Shown one piece after another: positions 1 to 64,000 of a stretch of DNA of 64,000 nt (position 1 is its first letter; each line of letters begins with the position of its first letter). The stretch comes from a virus: positions 3,466-67,465 of IMG/VR virus record IMGVR_UViG_3300009509_000706; one strand, 5' to 3'. Below the pieces are notes generated by a model that saw only the letters and a list, made by a program, of their open reading frames with translations, had not been told where the DNA came from and made no database searches. Position numbers and translations under genes: made by a program.

Positions 1-1374
1 GTTCTTGACGGCCTGCCTGTTTGGCTAATTAACCAAGAAAACAGGGGATTATCAGGAGCTAGAAATACAGGTATAAGGGCAGCGATTGAGCGGCTTGGTT
101 CCCAGTATCTCGTTTGCCTAGATGCTGACGACAGGGCCAAAAGTACATTCGTCGAAAAAACAATGGCAAAGATGGGTAACGATGAATATATCTATACTGA
201 CTTTAAGTTTATCGGCGATGCATGGCATGATTTTCCAGTTGAGGATTTTGGGCCAGAATTATGGGACAAACATTTACATGCCTGTACATTTCTTTTTCAG
301 GCCAATATGTGGCAACAGGTAGTTGATGCGCGCGGATACGGCTATGATGAGTCTATGAAATCTGGCTATGAGGATTGGGAATTTGCACTCGCCTGTGCTG
401 AATTGGGTTGGTGTGGCAAACGTATCAAAGAACCCCTTTTCAATTATCGTTATCACAAAAATGGAAGTATGAGGACACGGGCGACCAAGAAAAATGCCCA
501 ACTAGTAAAATATATTCGCAGTAGGCATTCTAAGGAGGCTGTAAAGATGGGTTGTGCAAGTTGTGGCGGAAAAGGAAAGTATACAGGCGGCGCTGTAAAT
601 AGTAGGGCAACAAATATCAGCGGCGTACAAACTGGTGGGGCAATCATGGTGACTTATACCGGCCCAAAAACGGGAATGATCCGCAAGCTGGGTGCGCGAA
701 GCAAATTGTATAGTTACTCTGCAAACAAGCGCACCTTCTATGCCGAGGCTTGTGATCGCCATCTATTCGAGCATGGGCCTTATCAGATAAGGCCAGTTTC
801 AACGCCAATACAAGAGCAAATGATACCAGAACCAAAATCTACAGTTCCACCTCAAATGGTGCGCATGGATGGTGCGCCTGGCGTATCGCCTATAACACAA
901 GCCCCAACTATGCCAGCACAGCCCCCACAATTACCAAAAGAACCAATTGAGCCACAAAAGATTGAAAAATTGAAACAATCCGTTTCCCGCGTTTATACAG
1001 GTGATAACCTAGCCCGTATCAAGGGCTTGACAAGACCACAAGCTGAAAGGCTCGTTATTGCTGGCGTGACAACATACAAGGCTATCGTCGATCTTACACC
1101 AGTTGAATTATCATCTATCACGGGTTGCAGTTATAGTGATGCGCAGAGTATTATTGGGGCGGCGATTGACGCTTTACGGGCAAAAGAAAAGAAAGACGAC
1201 TTTACACAACTCAAAGGCATAGGCCCCAGTAAGGCGGAAAAATTATTGGCCGCAGGCTTTGAAAGATTTGCTGATATTGCAGCGGCCAAAGTAGAAAAGA
1301 TTGCTGAAGCTCTCGGCACTACAGAGAGCAAGGCTAAAAGGATAAAGAATGAAGCCAGAGAATTGGCTGGTTAG
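1..1374 (+). CDS. GT2 glycosyltransferase (5'-truncated by the window) fused to a CxxC segment, a Pro-rich linker and two HhH domains
   Basis: Frame 1 is open from base 1: NRGLSGARNTG, CLDADD, GYEDWEF motifs; C-terminal NLARIKGL and DDFTQLKGIGPSKAEKL helix-hairpin-helix repeats. Confidence 0.85.
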   Translation, partial: VLDGLPVWLINQENRGLSGARNTGIRAAIERLGSQYLVCLDADDRAKSTFVEKTMAKMGNDEYIYTDFKFIGDAWHDFPVEDFGPELWDKHLHACTFLFQANMWQQVVDARGYGYDESMKSGYEDWEFALACAELGWCGKRIKEPLFNYRYHKNGSMRTRATKKNAQLVKYIRSRHSKEAVKMGCASCGGKGKYTGGAVNSRATNISGVQTGGAIMVTYTGPKTGMIRKLGARSKLYSYSANKRTFYAEACDRHLFEHGPYQIRPVSTPIQEQMIPEPKSTVPPQMVRMDGAPGVSPITQAPTMPAQPPQLPKEPIEPQKIEKLKQSVSRVYTGDNLARIKGLTRPQAERLVIAGVTTYKAIVDLTPVELSSITGCSYSDAQSIIGAAIDALRAKEKKDDFTQLKGIGPSKAEKLLAAGFERFADIAAAKVEKIAEALGTTESKAKRIKNEARELAG

Positions 1375-1717
1375 ATTAGTTGTTTATGGCTTGGCAGTCT
1401 ATCGGACTACGCATCTTTTCGTGTATGAGGATGGCCCATTTGATATTTTCGATTGGTTGAGAGCAAGGGCTGGTATTGGATTAACATATCACATGGAATC
1501 ACGTTATGAGGTAGAACGTAAGGAGCATGTAGCTGACACATTTTGGGGAAGACTCTTACTCTGCCCATTATGCCTCTCAGTATGGATCGGTGGTATAGCA
1601 GCGGCTTGTTTGTTCATTAAAAATATTATACTTGATGGTATTGCGACATGGCTTGCACTCTCTGGTATTTCTACCATATTATTCAATCGGGAGGCAAAGA
1701 ATGAAAATATTAGCTAA
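1349..1717 (+). CDS. DUF1360-like membrane protein
   Basis: YRxTxL..EDGPF and LLLCPLCLSVW motifs, hydrophobic helices. Confidence 0.7.
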   Translation: MKPENWLVRLVVYGLAVYRTTHLFVYEDGPFDIFDWLRARAGIGLTYHMESRYEVERKEHVADTFWGRLLLCPLCLSVWIGGIAAACLFIKNIILDGIATWLALSGISTILFNREAKNENIS

Positions 1718-1964
1718 AGGCCATAGCGAGTGGATAGATAGGGAATTCTGTAAAAAGATAGGGCTTGAGACAGATGAAGATATGGCATGGTATCACATAT
1801 CTGAAGCGGCAAAATATGCTTTTAGAGAAATAATAGAAAGACTCAAAGAATGCGATCTAATATCTGCATTTAGTACTGGCTTTTCTCTTGGCATTTCTGC
1901 GGAGACAATAGCAGAAAATATGGATACTAAAATAGTTGTAACTATAGAAACAGACATTGAATGA
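1701..1964 (+). CDS. Hypothetical protein
   Basis: GGAGG RBS before ATG 1701, overlaps both neighbours. Confidence 0.6.
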   Translation: MKILAKGHSEWIDREFCKKIGLETDEDMAWYHISEAAKYAFREIIERLKECDLISAFSTGFSLGISAETIAENMDTKIVVTIETDIE

Positions 1965-2818
1965 AAGCTCTAGTTACTGGTGGCTGTGGCTTCATAGGTT
2001 CATATCTTGTCAAGCGATTGCTCAAAGAGGGCCATAGCATCTCAATAATTGACACCTTCTTTTCTGGACATCCTTCTAATCTCGGCGATTGTCTATCAAA
2101 ATGTGGTGTGATGCAAGCCAGTATCACAAATTGGGATGCGGTGCGCCGGGCGATGCAAGGTTGCCATGTCGTCTATCATCTAGCAGCTAGAATGGACTGG
2201 ACAGATAACTTACGCCATCCAGACGTTTTGAATAAGACCAATGCCTGGGGGACTTCTGTCGTATTAACTCAAGCACGGGCAATGGGTATTCAACAGGTTA
2301 TTTTTGCGTCATCGGCGGCGGTATATGGCAACTTTGTGCCAGGGGTAGAGGGCGGCCCTTGTTTGCCGATTTCAATGTATGGTGCATCAAAATTGGCAGC
2401 AGAAAATATTTGTCAGGGTTTCAATGCGCTGGGCTTGGAAGTCGTGATTTTGCGCCTGTTTAATGTCTATGGTCTAGGCGGTCATGGTGTTATCAATTCG
2501 TTCCTGAACGGTGGAAATATCATCTATGGTGATGGCTTGCAAACACGAGATTTTGTACACATTTACGATGTAGTAGATGCCATGATAGCAGCACAACGTT
2601 GGGAGCCGGGAATTTACAATATTGGGACTGGCAACGAAACGACTATCGTGGGCCTATGGCGTATGTTGCACGGGGAAGATGAACCTGAGATAAAGCCAGA
2701 ACGGCCTGGTGACATTTTTCGCAGCTTTGCAGATACAGAAAAGATTGGCAGAATTTGGAAAGCACGCCACGAATTAGTAGATAAAAAGACATTACGCCGG
2801 ATAAAGGAGATTAAATGA
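1961..2818 (+). CDS. NAD-dependent NDP-sugar epimerase/dehydratase (extended SDR)
   Basis: TGGCGFIG, SSAAVYG, YGASK, GDGLQTRDFVH. Confidence 0.93.
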   Translation: MKALVTGGCGFIGSYLVKRLLKEGHSISIIDTFFSGHPSNLGDCLSKCGVMQASITNWDAVRRAMQGCHVVYHLAARMDWTDNLRHPDVLNKTNAWGTSVVLTQARAMGIQQVIFASSAAVYGNFVPGVEGGPCLPISMYGASKLAAENICQGFNALGLEVVILRLFNVYGLGGHGVINSFLNGGNIIYGDGLQTRDFVHIYDVVDAMIAAQRWEPGIYNIGTGNETTIVGLWRMLHGEDEPEIKPERPGDIFRSFADTEKIGRIWKARHELVDKKTLRRIKEIK

Positions 2819-3597
2819 AAATCGTGGTATTTGGTGCTGGCTATTGGGGCAAGAATTATATCCGGGAGCTTGGGCGACACTGTGTGCTCGTGGTTGACCC
2901 GAATAACGCGGCGCGCGAGGAAGCAATAGCAAGATTCAAGATAAAAGCAATGCCAGGATTGCCTCATGATCTTGATTTTGACGGAGCAATTATTGCTACC
3001 CCACCTGATGAGCATTATATTACAGCGTTACCTCTATTGCAAAATGGTAAATATGTTCTAGTAGAAAAGCCGCTTTCCCTCTCCCACGCAGACGCACTTA
3101 TGTTGGCAGCTTATGATAAATGTATGGGCAGCTTAGTCTATTTATATCATCCAGAAGTAGAGAGATTGAAAGAATCCGTTGCTGAAATAGAGCTTTCCCA
3201 CATTTTCAGCCGGCGCACGAATGATGGCCCTATCAGGCCAGACGTTGATGCGTTGTGGGATTTAGCTCCTCATGATATAAGCATGTTCAACTATATCTTT
3301 GGAAAAGCGCCAAATATCCCACTCAAGGCTCTTAGAAATCGCAATTATGCTACTTTCTCGCTGGATTATGGGGGAATACCCGCTATCTCTTACGTTTCTT
3401 GGCATGGTGGGCCTAAAATGCGCCAGGTGGAGCTTGTCCCGCGCAGTGGACAACGGATAATATTTGACGACCTGGCAGTTGTGCTTGAGGAGCCACCATT
3501 AACACGCATGGTCAAAGCATTTTTATCTGGGAAGTGGGATCGATGCTATGGTTGGCAAGCCGCTGAGGTGATCAAGGTTTTGGAGGCGTTAAGTTGA
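2815..3597 (+). CDS. Gfo/Idh/MocA oxidoreductase (WbpB/WlbA-like sugar 3-dehydrogenase)
   Basis: GAGYWG, IATPP..H, VLVEKP, WDLAPHD. Confidence 0.88.
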   Translation: MKIVVFGAGYWGKNYIRELGRHCVLVVDPNNAAREEAIARFKIKAMPGLPHDLDFDGAIIATPPDEHYITALPLLQNGKYVLVEKPLSLSHADALMLAAYDKCMGSLVYLYHPEVERLKESVAEIELSHIFSRRTNDGPIRPDVDALWDLAPHDISMFNYIFGKAPNIPLKALRNRNYATFSLDYGGIPAISYVSWHGGPKMRQVELVPRSGQRIIFDDLAVVLEEPPLTRMVKAFLSGKWDRCYGWQAAEVIKVLEALS

Positions 3598-4355
3598 AAG
3601 CAAAGCAACGAGGCCAGGGCCTAGTTGAATTTGCTCTTATATTGCCAGTGTTACTTGTTATGCTGGTGACGATATTTGAGGGCGCAAAATTGCTTGGCTC
3701 ACAGATGCGGGTTGACAATGAAGCGCGGGAGATAGCACGCCTTGCAGCTAGGGGCACTGTGCCAGAAGATATGATTACTTATTCTGGCGACATGTTGTTG
3801 GAAGGCTCTATGTTGCGCCTTTCATACGTGACAGTTAATTTAGAATCAACGGGCGAATTTTCAAGCAAGCTTGATGAGTATTTCCCCTTTGGTTTACTCA
3901 AAGCGCCAAGAATAGATAGCGTGCTATTCATTGCTGATCAAAAAGCAATGCTTAATACATTCGTCTCTATTGATTGGTCATCTGCTTTTACAGATACAGC
4001 CAATATTGAAAATTATGATATTGAGGTTAGTAGGGGCAATCAACATAATACATGGTTGACCGCCACGAAAGAAACAGCGGCATTATTTTTGGTAGAGTAT
4101 AATGACTTGAAATCTGAGATGCTTTCTGTGTTTGTCCAGGCAAATTATTTGGGTCATCCATCCTCGCGGGTATATCTTGGGCGTTATGAGGTCAATTTCA
4201 ACATGGAATTGATAAACCAGCCTTATAGAGTTATTGTGGTCGAGATAGAACAACCCTATACTTCTTTTACTGGGCTGCTTGACTTTATCATGCCCAAGAT
4301 GCTCTATAGTAAAGCTGAAATGAGAGTGCTGCCAATAAGGGGCCTGACAGAATGA
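3594..4355 (+). CDS. TadE-family pseudopilin-like protein
   Basis: N-terminus KQRG|QGLVEFALILPVLL with G-1, E+5 and a hydrophobic helix, then AREIARLAA. Confidence 0.8.
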   Translation: MKAKQRGQGLVEFALILPVLLVMLVTIFEGAKLLGSQMRVDNEAREIARLAARGTVPEDMITYSGDMLLEGSMLRLSYVTVNLESTGEFSSKLDEYFPFGLLKAPRIDSVLFIADQKAMLNTFVSIDWSSAFTDTANIENYDIEVSRGNQHNTWLTATKETAALFLVEYNDLKSEMLSVFVQANYLGHPSSRVYLGRYEVNFNMELINQPYRVIVVEIEQPYTSFTGLLDFIMPKMLYSKAEMRVLPIRGLTE

Positions 4356-5449
4356 GACAAGTTAAATTCCTTGATGTCACAGAACCAAAGGCTATGATAC
4401 AAGACGCGCTTGCGGCAATGTCTAAGGTTATCGAATCTGGGCAGTTCATTTCTGGAAAATATGTTGCCACTTTTGAGGAAAAATGGGCAGAAATATGTGG
4501 AGCACAATATTGTGTGGCCTGTGGGAGTGGCGGCGCAGCCTTAATATTGGCCCTCAAAGCACTTGATTTGCCCATCGGTTCGCGGGTCATAGTCCCCGCC
4601 TTATCTTTTGCTGCTACGGCTATGGCTGTACTAGAGGCGGGTTACATCCCGCGTTATTGTGACGTTGATTCAAATGGCCTGATCGATGTTCATAAAATGA
4701 CAGAGTTGGCCTTGCATGAAAGAGCCGTTGCAGTTATTCCCGTCCATCTCTATGGACAGTTAGTAAATATGAAACCTATTGTAGAGGTTGCTAAACAATT
4801 TGGGATGCAAGTTATTGAGGATGCTGCCCAGGCTCATTGTGCAATGAAAAGAGTACATGGTACAATGGCCTGCTTTTCATTTTATCCCGCGAAGAATCTT
4901 GGTGCTTTCGGTGAAGCTGGTGCAATCGTGACCGATCACAGTGATTTGGCATATAAAGCACGCCAAATTGCCAATTATGGCGTAGCCCCTGGCAGTAAGT
5001 ATGAGCACAAGATATTAGGTAGTAATTTAAGAATGGATGAAATTCAAGCCGCTATTTTATACGCCAAGATGGGCCATCTGGATTATTGCCTTGCCAAGAG
5101 GAAAGAAGTTGCTTTGCGCTATGCGGCAAACGGTGTCCATTCTATTGCCCGTGCCAAAACAAATGTATGGCATTTGTACCCTGTTAAGTGTGAACAGCCC
5201 GCCAAAGTCCGTGATGAATTAGGCAGCTGGGGCATAGCCACAGGCTTGCACTATCCGATTATTTTGCCGGAGCTTGAGGCTTTACGCGGCAACTTTGGCT
5301 CAAATAGGCATAACTATAAAGGCTCGTGGCCTATCGCAAAGGCAATAGCAGAGCATCATATTACTTTGCCGATGGGGCCACATTTGAGCAATGATGATAT
5401 TGATTATATATCGGAGGGGTTTTTAAATGCCTGTTCCAAGAATATTTAA
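4352..5449 (+). CDS. DegT/DnrJ/EryC1/StrS PLP aminotransferase (WbpE/WlbC-like)
   Basis: PVHLYGQ, IEDAAQAH, FSFYPAKNLGAFGEAG, GSNLRMDEIQAA. Confidence 0.95.
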   Translation: MRQVKFLDVTEPKAMIQDALAAMSKVIESGQFISGKYVATFEEKWAEICGAQYCVACGSGGAALILALKALDLPIGSRVIVPALSFAATAMAVLEAGYIPRYCDVDSNGLIDVHKMTELALHERAVAVIPVHLYGQLVNMKPIVEVAKQFGMQVIEDAAQAHCAMKRVHGTMACFSFYPAKNLGAFGEAGAIVTDHSDLAYKARQIANYGVAPGSKYEHKILGSNLRMDEIQAAILYAKMGHLDYCLAKRKEVALRYAANGVHSIARAKTNVWHLYPVKCEQPAKVRDELGSWGIATGLHYPIILPELEALRGNFGSNRHNYKGSWPIAKAIAEHHITLPMGPHLSNDDIDYISEGFLNACSKNI

Positions 5450-5717
5450 CGAAACGATTGTAGCTGCTAATGAAGCTCACACTTTTTCATTTCCTGGTAG
5501 AGTTTATGGTTATCAATTCCAAGCTAGACAAAATAATGTTGATATTCTATTTGCTTGGCAGCAAGGACAAATAGAGGCTGGGATTTATATGACTTTGAAA
5601 GCCGGAGATATTTATGCACATGAAAGAGGCGAAGGGGCTTCGATTATTGAGCCTCATACTATTTTATACTTTTCCTGTGCAACCGCCGGAACCGTTGTAG
5701 AGTTTGAGGTTTGGTAA
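5427..5717 (+). CDS. Small beta-rich hypothetical protein, possible virion decoration
   Basis: Coupled ORF with GGAGG RBS and beta-strand-like pattern. Confidence 0.55.
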   Translation: MPVPRIFNETIVAANEAHTFSFPGRVYGYQFQARQNNVDILFAWQQGQIEAGIYMTLKAGDIYAHERGEGASIIEPHTILYFSCATAGTVVEFEVW

Positions 5718-6118
5718 TGGGCATAAGACCAGGTTGCGCTTTATCCATATCAACAATAGCTCGCCTAGAATTGCAAGAAACTGGTGGCACACTGGTAGCT
5801 GATGGGACAGAGCAAAATATTTATATAGCAAATGCCCCTACGGCAGTAATTGATCCAATAATATTGTATATGAATTTGGATAATATGCAGGTAGGAGATG
5901 CAATTGCTATCAAAGTTTACTATCGCATTGCCAGCGGTGGGGCATGGTTATTGCACGACTTTCAGGGATTTGCTAATGCAAATGGAGAATTGACGAATGG
6001 CAAGGTCTTGATCTCTATTGATTTATCACATACTCGTTACGGCATCAGGGTGACTTTGCAACAAACGGCTGGCACTAATCGAAGTTATCTTTGGCAGGTA
6101 ATATATGGGGGTAGTTAA
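5711..6118 (+). CDS. Beta-rich hypothetical protein, possible virion protein
   Basis: Coupled ORF with jelly-roll-like pattern (IRVTLQQTAGT). Confidence 0.55.
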   Translation: MVMGIRPGCALSISTIARLELQETGGTLVADGTEQNIYIANAPTAVIDPIILYMNLDNMQVGDAIAIKVYYRIASGGAWLLHDFQGFANANGELTNGKVLISIDLSHTRYGIRVTLQQTAGTNRSYLWQVIYGGS

Positions 6119-6714
6119 TGAGTCTTGGTATTGATCTTATAGGTAGAATCAAAAGAATCCTAGATTCTACTGACCAATTGGTAAACGTTTCTGCGCCAGG
6201 GTTGGATGCTGCTATCGGCAGTGTTGCTTATATTGTTACAGAAACAGAAAACCATTTCCATACCCGCGAACGTTGGTTGGGTATTCGCAGTCCTCAAACA
6301 GCGACGCAATGGGCTGCTAAGGGCGTGACGAATCCTTATGTTGCTACTAGCGGGAATAATACGTGGGGAGCAGCTATTCAGCTAATCGGAACTGGTGATA
6401 CACCAGTTATTCCAGGGACTACGATGTTTGATCCGCATCGTGTTCTAATAGTTGGTGTAAGTCAAGATACGCAATACCTTTTGCGAGTTAGTTATGGTTC
6501 TGGTGCTCAAGCAGATGCAATAACGGCTAATCAATACTCTGAGATAATGGTTAAATTTGATTCGCTTGCCCCACAGCAATCAGCCGGTATTCCATTCGAT
6601 ATAAAATTTCCAAGACAAAATTCTGGTTTCGACAAGTTATGGGCAGAATGCTGGAATGCAACGAATGGGGCAACAGTCAGCTTTTTTATTGGTATTCATG
6701 AATATACAGGATAA
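6118..6714 (+). CDS. Hypothetical protein, possible virion fibre or decoration
   Basis: Gly/Thr/Ala-rich 198 aa coupled ORF ending in FFIGIHEY. Confidence 0.55.
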   Translation: MSLGIDLIGRIKRILDSTDQLVNVSAPGLDAAIGSVAYIVTETENHFHTRERWLGIRSPQTATQWAAKGVTNPYVATSGNNTWGAAIQLIGTGDTPVIPGTTMFDPHRVLIVGVSQDTQYLLRVSYGSGAQADAITANQYSEIMVKFDSLAPQQSAGIPFDIKFPRQNSGFDKLWAECWNATNGATVSFFIGIHEYTG

Positions 6715-6719
6715 TTAAA

Positions 6720-7184
6720 ATGACAATTCGCGGCAACTTTGTAGCTGAAGAAGGAGCAATATATTCACCAGATATTGATACAGGATATAATGTCGTTCTT
6801 AGGAAATCGTGCTGTATTGGGCCAGGGGTACAAATATGGTCGAATACAGTCATAGATAGTGAGGCGCTTATCAGTGGCGACACGAAAATACATTGTAATT
6901 GCTACGTTGCTCAAAGGTGCAAGGTCGGAAGGGGCGTTTTCATTGGCCCTGGTACGCAACTCTTGAATGACAAATACCCTGTTAGAACTGATCCTGCGGC
7001 ATGGGAACCTGTTATCGTGATGGATGATGTCGTAATTGGCGGCGGCGTGACGGTATTGCCTGGAGTCACTATCGGCGAAGGGGCTTTGATCGGCGGCGGA
7101 TCAGTCGTGACGAAAGATGTACCGCCCGGACAAGTATGGGCAGGCAATCCAGCCAAACAAATAGGGACAAGGAAACAAGGATGA
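6720..7184 (+). CDS. Hexapeptide-repeat sugar N-acetyltransferase (WbpD/WlbB-like)
   Basis: VFIGPG..LLNDKYP, IGGGVTVLPGVTIGEGALIGGGSVVTKDVP, GNPAK. Confidence 0.92.
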   Translation: MTIRGNFVAEEGAIYSPDIDTGYNVVLRKSCCIGPGVQIWSNTVIDSEALISGDTKIHCNCYVAQRCKVGRGVFIGPGTQLLNDKYPVRTDPAAWEPVIVMDDVVIGGGVTVLPGVTIGEGALIGGGSVVTKDVPPGQVWAGNPAKQIGTRKQG

Positions 7185-7888
7185 TTCTCAAGCTATCCGA
7201 TATTACGCCGTGTATGAAAGTCAAGAATGAAGGTTATTGGATTTACTACGTTTTACGTGATATGATGCGCGTCTTTGGCCGTTTCATCATGTTAGATACT
7301 GGCAGTACAGATGATACGAAGCGCATTGCTACTAAGACGGCTATAGAAATCGGTTGCCATTTTACGCTCATAGAAGCAAACTACGGCGATGACGCTAATG
7401 CTATTGGCAACTCACCAAATCTCTTGCGCGAATGCTGTCCAACTTACTGGATGTTGTTGGTTGATGGTGATGAATTGTGGCGCGCAGATCAATTGCGCAA
7501 ACTGGACGGTCTCGAAGTGCCAGATGATAAAACAGTATTCATGGTGACGGGTCGTAACCTGGCACAAGTTGATAGTAAGATAATGGAGCGTGATGGTTTT
7601 AGTGCCGACCGGCTATTTGCGCCAGATATACGTTGGCATTTACGCACCGATTATCCATTCGAGAGTCATGGGCTTGAGAGGCGGATTGCTGCGGGACAGG
7701 TTGGTTATCTCAACTTATACTTCTGGCATATTCGTCACCTGATAAGGTCAAATAAGGATGGCGAGGCATATTTTAGACAACAAAAGCGAGATTATTTTCC
7801 GTATGAGGGGCCATATAGAGAATTGCCGCCAGACTGGTTCGGCGCTCTTGGGCCTTATGATAATCCCTATATAGGAAAGGCAAAATAA
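7181..7888 (+). CDS. GT2-like glycosyltransferase
   Basis: VKNE, LDTGSTDDT, WMLLVDGDE. Confidence 0.85.
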   Translation: MILKLSDITPCMKVKNEGYWIYYVLRDMMRVFGRFIMLDTGSTDDTKRIATKTAIEIGCHFTLIEANYGDDANAIGNSPNLLRECCPTYWMLLVDGDELWRADQLRKLDGLEVPDDKTVFMVTGRNLAQVDSKIMERDGFSADRLFAPDIRWHLRTDYPFESHGLERRIAAGQVGYLNLYFWHIRHLIRSNKDGEAYFRQQKRDYFPYEGPYRELPPDWFGALGPYDNPYIGKAK

Positions 7889-7892
7889 TAAC

Positions 7893-9002
7893 ATGGAAGC
7901 AGGCATTGCATTCAATCCTGTTGAGTTGAAAAAGCGCGTCGAAGAACTTGCGCCGTGGCATTACTGTCATGCTTTCCCATTCGGTATTATGACCGGTACT
8001 TGTGAGCAAGAGGAACCTATGCATCCCAAACTGGCGCAGTTGTTAGCCAATAGAGCTTTCCAGAAGCCAGAATATCGGCGCGTGTTAGACTTGGGTGCAA
8101 ACTCTGGTATTATTGCTATGTGGTTTTGTGACCACAAATCGAGCCAAATAACGGCCATAGAAAATGGCGAGCGGTTCTATCCGCAGCTTGAGTTGGCAAT
8201 AGCGGCAAAGGGCTATAGCAGCCAGATCATACCGGAGCAAAGAGATATACGGGAAGGTGATTTTGGCAAAGAATGTTTTGACCTGGTGTTGTTCTTGGGA
8301 ACGCTACACCATATTGGGCCAGAATATCATCGGCCTATTATAGAAGCCTGTTTTGAGGCACTCGTGCCTGGCGGTGAAATAGTAGTACAAACAAAGACGG
8401 GCTTGCCAGTTAGGAATCTGTTGCGAGCCATTGGGTTTAAGAACGTCAAGAAATTATACAGCAATGCGGAAGAAAACCGCTCGGCTTGGCAGGGCGAAAA
8501 GCCATTATATGAGCAAGGTGCTGCTATGGCCCTAGCAGAGAAGTTGAAACTGCAAGAGATTCCAGAGGCCAGATTCAGGCTAATGATACTTGAGGCAATA
8601 GGCTATCTTGTGTTGCTCACTCATTGGCTACGCGGGCGCTTCAATTGGGAGCGATATTGTGAATCGGTAACTTTTGAGACGGATGCACAAAAGGAAAATG
8701 ATGACCGGCTCGATCATATCGGTGGAGAACTAGAGAGTTTTCTTTGGGAAATTGCGCCACCGCGTGCATTATTGCCCGTTTTACGCCACTTGAGATTAAA
8801 AGAAGTTGATAAGTTGCACAAAGATGTTGACGAATTGCTCAAATCTGAGGATATGGGGCGTTTTCCAGAGGATGGAAGTGTAAGTCGTGCAAAAGCTAAT
8901 GCGGCGCTCGGTTGGGCTTTTGAGGATGTACCTATGCCGCCTGCTTTTCAAGACCTTGAACGCGGATTGAATATCTATGGAGTGGAAAAGGCTGATGATT
9001 AA
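7893..9002 (+). CDS. Class I SAM methyltransferase (CmoB/DUF1698-like) with an unknown helical C-terminal domain
   Basis: PWHY, RVLDLGANSG, FDLVLFLGTLHH, LVPGG. Confidence 0.85.
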   Translation: MEAGIAFNPVELKKRVEELAPWHYCHAFPFGIMTGTCEQEEPMHPKLAQLLANRAFQKPEYRRVLDLGANSGIIAMWFCDHKSSQITAIENGERFYPQLELAIAAKGYSSQIIPEQRDIREGDFGKECFDLVLFLGTLHHIGPEYHRPIIEACFEALVPGGEIVVQTKTGLPVRNLLRAIGFKNVKKLYSNAEENRSAWQGEKPLYEQGAAMALAEKLKLQEIPEARFRLMILEAIGYLVLLTHWLRGRFNWERYCESVTFETDAQKENDDRLDHIGGELESFLWEIAPPRALLPVLRHLRLKEVDKLHKDVDELLKSEDMGRFPEDGSVSRAKANAALGWAFEDVPMPPAFQDLERGLNIYGVEKADD

Positions 9003-9606
9003 AGCCAATGAGCAATCCTGGGCAATGTGGCAAGATGCTGCGCGGGTAAGCTCTACGATCAAAAATTGGCAAGGTGATGCCAAGAAACACGCCCATGAGC
9101 TTTTTCTTGCTGGTTGGATAGGCGACACTAACTCGATAGCAGACTTGGGTTGTGGCAATGGGCGCATGGCAGACCTGATAAAATGCCCTGTATATCATGG
9201 CTTCGATGCCTCGCCTATTATGCTTGAATATGCCATGACGAATGAGGCAGTTGATGGAAAAGCCACCTTGCAGCGCGAAGTCGTATTTTATAGTTGTAAT
9301 ATTTTCGATCCAGAAGGCTTGCCGTGCAATGATTGGCAATATGATGTTGCCCTATTATATGATGTAGCCGTTCACCAAAATGAGCCGACTGCTGCTGTAT
9401 TGAGAATAATGGAATTGTGGAAAGCAAAACGGTACATCTTTACTTTGCTCTATGGCGATTGTCGTCAAAACCTGTTATTGACGATAGTTGAGCCTTTCAG
9501 CGAATTTTTGAGGATAACCGATACTGTGCATATTTCAAGATTGCATATAGAGCGACATGCCGGCTGTGAATTTGCCACGTTTTTCGTGGAAGCTATTAAG
9601 GATTGA
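8995..9606 (+). CDS. Class I SAM methyltransferase
   Basis: IADLGCGNG, YHGFDASPIML. Confidence 0.85.
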   Translation: MIKANEQSWAMWQDAARVSSTIKNWQGDAKKHAHELFLAGWIGDTNSIADLGCGNGRMADLIKCPVYHGFDASPIMLEYAMTNEAVDGKATLQREVVFYSCNIFDPEGLPCNDWQYDVALLYDVAVHQNEPTAAVLRIMELWKAKRYIFTLLYGDCRQNLLLTIVEPFSEFLRITDTVHISRLHIERHAGCEFATFFVEAIKD

Positions 9607-9609
9607 ACT

Positions 9610-10737
9610 ATGTGGGGTATTCCAGATACTCATTTGTCGTTAGAAGAATACTGGCAATTTTTGCAAATCGAGGAGTGCGCAGGTTACGGTATTCGTGGCC
9701 GCCCAGGAGAATTGACCGGTAAGGGCTGTGGCGATTATTGGAACCAGGACGAACGTTATTGGCTGGCCGAATCTATAGCCAAAGCAGAGAAGCGTCTGGA
9801 AAAAGACCGTCACTTAGGCTATCCCTTGCGGCGCAAATATTATGGCGCCGAGCTTTATGACTATGGCTGGCCTGTGATTCTGCGCCGGACATACGTGCGC
9901 GGCATAGGCGTCGAGGCCACGAGTGTCTTTGCGGCTGGCACGGCAATAACGCTTAGCCCCGGTGGGATCATTGCTGACCCCGTGACGGTAAGCGTAGCCG
10001 TTACTTTTACAGACGAGGATGAGTTAATTATCTATTATCCAGGCCAGACGAGATATACTATCCGTCCATCTTCGGTGACGATTTCAGGCGGCATAGCGAC
10101 TATTGAAATACCACGCTGTAGGCTATTGAAACCAGCCTATTTTATCAATTATACTGGCGCATTAGGTTATCAAGATACTGACCGCCCAGATTATAATACC
10201 GATAGCTATTTCTTGACTTCAGTTGACATTGCTCGTGATTATCTCAATACACAAACGGGCAGCAATCTCGTATGGCGACGTTACGAACCTATGATCTGTT
10301 GCTTGGGCGGCGGTGATGCGCATTGTGAGCCTACTACCCCATGTGGCGAGACTTTGCAATTGGCCTGTGGCTACGTGGTAGACCAGCGGCTAGGCGTGGC
10401 ACAATTCGAGCCTGCTACTTATAGCAGTGGATGGGTAAAGGCCAATTTTGCAGTTTCGCGTTGTCCAGATGCAATACAGACGAATTACATGGCTGGGCGC
10501 TGGGATCGCTATGAAGATATGGATGAGGACATAATTCGGGCCGTTATTGCCATAGCACATAACAATTTACCAGAAGATTATTGTGCTTGTGCTATGCAAG
10601 AGCGGTATTATAAACGTGATCGCAATCCTATCGAGGGCGGTGTTGTGCGTTTAGCATTAGGCCCTAGCACATGGGGCATTCTCGAAGCAAACGAGATAGT
10701 TCACGAAAATACCGTGATGAGAGGGATGTTTATGTGA
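9610..10737 (+). CDS. Putative head-tail adaptor/neck protein
   Basis: Position before tail genes; AESIAKAEKRLE..LGYPL and NYMAG...IIRAVIAIA resemble connector proteins. Confidence 0.5.
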   Translation: MWGIPDTHLSLEEYWQFLQIEECAGYGIRGRPGELTGKGCGDYWNQDERYWLAESIAKAEKRLEKDRHLGYPLRRKYYGAELYDYGWPVILRRTYVRGIGVEATSVFAAGTAITLSPGGIIADPVTVSVAVTFTDEDELIIYYPGQTRYTIRPSSVTISGGIATIEIPRCRLLKPAYFINYTGALGYQDTDRPDYNTDSYFLTSVDIARDYLNTQTGSNLVWRRYEPMICCLGGGDAHCEPTTPCGETLQLACGYVVDQRLGVAQFEPATYSSGWVKANFAVSRCPDAIQTNYMAGRWDRYEDMDEDIIRAVIAIAHNNLPEDYCACAMQERYYKRDRNPIEGGVVRLALGPSTWGILEANEIVHENTVMRGMFM

Positions 10738-11117
10738 TGATCGATGTTGAAGTAGTACAAATCACCCCCGGATGGGTAACAGTGCAATATGAAGATGGGG
10801 GATATTTGGAAAGAAAGATGATACCCTGGGAAGCCTTCCCGTGTTCAGAAAAAGGGCCTGCCCGCATCAGGCAAGAAACTCTGGCAATGGGAATGGATTA
10901 CAGCGATGTTTATTTAGAAGATTGCCTGGGGAAAGAATTACCGCCGATCCGCGTGCGTGACGTACAGGACGCCCTGAGAAGGGGTGGCCTGTGGCGACGT
11001 GAGGACTATCGCAATAGCTCGCAAATCGTTGCGGGCGTCGTTCAAAGGCTGCGGGGGGCCGATACGACAAGAATTGTCAATGCGGCCCTTTCTAGGCCAA
11101 AGGAGATTGAAGAATGA
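10737..11117 (+). CDS. Hypothetical protein (neck/tail region)
   Basis: Coupled ORF, TGATG overlap. Confidence 0.55.
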   Translation: MIDVEVVQITPGWVTVQYEDGGYLERKMIPWEAFPCSEKGPARIRQETLAMGMDYSDVYLEDCLGKELPPIRVRDVQDALRRGGLWRREDYRNSSQIVAGVVQRLRGADTTRIVNAALSRPKEIEE

Positions 11118-12574
11118 CAACGAGCAGTCAAAAATTATACTACGCGGGCGAGATCGCACTTTGGCTTCAGCGATCATGCGGTGATGAATTAGAATTTCTT
11201 GGTTGTCACAATATTACTGGTGTATCTGTGCCAAGAGGCGATCTTACACCATCTTATTGTCGTACCGATAAGCGCAAGTGGGAAGTGCAACGCTCTTATC
11301 GTGGCGTACCTGGCCTCGGCTCCATGACCATTCTTACTTATGACACTGTAGTAAATTTGTTGCAAGAGCTTCCATGTCCATTTAACCTATATGTGCTTTA
11401 TAGCGCGTGTGGCTCGGACGAAGACCCAACCAACTGGGATTTTGTGTATATCTATTACAATACTGAACCAACTAGCGAGGATATAGATACACTTGTTATC
11501 GGCATGACACCAGGTGACGAAACTGAGGTCAGGTTATCTATGCCTGCCAGTTTTCACAACCGCCTTAAGGTCAAGCGGCTCGAAGTTGCATCACGTGATG
11601 TAAGCGGTATCACGACCAATGACATCAACGACATCTTTTTTTGTGACCAGCCGGAATGCTCCGATCTGTGCGGCAATGAATCAATCGGTTGTCAAGTGGG
11701 TTATTTCGTCACTGATTCGGAAGGTGTAGCAGCTATCATTGGCAAAACAGTTAATGGCGGCACGACTTGGTCAGCAATCGCTACCCCATTTACGGTTGCT
11801 ACAGATGACATCGTTGCTGGTGACTGTGATGGCGATACTGTAATAGCGGTCAATGGCACAACCTCGGAATATGCTTACTCGTGGAATGCTGGCACGACTT
11901 GGGCAGTCGTTACTACACCTACTCAAGTTATGAACGATGTTTTCATGCTTGGCGCGACTAAGGCGTGGTTCTGTGGTCATAATGGATATATCTATTATTC
12001 AAATGACCGGGGCGCTACGGTAACGCTACAAGATGCTGGCGTAGCCACCGCGCAGAGCTTGAACATGATTGCATTTGCTGATGCTAATCGTGGCTATGCC
12101 GTGGGTGATAGCAATGCTTTCGTCTATACACGCGATGGCGGCGACACGTGGGTTGCTGGCACTGGCCCAGCGGCGGCTGTATTCCCCAATGATTTGTATG
12201 CTATAGCAGTTGTGCCAAATTCTGACATTTTGGTTATCACGGATGAAAGCGGCAATAAGTATCGCAGCGAAGATTACGGCCAGAACTGGACAACTATTTT
12301 CACGGCCAATACCAACACGGCGGGCGGCATTCCTGGCGTTGCCATGTGCGATTGTAATGTGATCGCTTTCGTATCAAATAACCAAGACCCTTACTTCTAC
12401 GCCAGCCCAACGGGCTATATGTACCAATCTATTGATGGCGGTGTAACCTGGACAGGAATCGAGTTGCCGCCTACCAATAATGGGCTACGGGCTATCACGT
12501 GTTGTGACGTTAATCAGTATTGGCTCGTCGGTGATGCTGGTTTCGTTGCCAAAGCGGCGGGGCCTGGCATATAA
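11114..12574 (+). CDS. Major tail tube-like protein with a C-terminal YCF48/BNR (Asp-box) beta-propeller
   Basis: AAGGAG RBS; directly upstream of chaperone and tape measure; repeats TVNGGTTW, SNDRGAT, TRDGGDTW, SEDYGQNW, SIDGGVTW. Confidence 0.7.
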   Translation: MTTSSQKLYYAGEIALWLQRSCGDELEFLGCHNITGVSVPRGDLTPSYCRTDKRKWEVQRSYRGVPGLGSMTILTYDTVVNLLQELPCPFNLYVLYSACGSDEDPTNWDFVYIYYNTEPTSEDIDTLVIGMTPGDETEVRLSMPASFHNRLKVKRLEVASRDVSGITTNDINDIFFCDQPECSDLCGNESIGCQVGYFVTDSEGVAAIIGKTVNGGTTWSAIATPFTVATDDIVAGDCDGDTVIAVNGTTSEYAYSWNAGTTWAVVTTPTQVMNDVFMLGATKAWFCGHNGYIYYSNDRGATVTLQDAGVATAQSLNMIAFADANRGYAVGDSNAFVYTRDGGDTWVAGTGPAAAVFPNDLYAIAVVPNSDILVITDESGNKYRSEDYGQNWTTIFTANTNTAGGIPGVAMCDCNVIAFVSNNQDPYFYASPTGYMYQSIDGGVTWTGIELPPTNNGLRAITCCDVNQYWLVGDAGFVAKAAGPGI

Positions 12575-12599
12575 CTATACAAACAAAAAGAGGTAGAAA

Positions 12600-13226
12600 A
12601 TGATTGTCGGAAGCACGAATTATCGTGATGAGACTATGAGTACAGGTATTACTGTTCGCGTCTATCCCGTTTCTGATGATATTGTCTGGCGCATGATTCC
12701 AGCGCATGAACCAAAGCCGAAAGTGCCAGTTCACGAGATGGAAACAAAAACTGGCGCTCAGAAGCGCATAGCTAAAGAAGGTGATCCAGAATGGGCAGCA
12801 TATCAACACCAGCTTGAAGATTGGCAAGAATGCCAAGATCAATTGCGCAATGATGCACGGCTCGTGGCTTGTCTCGATGGTGAACAAAAAGACTTTGCAT
12901 TGCCAGAGAAAGTAACGCCTGGCGACTTGCCTTTCATCACACGGATCGCTATAGAAGACGGGCAGCTTGAATGGCCTGAATATCGTATCGGCCAATATGC
13001 CTTATGGCTGAAATCTTACGTCGTCAAATCACAAGATGACATGGAAAAGGTATTAAATGCTAGCTATCTGGCAGGCGGCATGGATGAGGGGCTGGTAGAA
13101 GCCATGAGGGATCGATTTCGCCGTGACTTACGAAGTGGTTTACTTGGGGAAGTGGCCCGTGCTGAAAATCAAGTACAGCCAGTTTTACCGGAAGGCGAAG
13201 TCGGCCCTGAAGGCCGGCCTGATTGA
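12600..13226 (+). CDS. Tail assembly chaperone (gpG-like)
   Basis: Between tail tube and tape measure; overlapped by a second-frame ORF. Confidence 0.65.
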   Translation: MIVGSTNYRDETMSTGITVRVYPVSDDIVWRMIPAHEPKPKVPVHEMETKTGAQKRIAKEGDPEWAAYQHQLEDWQECQDQLRNDARLVACLDGEQKDFALPEKVTPGDLPFITRIAIEDGQLEWPEYRIGQYALWLKSYVVKSQDDMEKVLNASYLAGGMDEGLVEAMRDRFRRDLRSGLLGEVARAENQVQPVLPEGEVGPEGRPD

Positions 13227-13344
13227 TCGTTTCTTTGGTTTAGACCCCTGGACACAAGCTCTAATAATCGCTACAGTAGAGCAAGAAGAAGAAACCGAAC
13301 GGCGCGAGACAGAAATTGCCAATATGCCACCACGCGAGGTATAG
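13117..13344 (+). CDS. gpT-like frameshift extension of the tail chaperone
   Basis: +1 frame is open from 13108; candidate slip site CGA TTT CGC at 13113-13121. Confidence 0.55.
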   Translation, partial: FAVTYEVVYLGKWPVLKIKYSQFYRKAKSALKAGLIDRFFGLDPWTQALIIATVEQEEETERRETEIANMPPREV

Positions 13345-13348
13345 GGCT

Positions 13349-13849
13349 ATGCCTGTAGTAATGATTATACCTGAGCCGATAAAAATACGAGATGTGCGGG
13401 CGGCAATAGATGCTGGACTCATAAAGGCCAATATTATCATCACGGTAGCTGATATGGATGAGGTAACGGCCACATGGGGAGAAAACGAAAAACCAGCATG
13501 GGAAGCTATTGGGCCGCGCACTTTAAAAGATGGCAGGGCGATAGATTATAAAACCAGCGATACCCCATTTTTATGGGTAAACGATGGCACGAAAGGCCCC
13601 TACCCTATCCCAAAATCAGGCCCGCATCCCAAAGGATTGGGGCCTTTTCAGGTTGAATATATTCCAAAGACACAACCAAAAACTTTGCAAAGCGGCCCTG
13701 GTGGGCGTTTTGGCACGTTTATAAGTCCAAAGCGCGTTATGCATCCTGGCATAGAAGGTAGAGAATTCACCACGATAAGTGCGCTGCGAGCCGAGGAGCG
13801 GTTGGGCGGAATAATGCAACAACAGATAAACGCAGTATGGAGCTTGTAA
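13349..13849 (+). CDS. HK97 gp10-like tail completion protein
   Basis: WVNDGT.GPYPI and KRVMHPG..GREF motifs. Confidence 0.55.
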   Translation: MPVVMIIPEPIKIRDVRAAIDAGLIKANIIITVADMDEVTATWGENEKPAWEAIGPRTLKDGRAIDYKTSDTPFLWVNDGTKGPYPIPKSGPHPKGLGPFQVEYIPKTQPKTLQSGPGGRFGTFISPKRVMHPGIEGREFTTISALRAEERLGGIMQQQINAVWSL

Positions 13850-13850
13850 C

Positions 13851-16538
13851 TTGGCATTAAAAGAAGCTGGCGTAAGGCTGATTGCTCAAAACTTTCAAGA
13901 ATACATGCGACAAATGGGCCAAATTAACAAGGCTCACAAAACAGCCTTTAGCCAGACAGATAATATCCGCAAGCAAAATAGTGAAGTAGCCAAAAGTAGC
14001 AAAGAAGCTGGTGGCCTATCATCTGTCATGGGGGCTTTGAATCTCAAAACATTGGGCGCTGCTGGGGCCATCGCCATAATCACCAAAGGTGTGATAAGCC
14101 TCACCAAGTCTATGATACAACTCGCCAAAGAGAGTGCCTTAATTGCGGCTAGAAATGAAACGCTTGGCGTCGTGCTTGAACAGGTCGGAGATAATGCTGG
14201 CTATACTGCGCAGCAGATTTCCTTCGCTGAAGCCTCTGTAAAGAAAATGGGTATCACAACCTCGGCGGCCAGGCAATCTTTGGTAAAAATGGCACAAGCT
14301 AATATCGAATGGGCACAAGCCTCAGAACTTGCCCGCATTGCTCAGGATGCGGCAGTTATCGCCAATACCGATAGCTCACAAGCCTTCGAGACGATGGTAT
14401 TTGCTATTCAATCGGGCAGTGTGCGGATGCTGCGCACGCTCGGTATCAATGTTAGCTTTCAGCAAGCCTACGATAAAATGGCAAAGACACTTGGCACGAC
14501 TTCTGAAGCCCTGACAGAACAGCAAAAAGTACAGGCGCGAGTTAATGCAGTCGTAGAGCGTGGTAGTGACATCGCTGGGGCTTACGAGGCCGCAATGGGT
14601 ACAGTCGGCAAGCAAATGTCTTCTTTGACGCGCCTCGAAGAAGAAGCGAAGGCACAACTTGGCGAATTTACCAAGTTTGCATTGGCTGCTAGAGTAGAAT
14701 TACAAACAGGGCTACTAAAAGCTGCAAATGCGGCGGGGCAAGGTTTTAGTGGGCTTGGGATGTTAATCAATCATGCCTGGCAAGAATCTGTCAAGATGCG
14801 TCAAAAGGTGGGTGAATTAGCCGAAAGCTGGTTGCAGGCACAAGGCTGGTTGAAAGAAGGCCAGACAATTCTTGACGGTCTGGCAGAGCGTATGTTCACC
14901 TTCAGCAAGGGTGTGTTCATCGTCGTGGCTGGCCTGCAAGCCTCAGTACAGACCTTTCTTGATTTCAGGCAAGTAATAAACGATGTTGTGGCCGCGTTGA
15001 TCAAATCTTCTCCGGGCTTCCAAAAGTTCGTTGGTGGCTTGATTGCTATTCGAGATGTTGCCCAGAGTACCATTCGTACATTGTCTGGCCTCGTAGGCGG
15101 TCAGCGGGCGCAATTGATAGACGAGGAATCAGCGAGAGAACAGGAAAAAACTATCACAGGGCTTGGCAAGACCTTCGAGGAAAATTTCAAAGAGCGCATG
15201 GAAGATTTGGTAAATACTTTCCCATTTCTTAATCAATCTTGGGATGAATTCAAGACGACTGCCGAGGTTTCTCTAGATCGGGGTACTGAGGCTATACAAC
15301 GCCAGATCGCAGCCTTGAAACAGCAGCAAGCACAACTTGAAGCCAGTGCAGAAGCCTTGCGCAAGGTAGAGGATATACAGCTTCGTTTCCAGCGGGCGGT
15401 TGCCGATGAAAATAGACGCTATGCCAAAGAGCAAGCAGACTTTGCTAGAGAAACAGCTAAAAAGCGTGAAGATTTACAGCGCAAGTTAAGCAAAGATTTG
15501 CAGAATCTAGAACGCGATGCGGCCAAGAGGGAAGCTGAAATTATCGCCGATGCCAGCCGCAAGCGCGTCGAGGATGAAAAGAAACGCAATCTAGAACTTG
15601 AACAAGAACGACGCCGTTTTGAATTGGCACAAATGCAGTCTTTGCGCCGTTTCCAGCTTGACGAACGACGCCTTGCTGCCGAGGGTGATATACTCGGCCT
15701 GATCCGCTTACGTGAGGACTTTGCATTACAGCAGCAGGAGGAACGAGAGAATAGAGACCTTGAGTTAAGAGAACAGGCCGAACAAGAGCGCCAAAGGCAA
15801 CAGCAAGAACAGCAAGATATACAACGGCGGCTTGAGGATTTACGGCGCGAAGTGGAAGAACGGCGACAAGAGATATTTTCTCAACACGCCGAGGAACTGG
15901 CAGAGTTTCAGCGTTCAAACGAGGAAAAGCGGGCCGAAATGCAACGTTCCCACCAAGAGCGCCTGGAAGATGCGCAGCGGGCGCGTAATGAATCGTTACA
16001 AGATTTAGGCCGCGCCTTACAAGAGGAACAAAAGTTAACTCAAGAGGGGATGCAAGCCGTTGCTGCTGAAATTGCCAAAGTATTTGGCGACCAGGGTGCG
16101 GCGGATGCGCTGATTCAGGGATGGTCAGATCGCTCTCAAAGCGTCATGGCCCAAACTTTGACTGCCTATCAAGAGCGATTGTTAGAGCTTGCGCGTGCAA
16201 TAGAGGCGCTGGAAAGCGGTGAAACTATACCATCACCTACTGCCGGGGCTATCCCTTCCCGCCGACCACGCCGTCCTGATCGCGTCTTTAGAATGCAACA
16301 CGGCGGGTCTGGCGTAGTAACAGGCCCAGCTACTTTCGAGGTAGAGCCAGGAATCACGGAGGCTTTCAGTTTTAGGCCGGTACGGGCCAGAAACACACTC
16401 GACGTGAATTTTAATACACTTAATGTTGCAGGGCTTGAGGGGGCCAGTCCGGGTGTTGTAGATGCGGCGGTTGAGAAAATGTGGCAGACTATGCAAGAGG
16501 CAGTTGATCGCCTATCGCTCAGGAAAGGACGTGGTTAA
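13851..16538 (+). CDS. Tape measure protein
   Basis: 895 aa, Ala-rich helical N-terminal half, long charged coiled coil, MQHGGSGVVTGP C-terminal motif. Confidence 0.9.
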   Translation: MALKEAGVRLIAQNFQEYMRQMGQINKAHKTAFSQTDNIRKQNSEVAKSSKEAGGLSSVMGALNLKTLGAAGAIAIITKGVISLTKSMIQLAKESALIAARNETLGVVLEQVGDNAGYTAQQISFAEASVKKMGITTSAARQSLVKMAQANIEWAQASELARIAQDAAVIANTDSSQAFETMVFAIQSGSVRMLRTLGINVSFQQAYDKMAKTLGTTSEALTEQQKVQARVNAVVERGSDIAGAYEAAMGTVGKQMSSLTRLEEEAKAQLGEFTKFALAARVELQTGLLKAANAAGQGFSGLGMLINHAWQESVKMRQKVGELAESWLQAQGWLKEGQTILDGLAERMFTFSKGVFIVVAGLQASVQTFLDFRQVINDVVAALIKSSPGFQKFVGGLIAIRDVAQSTIRTLSGLVGGQRAQLIDEESAREQEKTITGLGKTFEENFKERMEDLVNTFPFLNQSWDEFKTTAEVSLDRGTEAIQRQIAALKQQQAQLEASAEALRKVEDIQLRFQRAVADENRRYAKEQADFARETAKKREDLQRKLSKDLQNLERDAAKREAEIIADASRKRVEDEKKRNLELEQERRRFELAQMQSLRRFQLDERRLAAEGDILGLIRLREDFALQQQEERENRDLELREQAEQERQRQQQEQQDIQRRLEDLRREVEERRQEIFSQHAEELAEFQRSNEEKRAEMQRSHQERLEDAQRARNESLQDLGRALQEEQKLTQEGMQAVAAEIAKVFGDQGAADALIQGWSDRSQSVMAQTLTAYQERLLELARAIEALESGETIPSPTAGAIPSRRPRRPDRVFRMQHGGSGVVTGPATFEVEPGITEAFSFRPVRARNTLDVNFNTLNVAGLEGASPGVVDAAVEKMWQTMQEAVDRLSLRKGRG

Positions 16539-16930
16539 TGAGTCTGGCTGGTTCTTATGTGCTTCAAGATGCAACGGAGGCATACGAATTTCCAGTGCCA
16601 CAAACGGTATGGAATGAACAGCCGCTTGGTGACGGACTTGATGGTATACCAGCGTTGGATGCTTATCGTATCCATACTTGGCGCTGGACGACTCTCTCTC
16701 AAGATGAAATGTCAAAACTAACCGCATTTCAAACGAGGCAGCAAAATGGCACTTCTAGCTGGTTATATGTCGAGACCGAACCCTACGATCCAGCGTGCAA
16801 TACTTCGCGCTACGGCACGGTAACTTATACCGATGCTAAAATCAAAAGTGTTACCAGAGATCGCGGCTTTCCAAATTACGAGAATGTTACCATCACCTTT
16901 GAAATATTGGTAACGGGGGCAGAAACATAG
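16538..16930 (+). CDS. Putative distal tail protein
   Basis: First gene after tape measure, 130 aa. Confidence 0.5.
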   Translation: MSLAGSYVLQDATEAYEFPVPQTVWNEQPLGDGLDGIPALDAYRIHTWRWTTLSQDEMSKLTAFQTRQQNGTSSWLYVETEPYDPACNTSRYGTVTYTDAKIKSVTRDRGFPNYENVTITFEILVTGAET

Positions 16931-19092
16931 TGGCAATACCAGCGGGGCGTATAGACGACAAAGTACATGCAGCAAGGTTTAGGGCTAAGGCTGGTTTAAT
17001 CATTAGCTTCGAGCCAAATTATTGTCCAATCGGTATAGATTATCTGGACGTTGATTTTTCACCTGTGCCGATATTTGACCTAGCTAATGTCCATGTTTGT
17101 GAGGATGTTGACGTGGCATGGGATGCTACGTCATCTTATAGTCCATTCGATACATTGGTCGGGCCGCCGCCTGCTGGCACGACTTGGCATGTTGACTGGG
17201 GAGATGGTAATACTTCGAGTGGCAATAACATTGCAACGGCTAGCGGCAATTATGGCGCAGCAGCGAACGAGTGGGATTTAGGCGCTGCCGATGCGCCAGA
17301 AGATGGTGTGTATACCATCACTTTTACCTTGACGGACGATAATGGTTTACAAACGGTCATAGAACGTCAAATACAAGTTATTCAGTGCGTGGGACTTTTT
17401 GCTGGTATAGCAGGACTTGGCGGCGGTGATGGGCCTTATGTTGCTCCTGGTGCTGGTACAGATGATTGGATAGCGGGGCCTGGCGATCTGGACGGCAATT
17501 TGTTAAATGTTAACGCCGTTTTGGAAGATGACTCGAATAGCGGCTTCTGGATTGCCACAGATGGCGGCATAGCTTATAGCGGCGATAACGGCCAACATTG
17601 GAAGCGCATAGAAAATAGTGCGCCGCCAAACTCTTGGAATGATGGCGTTGCCCCTATAGGCTCAGATGTTCGTTATATCGGTATCGTGCAAAGCAAGGGC
17701 AATGCCAACCAGCTTTTTGCCCTGGCTCGCTGGCAAGAGGCAGGGGGCAATTGGCGCAGTGCGATCCGTTATTCATTCGATAAGGGCCAAACTTGGACAT
17801 GGCATAATCTAGGCGGAAATCACGGTCTAGCAGCAGCAAATTGGGGCTATCCCTACTCATTCGTGCAAGATTCCTGGTGCTGGAGCGATAACCCAGGAGT
17901 CGGTATAAACAGACAACAGCCTTCAAAACATGAGCATATTGATACGGCTAATGTCACACAAGCAGCGGGCGAGGGCGGCGCAAGAATAACATGGAGTTAT
18001 AATAAAGTCAACACGGATTCAATTCTACAAACGTTCGTTATAGACTTGGGTGTCTATATCGTTCTGAGTAACGTTACACAAATAGGCGGTATCAATTGCC
18101 AGGGCAGGACAGGAGATTGTACCGATACCATGACGTGGGTTGTCACTATACCATTGGTCGATCTAAGTACGGCGACACTTAATCCGCAAACAGGACATGG
18201 CCCTGACTCATGTCCGATCACTGGCAGCTCACAACTTTTGCTATGGGATTCTGCTGTAGTAGGTTATCCACCAGACAATGTAACACGAACGGCACTTGCA
18301 CACTTACCTTTGGAAATTTTTAGATATGCAGTTGTAACATTTAGTCACACCCCACAATTCTACACGGGCCAGGGTTACAACGAGCTTCTTTTCCAATGGT
18401 TTCAATTCTATCCTCACGTCGTTTACGATGAAGTATACGTCATCGGTGCTGATACCTCACAGGATGGGCAATATCTACACGTGACGACGTGGGAAGGCGA
18501 GGCATTGAGACACCGTATTTACGAGCTTTCAGAAGACAGTTTCAGGTTGCTAGGTGTAGTTAGTCTTGGTGGAGCGACCCTCGCCCAGGTACAGGCGCGG
18601 ACGTATTGGGCCAAGCCGTTTTGCCCGAATGGCTATACAGGTAGCGTGGTAGACAAGGTTTATATCTATGGCCGGATGAACCACCCCACTCTAGGCATTG
18701 CACAACTCATAGAATCTGATAATAGAGGCGAAACGATTGCTGACTTGAGTGATGGAACCTGGACGACAGAATGGATCGGCGCAATGGAGATCGATCCGTT
18801 ATACCCTGACACTATCTATGTTTGCTTAAACAGCGGCGCATCTAGAATGTGGATTAGTGATGACGGTGGGACGGCGTGGTCTAACGTGAGCGCCCTCGGC
18901 TTTCAAGTAGAGACGATGGATTTAAATCCTGATTTTGAATTTGAAATTATCATCGGCAATCGTGCAGCAGCAGCTAATCCGATAAAGTATTCTATGGATG
19001 ATGGCCTGTCTTGGTTTACCGTTTCTACAGGTCTGCCCGCCGCGCCCGCTGGTGGCATAGGTGGGATATATCTGATTAGTGAGAGAGTATAA
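16930..19092 (+). CDS. Tail tip protein with PKD-like domain and Asp-box propeller
   Basis: WHVDWGDG...GVYTITFTLTDDNG (PKD); SGDNGQHW, SFDKGQTW, SDDGGTAW, SMDDGLSW. Confidence 0.7.
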   Translation: MAIPAGRIDDKVHAARFRAKAGLIISFEPNYCPIGIDYLDVDFSPVPIFDLANVHVCEDVDVAWDATSSYSPFDTLVGPPPAGTTWHVDWGDGNTSSGNNIATASGNYGAAANEWDLGAADAPEDGVYTITFTLTDDNGLQTVIERQIQVIQCVGLFAGIAGLGGGDGPYVAPGAGTDDWIAGPGDLDGNLLNVNAVLEDDSNSGFWIATDGGIAYSGDNGQHWKRIENSAPPNSWNDGVAPIGSDVRYIGIVQSKGNANQLFALARWQEAGGNWRSAIRYSFDKGQTWTWHNLGGNHGLAAANWGYPYSFVQDSWCWSDNPGVGINRQQPSKHEHIDTANVTQAAGEGGARITWSYNKVNTDSILQTFVIDLGVYIVLSNVTQIGGINCQGRTGDCTDTMTWVVTIPLVDLSTATLNPQTGHGPDSCPITGSSQLLLWDSAVVGYPPDNVTRTALAHLPLEIFRYAVVTFSHTPQFYTGQGYNELLFQWFQFYPHVVYDEVYVIGADTSQDGQYLHVTTWEGEALRHRIYELSEDSFRLLGVVSLGGATLAQVQARTYWAKPFCPNGYTGSVVDKVYIYGRMNHPTLGIAQLIESDNRGETIADLSDGTWTTEWIGAMEIDPLYPDTIYVCLNSGASRMWISDDGGTAWSNVSALGFQVETMDLNPDFEFEIIIGNRAAAANPIKYSMDDGLSWFTVSTGLPAAPAGGIGGIYLISERV

Positions 19093-19095
19093 TGC

Positions 19096-20157
19096 ATGGC
19101 AGGTTTTGAGTGGTTAAACGATCTTGAAGTTTCAAACATCGTCGGCGATGGGGAAGCTGGCGGATATTCGGCCAGCTTTTCTTTCTATAACGACCAGGCC
19201 GCACCGCAACTTATGCGTCAGATTGAATTTTATCATCGCAACTTTAGCCGAGTAACCTGGGAAGCCGCCGACAGACTTGCATTTCGTGGCGTCTTGACAC
19301 CACAATCATTAGATGCCAGCCGTTCAGCTTCGCGCGTTACAGCTATTGCCCATACTTATCATCACCCATTAGGACAGATACCCCTTTCTGGATGTTCGTT
19401 CGAGAATAGTGCCGCAGGCGCCCATAATCACCAAATCAACGGCTTGAACTTGGGAAAGGTTATTGAGCATTTGTCAACCGAACATGTAACGATAACAGGC
19501 GGCATAGATATTTCACAGGTTGAAACGACGAGTTGGGCCGATCCTGGGGCGACAGATGGTACATCGCCACTCACTGTTTACGTCGTGCGCGAAAGTGCGT
19601 CGTTGTGGCAAGCTATGCGTAATGTGGCGGATGACGAATTTTTCATATTGTACTTTGATCGGCTGAACAGACTCGTTTATAAACAGCATCCACAATTTGC
19701 ATCTACCACGCCATCTGTAGTTGCTGAATTGGATAATACTATTTTATTGTCTCCCTACCGAGTAGACTATCGCACTGAACCTGGACCGCGCAATGTCATG
19801 ATTCTGGGATTAACCAGTAATTTTACAGTGCTTGAATCAACTTATCCCGCAGGGGCGGGTGTTGACGTGCGGGGGCAAAGATTTGAGATTCGTTGTGAGA
19901 GCCAAGCACGTCTCGATGCGTTAGCTTACAGGATGTACAATTGGCTCAATAGAGATTACACGGCGACCATTGCATTGCCAGGGGCATGGCCCTTTGAGCT
20001 TTACGATCACGTAGAGCTTACTCTGTCTGGCACAGCGACAAATGGCGTTACATTTTCGTGGTCAGAAAAGAGCTTTTATGTGAGGCGTGTTGAATACCGT
20101 AAAGTACAAACTTTTGGCTGGGTAACAACTTTGACGCTTGATGAGGCAATGGTATGA
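19096..20157 (+). CDS. Tail hub/baseplate-like protein
   Basis: SLWQAMRNVADDEFFILYFDRLNRLVY and FYVRRVEY...TTLTL hub-like patterns. Confidence 0.55.
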   Translation: MAGFEWLNDLEVSNIVGDGEAGGYSASFSFYNDQAAPQLMRQIEFYHRNFSRVTWEAADRLAFRGVLTPQSLDASRSASRVTAIAHTYHHPLGQIPLSGCSFENSAAGAHNHQINGLNLGKVIEHLSTEHVTITGGIDISQVETTSWADPGATDGTSPLTVYVVRESASLWQAMRNVADDEFFILYFDRLNRLVYKQHPQFASTTPSVVAELDNTILLSPYRVDYRTEPGPRNVMILGLTSNFTVLESTYPAGAGVDVRGQRFEIRCESQARLDALAYRMYNWLNRDYTATIALPGAWPFELYDHVELTLSGTATNGVTFSWSEKSFYVRRVEYRKVQTFGWVTTLTLDEAMV

Positions 20158-21956
20158 GAAACAAAGAAGATACCCTACTTGAAATTATCAGGATAACGAA
20201 AGAACATGAGCGGTCACGTGTTTATATCGGCGTAGAAGTGACGCGCAATTCTGGCAGTGCGACCGTGCCACCTGTTGGATACGTCGATGTCAAGATAGAT
20301 GGTATTGGAACATTGGCCCGCTATTTCGGCGCTGAACCAGCAATCGGTGATTATGTAGAAGTAATGATGGTAGAACGATCAACGCCAGTTATCATAACCA
20401 ATCATTCTAGCGGCTTGAGTCGAGGTTGGCCTTTTGACAATACTGTCAAGACCGATCCGACGAATCCGGCAGCAGATACTACGACTGTCGCGGGGGCCAT
20501 TGCGCTTGCTGCTGCGGGTGATAATATCATTTTCGGGCCAGCAACTTATACTAGCGACGGCCAGACATTGCCCGATGATACGGCAGCCTCATCTGTCTCA
20601 CAAGACAAACAAGATACCGTCTTACAGACGACAACTAATCAAAGTTGTATAATTATTGGAACCAACAGAACAAATCTGATAAGTCATTTAACTATAAAAA
20701 ATACTTATACCGCCGATACTAGCACTATTAGGGCCATTACGACTGGTGCTAATTCTATTCTTGATTTGCGGGATTGTTATCTCTATGCTTACAATGCCAG
20801 TGTGACAAATGCCTATGCGCGAGCATTATATGCATCTGGTATAGTATATGCTACTGATTGCAAGTTTGAAGCTAATTGTGGCTATAGTAATATTACAGTA
20901 GCAGCTTTCGCTGATAATGGCGGAATTATTTATCTTGATGCAGGTTGTATCTGTGATGGATTGGACTATGATGTTTATGCAGTGGCAGGTGGTACAATCA
21001 GATTAAATGGCTGTGTGCTCGTAAACGGCACGATAGGTGGCGCGGGAACGATCACGGGTTGGTGGCGGGATACGAGTGGTAATCTGCACGCCTCGACGAC
21101 CGGGGGCGGGAACATAGATTTAGAGGGAACTGGAAATATCATCTTCGATGCCGATGCTGATACCTATGATACAGAAACAGCAGACGATGAAATAACACGC
21201 TATATCGGCGGTAATGCGCGGATGCAATACGATGACGAGGGAATCAAATCGCTTAGTAGGATATTTGAAGGCGTCTGGTATGACTATCCTTTATCAGATA
21301 CGACAGAAGGTGATCACTTTCGAGAATATTCTGCAACTTATCCAACTGGTTGGACAGAAGTAGATGCACCAGCAGCTACGAACACTAATAATCTCTATTC
21401 TTTTTGGTTCATTCGTGGTACGAGTGCCGAGGTCAGTTGGGATTATCGTTTACAAACAGGTATTACTATAGAGAGCCTCGCAGCAAGTGCCTGGGCTTCA
21501 TTTCTATTTGGGCCTTTTCTATTTCGCGATGGTGGATATACCGCTGACATTGATTATTACTTTTCTATACATGGTGAAACAGCCGCCGCCTTTGATGCGA
21601 GCAAATATGTTCGTGTTCATTTACAATGGTCTAGTGCTGGATCGGTATGGCGTGTTCAGGGGGAATCTGATGCCAACGACGGGGGAGGGCAAACTGCTTC
21701 TGGTTGGACTAACTTAACTGCCGGCCCAATTGTTCAACCGCTTTATTTTAGGATTGCGATTCAGAATAATGCAAATAAAACGACACGCGAATATTGGGGA
21801 GCACAATATTTACCAGCTTTTCATTCGCTAATACAACAGGTAGATGAAACGACAACCTGGGGGCAAGTATGGTGGAGGGTACATCAAAGTCGTGGGGCTG
21901 GAATTGACGATTATTGGTCTTTAGGAGCGGTAGATTATCTTGCTGGAAGTCCATAA
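20154..21956 (+). CDS. Tail fibre / receptor-binding protein with a beta-helix-like segment
   Basis: Last tail gene; TVAGAIALAAAGDNIIFGPATY pectin-lyase-like cap. Confidence 0.65.
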   Translation: MRNKEDTLLEIIRITKEHERSRVYIGVEVTRNSGSATVPPVGYVDVKIDGIGTLARYFGAEPAIGDYVEVMMVERSTPVIITNHSSGLSRGWPFDNTVKTDPTNPAADTTTVAGAIALAAAGDNIIFGPATYTSDGQTLPDDTAASSVSQDKQDTVLQTTTNQSCIIIGTNRTNLISHLTIKNTYTADTSTIRAITTGANSILDLRDCYLYAYNASVTNAYARALYASGIVYATDCKFEANCGYSNITVAAFADNGGIIYLDAGCICDGLDYDVYAVAGGTIRLNGCVLVNGTIGGAGTITGWWRDTSGNLHASTTGGGNIDLEGTGNIIFDADADTYDTETADDEITRYIGGNARMQYDDEGIKSLSRIFEGVWYDYPLSDTTEGDHFREYSATYPTGWTEVDAPAATNTNNLYSFWFIRGTSAEVSWDYRLQTGITIESLAASAWASFLFGPFLFRDGGYTADIDYYFSIHGETAAAFDASKYVRVHLQWSSAGSVWRVQGESDANDGGGQTASGWTNLTAGPIVQPLYFRIAIQNNANKTTREYWGAQYLPAFHSLIQQVDETTTWGQVWWRVHQSRGAGIDDYWSLGAVDYLAGSP

Positions 21957-22025
21957 ACTCAAGTCAGGATATACCAGACTTTAGCAGCCAACAGGTGGGG
22001 ATATTAGAGAAAGGCATTAAAACAC

Positions 22026-22403
22026 ATGGTTGACACGTTGCTAGACGCTGAACGCCTACGGGCACAGGTAGAAATTGAGATTACGAAGCAGGCACTAGAG
22101 CTTTTCAAAAGTCTGCGGCAAGAATACTCCGATATGAACGAGCGCCTACAAAGGCGCGTTGATGAGCTTGAAAAACAGCGAGCCGATAGTATCAAGCGCC
22201 TTGACGATCTCTCGATTTCATTAAAGGCCGCGCAGAAAAAAGAGAAAGATTATCAGAGCACAATCGCCAGGTTGACTAGAGAGGTAGAGGATTTGCGCCG
22301 AGAGATTATTTCATTGCGCAATGAAAATGTAGCCCTGAGCCGTTTGGTAGAGGAACTGCGCAACGAGATAGATGGTTTCCGGGCGGATATGCGCGGGGAT
22401 TGA
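22026..22403 (+). CDS. Coiled-coil protein in the lysis region
   Basis: Heptad pattern over about 100 aa. Confidence 0.55.
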   Translation: MVDTLLDAERLRAQVEIEITKQALELFKSLRQEYSDMNERLQRRVDELEKQRADSIKRLDDLSISLKAAQKKEKDYQSTIARLTREVEDLRREIISLRNENVALSRLVEELRNEIDGFRADMRGD

Positions 22404-22546
22404 AATTTAATGCAAGATATGATATAATGAGTATAGGTATTTCTCCAGGCGTTCTGTAAAGCAGACTTTGGCAATTGGTATATCTGCTGGGGATGCTTGG
22501 CAGGTTTCACAAAACTTATATTAAAAGAAAGGTAAAAGGTGTTAGA

Positions 22547-22816
22547 ATGGAATACATGATCGGTACAATAGCAGTAAGCGCCCTGATTTTCGCTATCGTC
22601 GAATTTGCCAAAGCGAAACTCGGAATCAAGGACGGGGCCGTCGTTACTCTCGTGGCTATTCTTGGCGTGCTATTCACGGGGGTTTCAATATCAATCACTC
22701 AGGGTTACATCCCGCCCGACGTTGCTATCTGGATCGCTGGTATTGTTGAGTTTTTGGCTTCTATCCTCGGAGCGATGGGATTCTATAGTTATTTGAAGCG
22801 AAAGAATATCTATTGA
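22547..22816 (+). CDS. Putative holin
   Basis: 89 aa, 2-3 TM helices, IVEFAK..G motif, basic C-terminus, end of late operon. Confidence 0.7.
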   Translation: MEYMIGTIAVSALIFAIVEFAKAKLGIKDGAVVTLVAILGVLFTGVSISITQGYIPPDVAIWIAGIVEFLASILGAMGFYSYLKRKNIY

Positions 22817-22841
22817 CGCCGCCGTGATTTCATGGTACAAT
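22813..22841 (+). promoter_or_regulatory. Sigma70-type promoter for sRNA-1
   Basis: TTGACG-17-TACAAT with extended TG; the -35 overlaps the holin stop codon. Confidence 0.75.
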
Positions 22842-22847
22842 ATAACT

Positions 22848-22959
22848 GGTAAGCATTTAGTCCGTTGCGTGGGGACAAGCCCCACGCTACAAGACGGGCG
22901 CTATTTCTCCTTTCGCAGACGGCCCTGGTAAAAGGTGACACCAGGGCCGTTCTGTTTTT
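22848..22959 (+). ncRNA. Candidate sRNA-1 (hairpin, anti-SD tract, terminator)
   Basis: Own promoter; GCGTGGGG/CCCCACGC hairpin; CTATTTCTCCTTTC tract; 12-bp terminator stem plus T run. Confidence 0.6.
22918..22959 (+). terminator. Intrinsic terminator
   Basis: GACGGCCCTGGT...ACCAGGGCCGTT followed by CTGTTTTT. Confidence 0.8.
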
Positions 22960-23061
22960 ATAGTGATTTCAGGGCCAATCTTGCCAAAGTCTGCATATTC
23001 TAACTTTTCGGTTAAGAAAGGTTAGAATTTTGTTTTATAAGGCAATATACTATAACTTCGC

Positions 23062-23090
23062 TTGACAATGCGGGGGCATTGTGGTATACT
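23062..23090 (+). promoter_or_regulatory. Sigma70-type promoter
   Basis: TTGACA-17-TATACT with TG extension. Confidence 0.8.
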
Positions 23091-23123
23091 GTAACTATGT
23101 TGGAATGAAGGGAGAAATAGACA

Positions 23124-23621
23124 ATGAAACGCTTGTTTGACCCAAATTGTCAAGAGGTTAATAACGCACCTGCAAAACTCCGAGACAGGGCTATAAAAGA
23201 GGGGTTGAAACTTCTACAGATTGTCTGGGATAAAGAAGGTGGATACCTAGAGCATACCTGGGGATTTGAGCAATGGTCAATACGTCCTTACCGTTTGGGC
23301 TATGGGTGCGATGGTACTACAGACGAAAATATACACCTCATAGCCTGGAAAATCTGCGAACAGATCGGGATAGATTATCTCGCCTTGTATCTTGAGGCAT
23401 ATAACGATGACCTGCTTAACTTTGACGAATGGGATACAATAGCTCAGGAAACAGATATGCCAAAGCTTGGCGCACAATCAGATTTGGTGCTGCGCGGGAT
23501 ATTACATGACCTTAACGAAATAAACTGTAGAACGGTTGGGGATTCATTGCAAGATGAATTAGAACGACTTGGCTATAATGTTGATCAATGGTGGAATTAT
23601 AGAGAGGAGAAACTAACATGA
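23124..23621 (+). CDS. Hypothetical protein
   Basis: Strong RBS GAAGGGAG and own promoter. Confidence 0.7.
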   Translation: MKRLFDPNCQEVNNAPAKLRDRAIKEGLKLLQIVWDKEGGYLEHTWGFEQWSIRPYRLGYGCDGTTDENIHLIAWKICEQIGIDYLALYLEAYNDDLLNFDEWDTIAQETDMPKLGAQSDLVLRGILHDLNEINCRTVGDSLQDELERLGYNVDQWWNYREEKLT

Positions 23622-23779
23622 TTGAATTGATAAGTTTTGAAATATGGTACGAAGATGGAAAACTTGTAATCTGCGAACGCTATACTGGTAAACGAATAGT
23701 CTTTGATACGCTTGCCGAAGTAATAGCCTTTATTGAGGCAGAATTGCACGAAGTTCTAGGGGAGGATGACGATGGCTAG
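23618..23779 (+). CDS. Small hypothetical protein (53 aa, not in the ORF track)
   Basis: GAGGAG RBS, ATGA overlap, MIELISFEIWYEDGKL... Confidence 0.55.
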   Translation: MIELISFEIWYEDGKLVICERYTGKRIVFDTLAEVIAFIEAELHEVLGEDDDG

Positions 23780-24026
23780 GCCATTCGGAGAATACCCACA
23801 GCAGCACTTGCGGATTGCCGCAGAAAAGCAAGAGCTTTGCCAAGTCCTTGAAGCAGTGCCAGATACCAGGCGGCGGACAATCGTGCTGCTAACACTGCCA
23901 GCAGTAATTGACGTATTGGTTGCAATTGAGCAACTTGCACAAGGGCAAACCGCTGCGGACTGCCGAGAGATCGCGTCGCTTGCTCATGATGCATTGATGG
24001 TATTGAGGGGGAAACCGCAAAAGTGA
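23766..24026 (+). CDS. Hypothetical protein
   Basis: GGAGG RBS, coupled. Confidence 0.55.
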   Translation: MTMARPFGEYPQQHLRIAAEKQELCQVLEAVPDTRRRTIVLLTLPAVIDVLVAIEQLAQGQTAADCREIASLAHDALMVLRGKPQK

Positions 24027-24292
24027 AACTCTACCACGTAACGACAGAGAAAAAGGCACGTCTCTATAGACAATGCGGCCATATCAAGAAGCCTGTACGC
24101 GGATTCACAACGTTGCAAGCAGCAATGGCATGGGCTATCAAAGTCGGGCGCAAAGTGATATATGAGGTTGAAGCGCCAGACGAGGATTGCCACAAACTTC
24201 CCGACCATCACAACCAATGGGACGACGCATGGTGGATTGACGCCGATGTTACTCAACTCAAGTGCGTTTTTTCTGCCGAAAAAGATGCTTGA
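24023..24292 (+). CDS. Small protein with LYHVT N-terminus (possible ADP-ribosyltransferase-like fold)
   Basis: MKLYHVTT...GHI pattern; fold is inference. Confidence 0.45.
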   Translation: MKLYHVTTEKKARLYRQCGHIKKPVRGFTTLQAAMAWAIKVGRKVIYEVEAPDEDCHKLPDHHNQWDDAWWIDADVTQLKCVFSAEKDA

Positions 24293-24406
24293 CCGACAAG
24301 AGATATTTGAAAAAGGCCGCTAGAGAGGATTGGCAGCCTTTTCATTTTCCTGCTACTACAAAAGGTTAGAAATAGTTAGAATGTCGCACAACAGTTACAC
24401 AATCAC

Positions 24407-24518
24407 TTGACGGCAGACTGTTTTGCCTTTAAAATGGTAGTATGAACATCATAGTCATCATGATAGCATATCGGGGACGGGGCGGGCAAGGCGCGTAATA
24501 TGCGCCTGTCCGCCTTTT
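24407..24518 (+). promoter_or_regulatory. Promoter with attenuator-like leader
   Basis: TTGACG-17-TAAAAT; 18-codon uORF at 24442-24498; GC hairpin at 24481-24514 plus TTTT. Confidence 0.6.
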
Positions 24519-24542
24519 CATAATACACATAAGGCAAACATC

Positions 24543-25403
24543 ATGGCAGGGTATTTTACAGTTGACGTAAGCGATGCGCATGTTGGGTGCAGGCGCGGGC
24601 TATGTCCACCTTCTGTAATGTTAGATGGTGGCGATGAATATCAGCCCAGTAAGATTCAGCGAGCACTATGGGATTCCTGGCTTGACTTCTGGGAAACTAT
24701 GGCGAAGCTGGCTAAGGCAAAGCGGGCGAAATCTGCTAATATTGTCTTTGGCGGCGACATGGTAGACAAAAATGTTCACAAGGCTGGGGCGACTTGGACG
24801 CGCAATCCTAAAGACTTGAAAGAAGCCGCCTCACAAGTTGCTGAAGTACCATTTAGAGCTTTCAAAAAGCACGCGCCAAAGATTGCTACTTTTGTCTTTG
24901 TCGTGCGTGGTACTGAAGCACACGTTGGACGTGATGCGCATATCGAGGAATGGCTTGCCGAAGATATAGGGGCTGTGAGATCAACCGAGGGAACGAATAC
25001 AGCATCTTGGTGGGTACTTGATATAGAAAATAGCGGCGGATTATGGTTAAATTTTCAACACCATCCAGAGGCAGCTAGCCTTAGAGAAAATACTGTCGGA
25101 AACGCTGCCAGAACTTGTGCAAACGAGATTTTTCTATCGTATACTAGATATGGCGAGAAACCCCCTGATATAGCCATTCGACATCATTTGCATCGTTTTC
25201 AAGACTCAGGCCGCAACCTGCCAGTCCATTGTCTTTTTAATTGGGGCTGGCAACATAAGACGACGTATGTCCAACGGCGCGGCGGGGGTACTAAGATAAC
25301 TCCTGTCGGTGGCTTGTGGCTTCTCTGTGAGGATGGTAATTATATATGGGACGAATTGCACTATATACCGAGCGCGAGCGAGAGATGGCAACAAAAAGGA
25401 TGA
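24543..25403 (+). CDS. Calcineurin-like metallophosphoesterase
   Basis: SDAHVG, GGDMVD, RGTEAH, QHH, HHLH. Confidence 0.8.
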   Translation: MAGYFTVDVSDAHVGCRRGLCPPSVMLDGGDEYQPSKIQRALWDSWLDFWETMAKLAKAKRAKSANIVFGGDMVDKNVHKAGATWTRNPKDLKEAASQVAEVPFRAFKKHAPKIATFVFVVRGTEAHVGRDAHIEEWLAEDIGAVRSTEGTNTASWWVLDIENSGGLWLNFQHHPEAASLRENTVGNAARTCANEIFLSYTRYGEKPPDIAIRHHLHRFQDSGRNLPVHCLFNWGWQHKTTYVQRRGGGTKITPVGGLWLLCEDGNYIWDELHYIPSASERWQQKG

Positions 25404-25666
25404 GAATAACTGAGGCCGAAGTATTTGCCGAAATCGCAGCACTGTTATCGGCTGGCAAAGAGCGGGAACTTGGAACATTTACCACAGCAGAGCTTGCAGA
25501 ATATTTAGGCTGCTGTGCACCAACGGCACTGGTCAGAATCAAAAAACTTCTGGCCGCTGGAATAATTGAGAATGCACGTATACCTATTACCGATCTAGTA
25601 GGTAGGCAAACAACGACATTTGGATTCAAGTACATCGGCAAGTCAGAGCCGCCTATTGACGACTAG
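25385..25666 (+). CDS. Winged-helix DNA-binding protein
   Basis: FTTAELAEYLGC...IKKLLAAGII. Confidence 0.7.
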   Translation: MATKRMRITEAEVFAEIAALLSAGKERELGTFTTAELAEYLGCCAPTALVRIKKLLAAGIIENARIPITDLVGRQTTTFGFKYIGKSEPPIDD

Positions 25667-25684
25667 GCTATAATATGCTATAAT
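25656..25684 (+). promoter_or_regulatory. Sigma70-type promoter for sRNA-2
   Basis: TTGACG-17-TATAAT with TG; the -35 lies in the last codons of the upstream gene. Confidence 0.8.
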
Positions 25685-25689
25685 GAGAT

Positions 25690-25756
25690 CGTAGACCTTT
25701 CCCTCTCTTTCGCTTGGCGCTGGTAGCACTATCCCGCTACCAGCGCCTTTTGTTTT
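25690..25756 (+). ncRNA. Candidate sRNA-2 (anti-SD tract plus terminator)
   Basis: TTTCCCTCTCTT tract, then a perfect 12-bp stem GGCGCTGGTAGC/GCTACCAGCGCC and a T run. Confidence 0.6.
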
Positions 25757-25769
25757 GTGAAATTGGGGC

Positions 25770-25798
25770 TTGACAAATTCTGCATTTGGGTGTATAAT
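25770..25798 (+). promoter_or_regulatory. Consensus sigma70 promoter
   Basis: TTGACA-17-TATAAT; near copy of the minus-strand promoter at 44249-44277. Confidence 0.85.
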
Positions 25799-25833
25799 AG
25801 GTTATAATATATACAAGAGAGGGAAATAACAAA

Positions 25834-25977
25834 ATGAGTGACTTTGATGAATGGTTCGCACAAAAATACGAGGGTAAACTGGGGCCTCCGCCTATTGAAT
25901 TGTCATTTCGCGAAGTCGCAAAAATGCCTGGGATGCTGCTAGGCAATTATCTATTGGTAGGGGCATTAGCGAAATAA
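25834..25977 (+). CDS. Small hypothetical protein, possibly frameshifted
   Basis: RBS AAGAGAGGGAAA; MSDFDEWFAQKY... Confidence 0.5.
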   Translation: MSDFDEWFAQKYEGKLGPPPIELSFREVAKMPGMLLGNYLLVGALAK

Positions 25978-25980
25978 AGG

Positions 25981-26208
25981 ATGATTTGGTTGATGATTCT
26001 GCCAGTATACCTTAGCGAAAAAAAACACGCCGACATTATTTGCCGCTTGGAAACTGAGGCAAACAAATCGGCGGTGGTACAGGTAGCACTCACTAGCTAC
26101 TATGCAAAGCAAGATGCAAGTGATGATTTGCTCTTGCAACTTGCCGCGCAAGTCGCCAAGCTAGATGCTGATGTTGTGCGGTTGTGTGAGTTGCTTGAAG
26201 GTGGTTAG
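25981..26208 (+). CDS. Ribbon-helix-helix-like protein (ParR-like paralogue)
   Basis: PVYLS..KHADII.RLE...NKSAVVQVAL..YY plus coiled coil; resembles 28132-28410. Confidence 0.45.
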   Translation: MIWLMILPVYLSEKKHADIICRLETEANKSAVVQVALTSYYAKQDASDDLLLQLAAQVAKLDADVVRLCELLEGG

Positions 26209-26211
26209 AGC

Positions 26212-26433
26212 ATGACTAGAAAAACAATCACGGGCAGGCCGCTCCAAGAGCTTGCCGAACCGATCACGATTCCGCTGAGTACCAAAGTCCCCGATAAGTG
26301 GGTATTAGTTGATACTGAGACTGGTGACGTTTGGGTATTTGACAATACTCTATGGCCCAGCGGACATTTTCGGCGGGCGAATGAGACAGAATGTCAAGAG
26401 GCGTTAGAGGTATTGCAGAGAGGAGAAACGTAA
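26212..26433 (+). CDS. Hypothetical protein
   Basis: Coupled ORF, TKVPDKWVLVDTETG. Confidence 0.6.
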   Translation: MTRKTITGRPLQELAEPITIPLSTKVPDKWVLVDTETGDVWVFDNTLWPSGHFRRANETECQEALEVLQRGET

Positions 26434-26676
26434 TGGCGTGGCTTGACAAAATCAAAGAGTATATTGCACATCTTGCAATCAAATCGTATTAGAGCTTGAT
26501 TGGGATGGTAGTTGTCCTAATTGTGACTGTGACAGCAATCTTGGGCCTCATTTGCCGACCATTGGGGAAATATTACAACAGGGCGAAGATGTTTTCTATC
26601 CCGACATGAATCTAGGGCCGTTCTTGAATACGCTATTTGGCACAATAACTGAGATTTTGAAAGGAGAAAAAGCATA

Positions 26677-26847
26677 ATGCAAATTAAAATTTCACGCGAG
26701 TTTATTATCGGCCTTATTATTGGCGGCCTCATTGGGGTAAGTTATTGCAAATCAAGCTGGCCGATATTCCCGTTATTCATAGCTAACCTAATTCTTACTA
26801 CTGTATGTCATTCCTATATTGTGCGGTATTGGTTGCCATCAAGGTAA
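26677..26847 (+). CDS. Small membrane protein (56 aa, not in the ORF track)
   Basis: GAAAGGAG RBS; two hydrophobic stretches. Confidence 0.5.
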   Translation: MQIKISREFIIGLIIGGLIGVSYCKSSWPIFPLFIANLILTTVCHSYIVRYWLPSR

Positions 26848-26867
26848 CAGGAAAGGATAGGTTGAAC

Positions 26868-27128
26868 ATGGCAAAGGTACAAATTAAGATCGCCCTAGCG
26901 ATTGATTCAGAAGGCAATTGGGGAGCCAGCGGTTGGGGCAATCTCAAGGAATGTGCTAAAGATGAGGCGATGGCCGTTGCGCTGGAATGTCTGGACGAAT
27001 GGCCGGATACCGACGCGCGTTACTGGATTATACTTGAAAAAGAAGTGCCAGAAATTGAGACAAAAACAATCGGCGCTGACCAGGTTGTTATTGAGGTAGA
27101 GCGCAGAGCTATAGAAGGGAGAAACTGA
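26868..27128 (+). CDS. Hypothetical protein
   Basis: GGAAAGGA RBS. Confidence 0.6.
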   Translation: MAKVQIKIALAIDSEGNWGASGWGNLKECAKDEAMAVALECLDEWPDTDARYWIILEKEVPEIETKTIGADQVVIEVERRAIEGRN

Positions 27129-27130
27129 AA

Positions 27131-28108
27131 ATGAACATCGGACTTGACGTAGGTTATTCAGCGACGAAAGCAGTCTCAGGGGAACGACGGGTAAATCTGC
27201 CGTCTATCGTCGGCACGCCAGACCGGGCGCGGTTTTCTATGGACGGTACAGATAATATGATTCTGGCTATGCCAGACGGCAAGGCTTTTCAGGTGGGGCA
27301 AGCCGCCATTCTACAGAGCCGCTTTGTTGACCGGCAAGAGGATCGGGGATGGATCGAGAGCGCGGCCTACCATGCCTTGATGCTGGCCGCACTCACAGAA
27401 TTGACACCAGCGACGGTTGATGCCGTTGTCGTCTCTGGCCTGCCGGTAGCCTTCTACGGCGACAAGGACGTACTGCGGAATCGTCTGCTGGGCGAGCACC
27501 GTGTAACCCGTGAGGGACGACGCGCGCAGCTTTTCCGCGTCACCGAGGCGCGTGTCATCCCCCAGCCCTTCGGCACGCTCTTGGCGGCGGCGCTGGACAA
27601 TAGCGGGCGCATCGCAGACCAGACACTTGCCGCTGGCTCCGTAGGCGTAATTGATTGCGGGGGTAAAACCACCAATTTGCTCTCTGTCCACCGACTGGCC
27701 GAAATCAGCCACAAGACGGCCAGCGTCAATCTGGGGGCCTGGGATGTGGCGCGGGCGGTTGGCAATTGGCTGGCCGACAACTGTCCGAATCTCGACTTGC
27801 GAGACCACCAATTGATGGACGCTATCATTGCTCGTGAAGTCACTTACTATGGCGAGTCGGTTGACCTGAGCGAAATCGTTTCCGAGACATTGCAACCTAT
27901 GGCCGACCAGGTTATTGCTCAGGCGGGCCAGTTGTGGAATGGGGCGGCTGGGCTGGCAGCTATTCTCGTGACTGGTGGCGGGGCGCTCATGTTGGGACCT
28001 AGCATCAAGGCCCACTTCCGGCACGCCAGAGTAGTTGACGATCCAGTATTCGCTAATGCACTGGGCTACTGGAAGTTTGCGCAGCGCCTCTCTAATAATC
28101 AATCATAA
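27131..28108 (+). CDS. parM: ParM/StbA-family actin-like ATPase
   Basis: GLDVGYSATK, VSGLP, IPQPFG, VIDCGGKTTN, VTGGGA, FANALGY. Confidence 0.92.
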   Translation: MNIGLDVGYSATKAVSGERRVNLPSIVGTPDRARFSMDGTDNMILAMPDGKAFQVGQAAILQSRFVDRQEDRGWIESAAYHALMLAALTELTPATVDAVVVSGLPVAFYGDKDVLRNRLLGEHRVTREGRRAQLFRVTEARVIPQPFGTLLAAALDNSGRIADQTLAAGSVGVIDCGGKTTNLLSVHRLAEISHKTASVNLGAWDVARAVGNWLADNCPNLDLRDHQLMDAIIAREVTYYGESVDLSEIVSETLQPMADQVIAQAGQLWNGAAGLAAILVTGGGALMLGPSIKAHFRHARVVDDPVFANALGYWKFAQRLSNNQS

Positions 28109-28131
28109 ATAGCCACTAATAAAGGCTCACT

Positions 28132-28410
28132 ATGGCGACTGTCGTTTACAGTTTTTCGCTGGATAACCAAGAGGATAAAGACTTAATGCGCTGGCTCGAT
28201 AATTTGCCAAAGCGCGAGCGGTCGGGCGAGATACGCAAGGCATTACAGGCATGGCGCAATGGTAGTGACGTGACTCTGTTAGACCTTTATCAGGCTATCG
28301 AGGCGCTTGAGCGGAAAATAGGCAGTGGTGTTGTTTTGGTACAAACTGAGCAAGTGGCAGCCGTAGAGCCGCCAGATATTGCGGCAAACTTAGACGGGCT
28401 AGGGCTATAA
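28132..28410 (+). CDS. ParR-like RHH adaptor
   Basis: Directly after parM; YSFSLD..EDKDLMRWL...RSGEIRKAL, acidic C-terminal tail. Confidence 0.7.
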   Translation: MATVVYSFSLDNQEDKDLMRWLDNLPKRERSGEIRKALQAWRNGSDVTLLDLYQAIEALERKIGSGVVLVQTEQVAAVEPPDIAANLDGLGL

Positions 28411-28591
28411 TGTACTGCATGGTATGCTGCCAACGTATTTCATGGCGTGACTTGATTGCTGGCCGCGTCAAGCTGGCCTCAAACTGCCAATGTATCTATC
28501 ACGAACAGCACGTCACAAACACGCTATTGTTTAGTGGTGAGTTTTTAGCGGCGTTTTGTGGCAAGATAGAAAGGAATTAGAGGAGGATAAA

Positions 28592-28816
28592 ATGTTAGAC
28601 TTTTTACTAGATTTGTTTTTCGGCAGTAATCGTGGCGAAGATATTGAAGGCCATTACTGTCAGGGTTGTGACACTCATTATGGCGGGACTAACAGTTTCA
28701 TATATAACCATAAACCAGATTGCTCCTCAGAAAGGACAGAAAAAAAGCGACGCGAGGCAGCAGTCAAAGCCTGGTGTGAAGGCAATGGAGCCAGCCCGCC
28801 CCCTAGCCTATGGTAA
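28592..28816 (+). CDS. Small Cys/His protein
   Basis: GAGGAGG RBS; CQGC...HKPDC. Confidence 0.55.
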   Translation: MLDFLLDLFFGSNRGEDIEGHYCQGCDTHYGGTNSFIYNHKPDCSSERTEKKRREAAVKAWCEGNGASPPPSLW

Positions 28817-28836
28817 ATTCAGAGAGAAGAAAGTAG

Positions 28837-29724
28837 ATGAGTGATGGAAGTTGGATTGAGCGAATAACCAGGCCAGCCGTTCAGGTCTCAGAGCAAGTTA
28901 ACATTGAGACTAATTTCAAGCTGCCAGCCCTCAAGGCTTTTGTTGGCATCACTATTTCGCTGTTTGCGCTGGGGCTGAGCCTAGTATGGGCCTTGTGGAT
29001 AACGCCGCCAGATATTGCCAAAGATGTTGCTTGGTTCATTTTTCTGTTTGGGACGGCAACTTCTTTTTTCTATGGGACTGTCAAGCGCGGTTTCCTTGAG
29101 CGGGACAAAGTCGTCGCTATTTACGGTTTTATCTCTGGCTCAGCTTTTGCTATCCTGATGTCGTGGATAGGCAGTCTACCAGACAGTTGGTGGGGGATAC
29201 CGCCTATCTGGTTTGAAAATGGATTTCTGACGGCTTTACAATATGTCATTTGCCTGGGCATCTTTGGTGGGGGCCTTTACGGCTTCTATTGGTTTGCCAA
29301 AGAGATCGTAACGCCGTATGAACTTACTGGCCGCGAACGTGTTGCATTTGACATGTGGCTAGAGGAAAGGCGCCGCGCTGAAGTTGCAGTTGTTGACGAC
29401 AAGACATGGTTTATCCAGGCGCGGGTTGCCGATGATAGCAGTAAGCGCAAGCAGGATATTTCTCTACAACTAGAGGTGCATCCCGACAACTTTGCCACGT
29501 GGGCAAAGAACGTCCTGGAAATGAAAAAGCCAGATTTGACCTATGAAAAGTGGGGCGGGCGCGGCAAGCTGTTTAGTCGTCCAGGCTATAAGAAAATGCT
29601 TGATGAGCTTATCAATTGTGGCGTATTAAAAAAAGGCGGTGACGCCATAAATTCAACGCTAGAACTTACTGGGCGAGGGCGTGCTGTCTTATGTTCCTGG
29701 CTTGAAGATTATGAAGATTCTTAG
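28837..29724 (+). CDS. Multi-pass membrane protein with a C-terminal winged-helix-like domain
   Basis: About 4 TM segments, then FSRPGY...LELTGRGRAVL. Confidence 0.65.
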   Translation: MSDGSWIERITRPAVQVSEQVNIETNFKLPALKAFVGITISLFALGLSLVWALWITPPDIAKDVAWFIFLFGTATSFFYGTVKRGFLERDKVVAIYGFISGSAFAILMSWIGSLPDSWWGIPPIWFENGFLTALQYVICLGIFGGGLYGFYWFAKEIVTPYELTGRERVAFDMWLEERRRAEVAVVDDKTWFIQARVADDSSKRKQDISLQLEVHPDNFATWAKNVLEMKKPDLTYEKWGGRGKLFSRPGYKKMLDELINCGVLKKGGDAINSTLELTGRGRAVLCSWLEDYEDS

Positions 29725-29726
29725 CC

Positions 29727-29782
29727 GTATGTATGCAGTATGTATGTATGCGCGGGGCCATGTTTTGCATACTTGCATACGC
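29727..29782. repeat. GTATG/CATAC iterated and inverted repeat
   Basis: GTATGTATGCAGTATGTATGTATGC...GCATACTTGCATACGC. Confidence 0.6.
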
Positions 29783-29931
29783 AAAAACGAGGGGATAGGG
29801 GAGAGGTTGAAAAATGTTTGACCTTAGATGCGTGATGCTCAATTGTATAATGCCGCTAATGGGGGCTATCCTGCTAGTATCAAGCGGCATCGCCTGGTTA
29901 TATTTTTATCTAAAGAGGAACGGAGTATATA

Positions 29932-30183
29932 ATGACAATTGAATTGAACGAAAACACGTTTTATAGCAACGTCAAACTCGATAGGATACCAGAGATTTTG
30001 AGGGTAGCCAAAGAGTTGGATCACGAGGTTACGTTCGTCTATCCGGCGACCTTCACTTTTGGAGATCAGGTACACGAAAACCCACGTTGTGTAGCAGTTT
30101 ACCACACGAGGGGCAACCGCCGCAAGTTTGCAGAGGCGCTAATGCCTGCCGACATCTTGGCGACGATGCAAAGGGTAATGTAA
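29932..30183 (+). CDS. Hypothetical protein
   Basis: GGAG RBS. Confidence 0.55.
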   Translation: MTIELNENTFYSNVKLDRIPEILRVAKELDHEVTFVYPATFTFGDQVHENPRCVAVYHTRGNRRKFAEALMPADILATMQRVM

Positions 30184-30184
30184 C

Positions 30185-30421
30185 GTGGGCCTGGACGTAT
30201 ACTATCCTGCCGACATTCGCAATGCTCTAATGGCCGCCGAGCAATCGGCCAGCGCAGCCTTTGATGCAATCGGGGGAAAAGATGATCCATTCGCTAACGG
30301 GTATACGGCGGGTTATCGGGCAGCATTGGTCACGGTTGCCCTGGCCTTTGGGCTTCTCCCGGAAAAAATCCAGACGGGAGACGGACTTGGGCTACTTATA
30401 CAACAACTTCTTACAGGCTAG
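30185..30421 (+). CDS. Hypothetical protein
   Basis: Coupled ORF ending just before the terminator. Confidence 0.6.
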   Translation: MGLDVYYPADIRNALMAAEQSASAAFDAIGGKDDPFANGYTAGYRAALVTVALAFGLLPEKIQTGDGLGLLIQQLLTG

Positions 30422-30427
30422 ATTCAC

Positions 30428-30465
30428 ACAAAAAGCCCCCTAGTTGCGAGGGGGGCTTTTTGTTT
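30428..30465 (+). terminator. Intrinsic (likely bidirectional) terminator
   Basis: AAAAAGCCCCCT...GGGGGCTTTTT. Confidence 0.8.
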
Positions 30466-30581
30466 CTCTGTGCGCGAAAATACCAAAGTCTACATTTTTC
30501 AAATTAGCATTAACAAGTTAGAAATTAGTTAGAATTGTAGCGAATGTGGCAAAATTACACGGTAAACCTATTTACAAACGC

Positions 30582-30610
30582 TTGACAAATTGTGCCAGTT
30601 GTGCTATAAT
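30582..30610 (+). promoter_or_regulatory. Consensus sigma70 promoter
   Basis: TTGACA-17-TATAAT with TG. Confidence 0.85.
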
Positions 30611-30754
30611 TTAGCTAGAAACACAGAGAGAGACAAAGGCACATGAACAACAGAATAACCCGATAAACGAACTAACGGGGGGCGGACAGGAGTGCGGTAA
30701 ATGCTCAAAGTAAAGTGGGTTTTCATAGATGATTTTGGCTAAAAGGAGAAAAGT

Positions 30755-30997
30755 ATGAGTGAATTAGTATCAATCAACGAGGCTCTGGCGGCTATTGCCG
30801 CCGAGCAACCTCAAAAAATCCCTGGCCGTACAACTCTCAACTTGGCTTTGAATAGGGGCCAAATCGCAGGGGCGGAAAAAAACGAATGGGGGCGTTGGGT
30901 CATGCCTATGCCCGCACTGTTAGAATGGAATGCGGCCCGCAAAGGTCATGGCGGGCGACCATGTAAAAGGCAAAAGGAAAGCGAGATGACAAAATGA
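30755..30997 (+). CDS. Excisionase/MerR-like HTH DNA-binding protein
   Basis: GQIAGAEKNEWGRWVMP...GGRP pattern; AAGGAG RBS. Confidence 0.6.
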   Translation: MSELVSINEALAAIAAEQPQKIPGRTTLNLALNRGQIAGAEKNEWGRWVMPMPALLEWNAARKGHGGRPCKRQKESEMTK

Positions 30998-31272
30998 AAT
31001 TCAAGGTGGATTATCAGCGCATGGGTATGCAATCAAGAAGCAGTAATACCAAATGGTATACCGCCAAAGTTGGTGAACTGATAACGATTGTCGTTTATAG
31101 CGTTGGCTCATATTGGGCCTATGACATTCACTTTCATGGCGGGAAAAATTGTAGCCAACTTGTTGGCAAGCTATTTGGCACGCGCGATCTTGCGCAAGAA
31201 GGGGCTATTGACTTTGCCAAAGGTCTTTTGGCTAAGGCACAAGAGGAACTGGAAAGCGAGGTGGAAGAATGA
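30994..31272 (+). CDS. Hypothetical protein
   Basis: ATGA-coupled. Confidence 0.55.
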   Translation: MKFKVDYQRMGMQSRSSNTKWYTAKVGELITIVVYSVGSYWAYDIHFHGGKNCSQLVGKLFGTRDLAQEGAIDFAKGLLAKAQEELESEVEE

Positions 31273-31475
31273 AAGTCTATCATTTTAAACTGACAATTGA
31301 GGCAACATTTACAGCAGTAGAGACCGCATATATTGACGATACGTTGCAACCGTTGGCAGTAGAGCGCCGCCACATTGATAGAATGGGAGTTGTCGAATAC
31401 CTGTCTATGCAAGAAGATGGCGGCGCAGAATTTGAGACGCACTTGCAGCTTGTAGAAGTAAGCGAGGAGGAATAA
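31269..31475 (+). CDS. Hypothetical protein
   Basis: GAGGTG RBS, coupled. Confidence 0.55.
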   Translation: MKVYHFKLTIEATFTAVETAYIDDTLQPLAVERRHIDRMGVVEYLSMQEDGGAEFETHLQLVEVSEEE

Positions 31476-31477
31476 TA

Positions 31478-31819
31478 ATGAGAAAAACCTTAGCCCCAAC
31501 TGCTGAACTAGCAACGCCACGGGTTCGCAAATTCATTGAATCAAAATTGCTTCCAAGGCTATTTGGTGAGTCAGCCGTAATCACAGATTTTTACCTATGT
31601 GAGCCAGCTACAAATCTGGTATCGAGCCGCGAGGAAACATGGATTGAGGCAAACTGGGGCCTAGAAATTGAAGCTGAGAGGTTTTGTGTTATGGATTTTG
31701 ATGAGGTGAGAGAATCATCTACGACAGTAGGCATTGGCGATGCTTCAGTTTGCGGTACACCAAATCCGTTCAAGATCGCAGTATCATTGTGGCTATACGC
31801 CAAAGTGATGCGAGAATAA
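31478..31819 (+). CDS. Hypothetical protein
   Basis: GAGGAGG RBS; last gene of the rightward block. Confidence 0.6.
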   Translation: MRKTLAPTAELATPRVRKFIESKLLPRLFGESAVITDFYLCEPATNLVSSREETWIEANWGLEIEAERFCVMDFDEVRESSTTVGIGDASVCGTPNPFKIAVSLWLYAKVMRE

Positions 31820-31822
31820 AAG

Positions 31823-31866
31823 GCAAAAAAGAAGCCGAGGGCTAATCCCCTCGGCTTCTTTTTGCG
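31823..31866. terminator. Bidirectional terminator at convergent operons
   Basis: AAAAAAGAAGCCGAGGG...CCCTCGGCTTCTTTTT. Confidence 0.85.
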
Positions 31867-31910
31867 TTCCATTTTGATTGGTTTAATTGTTGCTATAACA
31901 CATGAATCAT

Positions 31911-31991
31911 AAAATAGAAGCCCCCGGCGTAGGTGTCGGGGGGCTTCTTTGGCGCTCCATTGCGCCATGCGCCAGTGCTGACTGTGCACTG
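31911..31991 (-). ncRNA. Candidate sRNA-3 (three hairpins, one with an AAUGGA loop)
   Basis: Minus-strand promoter TTGACA-17-TACAAT at 32026-31998; two short hairpins, then a terminator at 31916-31948. Confidence 0.55.
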
Positions 31992-32022
31992 CCTGCCATT
32001 GTATCATGGCCGTGGCATAGTG

Positions 32023-32220
32023 TCAAGACGTTGTGATGTGGATTTCGGCATCGCTGCCGAAACTTGCACTGACTGTGGCCGCAAGGCCACTAGCCAAAAT
32101 GGCTTGATACCAAAATTCTGGATAGCCATCACAAGCAGCTTTGACTTTATCACAATTACTATCCCACTCTGCCCTTGTCTTACTTCCACGCATCAACTCA
32201 ACAACTTCTTGCTCTGTCAT
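32023..32220 (-). CDS. Hypothetical protein
   Basis: GAAAGGA RBS. Confidence 0.6.
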   Translation of the reverse strand: MTEQEVVELMRGSKTRAEWDSNCDKVKAACDGYPEFWYQAILASGLAATVSASFGSDAEIHITTS

Positions 32221-32260
32221 TGCTCATATCCTTTCTATACTATGGTATATCCCGAATAAA

Positions 32261-33178
32261 TTATGCCTCGGCGGCCAATTGTTCCGCCTGTTCGACCTCA
32301 GCTTCTGCCCTGTTGGCATATCCCTCAAGGTCAGCGATAACATCCGCCAGATTCGCATCGTTGATTTCGAGATAGCCCATCTTGCCAGCAGCGCCTAACA
32401 TGTGAAAGAAATCTGGCGATCCGTTTGCGGTCTGATAATACGGCTCTTTCTCTGATAGTTGTGTTGCAGCAGAAGTCCAGCCGCCGCCCTTGACAGGCGG
32501 ACGCTTGCCAGTCGGCCCGTCTTGTTTCCAGCCCGTTGTGGCATGTTGTGCGGGCGCCGGCGCTTTTCTGGCAGGGTGGGCAGGCGCGTCTTTGCGGGGC
32601 ATAGGCTCGCGCTGTTCCGGCTCTGACATGGCAGGCCCAGATAATACTGCCCCCTCAATAATCTCGCCATCGGCGTCTACTTCTACGCCAAGCTCTTCTG
32701 GCGTATAGACTGGCCCGCCGAAGATGTCTGGGCAATACCATTTTGCCCCGTTGCTCAAGGCGCGAGCAAGATACATATTTGCTGGATGTTTTTTCCAATT
32801 ATCCTTACCGAGCAATCCAGCGCGGGCAGCATCCTCTTTGTCGAACTTTGAGATACCCAAACTCTGGCTATTCTCGAAAAACTCGATTTCGCAACTATCG
32901 TTACTATGACTCTTGATTCTATAGTCATACTTCCCACTGCGTTTGATAGCAGCGCCCATGAGAATGGCAGACAATGTGACCCGACCATTGACGATATAAA
33001 TATTCGTCATAGATGCAATTGGGCCAAAGCCCAATTCACGCCCAGCTAAAACTTTTGTAACCGCCTGGGCTGCTTGTCGGCTATCCTGGAAAAATCCAGA
33101 CTGCGCCAATACCTCACCGAGCCGGATTGTTTCTGCCAGGCTCATATCTTGCTGAAATGGAATGATTGCCTTGCTCAT
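32261..33178 (-). CDS. RecT/Red-beta-like single-strand annealing protein
   Basis: GRELGFGPIASMTNIYIVNGR and WKKHPANM..ARA...CPD. Confidence 0.8.
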   Translation of the reverse strand: MSKAIIPFQQDMSLAETIRLGEVLAQSGFFQDSRQAAQAVTKVLAGRELGFGPIASMTNIYIVNGRVTLSAILMGAAIKRSGKYDYRIKSHSNDSCEIEFFENSQSLGISKFDKEDAARAGLLGKDNWKKHPANMYLARALSNGAKWYCPDIFGGPVYTPEELGVEVDADGEIIEGAVLSGPAMSEPEQREPMPRKDAPAHPARKAPAPAQHATTGWKQDGPTGKRPPVKGGGWTSAATQLSEKEPYYQTANGSPDFFHMLGAAGKMGYLEINDANLADVIADLEGYANRAEAEVEQAEQLAAEA

Positions 33179-33218
33179 TATATTTCTCCCTTCATTGTTT
33201 TGTTAAACGCATGTTCAT

Positions 33219-33247
33219 ATTATACATCTATTCCTGCTAGGTGTCAA
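33219..33247 (-). promoter_or_regulatory. Consensus sigma70 promoter
   Basis: TTGACA-17-TATAAT upstream of the RecT-like gene. Confidence 0.8.
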
Positions 33248-33249
33248 GT

Positions 33250-33483
33250 CTATCCTATCACGAGCCAAAAATGGCTGGGAGTAACGCTATTATCCTGCCG
33301 TACTGGTATATTGCCCACGCCTCCCGCGTCATGCCCCCGCGTCAAAATGGCTGCTGGCAACTTATAGTGCTTTGCCATGAATCCTGGCAGTGCCTCTTTC
33401 ACGGCGGCCTCTAGAGACATATCTTTTGGCTTCCAGTACAATTCTCCCTTAGTTCCCGCTTTCACGCTTCTCTCACCCTCCAC
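33250..33483 (-). CDS. Hypothetical protein
   Basis: ORF in the leftward block. Confidence 0.5.
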   Translation of the reverse strand: MEGERSVKAGTKGELYWKPKDMSLEAAVKEALPGFMAKHYKLPAAILTRGHDAGGVGNIPVRQDNSVTPSHFWLVIG

Positions 33484-33538
33484 TTTCTCTCACCATTCTC
33501 GCCTATTTGCTCCACAAGCCCCCGCCCTTGTAGCGATT

Positions 33539-33808
33539 TCAACCATCTAACCGTTGTCTTTTGTGACTGGCCGATTTCTGCCACGATTCACCATTCCATT
33601 CGTAGCCCATAGCAGCAAGCCACCAGTACAAATAACCGGCGGCCCACATGCCGATTGTCGTTGGCTTGAGAGTGATTCTTGTACAAATATTGGCCGCAAG
33701 CTCACGGGCCTTGTCCTCTTTACTTCTCTGTTCGTCATTATTCATTATTTTATCATTGAGGCTCATTCGTCTTGCCTCTTTGCACAAGTAAGTATACAGT
33801 CTGAACAA
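33539..33808 (-). CDS. Hypothetical protein
   Basis: ORF in the leftward block; start uncertain. Confidence 0.45.
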   Translation of the reverse strand: MFRLYTYLCKEARRMSLNDKIMNNDEQRSKEDKARELAANICTRITLKPTTIGMWAAGYLYWWLAAMGYEWNGESWQKSASHKRQRLDG

Positions 33809-33927
33809 ATAAGCATTCTTTTTGCTTGCTCTAGTGTATAGTGCTTTAGATTATCCCAATCTGCTTCTCGCCACATTTGCTTCCCGCATTTTTCACAATA
33901 GAATAAAATCATTGCTTTCTATCCTTT

Positions 33928-34188
33928 CTAATTTGCTACACAAATAGCACTCGCAAGACTATCGCCGAGATGCTTCCAAAGTTTTGATAATTCTACCCAT
34001 GAGCCAGGCTCTAATTCTGCGAGGGCATGTAATAGCTCGGCATATTCACATTCGCGTCTAGTAACTGGCCCAGGGGAGCTTATATCGTTTATAGCTTTTA
34101 GTACTGAATTATAGAAATCTCGTTTGCCTGATGTTTTGCTACGAGCCTCATAGACTCCTTGTATCAAGGCAACTGTATCAACTCTCAT
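33928..34188 (-). CDS. Hypothetical protein
   Basis: GAGG RBS before ATG 34188. Confidence 0.5.
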   Translation of the reverse strand: MRVDTVALIQGVYEARSKTSGKRDFYNSVLKAINDISSPGPVTRRECEYAELLHALAELEPGSWVELSKLWKHLGDSLASAICVAN

Positions 34189-34462
34189 CGTTTTTTTCCT
34201 CTCTATTTGCCGGCATGGGTAACTCTGGCGTCCACCAGGTATACCCATCGCAGATATGATATGCCCCACCAGGGCCTTGAAAAAATCCAGGGCCAAATTG
34301 GCCTTGCAGAACGCTATAATAACCACTTGTCCAGTAGCCATGTTTCGGTACGAGCCAATGGACGTATTGCCGAGACTCTGGCAACCATTCTCTATCTTTC
34401 TTTACAGCCTCTCTTTGTTCTGGCATAACATCATTTGGCCTAATGTCATTGACCCCCAACAT
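34178..34462 (-). CDS. Hypothetical protein (WLP...W..LP phage motif)
   Basis: Coupled ORF. Confidence 0.5.
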   Translation of the reverse strand: MLGVNDIRPNDVMPEQREAVKKDREWLPESRQYVHWLVPKHGYWTSGYYSVLQGQFGPGFFQGPGGAYHICDGYTWWTPELPMPANREEKNDES

Positions 34463-34694
34463 TTAGCTTCCCCCCTCGCATTCTAACACAGAGACATTTG
34501 AAATTTGAAAAGAATCGAGACAACCCAGTGTGAATTGATTGTTCATTGATTCTTCTCCCACAATATGGGCAGAACCTTACAGACTCATAATCTTGACACC
34601 AGCACTCTGTGGGAGGTTTATCTGTACCTGGATAATTGGTCTTTATTTTCCATTTTATGATAAAAGCGGACTTACATTTCCTACACTTTTCCAT
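34446..34694 (-). CDS. Zn-finger protein
   Basis: CRKC...FCPYCGRRI. Confidence 0.55.
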   Translation of the reverse strand: MEKCRKCKSAFIIKWKIKTNYPGTDKPPTECWCQDYESVRFCPYCGRRINEQSIHTGLSRFFSNFKCLCVRMRGGKLNVGGQ

Positions 34695-34696
34695 TT

Positions 34697-35863
34697 TTAC
34701 TCCTGATTCGTTTTTGTTTTGTAGTCAAAAATCCTCAAAGCCTCATATCGCACTTGTTCCCCCAAACCGCGTTGTAAAGCCAGTGTCCACTCCAAGTCCT
34801 CTTGTGCTCTGCTCACCGCAGATGGAGCAGGAATAGCCAAAGGCATGTTTTGATAACGCTGCTGCAATCTCATATAGGCCGCCGAGCGTTCGGCCAGTCG
34901 CTTGACCAAGTCTCCGTTCGCTAAAAACTGTGCATTGATCGGAGTAGCACTAAATGTAGGTAATCCGTCAGACAACCCAGACATCGTTATTTCTGCCGGC
35001 ACAAATCCCATATCCGCAAGGTCAAAACGACCGGTGGGGATTGCACAAGCATAGAAAAATTGCTCCTTGTCCCAGGGCCGATGTGGTGCATCGGCGACTG
35101 CTATATAATAACCAATTGCTTCTAAATCCACAAGAAATGGAAGCCCCACATTGGCCAAGGGAAAAGCAAGAACAGGTTTTACATCCATACATGCGAGGGA
35201 AAGAATTGCTCCTGCCAAGATCGAATCTTCTGCCCCATTAGCAGTGAGATTTATAAAATCTGGGGCAGGAGACATTTCCAAAAAGGATGCCAATACATCA
35301 ACTGGAATGAGAACTGATGATCGCAACATATCTGCCACGCGATCTCTCCCCCATCTGTGGACCATCCCTGACCATTTTGTTTTCAAAAGCATCGTTGGCA
35401 TATTTGACGACGAAAAGTCTGGCTCCTCCGAGAACTGGAGAAATCCTGGTTTGTCCCACAGGCCAACTTGCACCACAGAAATGTTGTCCAGGCCATGCAT
35501 CATTGCATAACGACTAATGGCTTGTGCATTCCTTTCAGTTGGCTCAACCACAACAAGCCGACCTGTTTGACCAATGATAGCTCGCATCATGAGAGGCTGA
35601 GAAATCCCGGCTTCAATATAGAGGTCATGACATCCAACCTGGATTGCTATATCACCCTCTTTCAAAAACTGGAAAGGCTGCAAAGCACCGTAAAGATGAG
35701 AACACGCATCATAAGGCGGCAAAGCAGCATAAATATGAGACCCTACATCATATTGATGCTGAAGCAACTCAATTTTCGCTGCTCCAGAAAGTGGCCCTGC
35801 CGCAGCTATATGAGCACTATAATATGCCCGTTGAGCAACAGTCTGTGGCTGAAAAAATCTCAT
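34697..35863 (-). CDS. FkbM-family methyltransferase
   Basis: GDIAIQVGC, GRLVVVEP, VGLWDKPG, DFINLTANGAE. Confidence 0.75.
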   Translation of the reverse strand: MRFFQPQTVAQRAYYSAHIAAAGPLSGAAKIELLQHQYDVGSHIYAALPPYDACSHLYGALQPFQFLKEGDIAIQVGCHDLYIEAGISQPLMMRAIIGQTGRLVVVEPTERNAQAISRYAMMHGLDNISVVQVGLWDKPGFLQFSEEPDFSSSNMPTMLLKTKWSGMVHRWGRDRVADMLRSSVLIPVDVLASFLEMSPAPDFINLTANGAEDSILAGAILSLACMDVKPVLAFPLANVGLPFLVDLEAIGYYIAVADAPHRPWDKEQFFYACAIPTGRFDLADMGFVPAEITMSGLSDGLPTFSATPINAQFLANGDLVKRLAERSAAYMRLQQRYQNMPLAIPAPSAVSRAQEDLEWTLALQRGLGEQVRYEALRIFDYKTKTNQE

Positions 35864-36283
35864 TTACCCTCCCGCATGCTTTACACCCATGTTATAGACA
35901 ATCCTTGCAATATTGACCGCTCCATTACCATTAACAGCCCGATGTCCAGCATAGGCCATGAAAGCTCGCCGATATTTGTCTCTTATCATTTCCAACAATG
36001 CCGTCCTAACACTTGACGATTCAGGCGTTGCAACCATTACCATATCTTTTGATTCAAGGAAAGATGCCACACTTTCGTGAAATGGAGTAAGAGGCAGGAC
36101 AATTTGACAAAGCCCCATACAACACGCCTCAAACATCGTCATTCCACCAGCCGTGATGGCTATGTTGCTTGCCATCATCAATTGCCCCATTTGACTTGGC
36201 CCTATATCCCTATGGACACAGATATTATGTGGAGAGCAGGACCAATCTTCTTGACCAGTATACTCCGCCCCTCGCCGCCGCAA
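35864..36283 (-). pseudogene. C-terminal fragment of a PseG/SpsG-like GT-B protein
   Basis: MGQLMMASNIAITAGGMTMFEACCMGL...VNGNGAVNIA; N-terminal domain absent. Confidence 0.65.
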
Positions 36284-36366
36284 ATTGGGCAGTGACCGCC
36301 AACTAGATTCTCACTGCCATAGGTTGCCCATCCGCAATCGGTACAGACATAGCGCGTTTTAGCCAT
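36202..36366 (-). CDS. Small Zn-ribbon protein (54 aa, not in the ORF track)
   Basis: MAKTRYVCTDCG...GHCPICGG; GGAG RBS. Confidence 0.55.
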   Translation of the reverse strand: MAKTRYVCTDCGWATYGSENLVGGHCPICGGEGRSILVKKIGPALHIISVSIGI

Positions 36367-36649
36367 TATCATCATTCTCCACTTGATAGGATTTCCAGAC
36401 TCCCAAAAGCGGATCGCAACATGATACCATTTTGAAGCCCAATAATTCTTTTAATTTTCTAGCGGTCTCATGTGGCGGATAGTTTTGTTCTCTAATATAT
36501 CCGAGGGAGAATCCCCCAGTAGGCAACTCAAAAACGGCTGCTGGCCTAAGCAGTTCATACTTATATAATTCTTGTGCTTCCTCTATTGTTCTCTTAGGAA
36601 AACAAAGCCATTTCACAATATCATGTTCGCTTTCAAATTGTAATTGCAT
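36359..36649 (-). CDS. Hypothetical protein
   Basis: AAAGGGA RBS before ATG 36649. Confidence 0.55.
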   Translation of the reverse strand: MQLQFESEHDIVKWLCFPKRTIEEAQELYKYELLRPAAVFELPTGGFSLGYIREQNYPPHETARKLKELLGFKMVSCCDPLLGVWKSYQVENDDNG

Positions 36650-36696
36650 TTTGTCCCTTTCATTGCGCAATGAAGCGCCATCTCCCAACTGCGGCC

Positions 36697-37686
36697 TCAT
36701 GCCGTCTGCCAATCGTCAACCTTGCATCTTTGCAATTCAAGCTCGGCTAATTTCAGTGTAGCCATGTCAAAGTGCAAGGCCCAGGTAAATCTTGCCCTAT
36801 CACCACGCTGTTTCAACATCCTGAGTAAAAATAGATTTTCAGTAACGGGAAACTGCCTGCCGTCCTCAAGCTCAATAATAGAGTCTGGCCCTTCCGTCTT
36901 CGACGGTCGCCAAATGCCGAACATTTTATCACTACATTGCTCAAGCGCGGAACTCCATTGTGAATCTGATTCATTTGGTATCTTTTCTTTATAATCATCA
37001 ACGCGCCTAGCAGCCTGTACAGCACACACTGCTGGCGCACCTACTCTGAGAGCAAGTTCCTTGATTAAGAATGGAGCATTAGTAACTTGCGTTACCCTGT
37101 CAGTTGCATCCTCTATGGGAATAATCTGTATATAATCGAATAATATCAAGGATGGCTTGACATTATACGTACTTTCCATTGCCTCAATTGCATCAAGTAT
37201 TGTTTCAGGGTACATGCGTGGCATTCTTTGACCGGCCCGTCCTATGCCGTGACCTATAATCCATAATGGAATCCGCGCTCGTTTTACGGCTTGCGATTTT
37301 ATGATACTCATATCAGCGCGGCCCCATGCAATATCTGTAGCCGTTACAGATTGGTCTGCCTGAAACATAGCCTCAAGCACCTCTGCTGGGGATTCGTATG
37401 TCACATAGACAACAACATTGTTTGTAGTCTGTTTCATTAGGCGCTGGCTCTCTATTTTCGCAAAACGCGCCAGCGTTGTTGTTTTTCCATGTCCTGGTCG
37501 TGACAGAATGGAGATTAACTCACCTGGCCTCATTGGAATTACTACCTGGTCTATACTTTTCACCCCCCAAGTAATACCAGGGTATTTTCGTGTATATTCA
37601 GCCCATTGCACATACTCTGTAGCCAGATCGGCCGGGGAATGTATCAATGTTCTTACGTTACCCTGCTTCTGTAGTGCCTTGACCAC
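36697..37686 (-). CDS. DnaB-like replicative helicase (RecA-fold domain only)
   Basis: SRPGHGKT Walker A, LILFDYIQII, IKELA, SSALEQ..D, KQRG. Confidence 0.88.
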   Translation of the reverse strand: MVKALQKQGNVRTLIHSPADLATEYVQWAEYTRKYPGITWGVKSIDQVVIPMRPGELISILSRPGHGKTTTLARFAKIESQRLMKQTTNNVVVYVTYESPAEVLEAMFQADQSVTATDIAWGRADMSIIKSQAVKRARIPLWIIGHGIGRAGQRMPRMYPETILDAIEAMESTYNVKPSLILFDYIQIIPIEDATDRVTQVTNAPFLIKELALRVGAPAVCAVQAARRVDDYKEKIPNESDSQWSSALEQCSDKMFGIWRPSKTEGPDSIIELEDGRQFPVTENLFLLRMLKQRGDRARFTWALHFDMATLKLAELELQRCKVDDWQTA

Positions 37687-37688
37687 TT

Positions 37689-38603
37689 TTATCGTCCTAC
37701 CTTTATCACCTTTGGCCCACTGGCAACTGATTTGCTTTCATTCGCCATAAACTGTGACACGACGTTAATTAAGCTCTGCGGGCCTGCCAGGGCCATAGTC
37801 GAGTTAGTTTCGACATAATGAGCATAAAAGCCGCGCAGCGTCGCCTTAGTTGCCTCTAGATCGCCATCGTGGTATTCCAACAGCTTTTTAGCCCCCCATT
37901 GCCAGTTTTTGATGCGTTTGTCGTCACCTTGCTCTAGCATAGGCATTCGTTTGCCGAACCACAACTCGGCAACCAATTCGCATACCTCGAAAATTGGCTT
38001 TTTGACACGCTGCCAACCTTCGGGTCGCTTCAATTCGTCTTGAGTCGCAAAATGCAAGGCGCAATCTAACAGATCGCCTTCTGGTAGGTTATTTCGTTTG
38101 CCATTAGTTGGCTCTGTGGGTAAGTTGGATTCTGATAACGGGTTGTCGGTTGATGGCAAAATCGAAAAATCGCTATTTGTATTTTCCTTTTTAGTACAAT
38201 CAGTATTAGTAGTTACCAGGTTTTCCGCTGGCGGAGTTTCCGCTGGCGGATTTTCAACTCCTGGATTATTTGTCTGAAAAGTTCTGTCTTGTTCTAGGAC
38301 GGGTATCTCATGTACTAGAACCAAAAGCCCCGCAAAGCGCCCATTGTCACGCAGTACATGGCGGGTAAGATAGCCTGCCTTTTCTAATTCTCTGAGACCA
38401 GTTTTTGCAGAGTGCAGACCATCTGCTGCTCTGTTTGCTATGTCTTTCAGGCGCACAGTCCAATCGTCTGGCCTTGAGAGCAAATACCCCATAATCCCCT
38501 TCGCCTTCCATGAGATAGACGTGTCCTCAAACACAGATTTGTCAATCATGACGAAGGGATTATCTCTGTCTTTTGCTCGCCTAAAAATGGTTTTGTCATC
38601 CAT
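37689..38603 (-). CDS. Phage replication initiator (N-terminal HTH)
   Basis: NPFVMIDK...ISWKAKGIMGYLLSRPDDW...LRELEKAGY; next to helicase; internal repeats. Confidence 0.8.
   Translation of the reverse strand: MDDKTIFRRAKDRDNPFVMIDKSVFEDTSISWKAKGIMGYLLSRPDDWTVRLKDIANRAADGLHSAKTGLRELEKAGYLTRHVLRDNGRFAGLLVLVHEIPVLEQDRTFQTNNPGVENPPAETPPAENLVTTNTDCTKKENTNSDFSILPSTDNPLSESNLPTEPTNGKRNNLPEGDLLDCALHFATQDELKRPEGWQRVKKPIFEVCELVAELWFGKRMPMLEQGDDKRIKNWQWGAKKLLEYHDGDLEATKATLRGFYAHYVETNSTMALAGPQSLINVVSQFMANESKSVASGPKVIKVGR
38222..38250. repeat. Tandem palindromic iteron-like repeat (putative origin)
   Basis: TTTCCGCTGGCGGA twice inside the initiator gene, next to an AT-rich tract. Confidence 0.6.
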
Positions 38604-38678
38604 TGTTTAATGCCTCTACAAAGCCGCTGTAAATTTTTAGCCTAGTTGTTTCTAAGGCATCGTTGGTAGCTTCCCAGC

Positions 38679-38888
38679 CTATTTATTGGCTGCTTCACAC
38701 CTTTTGCAAATATCCACCGGCCTACTTTGATACTTGATGTGCCTAAAATGCTTTCGGGGCAACTCTTTGTGGCAGCGATCGCAGACCCATCGGCCACGAC
38801 GTGCGTGTCGGTGGGCGTATATCTCACGTACTTGCTGTACGATTGAATTTGGCTCACGGATGAATCTGGGTGGGATTTTCTTTACCAT
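38679..38888 (-). CDS. Zn-finger protein
   Basis: CDRC...CKRC; RBS within a repeated leader. Confidence 0.55.
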   Translation of the reverse strand: MVKKIPPRFIREPNSIVQQVREIYAHRHARRGRWVCDRCHKELPRKHFRHIKYQSRPVDICKRCEAANK

Positions 38889-38936
38889 TTATAACCTTTC
38901 CTAAAACAAAATCACCTGCTCTGTTCGCATCTTGAA

Positions 38937-39464
38937 TCAATAGTTACTATTACTAATTCCATATTCATAACCGCATACTACGCAGAGCCATTCTTCGTCC
39001 CAACTCATCGGCATACCGCCAAATTCCATTGCCGCGCCAGGGTTATAATGGGCTTCTCCAATTGATAAGATAGCATGTTTGTCAGAATCACAGCGCGGGC
39101 ATTGATAGGGCCATTGCCAGAATTTTTCATGCCCGCACTCCACGCAGGAAAAGAATCTGTCTGGTAATTTGTCGGCTGACAGTGGCTCATTGCAATATGT
39201 ACGCCCAGGAGCATTCATGGTCAAGCTATCACAGCCGCTACACCAAGAATATTTGCCCAGTGCTTTGCCAAGTTGCTCTTCTTTGAGTTCCCCAATACCT
39301 TCAATTTCTACGTCAAGGCGAGTATTGCATTTGGGACACTGAATCGGCGTAGCTTCTATGCCATAATCAGGCCATGTATATCCGCAGGCTGCACACTCAT
39401 AATCAGAGCCGTGACCTATATCCAGTTCACTATATTGTGTGGAAGCATTGACAATCCTAAACAT
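38937..39464 (-). CDS. Multi-Zn-ribbon protein
   Basis: At least six CxxC motifs. Confidence 0.65.
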   Translation of the reverse strand: MFRIVNASTQYSELDIGHGSDYECAACGYTWPDYGIEATPIQCPKCNTRLDVEIEGIGELKEEQLGKALGKYSWCSGCDSLTMNAPGRTYCNEPLSADKLPDRFFSCVECGHEKFWQWPYQCPRCDSDKHAILSIGEAHYNPGAAMEFGGMPMSWDEEWLCVVCGYEYGISNSNY

Positions 39465-39508
39465 CGCCTTATCCTTTCCTAAAACAAAAAGTCCTTCTGT
39501 TCTATCAC

Positions 39509-39850
39509 CTAAGACGATCTTGCCTTGTCAACGATAGATATGACGCGCGGGTCTGCCGTATCAACAAGGTCTGGCATATATCCAGCAGCGATGAGCCGCC
39601 AGCATGGCCCACTCTGATTCTCTGGTTTCTGATAACAGTCAACCCAGTCGTCTGTCGTTTCTTTTATAACGTCAATGATCCAGATGTCCCCTTGACGCAG
39701 TGAGTTCCATTCTTGTACTGCTTCTTCAACAGTTGGGCCACTTTGATAATGCTCACAGTTTCCGCACCAGACTTTGTAACCGAGGGCATACTTGAATATC
39801 TCAAGGCTCATATTGTCACAAAAAATACAAGGGCTAAGAATTTCGCTCAT
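39509..39850 (-). CDS. Lar-like (restriction alleviation family) Zn-ribbon protein
   Basis: LSPCIFC...VWCGNC...EEAVQEWN. Confidence 0.6.
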   Translation of the reverse strand: MSEILSPCIFCDNMSLEIFKYALGYKVWCGNCEHYQSGPTVEEAVQEWNSLRQGDIWIIDVIKETTDDWVDCYQKPENQSGPCWRLIAAGYMPDLVDTADPRVISIVDKARSS

Positions 39851-39867
39851 CGCCTTATCCTTTTCTA

Positions 39868-40066
39868 AAACAAAATCACCCGCTTTGATCGCAGTTCCCC
39901 CAAACCATAAGGACTTTTGAGGGTAGCGACTCCCCCTTCTACTAAGGGGAACCGCGACCAAAACAGGTGATTCATTTTGCGCCTTATGGTATTTACAGCT
40001 TCCATTGTCAGGTCGCCATCCCGACTGCTGTAAGTTCATTTTATCACGTTTCGCCAGAATTGTCAA
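39868..40066 (-). ncRNA. C4/CI-like antisense switch B (promoter, target boxes, long stem)
   Basis: TTGACA-17-TAAAAT; about 27-bp stem 39874-39900/39946-39972; leader boxes complementary to stem-enclosed sequences. Confidence 0.65.
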
Positions 40067-40226
40067 GTAAGTATTTCTTTGAGAGCAATTTTCCATTGAG
40101 CTTGACAATGATTTCTGATATTGAGCAATCTTCTGGCGTTTCATCTGGTGCTGCTGCCCATGAACCTTCGAGCCAGTATAATAGGTCAATGGCTTGCTTG
40201 TTAGTAAGATAGATTGTTATGCCCAT
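40044..40226 (-). CDS. Hypothetical protein flanked by direct repeats
   Basis: GAGGTG RBS; TCGCCAGAATTGTCAAG at both ends. Confidence 0.55.
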   Translation of the reverse strand: MGITIYLTNKQAIDLLYWLEGSWAAAPDETPEDCSISEIIVKLNGKLLSKKYLLDNSGET

Positions 40227-40248
40227 TTGCCACACCTCGCCAGAATTG

Positions 40249-41193
40249 TCAAGCAACTGCCCTCGCCACTTTCATAAAGCCCCAAAAGTCATCAACCGAG
40301 CCGCCATACCTATAAAAAAATTCGTCGGCCTTGACCGGCAGATTGACGACGCGCCCGCGTCCATCAAATAGTTTTGCCAGTCGAAAAGCCGACTCTATAG
40401 CATCTGGGTCGAGGGCTACGTAAACGACCTTTGTGGCCTTGAACTCATTTAGCCAGCTTCTCTTGAAAGAACGCTGACTCATGATTCCACAGTTTGGGAT
40501 TCCATGTTGTGCCAAGACAATGCTCTTTTTCTCGCCCTCTACTACCACGGGATCAGGCCATTCGTTAATCAAATCGAGATTGAATAGTGCAACTGACAAG
40601 CCTGCCATGTGGGGCCGATATTTGTCTCCCCCATTAGCGCCCTTGATTCTGTGTCGGATATTGAGCAATTGACCGCCGTTTACTACGGGAATAGTATAGC
40701 TTGCTCTCCCATCATAGTCTGTTGGGCAGCGCGGGCAGTAGCCGAGATTGTAGCGGGCAATACTGCCGTCGTCAATGCCCTCGTTGTGCCACCATTCCCG
40801 CGCTTCTGGCATTCTATCTAGCAGGCGATTATAAGCAATGTGATCCTGGCAACGAGCCATCCGCTCAAGCGCATCGAGCCGTCGTTCGTGTTCTCGTTGC
40901 TTGCGCTCTAGCGCCTTGACTCTGGCCTCAAGCCTTACCTGTTGCAATTTTTCTGGTGACAGGCCAGCATCAGGCCAAAGGTCTTTTGGCTCAAGTCCCA
41001 ACGCAGCCACGATAGCGTCAAAGTCGCAACCTGAGAAGCAATGGAGTAGCACCTGGCCTTGATCGCCGATGCCAATGGATAGAGATGGGTTATGATCGTC
41101 GTGTGCTGGGCAGCGGGCAAGCCACTTGTCTAGGCCATGTGATTTGACTGCTTCGAGTAACGATAGGACAAGTTCAAGAGACTGCATAGTCAT
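40249..41193 (-). CDS. DNA primase (CHC2 Zn finger plus TOPRIM)
   Basis: CPAHDDHNPSL..HCFSGC, VVVEGEKK, ALDPD. Confidence 0.85.
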   Translation of the reverse strand: MTMQSLELVLSLLEAVKSHGLDKWLARCPAHDDHNPSLSIGIGDQGQVLLHCFSGCDFDAIVAALGLEPKDLWPDAGLSPEKLQQVRLEARVKALERKQREHERRLDALERMARCQDHIAYNRLLDRMPEAREWWHNEGIDDGSIARYNLGYCPRCPTDYDGRASYTIPVVNGGQLLNIRHRIKGANGGDKYRPHMAGLSVALFNLDLINEWPDPVVVEGEKKSIVLAQHGIPNCGIMSQRSFKRSWLNEFKATKVVYVALDPDAIESAFRLAKLFDGRGRVVNLPVKADEFFYRYGGSVDDFWGFMKVARAVA

Positions 41194-41311
41194 GTATGCC
41201 CTCGCAATTGGCGCACTGATAAACTTCGTGCCTTGCGCCATTTTCTGCTATGTATTCATACAAAAACGATAGAAATGTATAGGCCTCACAGTGTGTACAG
41301 TAAGAGTGCAT
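41174..41311 (-). CDS. Small Zn-ribbon protein
   Basis: CTHC...CANC; GAGGAG RBS. Confidence 0.5.
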   Translation of the reverse strand: MHSYCTHCEAYTFLSFLYEYIAENGARHEVYQCANCEGIHDYAVS

Positions 41312-41321
41312 TGTTTGCTCC

Positions 41322-41624
41322 TCAAAACAAAAGCTCTTGCATTTTGTCACCATCGGCAAAGCCCGCGCCATGAATAGGGCAGTCGGGATTTGAAATCGGG
41401 TCAGGATTGCAATTGAGAAAATCTGCGCAAATGCAGCGAGCCTCTGTCATCCCTTTTTTGTTATGAAATAATGTCGGCATGGCTTCTGATTGCCAGTACC
41501 AATCTATGAGAGTCACCCAATCGCACTCAGTACAATAATAGAACGTGATAAGCAACACCCTATTATTTACTGTAGCCTCAGTTACGGTTTTTTCGGCGTC
41601 TGCGCCACATTCTTGGCAATACAT
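41322..41624 (-). CDS. Cys-rich hypothetical protein
   Basis: CQEC, CTEC, CIC...CPIHG. Confidence 0.6.
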   Translation of the reverse strand: MYCQECGADAEKTVTEATVNNRVLLITFYYCTECDWVTLIDWYWQSEAMPTLFHNKKGMTEARCICADFLNCNPDPISNPDCPIHGAGFADGDKMQELLF

Positions 41625-41640
41625 CGTCTTATCCTTTCCT

Positions 41641-41837
41641 AAACAAAAGCCCTAATGTGCTATCACCTGAGCGGTATCGGCGGCAAAGGTTTTTTGTGCT
41701 ATACGTGACGCTCCGTATAGCCCGTTACCGCCCATGTGATAGTCCACAAGGGCTTTTCCTTACCTTTGCCTAACTGTTAAAATAGGGGCGTCACTCCCTA
41801 CTAACTCCATTCTACCACGTTTCGCCAGAATTGTCAA
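41641..41837 (-). ncRNA. C4/CI-like antisense switch A
   Basis: TTGACA-17-TAGAAT; long stem 41645-41757; boxes GUGACGC and GGCAAAGGU complementary to enclosed sequences. Confidence 0.7.
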
Positions 41838-44076
41838 GCGGAATACTGTCATTTGCAGACTGCGCTTCCGCCCAGGCAAACAAATCGAGGGAATTTACAT
41901 CGCGCTCGACCATTTGCAGATTCTTGACGGCTACGTTGAAATAACTTTGCTTCAATTCTATGCCGATCCCCTTGCGTCCCATCTTGACGGCCTGGTAAAT
42001 CTCTGAGCCAATCCCGGCGAAGGGCGAAAGGATCGTTTCGCCAGGATTGCTCCAAAGCGCGATACAGCGTTCAATTGTACCAAGTTGCAGGGGGCAGATA
42101 TGCTTGTCATCATCCTCGGCGCGGGCAGTCGTATATTGTAGGGTATCAGTTTCTCTGATTCCCCACCAAATCGGATGCGCCCATTCGATCCATTGATCCC
42201 GTGTTAACTCTCCGTTGGCTACGGGATTGATCGGCGTTTGATTCTCGCCAGGTTTTTTGAAAATCAGGATATAATCGCCAATCGCTGGCCTTGACCACGA
42301 GCTGTCTTTTTCCATTTGGACAAAAAGAAGCGCCTTGCTATGCGTGCGAATGGCCTGTGCTTGCGGATTCTTATCTATCGTGACTCTGCCGTGATAAATC
42401 CATCCGCGATCCTCAAAGGCAGCGATGACTTTGCCAGGGAAATCTTTAAGGCCAATATAGCCATCCTTGCTGAGCAGAGCAGGTACATCAGCAGTATGGA
42501 CGGCGCAGATACGTCCAGGTCGCGTTACCCGCAGTAAATGATCAATGATATAGCCAAAGTGGATAAAGAAATCATCCGCATTGGCAGAATTACCCAAGTC
42601 ACGCTCCGTAGGACTATATGTATACAAATCCATAAAAGGCGGACTGAATACGCTAAAATCAATGCTGTCAGTCTTGATTTCTGCCAGACGCTCTACAGAA
42701 TCACCCAGCATCAAAGTCCAATCCTTGCCCTTGATGGTATCAACGTTATATGTTTCCCCACCATCATTTTGTTCCGCCAGCTCATCTCTTTCAAAAGCCT
42801 GTACATTTTCGATGAGTTTAGTTGCCATAGTATTTGCCTGCTCCTCTTTTCTCATAATATTAGTGTAAATCTCTTGTTCTACATCTCCGAGTACAATGTG
42901 AACATTGACCTCTTCTTTTTGCCCGAACCTGTAACAACGACGGATGGCCTGATAGTATGCTTCCCAGCTATCACTCAAGCCGACGAATATCATATTGTGG
43001 CAATTCTGGAAATTCATACCGAAGCCAGCGATCTTCGTTTTAGTAACCAAGACTCTTATAGTGCCATTCTGGAAGTTTTCTAACGCCTCAATCTTCGCAT
43101 CAAGGCTATCACTGCCTTGTACCTCTACAGCATCATGTATGGCTTTAGCCAGCGCCGCACTTTCATCATTCAGACCGCACCAAACGATCCATTGTTCGCT
43201 AGAATTATTGACGATTTCAGCAGCAGCAGAGACTCTATCTCCTATGGTTTCGCGTCTTATTTGTCGCCTATGCCCTATGCCCTTGAGACCAGTAAAAAAC
43301 AACTGGTCTTCTGGGACATAATCTGTGGGGACGAATAGTGAAAAGATATTTAGTGGGGGAAGTACGAATCCGTCATCGTCATAGCCGAGATCGGACGGCT
43401 TGCGTACTGACATGCCCCAACTGGCGAGCCAACGGTAAAATGCTTCTTCAGCATGGCCGCGCAATCGCCAGCCTTTGTCATCATGTACGAAAAAGGCGGC
43501 AAGCATATCGGCTCTGGTCATCACGCCTAGAAATTCGGCATGGTTGGCAATCTCTGCAATGTCATTCGGGGCTGGCGTTGCTGTACAACAGAGTCTTAGT
43601 TGCACATCAGAAAACATATCCGTTAGCTTGCGCCGCGTCTTGCCGTCAAGCCCTTTCAAAATCGAGCTTTCATCTAATATTACCGCGCCGAAGGCGGCAG
43701 GATTAAATCGCTCGATCATTTCATAATTGGTTATATAGATTTGCGATGGGCTATTATCCGCCTGTTCCTGGCTGCGTACATAATAGACTTGCAGATCAAT
43801 TTTCTGCGCCTCTCTTACCGTTTGTTTGGCTACTGACAAGGGGGCAATAATCAATGTTCTTTTGCCAGATAACCTGGCCCATTCCAGTTGCATGAATGTC
43901 TTCCCCAGGCCAGTATCAGCAAATATCGCCGCCCGCCCCTTGCGCAGCGCCCAGATAGTCAAATCCTTTTGGAAGTCAAAAAGTAGCCTGTGTACTTCAG
44001 ATTGTGGCGCAGAAATGCCGCACGTTTTTGCTTTGATACATTTTGTTTTCAAGAAGGCTTGATAATTCATGCTCAT
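41812..44076 (-). CDS. SNF2-like helicase fused to an N4/N6 DNA methyltransferase
   Basis: DTGLGKT, LDESS, TATPAPN, QAIRRCYRFG; VFSPPF and LSPFAGIGS. Confidence 0.9.
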   Translation of the reverse strand: MSMNYQAFLKTKCIKAKTCGISAPQSEVHRLLFDFQKDLTIWALRKGRAAIFADTGLGKTFMQLEWARLSGKRTLIIAPLSVAKQTVREAQKIDLQVYYVRSQEQADNSPSQIYITNYEMIERFNPAAFGAVILDESSILKGLDGKTRRKLTDMFSDVQLRLCCTATPAPNDIAEIANHAEFLGVMTRADMLAAFFVHDDKGWRLRGHAEEAFYRWLASWGMSVRKPSDLGYDDDGFVLPPLNIFSLFVPTDYVPEDQLFFTGLKGIGHRRQIRRETIGDRVSAAAEIVNNSSEQWIVWCGLNDESAALAKAIHDAVEVQGSDSLDAKIEALENFQNGTIRVLVTKTKIAGFGMNFQNCHNMIFVGLSDSWEAYYQAIRRCYRFGQKEEVNVHIVLGDVEQEIYTNIMRKEEQANTMATKLIENVQAFERDELAEQNDGGETYNVDTIKGKDWTLMLGDSVERLAEIKTDSIDFSVFSPPFMDLYTYSPTERDLGNSANADDFFIHFGYIIDHLLRVTRPGRICAVHTADVPALLSKDGYIGLKDFPGKVIAAFEDRGWIYHGRVTIDKNPQAQAIRTHSKALLFVQMEKDSSWSRPAIGDYILIFKKPGENQTPINPVANGELTRDQWIEWAHPIWWGIRETDTLQYTTARAEDDDKHICPLQLGTIERCIALWSNPGETILSPFAGIGSEIYQAVKMGRKGIGIELKQSYFNVAVKNLQMVERDVNSLDLFAWAEAQSANDSIPLDNSGETW

Positions 44077-44104
44077 TTCTCCATTCTTATATTACTCTAG
44101 TTGT

Positions 44105-44277
44105 AAAATAAAAGGCCCTGATCCCCATGCCCGTTGCCCGCTTTGTTGTTAAAATCCACTCTCGCTGCCAGGCAAGAATGCGGCAAAACGGGCCGGGGGA
44201 TCAAGGCCCTCGGCTAAAACCTATATTCATTCTTGCCTGGCATTCTCTATTATACACCCAAACACAAAATCTGTCAA
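44105..44277 (-). ncRNA. Antisense/attenuator switch C upstream of the helicase-MTase
   Basis: TTGACA-17-TATAAT; 15-nt leader box exactly complementary to a sequence inside the long stem 44113-44210, which ends in a U run. Confidence 0.65.
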
Positions 44278-44427
44278 GCCCCAATCTGTGCTGCATATTC
44301 ACGGCGCAACGCCTCAAGAATCCTGGTCGCTGTGCTTGCCCCGCAAGCCTCAACCTCGGACAGTGCGGCCTCAAGCTCTACCAGGTCAAAGTCATCTGGA
44401 ATGAGCAATGTTAGAATCTCGCCCATA

Positions 44428-45039
44428 TTACTCCCAATTCACCCAGGCCCTAGTAGCCTCAATAATGGTGTCAATCTGTTTCAGCGCATTACCATTGCAC
44501 CAAATCTCTAGCCGCCCTTCTTCGTAATAAACAATGCCCTTTGCTCTGCCGTCATTGGGCGGCGGCAACTGCGGCTTGTGAATCATCTTGCGTAAAGTGC
44601 GAGCCGACAATCCTTCTTGCTCTGCCTTGTCAAGCCACTCCATTTGCTGTTCTACTGGAAGTGGGGCGACGGCCCGATGGTGGTCAAAGGTCAGAGTTTC
44701 CAGCCGCCTTACTTCCGGTGCTACTTTGCGGGCAACCCATTGGACATTGGCCGCTGTTCCGCTTGAATAGTCAGAAGCCTCTAGCGCCTGAGTATATGCT
44801 TCTCCGAATCTGCCCTGCATATAGTTCAGCAAATCTCCAATAGCAAGCTGTATAATATTGTGAGCAGCCTTAAGTGTTGTTACAGCATTGTTGCAAGTAT
44901 CAAAGTCTGGTTTTCCTTCGATTTCAAGGCCAGCCTTGCCGAAGCGAAAAGGGCCGACGCGGATGAGGTAAGAATCGTTGCTTATAGCAGAATCACTTTT
45001 AGATAGTACGATTTCGCCGTTGTTGTCTATGATGTCCAC
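44428..45039 (-). CDS. LmbU-like putative DNA-binding protein
   Basis: LAIGDLL....FGEAY, LTFDHHRAVA, WLDKAEQEGLSARTLR. Confidence 0.55.
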   Translation of the reverse strand: MDIIDNNGEIVLSKSDSAISNDSYLIRVGPFRFGKAGLEIEGKPDFDTCNNAVTTLKAAHNIIQLAIGDLLNYMQGRFGEAYTQALEASDYSSGTAANVQWVARKVAPEVRRLETLTFDHHRAVAPLPVEQQMEWLDKAEQEGLSARTLRKMIHKPQLPPPNDGRAKGIVYYEEGRLEIWCNGNALKQIDTIIEATRAWVNWE

Positions 45040-45053
45040 AATGCAAGCTCCTA

Positions 45054-45443
45054 TTAGTGTTCAAAGTCAAGTTCACAGTTTGGACAAAAACATCCTAGGT
45101 CATCGCATTCACACTGTGCACTACATTTAGGACAGAATACAACTGGTTTTGGCTCAAAATAAGCTCGTTCATAATTAGTGCAATCTGGGCAATCCAATTT
45201 ACCATCGCACAATTCCAACTTTCGGCCACAAGCAGAGCAAGATTTCCAGCCTGGATTTTGTCGCCACATTCTGAGCCAATAAGGGGCGACCTGCTCCCAT
45301 CCTGTTTTTTGGGCCAATGCAAAGCCTAGCCGCATCCATCGCTCGGCTTCTGGATTAAATTGTCTATAGGCAGCGATAGCAGCTTCAAGCAATTCTTGCG
45401 GCGATGCTTCTTTTAAATCTCGATATTCATCACTCATAGCCAA
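45054..45443 (-). CDS. Cys-rich hypothetical protein
   Basis: Several CxxC motifs. Confidence 0.55.
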   Translation of the reverse strand: MAMSDEYRDLKEASPQELLEAAIAAYRQFNPEAERWMRLGFALAQKTGWEQVAPYWLRMWRQNPGWKSCSACGRKLELCDGKLDCPDCTNYERAYFEPKPVVFCPKCSAQCECDDLGCFCPNCELDFEH

Positions 45444-45919
45444 ATCCTTTCACGTTTCAAAAATGCAAGCGCAATACCTATAGCATCTACCTCATCTTTG
45501 CCAACCTTGCGCCCAGAGTCGCGGGCTTCATGTCTTATCCAAGCTATTCCTGATTCCAGATTGTGCTTACTAATTCCAGTTACTTTGACTTCGGCAGGCG
45601 TCACATCTACAAATTCAATACCATATTTCTGGCACAAGTAGGCCAGTAGATAATAGACGCCGCCTAGCATCCTGTCGGTTTTACGATTGCCATGATCGCC
45701 GGTCGGACGTTCAATAATGCAGTACTTGACAATCCCTCTTTTGGTTATAGTCTTTGCTATGAACCCGTCGAACCATCTACCTATAGCAATGATACGCTCT
45801 AGAGCATCACCAGGCTTGACAAATGAACTACTCTCTAGGTAGACGTTGCCGTTGAACAATGCCCAACCGAATGGGTTTTGTTTCGTTGCAGTTGAAATAT
45901 CACAACTGAGAATTAGCAT
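45434..45919 (-). CDS. RuvC-like Holliday junction resolvase
   Basis: ILSCDIS, IIERP, VTPAEVK, DEVDAIGIA. Confidence 0.8.
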   Translation of the reverse strand: MLILSCDISTATKQNPFGWALFNGNVYLESSSFVKPGDALERIIAIGRWFDGFIAKTITKRGIVKYCIIERPTGDHGNRKTDRMLGGVYYLLAYLCQKYGIEFVDVTPAEVKVTGISKHNLESGIAWIRHEARDSGRKVGKDEVDAIGIALAFLKRERIWL

Positions 45920-46205
45920 ACCAATTCCCAAACTGTTGTCGCTGGCCGATCTCTACCTCAAGCTCCGATAGCAACCAACCAATATTGCCGTCAAGTTCCT
46001 CTAGTCTTTGCAATAGGTGGACAAATAGTTTGCCCCAATTGCGCTTTGGTACAGCGCCTAGATCGGCAAGGAATTGGTCAATCGTCTTACACATTGCCTG
46101 CCGATCTTGGGCAATCGTTCCTTCGTAGCACGTCTGACACATTGGCTTGCCTGCTTGGCGCGTTGCAGGCTTGCCGCAGTAGATACAAAAAGCATCTAAA
46201 GTCAT
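45900..46205 (-). CDS. Hypothetical Zn-finger protein
   Basis: CIYCG...CQTC. Confidence 0.55.
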   Translation of the reverse strand: MTLDAFCIYCGKPATRQAGKPMCQTCYEGTIAQDRQAMCKTIDQFLADLGAVPKRNWGKLFVHLLQRLEELDGNIGWLLSELEVEIGQRQQFGNWYANSQL

Positions 46206-46450
46206 GTTTCAGCCTCCATTTTCTGTGCAACCCGCAATGACCGACTGGCCCTAGTTCCATCTGCCAGTGTAGGCCATTCTAGAAGGCCATCCTTTACCAT
46301 CTTGTCAATAATAAGAAAGGTGCCGGTGAGGTTGAGGCTGAGGATACGGGCAATGTCCCGGACGGCAGGCCCATAAGAGTGGTCCCTATACCACTCGTTG
46401 ATAATTAAGACGATTTCATCCTTCCGATCTTTGTTATCGTTATCGTTCAT
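46202..46450 (-). CDS. LexA-type DNA-binding domain without a peptidase domain
   Basis: YGPAVRDIARILSL...DGLL...SRSLR; AGGAGG RBS. Confidence 0.75.
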   Translation of the reverse strand: MNDNDNKDRKDEIVLIINEWYRDHSYGPAVRDIARILSLNLTGTFLIIDKMVKDGLLEWPTLADGTRASRSLRVAQKMEAET

Positions 46451-46576
46451 AGCCCCTCCTAAAAAGGCATGTCCTCGAAACTTGTCACCGACTTACCAGC
46501 GGGCGTGTAACGCATCTCCGGGTCACGTCCCACGTTGCCTACAATCACTAGCTTTTGATACATATTTCCTCCCTAT

Positions 46577-46969
46577 TTAAGTTTGACCGCACCAGTGCGG
46601 CGCTGGCCCCTTCGGGATTTTTCCCTCGTTTCTTTCCCAAGCCTCTGTTCCTATGGCTTGGGGCCACAGTTTGGCATATTCCCCGCGCACAGTTTTTAGC
46701 CATGTGCGGGGGGAATAAACTTTGCCTTTGTACGGCTTATGAACGTCGCGTTTCCAGGATTGTGTGCTCTTGTCATACTGGAAGCCTAACTGTTTCCATG
46801 TTTTGGCTGCCTCGGCATTGTAAAATGCTGAAGGAATAACTATCGTATATCCATCCGAGTCTAAGAACGGGCCGCCATCCATGAATCTCTCGGTTGCTTG
46901 ATAGCTGCTATGTTGCGCCCGCTTTCTAGCAAGATATGTTCGGTCTGTGTCGTCGTCACGCCAGTTCAT
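46577..46969 (-). CDS. Hypothetical protein
   Basis: Coupled ORF. Confidence 0.6.
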   Translation of the reverse strand: MNWRDDDTDRTYLARKRAQHSSYQATERFMDGGPFLDSDGYTIVIPSAFYNAEAAKTWKQLGFQYDKSTQSWKRDVHKPYKGKVYSPRTWLKTVRGEYAKLWPQAIGTEAWERNEGKIPKGPAPHWCGQT

Positions 46970-47199
46970 GGCTTTGCCTGTTCTATCCCGTGATCGTAAC
47001 CAGCACTATAGCCGCTTTGATAGGCATTATCCTCCAAGCGTTTTGTGCAGTGTTCACAGGGAGCAACTTCTATAAATGGCATACCGCGTTTTGGCGTTCT
47101 ACCTTCCTGAACGTTATTGCAAAGCCCTGCGCCGCATTCAGCACAGAACACCTCAAAATCCAATTCTAGTGTCGGCATTTTTATCCCAGCCTCGTTCAT
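46966..47199 (-). CDS. Zn-finger hypothetical protein
   Basis: CAECGAGLC...PCEHC. Confidence 0.6.
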   Translation of the reverse strand: MNEAGIKMPTLELDFEVFCAECGAGLCNNVQEGRTPKRGMPFIEVAPCEHCTKRLEDNAYQSGYSAGYDHGIEQAKP

Positions 47200-47428
47200 T
47201 ATTGATATAATCTTGCTCCTCGCCGTATTCGATATATCCGGTTAGTATATCATGCGTATCGTCACACAAAAGTCTCAATGACTTACCCTCGTGATCACGT
47301 AGAAACTCACCAAGACGGGCCATTATTTCTAGCTCTCCGCTGTAAAAAGTCGTCATCTTCCCCCATCCTTGCCCTACCCACACCTTTTGCTTAGTTTCCT
47401 CACATACAAGGCTAAATGTTTGACTCAT
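47153..47428 (-). CDS. Hypothetical protein
   Basis: GAGGAG RBS. Confidence 0.6.
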   Translation of the reverse strand: MSQTFSLVCEETKQKVWVGQGWGKMTTFYSGELEIMARLGEFLRDHEGKSLRLLCDDTHDILTGYIEYGEEQDYINNERGWDKNADTRIGF

Positions 47429-47607
47429 TCTCTACTCCTCTAGTCTTATTCCCCATGCTGCGCACTCTGCTTTTATTTCGCGCCACAGCGCAGCAAGTTC
47501 CAATACTTGCGCCCGCGTCATCGTGGCAACTATACTGCCGTCTGGTTCTCTGTGCCACGTCCCAGCGAATACGGGGCCTTGATAGGCAGGAGGAAATCGT
47601 AGAGTGA

Positions 47608-48012
47608 TCATAAATCGGTTAATAATTCTTCTAATTTTACAATCTCGTTATCCACTGTTGCCCGCCTGCGTTTCAATTGTTCTAGTTGGTATTCTACAAA
47701 TAATCGGTCAATCTCATTGGCATGTTGTCTACACCAGGCAATGATTTCGCGCTGCTTTTCTCTATTGGTTGATAGCCAGTATTCCTCTACCCGCCGACTA
47801 ATCAATTCGACGATTTCACTGGCAAGCAAGCCGTCAATTTCTGGCTCATGGTCTTTTGCCCATGCTTCTGACAACTTTTGCCCATTGGGAAGATATAGAA
47901 TTACGAGCCATTCCTTTTCATTTGAACAAAGATTGTACCTATCACAATGTTTTGTAACCCTAACTATATTTGTTGTCACCTTGCCTTCTCCTTTTTCTGG
48001 CCTATAGACCAA
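47608..48012 (-). CDS. Hypothetical protein
   Basis: ORF in the leftward block; start uncertain. Confidence 0.55.
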   Translation of the reverse strand: MVYRPEKGEGKVTTNIVRVTKHCDRYNLCSNEKEWLVILYLPNGQKLSEAWAKDHEPEIDGLLASEIVELISRRVEEYWLSTNREKQREIIAWCRQHANEIDRLFVEYQLEQLKRRRATVDNEIVKLEELLTDL

Positions 48013-48298
48013 GCTGACTTTCTAGATACATCAAGCGGCCTTCAATACCGTGAATATATTCACGGTATTGTTTTGTCCCATCCAGGGCGGCAAGATTACT
48101 CAATATCTCTGCGCGCTCATCAAAGATTTTGTAGAAGGCGCTCAGATTCATGGGGGACTGAAAGCTGCTGACTGCCCGCTCGATATATGCAGAATAATTC
48201 TCATCAGAAAGCTCAAGTTCCCTTTTGCGGTTAATGAGCCATTCTGTCTGCGCCTCGATCTTTTTGATTCGCCTAGCAGTTTCTTTGTTGGCTGGCAT
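48002..48298 (-). CDS. Hypothetical protein
   Basis: AGGAG RBS. Confidence 0.6.
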   Translation of the reverse strand: MPANKETARRIKKIEAQTEWLINRKRELELSDENYSAYIERAVSSFQSPMNLSAFYKIFDERAEILSNLAALDGTKQYREYIHGIEGRLMYLESQLGL

Positions 48299-48308
48299 AA
48301 TTTTTCTC

Positions 48309-48608
48309 CTATAAACTTGGTAGGCGGGCCAGTATTGGATTTTGGGCGGCCTCAGCTAATGGCCCTGTTTGGCAGTTTGCCCGGTTGGTCATTTGCCTAT
48401 GTGCCTCCCGCCAGATTGCGCGGGCTATATCGTCTATGCTGTGTGCATTAGTCATTTTTCCATTTCTCACAAGGAATGCAACCTGCTCCTCGATTTCAAG
48501 CCATTTTCTCGTTGAAATCTCTCTAAGCTCTGCACTCGTTATGAGCCGCAAAGACGACTTGTCTGTATAGGCTAATAAAAGTTCTTTTTGTTCTTCTTTG
48601 CTTATCAT
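48309..48608 (-). CDS. Hypothetical protein
   Basis: GAGG RBS. Confidence 0.5.
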   Translation of the reverse strand: MISKEEQKELLLAYTDKSSLRLITSAELREISTRKWLEIEEQVAFLVRNGKMTNAHSIDDIARAIWREAHRQMTNRANCQTGPLAEAAQNPILARLPSL

Positions 48609-48651
48609 CGTTGTGCCTCTTTGTCCAGACGATCTATAATTCGCGCCTTAT

Positions 48652-48918
48652 TTATATCCCGCTTGGTTGCGCCGTTGTATCTTGATGGTCGCGCCAGTCG
48701 GCGGCTTCTTGCTCGGCTTCTTCAATCGTCGGCCACTTTGGGCCTGATGTGCAATGGCAACGGCGCTCCTCAAACTCACCACACCAACTCATACTTGGGC
48801 TTGTAACTTGGGGCCATTCCCACCTCAATTCATCAGAATATGGGCGCGGGGCATACCGCCTGCACTCTCCAAGCCCCTCGTGTAATTCATTGTAGAATCT
48901 GCAATTTTGACATTTCAT
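48652..48918 (-). CDS. Cys-rich phage protein (CxxC...CRR.AP...WP...WCGEF)
   Basis: Characteristic motif; GAGAGGG RBS. Confidence 0.6.
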   Translation of the reverse strand: MKCQNCRFYNELHEGLGECRRYAPRPYSDELRWEWPQVTSPSMSWCGEFEERRCHCTSGPKWPTIEEAEQEAADWRDHQDTTAQPSGI

Positions 48919-49194
48919 CTTTGCTTTCCCTCTCTATATTGCCGCCCCGCCGTCAAGCCATACACCCTCTAGTCTGGCCCTCCCCGCTCGATAGAATCTA
49001 GTGATGTTCCTTTGCAGGTAAACCTCGCCCGTCACGAACGGGGCAGCAATCTATTTTTTATCCACAAACCTGCTTTGTAAACCAGGCGTCAAAGCCATCG
49101 GCGTTTCCAAAGCTGGCTATCCACTTCGTGCGATATTCATTGTATCGTTCCATGAGTTCCCTGAAAAGTTTGGTATCTATCGTATTCGTCTTTG

Positions 49195-49473
49195 TTAACA
49201 TCCTTCTTCCTTTCTGGCCTCGTATACTTGCTTGGCTTTTATATTGCGATAAACTGGCTGGTAATAATCGTCAGCATGACGATATACCAGTGCTGGCAAA
49301 TCCTGGCAAGCATCAGCGCAAGCCATTGCCTGTTCTTTATTAAGCCGCCACCCGATGTTCCACCTTGCAATTTTGTTGTAGAAATTTTTTATATCAACGC
49401 ATACGACGAAATAACGTCCACCCTTTCCAGTTATACATTGAGGAATATAATTCGGCTTTATTATCACTGTCAT
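49195..49473 (-). CDS. Hypothetical protein, first gene of the leftward operon
   Basis: AAGGAG RBS after promoter. Confidence 0.55.
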   Translation of the reverse strand: MTVIIKPNYIPQCITGKGGRYFVVCVDIKNFYNKIARWNIGWRLNKEQAMACADACQDLPALVYRHADDYYQPVYRNIKAKQVYEARKEEGC

Positions 49474-49513
49474 TCTCCTTTATTATGCCCCTTTTTATAA
49501 ACATCTGTTTATC

Positions 49514-49634
49514 ATTATACAGCATTTCGCCAAGTCTGTCAAGCCTTTTTGCAAGGCTATTACCTTATGCGACAAATTCTAACCATTTCTAACCAAAATG
49601 CGCTATTGAATTTCTGGATAGTTTGTGGTATAAT
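49514..49634. promoter_or_regulatory. Divergent promoter pair with a central GTTAGAA direct-repeat site
   Basis: Minus TTGACA-17-TATAAT (49542-49514); plus TTGAAT-17-TATAAT (49606-49634); TTCTAACCATTTCTAACC between them. Confidence 0.8.
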
Positions 49635-50379
49635 ATTGGTACGGGCGGTCGCCAGTGTTGAAAGTCGGCTCTCTGCCGTGTAGTATTGCCTCTGCGGGGC
49701 CAATACTCTAGACGCTGGCAGGCCGCATTAAAACCCGCCTGGACGCGGGGGTAAAATAGCGGGTTAATATGGAAACAGGGGGCGGTAACGGCGTCCAGGC
49801 ATATATTTGAGGGCAGAAGGGGACGATATGGGAAATGGGAATATTGGGGGCCTTGCCCAGATTAGGGGCGGCGGCGAGGTATGTAATGAATAAGAAGTGT
49901 ATCGTATGTGACGGCGATATACTGCTGAGCTCAGGCTGGTTCGTCAAAGGTTATAGAAAAGGCTGGGTGTGTTCTGACGAATGTTGGGACAAATATCATC
50001 AAGATGAGCGAGCGCGCGCAATCCGCATTTCTTGGTTGGGGTCTGGGTTGGGACGAGGCGCTATCGGCGGATAGCTAGAGCTAGAAAGGTAAAGTAAAAA
50101 TGTTCGAGTTTCCGTGTTGGTTTGAGATTCTTGCCAAATGGATACTGGGGCCACACCTCAATCATTGCTGTATAGAATGATTTTTGCCCATATAGACTAG
50201 AAAGGTCAAAATATGTATGCTTACGATTGCTTAGAGGATTTCATTGTGTCAACACTCGGTTGGTCTTGGAGCGGATAGGCGTTCTGGGCGGGCGCGGTTG
50301 GACGGGGCCGCGCCTGGCCCGTTCATTGCGCAATGAAAGATAATCTTCACAAGTCTGGCGTTATGAAAGGAAACTTGCA

Positions 50380-51027
50380 ATGATTGTTTCGAGAAAAGCA
50401 AAGCATTTTATTCTGTCATTGGTATTTGTTGGCTTGCTAGTCGCTATCGTGCTTTTGGCAACCAGTAGTTGCACTACTACTCCAGAGCCAACAGAGCCTA
50501 CCCCGACGATGACGGTAACTAGTGAGGCGTCGCCTATTTCGCCATTAGCAACGCCGACGCCTGTATTGCCAGAGGACTTTGTGCCCGTGCCGATTGTGAC
50601 TATCGGGCCAAAAGAGTCTGATAATGTGCGGCCTTTATTTCAAGCTGCCAGTCACGCGCTGGTAGACTTGGGCAGATTATTGCCCGTTGAATCAACGACA
50701 CATTTTCACCAACTGCGACTTATTAGACAATTGAGGCGCATTGATACTGGCGAAGTTTTGTTTGAGGCCAGTGTTGTGACGGGTATCATAGGCACAGATT
50801 ATATACCTGAACCTGAGACTAAGTTTGCTGCTGCTTGGACTTATAATGTAGACCTTGAAGCAGAATTCGGCGTCAAAGAGGCATCAGAATATATCAAGCC
50901 TGTATGGGTATGCATACGGGAACCCGATGATATTGAGCCTTGTTTGTGCCAGATGAAACCTGGCGAGGATTTGGTAGATTGTACTGAGATCGTCGGGCAA
51001 TGTGAAAGCAAGGGCGGCTTGCCTTAA
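50380..51027 (+). CDS. Putative lipoprotein with Pro/Thr linker
   Basis: Signal peptide ending LATSSC, then TPEPTEPTPT and SPISPLATPTP. Confidence 0.7.
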   Translation: MIVSRKAKHFILSLVFVGLLVAIVLLATSSCTTTPEPTEPTPTMTVTSEASPISPLATPTPVLPEDFVPVPIVTIGPKESDNVRPLFQAASHALVDLGRLLPVESTTHFHQLRLIRQLRRIDTGEVLFEASVVTGIIGTDYIPEPETKFAAAWTYNVDLEAEFGVKEASEYIKPVWVCIREPDDIEPCLCQMKPGEDLVDCTEIVGQCESKGGLP

Positions 51028-51123
51028 GACGATGACGGGTTTTGTTTCACAGACTTTTTCAGAGTTACCTGCCCCAGAGCTACATAGACAATGGCTGCCT
51101 ATCGTGTTTGTAGAGAGAGAATA

Positions 51124-51582
51124 ATGATTCTCCCCGATACTGCTCTAATAGACTGGGCCTCACATGGCGGCTTGACACCATTCGATGCTGGTTGCGTCAA
51201 TCCTGCTAGTATTGACCTGAGACTGGGCGAGGAATATATCGAGTTAGTGACTGGCAAGCGGCTTTATGGCGATATCGTCCTTCGGCCCGGAACTGCAATC
51301 CTGGCGACTACGGTTGAGTTTGTAAGAATGCCAGCTTGGGCAGCAGGCGTCTTGTATCTCAAGTCAAGCCTTGCGCGAATGGGTCTCGACCACGCCCTGG
51401 CCGGCTGGATCGACCCTGGATTTTGCGGGGAGTTGACGATGGAATTGCACGCGCACAGAGAGATCGTGCTAACGGCAGGGCAGCGGATCGTCCAACTCGT
51501 TCTGATGCAAATGACTAATGAACCTGAAGCGGTATATAATGGCCGCTACCAGGGACAAATGGGGCCTACCTGTGCAAGATAA
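51124..51582 (+). CDS. dcd: dCTP deaminase
   Basis: VNPASIDLRLG, KSSLARMG, AGWIDPGFCGELTMEL, YNGRYQGQ. Confidence 0.92.
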   Translation: MILPDTALIDWASHGGLTPFDAGCVNPASIDLRLGEEYIELVTGKRLYGDIVLRPGTAILATTVEFVRMPAWAAGVLYLKSSLARMGLDHALAGWIDPGFCGELTMELHAHREIVLTAGQRIVQLVLMQMTNEPEAVYNGRYQGQMGPTCAR

Positions 51583-52198
51583 GATTCTAACCTATCGCAC
51601 CATCGGCGAAGCGTGGCTAAATTGCTGCCAGCTTTGTCTTGAGCGAGGCCGAACCTACACTATCCAGCGTGGTTCTTATGTAGGCCAGCAGCGCAAACAG
51701 CTTGACTTCTTGGCTTTTATTATTTCCCATCCTGAGACCCGCCCACTTGGCATAGAGTATCGGGGACAACAGATAAGCCGTGACGATGCGATCCTGGCCT
51801 ATTTCCAAGATTATCTCATTTCGCCTTACTGCCCGCCAAACACTCAGTACACCTATGGGCAACGGATCGAGCCGCAACTTGAGATGGTATGCGAAATGCT
51901 CAGGCAGACGCCCGACACGAATCAGGCAGTCATCGAAGTCGGCAAGCCCAGCGATGTTTGGCTAGACGACCCGCCGTGTTTGCGCCTTATTAGCTTCAAG
52001 GCGTTGCCCACCGAAGGCTTGCAGATGACAACATTCTGGCGGTCATGGGATTTGTGCGCCGGGTTGCCGATGAACTTGGGCGGCTTGCAATTGCTGCTTG
52101 AGTTCGTGGCAGAATGGGCAGGATTGAAACCTGGCCGCCAGGTGTGTGTGAGCGATGGGGCGCACTTGTATGATCATAGTTGGGGGCTTTTTAAATAA
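51572..52198 (+). CDS. thyA: Thymidylate synthase (short archaeal-like type)
   Basis: YTYGQR, DPPCLR, RSWDL..GLPMN, GAHLY. Confidence 0.85.
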   Translation: MQDKILTYRTIGEAWLNCCQLCLERGRTYTIQRGSYVGQQRKQLDFLAFIISHPETRPLGIEYRGQQISRDDAILAYFQDYLISPYCPPNTQYTYGQRIEPQLEMVCEMLRQTPDTNQAVIEVGKPSDVWLDDPPCLRLISFKALPTEGLQMTTFWRSWDLCAGLPMNLGGLQLLLEFVAEWAGLKPGRQVCVSDGAHLYDHSWGLFK

Positions 52199-52209
52199 GT
52201 ACAATCTGG

Positions 52210-52557
52210 ATGCTTTGGAGTGAATGGGGCATGAATGATAAAGCTATAGCGGCTATAAAGCACCACTTTTGGCGATGTAATGTAAACCTAACGGATGAAC
52301 AAGCAGCGGATATTATTGAGATCGATGTCAACCTGTCGGCTATTGGCGCGCCAGGCTTTACCCCGGCATTTACAAATACGCTGGGCAGTTTATCTATGTC
52401 TGACATTGAGAGATTGTTTCCAGTACCGTCAAAGTTGAAAACACTGCGCCGCAAATTTGTAATGCGGCTCATAAATTTGTGGTATAGACTTTCGGGATTC
52501 AAAGCATCGCATACTCTCAAATGGTGGTTGGGTAGTGATAAGTTTAGGAGAGAGTAG
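52210..52557 (+). CDS. Hypothetical protein
   Basis: ORF in the rightward block. Confidence 0.5.
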   Translation: MLWSEWGMNDKAIAAIKHHFWRCNVNLTDEQAADIIEIDVNLSAIGAPGFTPAFTNTLGSLSMSDIERLFPVPSKLKTLRRKFVMRLINLWYRLSGFKASHTLKWWLGSDKFRRE

Positions 52558-52569
52558 AAAAGAGGAATT

Positions 52570-52767
52570 ATGCAAATAAGTATTACTAGTATCAAGAAGG
52601 TCGTTCCAGTTTCTACGTTGCCAGATGGGGAGTATTATGGTACATGGTGTGGATATGAAGCCAAAGTAGAAATCGCTGGCGAGCATTATGAAATAAAAAC
52701 AAAAGATGGTATAAGGGGCACTGCACTGCACCATGTATTGTCTACGTCAGGGATGGTAATTGTGTGA
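52570..52767 (+). CDS. Hypothetical protein
   Basis: GAGG RBS. Confidence 0.55.
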   Translation: MQISITSIKKVVPVSTLPDGEYYGTWCGYEAKVEIAGEHYEIKTKDGIRGTALHHVLSTSGMVIV

Positions 52768-52782
52768 CAGTTAAGGTCAAAG

Positions 52783-53199
52783 ATGATTGACTCAAATCGG
52801 CTATTCAAATCACCTTTTTTACTAGTTGGCAATAATATTTCATGGGGGAAAAGCATTGAGATAATAAAGCCTGGAGATATTATTGATGCCGCTCATTTTA
52901 CTGTAGATAGGGTTGAAATTACCTCAAGAAAAAAAGGAATATTGTATATTCTTAGATTAAGTTGGGGTAATGAAACAAAAGAGGTGGCAATTAGGCATAG
53001 TCAATATACTGAAATTGTACTTCCTAAGTTACAACGTAGTATATTACAGATATTGCAGCCCGGGCTATCATATAATGTTAATGTGATACCAAGATTAAAT
53101 TCAAAAACAGATACAATATGGGCTGATGTACAAAGTATTCCAACAAAGGCCCCCATCAAGTTTTTTGTAGAGATTATAAAATATCAAGAACGGGGATGA
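52783..53199 (+). CDS. Hypothetical protein (AT-rich)
   Basis: ORF in the rightward block. Confidence 0.5.
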   Translation: MIDSNRLFKSPFLLVGNNISWGKSIEIIKPGDIIDAAHFTVDRVEITSRKKGILYILRLSWGNETKEVAIRHSQYTEIVLPKLQRSILQILQPGLSYNVNVIPRLNSKTDTIWADVQSIPTKAPIKFFVEIIKYQERG

Positions 53200-53200
53200 T

Positions 53201-53530
53201 ATGCAGCAAGATTTAGTAGTTTGTAGTTCAAGAAGGGAGAAAAACAAAAGAATGAAGTTGCTTGAGAGAGAGTCTGGTTATTATGAAGTTGATCCGGCAC
53301 GGATTTTTACTAGCCAAGTAGCACTAAGCAAATCAGAGATTGAGAGGTTCCCGCAGTCTATAGTGTACGCGCGCCAGACCGCATTATGGCAAGCATCTAG
53401 GTATCTAAAACAAAGTAGTGACGTATATGATCCGCTTGGAATAGAAGAACTGTTAATACATGATATTTTGTATCTCAGGCATTACTATGCCATGCGGGGT
53501 TATTATCACTTTGTAGAAAGTAAGATATGA
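53201..53530 (+). CDS. Hypothetical protein
   Basis: Coupled ORF. Confidence 0.5.
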   Translation: MQQDLVVCSSRREKNKRMKLLERESGYYEVDPARIFTSQVALSKSEIERFPQSIVYARQTALWQASRYLKQSSDVYDPLGIEELLIHDILYLRHYYAMRGYYHFVESKI

Positions 53531-53736
53531 TCGCCTTTACTCTCACTCGACCAACACGCGCCGAGGTCGTGGCAGCACTTCAAGAAGTCTTTGCCAATTC
53601 CGCCTGGCTCAATCTGCTAGTCAGCCGCATGGAAATGGAGTTTGGCGATGCGGGCGGCGTCATCACGGCGCAAGTAGCGTTGTGGGGGCATGATGCAAAA
53701 ATCGAGCAAGAATTGCACGAAGCGGGGGTGATGTAA
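53527..53736 (+). CDS. Hypothetical protein
   Basis: Coupled ORF. Confidence 0.5.
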   Translation: MIAFTLTRPTRAEVVAALQEVFANSAWLNLLVSRMEMEFGDAGGVITAQVALWGHDAKIEQELHEAGVM

Positions 53737-54017
53737 TGGAAACCTGTCCAACGTGTGGGAGCCTATTGCCAATTGAGGAAATTCGCACTTGCGGAAACTG
53801 CGGCGCAGAATCGCCCAGCTTGGTTGCTCGCATATTGTACAAAAGCGGTGTATACCAGGACGTTTATCTGTGCGACTGGCGCTGTGTTTCAGCTTGGCTC
53901 CAAGAGGTGACGACCGACCTTGCCATCGTATTGCCCGTGCTTTATCTCGCCCAACGGCAGCAGTTTTTTGACGCTATGCGGGTTGAGCAAGCGGGTAATA
54001 AGGTGGGGCCAGAATGA
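53736..54017 (+). CDS. Zn-finger hypothetical protein
   Basis: CPTC, CGNC, CDWRC. Confidence 0.55.
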   Translation: METCPTCGSLLPIEEIRTCGNCGAESPSLVARILYKSGVYQDVYLCDWRCVSAWLQEVTTDLAIVLPVLYLAQRQQFFDAMRVEQAGNKVGPE

Positions 54018-54199
54018 ATCAAGAAAAAGTTACTTTTCTTGCCTCATTCCCCCCGATTCAAACGGCAATCAAAGTACACGGTTCTGGCGATGGAATGAGA
54101 ATCCAATTGGATATACCAGAGAGTGAAATGGCAGAGGCTTTAAAGTTGCTTATGTGGCGTGAATCGATATTGAAGGTGACTGTGGAGTTGTCAAAATAG
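54014..54199 (+). CDS. Hypothetical protein preceding terminase
   Basis: ATGA-coupled; MRIQLDIPESE. Confidence 0.6.
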   Translation: MNQEKVTFLASFPPIQTAIKVHGSGDGMRIQLDIPESEMAEALKLLMWRESILKVTVELSK

Positions 54200-54221
54200 C
54201 GGTTTAGACGGCGGGAAAACG

Positions 54222-54533
54222 GTGGTAGAGCGAAACGAAAACGGCCAATTTGCAAAAGGAAATAGTGGCGGCCCTGGGCGACCAAAAAAGGAACGTGAGG
54301 AACGATTCCTAGAAATCACGTTGTCTGCTTGTACTTATAGCGATTGGCGCAAGATTATTAAGAAGGCTGTAGAGCAAGCCAAACGTGGCAATTCACAGGC
54401 TCGCAAGTTTCTTGCTGATTATTTGCTTGGGCCTCCAAAACAGCGCCACGAGCTAACCGGCGCAGACGGGGGGGAATTGATCCTCAAGGTAGTATACGAT
54501 GGAACTGACGATTCGCCTACGGCAACCACATGA
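54222..54533 (+). CDS. terS: Terminase small subunit
   Basis: RNENGQFAKGNSGGPGRPK and ELTGADGG; overlaps TerL. Confidence 0.8.
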   Translation: MVERNENGQFAKGNSGGPGRPKKEREERFLEITLSACTYSDWRKIIKKAVEQAKRGNSQARKFLADYLLGPPKQRHELTGADGGELILKVVYDGTDDSPTATT

Positions 54534-55734
54534 GCAGCAAAAGCGGTTTATTGATAGCGCAGCGAAGCGCAAGATTATCCGGGCTGGGCGGCGCGGCGGC
54601 AAAACAGTCGGCGTTTCGATCTTGGCAGTCAGGGCTTTCCTTGCTGGCAATCGTGTGCTTTATGCTACGCCAACACAGGAACAGATAGACAGATTTTGGG
54701 AGGAATGCAAGCGGGCTTTGAAAGAGCCTCTTGAACATGGAATCTTTTACAAAAACGAGACGCGCCATATCATTGAATTGGCAGGAACGCAACAGCGCAT
54801 CAGGGCAAAGACTGCTTGGGATGCTGACACCTTGCGCGGTGATTATGCCGACTTGCTTATATTGGACGAATGGCAGTTGATGAAAGAAAATGCCTGGGGG
54901 CTTGTAGGCGCGCCTATGCTCTTGGACAATAATGGTGATGCGGTTTTTATCTATACCCCACCATCACTAGAATCCAGAACACGGAGCAGGGCCAGAGACC
55001 CGTTGCACGCCGCCAAGATGTTCAGATTGGCAGCACAAGATCGAACTGGCCGCTGGGAAGCCTTTTCATTTCCGAGCTATGAGAATCCTCATATCAGCAC
55101 AGAAGCACTCGCAGAAGTTTCAGGGGATTTGACCAGTATAGCCTATCGGCAAGAGATATTGGCGGAAGATATAGAAGATGCGCCGGGGGCGCTTTGGACG
55201 CGGGAAACGATAGAGAAATATCGTGTCACGTCATATCCTGAGCTTTATATGATCGGTGTTGGAGTTGATCCGCATGGGTCAGTAGGTGAAACTGGTATTG
55301 TAGCTGGTGGTGTTGCAAAAGTAGACGGTCTAATTCATGGCTATATACTTGAGGATGCGACAAAGGGCGGCGCGCCAGCAGAATGGGCTACACAAGTTGT
55401 CGCGACGCATAACAAATACCGCGCCAATTTCGTCGTGGCTGAAAAGAATGAGGGCGGTGATATGGTGCTTCATACGTTACGTTCTGTTCCTGGGAGCAAT
55501 GATGTAGTTTATCGCACAGTTTGGGCCAGTAGGTCTAAACAGGCCAGGGCGCAACCTGTCTCGGCTTTATATGAGCAGGGGCGTGTCCACCATGTTGGTG
55601 TCTTCCAAAAACTTGAGGATGAATATTGCACTTGGGAACCTGGGCTTGGGATGGAAAGCCCAAACAGGCTAGACGCGGCGGTTTGGCTGCTAACAATTAT
55701 GATGATAAAGGGTGGGGAGGCTTGGGGATTTTAG
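54499..55734 (+). CDS. terL: Terminase large subunit
   Basis: AGRRGGKT, LRG..ADLLILDE, GVGVDP..ETGI, SPNRLDA. Confidence 0.93.
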   Translation: MELTIRLRQPHEQQKRFIDSAAKRKIIRAGRRGGKTVGVSILAVRAFLAGNRVLYATPTQEQIDRFWEECKRALKEPLEHGIFYKNETRHIIELAGTQQRIRAKTAWDADTLRGDYADLLILDEWQLMKENAWGLVGAPMLLDNNGDAVFIYTPPSLESRTRSRARDPLHAAKMFRLAAQDRTGRWEAFSFPSYENPHISTEALAEVSGDLTSIAYRQEILAEDIEDAPGALWTRETIEKYRVTSYPELYMIGVGVDPHGSVGETGIVAGGVAKVDGLIHGYILEDATKGGAPAEWATQVVATHNKYRANFVVAEKNEGGDMVLHTLRSVPGSNDVVYRTVWASRSKQARAQPVSALYEQGRVHHVGVFQKLEDEYCTWEPGLGMESPNRLDAAVWLLTIMMIKGGEAWGF

Positions 55735-55747
55735 AAAGGAATTTTAC

Positions 55748-55954
55748 ATGGCGGAAGTTATTATATTTGATTATGGAAAACAAGCACAATTACAAGGCAT
55801 GGAAAGCAATGATATATGGGTGATTAAAGTGGATGATAATGGCAATATTATTTTTCACCAACCAGCCCGCAAGCCAACTCTGGCGACTGTAAATTTGGCG
55901 CTTGACTTTGCGCAGGCGATTATCACTGTTTGCAGATATGCTTTAGATAATTAG
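55748..55954 (+). CDS. Hypothetical protein
   Basis: GAAAGGA RBS. Confidence 0.55.
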   Translation: MAEVIIFDYGKQAQLQGMESNDIWVIKVDDNGNIIFHQPARKPTLATVNLALDFAQAIITVCRYALDN

Positions 55955-55966
55955 TAGGGTCTTAAA

Positions 55967-56182
55967 ATGACAGAACTGACTAAAGAACAGGCTTTTGAAA
56001 AACTGCTTGCTGGCATCAACGATGTGCCGCGCCAATTGCAGTTTTTGGTTGATAGCATTGTAGGGATACAAGAGGTATTTCCTATGTCTATAGAGTCATG
56101 GCGACAGTTCGTGCAAGATATTGATTATACCAACAAAAAGCATGGGTTGAACCTCGTGATACCAGAGGAATTGCGGAAATGA
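55967..56182 (+). CDS. Hypothetical protein
   Basis: Coupled ORF. Confidence 0.55.
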   Translation: MTELTKEQAFEKLLAGINDVPRQLQFLVDSIVGIQEVFPMSIESWRQFVQDIDYTNKKHGLNLVIPEELRK

Positions 56183-56550
56183 AAGCCGATCAACTAGCCA
56201 TTATTGGATTCATTATTACTATTATCATGCTTCTGATAAATGCTGTTCTGTGGTATATTGCGTTGCAGAAAATAAAAAGGGGCCGTGCATTATCATGGTT
56301 TATTTCTAGTGCCGAACCCTCTGATTCTGAACCATGGCATGTTACTCATACTAAACTTGAACCGTGGTTCACTACTCGCTGCGAAACGTGCAAGCATGAA
56401 GTCGCCTTTGATGATCCGATTGAGCCAGGACAAGTATCTGTTGTGCGTTGTCCACAATGCGGCGATGCTTGGGCCGCTGTGCTTCCATCGGTTTATGTAG
56501 TTAAGGCCGATAGGCTAGAGTTGAAACAGGAACAACTTATTAGTGGCTAA
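56179..56550 (+). CDS. Membrane-anchored Zn-ribbon protein
   Basis: N-terminal TM; CETC...CPQCG. Confidence 0.55.
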   Translation: MKADQLAIIGFIITIIMLLINAVLWYIALQKIKRGRALSWFISSAEPSDSEPWHVTHTKLEPWFTTRCETCKHEVAFDDPIEPGQVSVVRCPQCGDAWAAVLPSVYVVKADRLELKQEQLISG

Positions 56551-58054
56551 AGTATATAGTATACAACCGAGGTTTATACATGGCAACGTTGCCACAGGCG
56601 GCTGGGCATGGGTTGATTATCTGTTTTCCAATTATACTAAAGAGAAACTGCCGCCCTATGGCTCTTATGACCGTGATGCATATCTTGCCGAAGCCTGGAA
56701 ACATGAGCCAATATTATCTGGTATTCTGAACGCCTATACAGAGCGGTTGCAAACCAGACAATGGACGGTAACGGGCGGCAAGATAAATGCAACGCGGGAA
56801 GCTCGCAAATTACACGATGCTGAGGGCGGTAAGGGGTTCACCTATTATATTGGCCTTGAGGGCCTTGACTTTTTGGCGACAGATAAGGGAGCCTGGGCAG
56901 AGTTAGGGCGTAGACGTAAAGGCTCAACCTTTGGGCCAGTACTCGGCATACAACACCTCGATAGCGTGCGCATGGTGCGCAGTTATGACCGCAATAAAAA
57001 GACTGCATTCTGGTATTATCTGCCAGAATATGGCGAAGCTGTAGCGATACCAGATGAAAACTTATTGCGCATTATTCCAGCAGCCAGTGGCCGTGATAGA
57101 TTCAGGGGATTCGGTTATTGTGCCGTTAGTCGCCTATACGACGCGCTTGAGTTAATGATCGGATTCTTACAATACTATCGCCAGAAGATTGGCAACCTTC
57201 CGCCGCAGTGGGTTGCAATTTGGTCGGGCATATCACGCGAAAAGTTGGAAACGGCCTATCGCACCTATATGATGGAAAGGCAGAATAAAGAGAGCGAAAT
57301 TTGGCCTGGTGTATTCAATCTTGGCAATGACGATCCGCTAAATCCTGTATCCCTTAGCTTGCAATCCCTCATCGGATTGCCAGAGAGTTTTGATTGGGAT
57401 GTTATGCAAGAATGGTGGGCCAAAGTCGTTGTTTTGAATATAGGCGAGGCTATAGGTGATTATTGGTTGATTCGGCACGCTGGTATAGGTGGTGGGCAAG
57501 CATATTCTGTGCAAGCAGAAAAGGCGCGGGGTAGAGGCACTGGCAGGTTCATACATGAGGTAGAACTGCGCTTTAATACCGAAATCATGCCAGTCGGCGT
57601 TACTTTCAAATTCGATGCGCCAGACGATGAACAAGACAAGCTGGCCGCAGATATTCTGTCCACAAATATGCAGACGATAGAACGCATGGCGCGGGCAGGA
57701 ATGGAACGCGGCGAGTTTGTTTTTACTATCGAAGAGGTACGCAAATCGGCGATTGAGTGGGGCGTGATTGATCCAGAGATAGCAGGCGAGGATATACCAT
57801 CAGTTATTGGGGCGATGCTCAAATCACATTTGCCAGACAATGGCGAATTTGAGCCACAAGTTAGAGTCAATAATTCTTTGCAAATCTTCCCGATTCGCCA
57901 CAAATTCGCGGGAAAGACAGCAGATGCGGCCCGCAACTTGCTATATTTGTTAGAAAAATGCTATATTCCAGAGGCGGAACGTGCATATAGTGGTGTGGAA
58001 GGCGATAACGGCTCTCAGAAGCCTACACAAAATATTCAGGTACAAGCAAACTGA
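56543..58054 (+). CDS. Portal protein
   Basis: About 500 aa after TerL; GAWAEL, GIQHLDS, VTFKFD..D.EQD, TIEEVR. Confidence 0.75.
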   Translation: MAKVYSIQPRFIHGNVATGGWAWVDYLFSNYTKEKLPPYGSYDRDAYLAEAWKHEPILSGILNAYTERLQTRQWTVTGGKINATREARKLHDAEGGKGFTYYIGLEGLDFLATDKGAWAELGRRRKGSTFGPVLGIQHLDSVRMVRSYDRNKKTAFWYYLPEYGEAVAIPDENLLRIIPAASGRDRFRGFGYCAVSRLYDALELMIGFLQYYRQKIGNLPPQWVAIWSGISREKLETAYRTYMMERQNKESEIWPGVFNLGNDDPLNPVSLSLQSLIGLPESFDWDVMQEWWAKVVVLNIGEAIGDYWLIRHAGIGGGQAYSVQAEKARGRGTGRFIHEVELRFNTEIMPVGVTFKFDAPDDEQDKLAADILSTNMQTIERMARAGMERGEFVFTIEEVRKSAIEWGVIDPEIAGEDIPSVIGAMLKSHLPDNGEFEPQVRVNNSLQIFPIRHKFAGKTADAARNLLYLLEKCYIPEAERAYSGVEGDNGSQKPTQNIQVQAN

Positions 58055-58730
58055 ACCAGAGATACCTGCTGCATACTTGAAATTGTCTGAGGCTACGAGC
58101 CGCTATGAGCGAGACATAGCACGGCGCTGGGAGCAAGCAAAGCGCGAAGCTGAAGACGATGATCGGGGGGCCATAGCGGCTTTCATCGCTTGGTTCGTGA
58201 CTCAAGCGCGCAGGCGATGGGAACGCGCCTTGCTCAATATGCTTGGCATTGAAGAATTCACACCAGAACAACTTGAGGTGTTTGAGGCCGCACTGGCCGA
58301 ACACATACGTTATATACAAGATAGCCTTGAACCTGCTATCGTTGCTCAAATGGAACTCGATGACGATAGGTCTTTGGCAGAGAAATTACTGGCGCTTGAC
58401 CACCGGGTAACGGCCATGTATGCGGGCGCATTGTGGGCCGCCGGCTCGCTCATGTTTGCCATGTTCGACGGGGCACAGCCGCGTGACATGGTGGCCCTAT
58501 TCATGTTCGCTGGGCCGAATGATGCGAATACCTGCACGGGGCCGAGAGGTTGTGATCAATATGCCAACCATATCTTCCCGCTTGCTCAGATATTAGCTGA
58601 GGACATCATCCCTGGACATTTGGAGTGCTTGACGAATTGTCGGCACATGCTGTTGCCTATCGTGCGCATACCGGCAGGTGAGGAGCGACAAGATATTGCA
58701 GCGATGATGGAGGAGGAGGGAATACCATGA
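57981..58730 (+). CDS. Head morphogenesis (gpF/SPP1 gp7-like) protein
   Basis: After portal; DANTC...C...PGHLECLTNCRH; start uncertain. Confidence 0.6.
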   Translation: MHIVVWKAITALRSLHKIFRYKQTEPEIPAAYLKLSEATSRYERDIARRWEQAKREAEDDDRGAIAAFIAWFVTQARRRWERALLNMLGIEEFTPEQLEVFEAALAEHIRYIQDSLEPAIVAQMELDDDRSLAEKLLALDHRVTAMYAGALWAAGSLMFAMFDGAQPRDMVALFMFAGPNDANTCTGPRGCDQYANHIFPLAQILAEDIIPGHLECLTNCRHMLLPIVRIPAGEERQDIAAMMEEEGIP

Positions 58731-59092
58731 CCATACCAAGCGAAGTTGTGGCTGGCAAAATTGCATTGTGGGTGAAAAAAGAAACTGATAATGCCTATAC
58801 CTATGCCAGTTTAGGAGACATTGATCTAGAAAAGTTTATGCCATGTAAATTTGTTTTGTCCGCTATGACCCTTTGCGATCTCCTATTAGACCAATGTGCT
58901 ACAATAGAGCATGAGGGAGATAATATTTTCAGGATTGTAAATGCGCTTGATGGAAGCGCGGTTGCAATTAAAGTAGATGCTGACAAGGCTATTATCATGA
59001 AGCAATGGGCTAAAGATAAGGCTTTGATACACGTTGAAATGGATGAGAATGATAATCTTGTTCTTATACATATTGGGAAATGGAAGGCATAA
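58727..59092 (+). CDS. Hypothetical protein
   Basis: GGAGG RBS. Confidence 0.55.
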   Translation: MTIPSEVVAGKIALWVKKETDNAYTYASLGDIDLEKFMPCKFVLSAMTLCDLLLDQCATIEHEGDNIFRIVNALDGSAVAIKVDADKAIIMKQWAKDKALIHVEMDENDNLVLIHIGKWKA

Positions 59093-59095
59093 ACT

Positions 59096-59329
59096 ATGAA
59101 ACAAAGCAAAATTACCTATATAAAGAACGGGGCAAATAATTCATATCTTATTGAAGGGCGAGAAAATTGGTATTCTATAAGAATAACTTTCTTAGAAGTT
59201 CCAATTGAACATCATGATAGAGAAACACAAGATAATATTGTAAGAATGCTGAATGCCGAGCTTGAAAGGTACATGGATATGCTTATTCAGACTATACACA
59301 TTAAAAATACGGTTATCAATGGAACCTAG
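59096..59329 (+). CDS. Hypothetical protein
   Basis: Coupled ORF. Confidence 0.5.
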   Translation: MKQSKITYIKNGANNSYLIEGRENWYSIRITFLEVPIEHHDRETQDNIVRMLNAELERYMDMLIQTIHIKNTVINGT

Positions 59330-59684
59330 AGAACGCCTTTGGACAACACAAGAAATCATCAACGTCTTAGCGGCATTACATAGTGCACATAATACTTTGC
59401 CGTGGCCCTTTAAGTTTTTGCTTCGTGATTGGCATAAGGCATTAGGCAGAATCGGGGCATACATTGTTTACCAGTGCGCCATAGAATCATGGGAAGTTAA
59501 TATAGAAAGAATCTGGACGCACCAAGAGATATTGGGTATACTCACCATGCTATATGGCCGTGCTGGAAAAATTGGTAGGCTCGCCTTATCAGCAGCCTAC
59601 CATGCGCTTTATGGAACCACGCAAGAAGTAGAATTGGAGCAACTTGATCCTGAAGTGTGGGGAGATATAAAATGCCAAAGGTAG
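59319..59684 (+). CDS. Hypothetical protein with an internal duplication
   Basis: ERLWTTQEI / ERIWTHQEI repeats. Confidence 0.55.
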   Translation: MEPRERLWTTQEIINVLAALHSAHNTLPWPFKFLLRDWHKALGRIGAYIVYQCAIESWEVNIERIWTHQEILGILTMLYGRAGKIGRLALSAAYHALYGTTQEVELEQLDPEVWGDIKCQR

Positions 59685-60145
59685 AACCATGTCCTTTTTG
59701 CGGTAATGCTATTATTGAATATATGCAAGAATACAACGATTATCATTTCAATGGAAAAGGGCGGATGCGTTGCCCTCTTTGTCAAGCTGCTGGGCCGATT
59801 GTTCATTTTACACTTCCATCAGACGGCTCTATCATACTACAAGAAAATCATAAAAAGAATGAAGCTATAAGAAATTGGAGTCTCCGTAATGAGGCTAGGG
59901 CAGAGCCAGTAAATAAGGTGATAGCATTAAATACAAAAGATGTAACAGCGATACAACTTTCATACTCAAAAGTGTATCCCAAGAACTTAAGATTTACACT
60001 GGTTCCTTTCAGGTCGCAGTATTTTCATCATTTGGATGAATACGACAAAATAGATACAGCTTCAATTGAGCTTGAATATGAAGCCATTGAGTTTGTCGGC
60101 AACACAATTCTATACCACTTATCTGCAATAGAGATAAAGCGATGA
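59672..60145 (+). CDS. Lar-like Zn-ribbon protein
   Basis: VEPCPFCG...CPLCQAAGP...EAIRNW. Confidence 0.6.
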   Translation: MPKVEPCPFCGNAIIEYMQEYNDYHFNGKGRMRCPLCQAAGPIVHFTLPSDGSIILQENHKKNEAIRNWSLRNEARAEPVNKVIALNTKDVTAIQLSYSKVYPKNLRFTLVPFRSQYFHHLDEYDKIDTASIELEYEAIEFVGNTILYHLSAIEIKR

Positions 60146-60354
60146 TAGAAGAACGAACGACTTATTCCACCGGCGCAGCAAAGATTGTAGAAATGCCCGT
60201 CTCGATTGATGAGTGTTGCCTGCTCCAACGGCTCCGACAATTACGAAAAGAGGTATTGCAAAATCAGGAATTTCGTGTTATAATAGACGTAAGGTGGGAT
60301 GCTATGAAATGGTGGGTAGCAGAGAAGGGAGAGGGAGCAAGCCATGACAGGTGA
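60142..60354 (+). CDS. Small hypothetical protein
   Basis: Coupled ORF, LLQRLRQLR. Confidence 0.55.
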   Translation: MIEERTTYSTGAAKIVEMPVSIDECCLLQRLRQLRKEVLQNQEFRVIIDVRWDAMKWWVAEKGEGASHDR

Positions 60355-60613
60355 AGAATCAAAGAATTGCCTAATATTTGATAGTGTTATTGTACCCTGC
60401 CGAATATGGGAAACACTATTATTCGTTGGAAATGCGCCGCCTGCTAGGGAATGGGTAAAGCTAGAGTCGTATGCAGTTCGCTTTATTGGCCCATGTTGGT
60501 TAGTATGGCTTATTCACAAATTCAAGATAATAGTAGAAACAATTGCCCCACAAAAAAAGGACAGTAAATTTGAAGGACTTGCCGCCCTAGTTACAACGGG
60601 GCATAATGAATAG
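60344..60613 (+). CDS. Hypothetical protein
   Basis: GAGGGAG RBS. Confidence 0.5.
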   Translation: MTGEESKNCLIFDSVIVPCRIWETLLFVGNAPPAREWVKLESYAVRFIGPCWLVWLIHKFKIIVETIAPQKKDSKFEGLAALVTTGHNE

Positions 60614-60692
60614 TAGATAAGAACGAAAAGGCAACACGAAGAGGGGAATAGTAATAGAATAGGTGGGTAGCAAGTAAAGAAGAGGGTATGTC

Positions 60693-61013
60693 TTGACTAA
60701 AATAGAAGTTGAATTGATTGTAACCACAAGAGAAAAGAAGATTGTTATAATAGAACTGCCTATTTATAAACATATCACAAGCGATTATAGTACTATCTAT
60801 ACTAGAATCAATGAGGACTTAAGTGCCGTTCATATCCATAAAAGTATGAGACCTTGGGATAATGGCTATGGGTTCGAGATTTGGTTTGAAGATAGACATA
60901 TCTTTGATGGAAGCGCAGAAGATTATCGTCTTGGAAAAGGGATATATTCACTGTCTGAGGGCGAATTTTTAGAAGTATTGGCCGAATTGAAAAGGTCAAT
61001 CGAAACAATGTGA
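60693..61013 (+). CDS. Hypothetical protein
   Basis: GAGGG RBS, TTG start. Confidence 0.5.
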   Translation: MTKIEVELIVTTREKKIVIIELPIYKHITSDYSTIYTRINEDLSAVHIHKSMRPWDNGYGFEIWFEDRHIFDGSAEDYRLGKGIYSLSEGEFLEVLAELKRSIETM

Positions 61014-61276
61014 TATTAAGTGAAATGTACGATAAATATGGGATAGCTATCAAACAAGGTAATATCTACCTTTATAGCAATGATGGTGGATTAAACTATC
61101 GTCAGGTTGACTTCACCGAGTTGCCTACAGAGCTTCATTTTCCTATGGCTATCAGAGAATGTGAATTTGACTTTCGGGAAACCGAAAGAGAAATATCGGG
61201 TGTCTTAGAGCGTTATAGGGAAATTATTGCGGGATTTAGAAGACTATCCGACAAGTTATTAAATAAAAGTAATTAG
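61010..61276 (+). CDS. Hypothetical protein
   Basis: Coupled ORF. Confidence 0.5.
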   Translation: MILSEMYDKYGIAIKQGNIYLYSNDGGLNYRQVDFTELPTELHFPMAIRECEFDFRETEREISGVLERYREIIAGFRRLSDKLLNKSN

Positions 61277-61280
61277 GCTA

Positions 61281-61390
61281 TATAATTATCAACAAAATAG
61301 CCCCGGCCTAAATCCGGGGTAGCGGCTTAGAAAAACGCTAGAAAGTCTGGGCCAGTTCTGCGCGAAAGCGCGGGGCTGGCTTTTTTATTT
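61281..61390 (+). promoter_or_regulatory. Structured late leader ending in an intrinsic terminator
   Basis: TATAAT at 61281; hairpins at 61300-61320 and 61320-61340; 13-bp GAAA-loop stem at 61351-61380 plus T6. Confidence 0.7.
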
Positions 61391-61424
61391 GCCCAAGCGG
61401 GCTAGTAGTAAAACGGGTTAAATT

Positions 61425-63644
61425 ATGGACGTTCAAATTTTAAAGACGGGCGCAGTGGTAGTGGGTCACAAGGGCCAGGTATGGCTATTTGAGGCCCCAG
61501 CCAACGTTGCCGAGGAACTAAATAGCCTGGGCATTACGCCTAATGCTATTTTGCTTTCTCACATGGCCGCGCCAGGAATACGAGACCTTGAGGGAATCAA
61601 GACTTTGCAACAAATCCCTCTGCGGGGTGATGGCCTGGAAGCTGAAGCCGTCAAGGCGACACATGGTTGGGATTATACCGTATCGGCAGATGACGGCACG
61701 AAAGTACTCATCACGTCTCGTGGTGATGTATCGGTTGATGACGTGTTAAAGCACGACTTTGCCGTCATAGGCAACAAATATCGGGCAAATGCTTTTGATG
61801 ATTCTGTCGTCACCAGGCCCTGGGCCGCTGGGGCGTATCATGTTGCGCCAAAGGTTTATAGCAAGTTGTCTGAGGCAAATCCCGCCATTCGTGGCATAGA
61901 GCCAAAGGTGACGCTTGGACAGGCAAATTTGATCGCTCGTTGGGCAGATGGGATGGAACGCGCTGAGGATGGGCCAGAAAATGCCTGGGCGGCTGCTATT
62001 GCCATGTTCAAGCGAACACACAAAGTTGAAGGTGGGCGCTGGATGCGCAAGGCCGAAGAAGGTGAAATGGAATCAGAAAAAGCCGTGATGCCCTTCGTTT
62101 GTCCAGAATGTGGCTACCGGACGGAATCAGAAAGCGAATCGCCAAAATGTCCGGAATGCGGCAACAAGATGGTGCTTGATAGGCGGCGCCAAAGGGGCAG
62201 GTTGGTCAATCAATTGAGCCGTGATTTAACGAGTATGGCGGGCATTAAAACAGATTGCCAAGAATTGGAAGTAGAGAAGCAGGCTAATCACGTTTGCCGT
62301 GTGCGACCCTCTAATGATTTTCAAGAAGGCAGCTTTCGAGTTATTACCAGCGGTGATAAACCAGGGGCGGGGCCGCGTGATGGCAAACAACTAAAAATCC
62401 GTATCGGGCGACCAAAGGGCCAAGATACTACGACCGCTGAAGCCTATCTTTATCCTACTGGAACGTGGACTGAGGCACAGGCCCGTGAACACTGCGGGGA
62501 ACAAAAAGGTTCTTTCGAGGCAGCAAAACCAGAACGAGAAAAGGGATTGCAAGAAGTTATTGAAGTCATAAAAGAGTTGTTGCCAGAAGCGCCCGATCTT
62601 GAACGAGATTCACTAACAATATACAAATCATCTAATGGTACATGGCGCTGGGCAACCATCACTAGTGCCGCCATGTGGGATTTACAAGACGAATTCGTGA
62701 CACATAAGGCAATGGACTTTGCTATCACTTATGCAACTATAACGGATGATAGAGGCCCCCTACGTCACGAGCATATTCCTGGGCTAGACGTTGGAATATG
62801 CGAGCGGCAAATGCGGGCAGGGGATTATCTCTTCGAGGCTGGGAGCTTTTATGATACACCTTTCGCACAGGCAGCACGGAAGCGGTATCAAGAACAACCT
62901 GGCCTGTACAAAGTTTCAGCCGGCCTGCGCTTCAAGGAAAAAGACCGTGAAGACGGCGTATACAGGCGCGTAGTGATTTTCGAGCGATCTGCTACGAAAT
63001 CACCAGCCGTGCCGATAACAGCTTTAGGAGTAAATAATATGCCTCTCCAGATAACTGAAGAATTGTTGGAACAGGTTGCAGAAGATTTGAAACGTCCGCT
63101 GGATGAGGTTAAGGAGCTTTATGAGCGTGACTTGAAATCAGAAAAGCATGATAGTCTTGAAGCCTTCAAGACTGCCTTGCAGACTAGTCAGAATGAGAAA
63201 GCAATCAAGGCCGCCGTAGAGAAATTAACCGATGAACAGCGGGCATTGCTCGTCAAGAGTTTGGCCCCCGACCAAGAAGTAAAGAATGACAAAGAGAAAC
63301 AAGAGCAAGAGGCCGGGGGTTTAAAAGAAGAAGTCAAAGAATTGCGTGAGGCCGTCGCCGCGCAGACGAAGGCGCTGGCAACGATGGCCGAGGCATTGAA
63401 GGGCGGTAATGTACAGCAAGAGAGTCTGCAAGATACATTGACCGAATTGTTTAGCGCATTGCCGCGCAGTCAAGCCGCACAATTTGCAGCAGAAAAGACT
63501 GTAGCGACCGTTGATCTGGCAGCTATTCAGAAACAATTGAACGAGATTGGGGAAGCCGTAAAGAAAAATCAGCAGCCATTTTCTTTTGAAGCCATGTATG
63601 ACCAATTCACCAGCCAGACCTTGAATCGAGGGGGTGCGCAATGA
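61425..63644 (+). CDS. Multidomain prohead protease/scaffold protein
   Basis: Before capsid; DLQDEFV..LRHEH..VSAG..ERS..SPA protease-like core; C-terminal coiled coil; extra N-terminal domains. Confidence 0.7.
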   Translation: MDVQILKTGAVVVGHKGQVWLFEAPANVAEELNSLGITPNAILLSHMAAPGIRDLEGIKTLQQIPLRGDGLEAEAVKATHGWDYTVSADDGTKVLITSRGDVSVDDVLKHDFAVIGNKYRANAFDDSVVTRPWAAGAYHVAPKVYSKLSEANPAIRGIEPKVTLGQANLIARWADGMERAEDGPENAWAAAIAMFKRTHKVEGGRWMRKAEEGEMESEKAVMPFVCPECGYRTESESESPKCPECGNKMVLDRRRQRGRLVNQLSRDLTSMAGIKTDCQELEVEKQANHVCRVRPSNDFQEGSFRVITSGDKPGAGPRDGKQLKIRIGRPKGQDTTTAEAYLYPTGTWTEAQAREHCGEQKGSFEAAKPEREKGLQEVIEVIKELLPEAPDLERDSLTIYKSSNGTWRWATITSAAMWDLQDEFVTHKAMDFAITYATITDDRGPLRHEHIPGLDVGICERQMRAGDYLFEAGSFYDTPFAQAARKRYQEQPGLYKVSAGLRFKEKDREDGVYRRVVIFERSATKSPAVPITALGVNNMPLQITEELLEQVAEDLKRPLDEVKELYERDLKSEKHDSLEAFKTALQTSQNEKAIKAAVEKLTDEQRALLVKSLAPDQEVKNDKEKQEQEAGGLKEEVKELREAVAAQTKALATMAEALKGGNVQQESLQDTLTELFSALPRSQAAQFAAEKTVATVDLAAIQKQLNEIGEAVKKNQQPFSFEAMYDQFTSQTLNRGGAQ

Positions 63645-64000
63645 ACCTCGATCTGAATACTTTAATCAATATCTTGCAACAGACCCAACAGGCCCAACAG
63701 ACAGGTGGCTTGCCACTCACCGCTGGACTTGCACCTCATGGCTCCACCTTGACTATGAGACAATATCGCAAGTGGTTGGCAACTAACAATGTACAGAGCG
63801 TGAGTGTCAAAGGCAAAGTCGGTGGTATGTTGGAAACCATCAAATCTCGTTCTATTACCCTGGCCGATGCGCCGATGTATGGCTGCTCTGGTCTCTTTAA
63901 CCTGTGTGGCCCTGATGACGTGATCGGCCTGACTATGCAAGACGACCCGCTCGTAGCATGGCTTGGCTTTTTTGAGGACATTTACTGTGAGCGGTTCGTC
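63641..64000 (+). CDS. Major capsid protein, N-terminal part (runs off the window)
   Basis: ATGA-coupled to protease, open to the window end: MNLDLNTLINIL...YGCSGLFNLCGPDDVI; assigned mainly by position. Confidence 0.65.
   Translation, partial: MNLDLNTLINILQQTQQAQQTGGLPLTAGLAPHGSTLTMRQYRKWLATNNVQSVSVKGKVGGMLETIKSRSITLADAPMYGCSGLFNLCGPDDVIGLTMQDDPLVAWLGFFEDIYCERFV

Follow-up and report, generated by a model that had tools for sequence, protein, structure and literature searches.

Two interleaved helices in the leader of a phage helicase-methylase gene: a candidate transcription attenuator

The locus and its leader

The DNA analysed here (the window, 64,000 nucleotides) comprises bases 3466-67465 of virus record IMGVR_UViG_3300009509_000706, which is 67,465 bases long and has direct terminal repeats. 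Structural, packaging and replication genes are found in the window, including those for terminase, tape measure, a DnaB-like helicase, primase, a replication initiator, RecT and a partition protein. The partition protein gene (27131-28108, plus strand; phrog_691, E = 4.8e-52) belongs to an operon driven by a near-copy of the promoter described below, and given this protein, the phage may have a plasmid-like state. A dCTP deaminase-like gene is adjacent to a thymidylate-synthase-like gene, and a separate site holds an aminotransferase-like gene (51091-52198 and 4352-5449, plus strand). In combination with the helicase-methylase fusion introduced next, these genes hint at DNA base modification.

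The leader resides in a minus-strand block of early and replication genes, upstream of a gene that encodes an SNF2/DEAD-type helicase fused to an N6/N4 DNA methylase (Pfam PF00176, PF00271 and PF01555; PHROG phrog_16 and phrog_67). This gene starts at 44076 or at an in-frame ATG at 44070, about 30 nucleotides beyond the U-tract of the leader. ORFs in 44274-45443 have no Pfam or PHROG match. The features of the locus, in transcript order, are as follows.

44274-44426: upstream ORF of 50 amino acids, whose stop codon (44276-44274) lies inside the -35 element of the promoter
44277-44249, minus strand: sigma-70 consensus promoter with 12 of 12 matches (-35 at 44277-44272, 17-nucleotide spacer, -10 at 44254-44249)
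44228-44242, minus strand: box 1, the 5'-terminal 15 nucleotides of the predicted transcript and 5' strand of the putative antiterminator helix
44211-44227, minus strand: A/U-rich spacer between box 1 and 2L that can pair weakly with the 3' part of box 1 in a local hairpin
44196-44211, minus strand: 2L, the left (5') arm of the long-range terminator stem
44166-44180, minus strand: box 3, the exact complement of box 1, situated in the insert of the terminator
44127-44165, minus strand: segment offering alternative partners for box 3 and its neighbours, which form the inner stems of the rod
44112-44126, minus strand: 2R, the right (3') arm of the terminator stem
44105-44113, minus strand: U-tract directly after the stem, with 8 U in 9 positions, the predicted release site
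41812-44076, minus strand: helicase-methylase gene

The -10 hexamer ends 6 nucleotides before box 1, which places box 1 at the predicted transcript start, and the leader predicted from this consensus promoter is about 140 nucleotides long. The promoter had been noted as nearly duplicated at 25762-25800, and this is the case: a 29-nucleotide pattern has two matches in the window and none in shuffles, and the two copies share 90% identity over 39 nucleotides. The twin (25770-25798, plus strand) leads directly to a ribosome-binding site, without a leader of this kind.

Directly upstream of the twin promoter is a unit resembling a small RNA gene (25656-25757, plus strand; z = -5.2), which consists of an 11-of-12 promoter with a TG extension, a C/U-rich unstructured stretch of about 30 nucleotides, and a 12-pair terminator with a U-tract. 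The best duplexes predicted for this unit (-31 kcal/mol) are inside the range for shuffled queries (-25 to -34), and neither the leader at 44 kb nor a repeated translation-start motif described at the end of this text is among its top targets.

The order of elements on the transcript is box 1, 2L, box 3, 2R and U-tract, and it therefore defines two interleaved helices. The sequence-only reading that drew attention to this locus had described 44242-44228 as exactly complementary to 44180-44166. We find that the box 1 15-mer has exactly one perfect reverse complement, at 44180-44166, both in the window and in the whole 67,465-base record. Its other matches carry two or three mismatches and are at chance level (eight in all, versus 3.08 +/- 1.95 in shuffles). 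As that reading also held, the complement is located inside a long stem ending at a terminal tract: the outer stem has 16 pairs, encloses box 3, and runs directly into the U-tract at 44113-44105. Each element described at the outset was confirmed in its place, and the observation is real and far beyond chance. A scan of the window for the same architecture returned 15- and 15-pair helices at this leader only; in the control, at a cut-off of 9 and 9 pairs, 30 shuffled windows gave a mean of 1.1 sites.

Like a canonical intrinsic (Rho-independent) terminator, the long-range stem is G+C-rich (13 to 16 base pairs) and is followed immediately by a U-tract. In contrast to a canonical terminator, 69 nucleotides separate its arms, the last pair of the folded stem encloses 79 nucleotides, and the insert continues the rod when folded. 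The leader thus lacks the short loop of a compact terminator hairpin, and a consensus terminator scan (loops of 3 to 8 nucleotides) does not call the site because the insert is 79 nucleotides long. The loops of the two helices measure 17, 15 and 39 nucleotides in the window copy. On steric grounds, the loop lengths would leave room for a pseudoknot containing both helices, except in one relative (L024, discussed below).

Folding of the leader transcript

The minimum free energy fold of 44244-44100 is -64.8 kcal/mol (z = -5.86), and 0 of 200 shuffled sequences were as stable. This full-length optimum is the terminator rod, versus -45.8 kcal/mol for the best fold that keeps box 1 paired with box 3. 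In the terminator fold, the first nine bases of box 3 pair with approximately 44165-44158, and the apical loop consists of its remaining six bases (44171-44166). Because their strands alternate along the transcript, the two helices are mutually exclusive in any nested fold.

In equilibrium folds of growing transcripts, the mean probability of box 1:box 3 pairs is 0.99 at lengths of 81 to 113 nucleotides, drops to 0.58 at 117 and to 0.11 at 121, and the terminator stem dominates from length 125. The optimum of a transcript truncated at 118 nucleotides is already without the 5' pairing. This early loss occurs because 44165-44127 offers box 3 and its neighbours other partners. A direct path from the 5'-paired fold to the rod would cross a barrier of 39.9 kcal/mol, which is an upper estimate because the nested-structure model bars any terminator pair beside any 5' pair.

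These calculations lend support to the earlier proposal that the two pairings are competing terminator and antiterminator folds, since the helices interleave, the 5' pairing is predicted to form early, and the rod is predicted at full length. At equilibrium, 5' pairing is predicted before the last segment is made and the terminator form afterwards.

The 5' segment alone is largely unpaired, and does not form the two conserved stem-loops that, in HK022 put-type RNAs, directly follow the promoter and act on downstream terminators. We therefore rejected a put-type antiterminator RNA, for which there is also no Rfam match. Adding 60 to 200 nucleotides of upstream RNA changed the 5' pairing little in four of five leaders and had no consistent effect.

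Recurrence in other phages and variation among strains

We fetched 80 viral and 80 metagenome loci around relatives of the helicase-methylase, and 24 loci around relatives of the primase or replication initiator. Homologues of the leader sequence were not detected: blastn against the 80 viral loci gave chance matches only, the terminator arm had no exact match in IMG/VR, and the sole result of blastn against a phage database was a short match within the helicase gene. Inspection by eye nevertheless revealed the same layout upstream of the helicase gene in two relatives, L003 (71% protein identity) and L024 (58%). In both, there is a sigma-70 promoter, and the complement of the transcript's first bases lies between the two arms of a long-range stem that has a U-tract. 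Every base of these leaders differs from that of the window.

A strict scan covered 185 sequences (964,667 nucleotides, both strands) and demanded one helix of 10 or more pairs beside a U-tract, a second, interleaved helix of 10 or more pairs, and a minimum of 5 G-C pairs per helix. It returned 11 sites, 10 of them unique, and seven block shuffles gave 1 to 4 sites each. We classified sites as promoter-adjacent when a sigma-70-like promoter (10 to 12 of 12 matches) has its -10 element ending 3 to 8 nucleotides before box 1. Six sites of the strict scan are promoter-adjacent, versus none in the seven shuffles; the scan itself imposed the U-tract and both helices, which leaves promoter adjacency, strand and gene context as the independent features. 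All six leaders have the orientation of the coding strand and immediately precede a replication-region gene, as listed here.

Window, L003 and L024: helicase-methylase
L037: replication initiator (PF09524, phrog_3729)
L042: primosomal-like protein (phrog_9327), with 2R overlapping the ribosome-binding site of the gene
L194: product that starts like a GIY-YIG nuclease, from a translation read by eye

Among the other sites, one lies antisense inside the helicase gene of a contig that was listed twice (L016 and L128), and is probably due to chance. L171 has a promoter about 40 nucleotides further upstream, L173 has no recognisable promoter, and L193 is not promoter-adjacent.

Folding was repeated on eight leaders (the six promoter-adjacent ones, L173 and L171). 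In all eight, the full-length optimum is the terminator form, which is better by 4.9 to 19.7 kcal/mol than the best 5'-paired fold. The mean probability of the 5' pairing after box 3 and before 2R is 0.89 to 0.99 throughout, and direct-path barriers from the 5'-paired to the terminator fold are 21 to 47 kcal/mol. Helices in the relatives include G-U pairs. Leader sequences from different phages are not alignable. Nonetheless, both helices have been maintained in evolution in the six promoter-adjacent cases, whose sequences are unrelated, and this recurrence adds to the support for competing folds. What the analysis shows directly is the pair of helices, the order of their strands, their calculated energies and the fact that they recur in unrelated sequences.

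These relatives bear on whether the unit is instead a stand-alone small RNA gene, whose product would be a structured RNA of roughly 135 nucleotides, possibly a pseudoknot, with incidental read-through. A strong promoter, a very stable fold (the z of -5.86 given above) and a terminator-like 3' end are all properties of such genes, and the window loops of 15 to 39 nucleotides sterically permit both helices. However, in L024 only 2 nucleotides separate box 3 from 2R, and the 5' helix can be extended to 13+8 pairs, 5 nucleotides from 2L, and with these spacings the full helices cannot coexist. More generally, a second helix of 15 to 22 pairs within a closed loop would need threading. The unit has no Rfam family, invariably sits immediately upstream of a gene and in the same orientation, and overlaps that gene's ribosome-binding site in L042, all of which makes a small RNA gene a highly doubtful explanation.

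The module is uncommon. It precedes the helicase gene in only 2 of the 160 fetched relatives (L003 and L024), for which 70 viral upstream regions were inspected and all 160 loci were scanned, and the closest relative (L083, with a helicase 86% identical and the same small ORF upstream) has a short spacer without promoter or leader. This rare and sporadic occurrence, together with its absence in L083, implies that the module is dispensable and cassette-like.

Two wider searches were dropped. An architecture scan based on duplexfold accepted far too many sites, and relaxing the helix scan gave no enrichment in the 24 extra loci (13 sites, versus 3 to 12 in shuffles). Two relatives carry other structures at the corresponding place. 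In L080 (1316-1500), a promoter-like site is followed, immediately upstream of the helicase gene, by a hairpin of 23 pairs and an 8-U tract. No clear complement of the 5' end is apparent there, and the sequence identifies this as a putative terminator-only version of the leader. In L082 (1128-1312), dense direct and inverted copies of an 11-nucleotide motif occur upstream of the helicase gene of a distant relative; this array looks like iterons or an origin.

No RNA run was listed among the sequencing runs that carry this stretch, and DNA runs with the phage include some from sediment habitats. Natural variants were read from DNA contigs of four runs, representing related strains. Positions 44229-44242 of box 1 and both terminator arms carry no substitution in any covering contig, and the last base of box 1 (44228) is missing in one contig. 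Variable positions are found in the start region (44243-44245), the spacer (44216-44225) and the promoter spacer (44256-44269). In one variant, present in runs X2 and X3, box 3 differs at three positions. The changes at 44171 and 44176 turn G-C into G-U pairs, and the change at 44178 produces an A.C mismatch, in contigs too short to show a matching change in box 1.

The same contigs are relevant to a DNA-level explanation, in which the 15-base-pair inverted repeats flank a 47-base-pair segment containing one arm, and inversion of this segment destroys the terminator. Perfect inverted repeats do bracket 2L as required for such an element. Yet contigs of the four runs contain no strand-changing joint, bearing in mind that contigs drop rare forms, and no recombinase was recognised among the neighbours scanned. 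To our knowledge, invertible segments are all far longer than 47 to 70 base pairs. Moreover, the repeats form RNA helices with G-U pairs in the relatives, a property relevant only in RNA, and we find an invertible element scarcely credible.

Variation in the promoter spacer also bears on an explanation modelled on lambda Q and the PR'-tR' arrangement, namely a constitutive terminator overcome by a processive antiterminator that is loaded at the promoter, with the 5' pairing being secondary. The combination of a strong promoter, a leader of 100 to 200 nucleotides and a strong terminator before a gene block fits this logic, as do two further promoter-leader-rod units downstream with a repeated promoter type. 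The varying promoter spacer does not fit, and the conserved 5' complementarity would be left unexplained. No antiterminator protein was recognised by Pfam or PHROG among the neighbour ORFs of 44274-45443, which is weak evidence, and overall this arrangement appears very improbable.

As a separate observation, some variant contigs (runs X3, X5 and X6) have the same promoter or leader end joined to other flanking sequence, in the case of the promoter also on its downstream side. In one contig of run X5 the 3' end of the leader is joined to a different gene start, and other variant contigs diverge just upstream of the promoter. These joints suggest that promoter and leader move as cassettes.

Candidate mechanism and known systems

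On balance, the leader is probably a cis-acting transcription attenuator of the helicase-methylase gene, in which the transcript's own 5' end serves as the antiterminator. In its favour are the interleaved order of perfect or near-perfect helices, the energetics of all eight leaders, the recurrence without sequence similarity, the replication-gene context, and the constancy of box 1 (44229-44242) and the arms among variants. According to this model, host polymerase would start at the consensus promoter, and box 1 would stay mostly unpaired until, about 65 nucleotides later, box 3 is transcribed. The two boxes would then zip into a 15-pair helix that locks 2L in its loop. When 2R and the U-tract emerge, the long-range stem would be too late to close, and read-through into the gene would yield an mRNA with a base-paired 5' end. 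Should box 1 be unavailable when box 3 emerges, the rod would form instead, presenting a G+C-rich basal stem followed by the U-tract, and polymerase would be expected to stop at about 44105-44113 and release an RNA of roughly 135 nucleotides. The terminator would be blocked by the closed loop around 2L and not by sharing of a strand, as a helix of 15 to 22 pairs with a polymerase-held strand would need threading or melting of the first helix. We infer from the folding models that the rod terminates, that the 5' pairing prevents termination, and that something modulates the choice between them.

The predicted default outcome by these calculations is read-through. This counts against an attenuator, given that nothing was found that switches read-through off, and it is hard to see why a terminator without any use would be kept. 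The sporadic occurrence of the module, the A.C mismatch in the box 3 variant and the failure of the consensus terminator scan to call the site also count against it. The same prediction, made for all eight leaders, is compatible with an unregulated structured 5' UTR, in which the 5' pairing always forms and there is no condition-dependent termination. The pairing could bury the 5' end and thereby affect mRNA stability, or neutralise a stem that is kept for processing, translation or insulation. 5'-terminal stem-loops are known to stabilise bacterial mRNAs, as in the ompA leader. No effector, antisense promoter or trans partner was found, upstream RNA of 60 to 200 nucleotides alters the 5' pairing little in four of five leaders, and the close relative L083 does without the module, in agreement with an unregulated UTR. 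However, such a UTR explains neither why a G+C-rich stem and U-tract are kept beside the 5' pairing in unrelated sequences, nor why all eight leaders have the terminator form as their global optimum, and we regard it as rather unlikely.

If the leader is an attenuator, the nature of its signal is constrained by the comparison of phages. As the boxes have no sequence in common between phages, sensing by a conserved protein or of a metabolite seems unlikely, and we favour an RNA-RNA or kinetic mechanism in which the element probably brings its own partner. A leaderless AUG at the predicted 5' end occurs only in the window and L003, that is, in two of the five leaders inspected, so ribosome capture is no general explanation.

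The sequence-only reading had envisaged an RNA acting in trans on the box, and this part of it found no support. A second complement of box 1 is absent from the 67-kb record, no antisense promoter was detected, and the small-RNA-like unit at 25656-25757 shows no complementarity to the leader above background. A gathering-threshold Rfam search of the window returned 0 families, and a permissive search of 44050-44300 returned only microRNA and scaRNA hairpins at 16 to 22 bits, versus cut-offs of 75 to 100. Membership in the P4 CI or C4-type RNA family was rejected, as there is no Rfam match.

P4 immunity is, by analogy, the nearest functional counterpart of the proposed attenuator. In P4, replication genes are blocked by premature termination, and an RNA processed from the leader pairs with complementary leader segments (PMC4825925). 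As in P4 immunity (CI RNA, seqA and seqC), an untranslated leader is transcribed from a constitutive promoter before replication genes, and complementary segments are found inside the leader of the replication operon. The differences are that the present leader has one complementary pair versus three segments in P4, that it has no Rfam match, and that its cis pairing is predicted to prevent intrinsic termination, whereas pairing by the processed P4 RNA causes termination.

This precedent raises another alternative, in which the leader RNA is its own antisense regulator. Read-through transcripts would use the 5' pairing in cis, whereas leader RNA set free by occasional termination would pair in trans with nascent box 1, prevent the pairing in cis and force termination. 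Build-up of the RNA would shut the replication genes, providing a timer, copy-number control or immunity. The element would then be a one-piece self-antisense immunity or copy-control device, with the leader both target and regulator and acting on transcripts of the same phage only. Boxes that are wholly different between phages within a layout that is kept are expected of a self-partnered specificity determinant, and the partition protein (phrog_691) makes a plasmid-like state conceivable. Displayed nucleation sites are also predicted: in the window, L003 and L024 (three of five leaders), the 3' part of box 3 (five or six bases) lies in a 6-nucleotide hairpin loop with an unpaired probability of about 1.0, and the first bases of box 1 are unpaired in the rod with a probability of 0.8 to 1.0. 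A loop and a free complementary end constitute the geometry used by antisense RNAs to nucleate pairing.

On the other hand, L037 and L042 do not display box 3 in this manner, and the partner in cis has a large advantage in local concentration. When the nascent 5' end and the released RNA were folded together with RNAcofold, a model that cannot represent loop-tail pairing, the result was no better than for shuffled 5' ends. Premature termination by an RNA from the same leader has a precedent in P4 (PMC4825925), but pairing there promotes termination directly, whereas the cis pairing here is predicted to prevent it. We consider self-antisense control unlikely. If true, the boxes would be fast-diverging specificity (incompatibility) determinants of phage replication modules, and leaders of this type would amount to a minimal P4-like immunity system that has spread among uncultivated phages.

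Returning to the cis-acting attenuator, attenuation by alternative RNA folds is classical, and several known systems share parts of the proposed logic. In plasmids pT181 and pIP501, a 5'-proximal leader segment prevents a terminator before the rep gene from forming, and blocking this segment leads to termination. The present leader resembles these plasmids in that a 5' segment would prevent the terminator unless blocked. Unlike in these plasmids, its antiterminator shares no strand with the terminator but is interleaved with it and pairs into the insert, and none of the eight leaders has an antisense promoter with at least 10 of 12 matches (the best sites have 8 to 9 of 12, at inconsistent positions). 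A countertranscript of the pT181 and pIP501 type was rejected for this reason.

The use of a transcript's first bases as an antiterminator also has parallels. In Bacillus subtilis pyrG, the first transcribed bases are the antiterminator and pair with a downstream terminator element. Abortive transcripts of the T7 phi10 promoter likewise cause antitermination by the very first transcribed bases (PMC2952870). In both systems, short G-rich 5' ends pair with the 5' arm of the terminator, whereas here a box of 10 to 15 nucleotides pairs with the insert, and no reiterative start sequence is evident. The leader also resembles PeSL cassettes of T4-type phages, as a small cassette of promoter and structure in varied gene contexts. 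In PeSLs the stem-loop precedes the promoter, whereas here a long two-state leader comes after it.

The layout was not described in the open-access literature searched. What appears to be new is a putative antiterminator formed by the extreme 5' end, which pairs into the insert of a split long-range terminator and would exclude it by topology. If it works as predicted, this arrangement would be a compact, sequence-programmable gate on phage replication genes, and perhaps a natural template for orthogonal synthetic attenuators.

The gene block around the leader contains two more promoter-leader units (41838-41622 and 40067-39848, minus strand), which may be the other "switches" listed by the sequence-only reading. 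Each begins with a repeated promoter type (three copies, extended -10) followed by a 180-nucleotide leader, whose long rod ends in a U-tract just before a ribosome-binding site (-70.8 kcal/mol, z = -6.4, and -73.5 kcal/mol, z = -5.3, respectively). The 5' ends of both leaders form their own hairpins and have weak complementarity (6 to 7 nucleotides) to the interior of the rod. Finally, a translation-start motif of about 35 nucleotides precedes four successive small genes (at about 41660-41625, 39895-39850, 39505-39462 and 38930-38897, minus strand), and comprises a U-rich tract, a purine-rich Shine-Dalgarno sequence and ATG. From its repetition, the motif could be a shared translational operator or enhancer.
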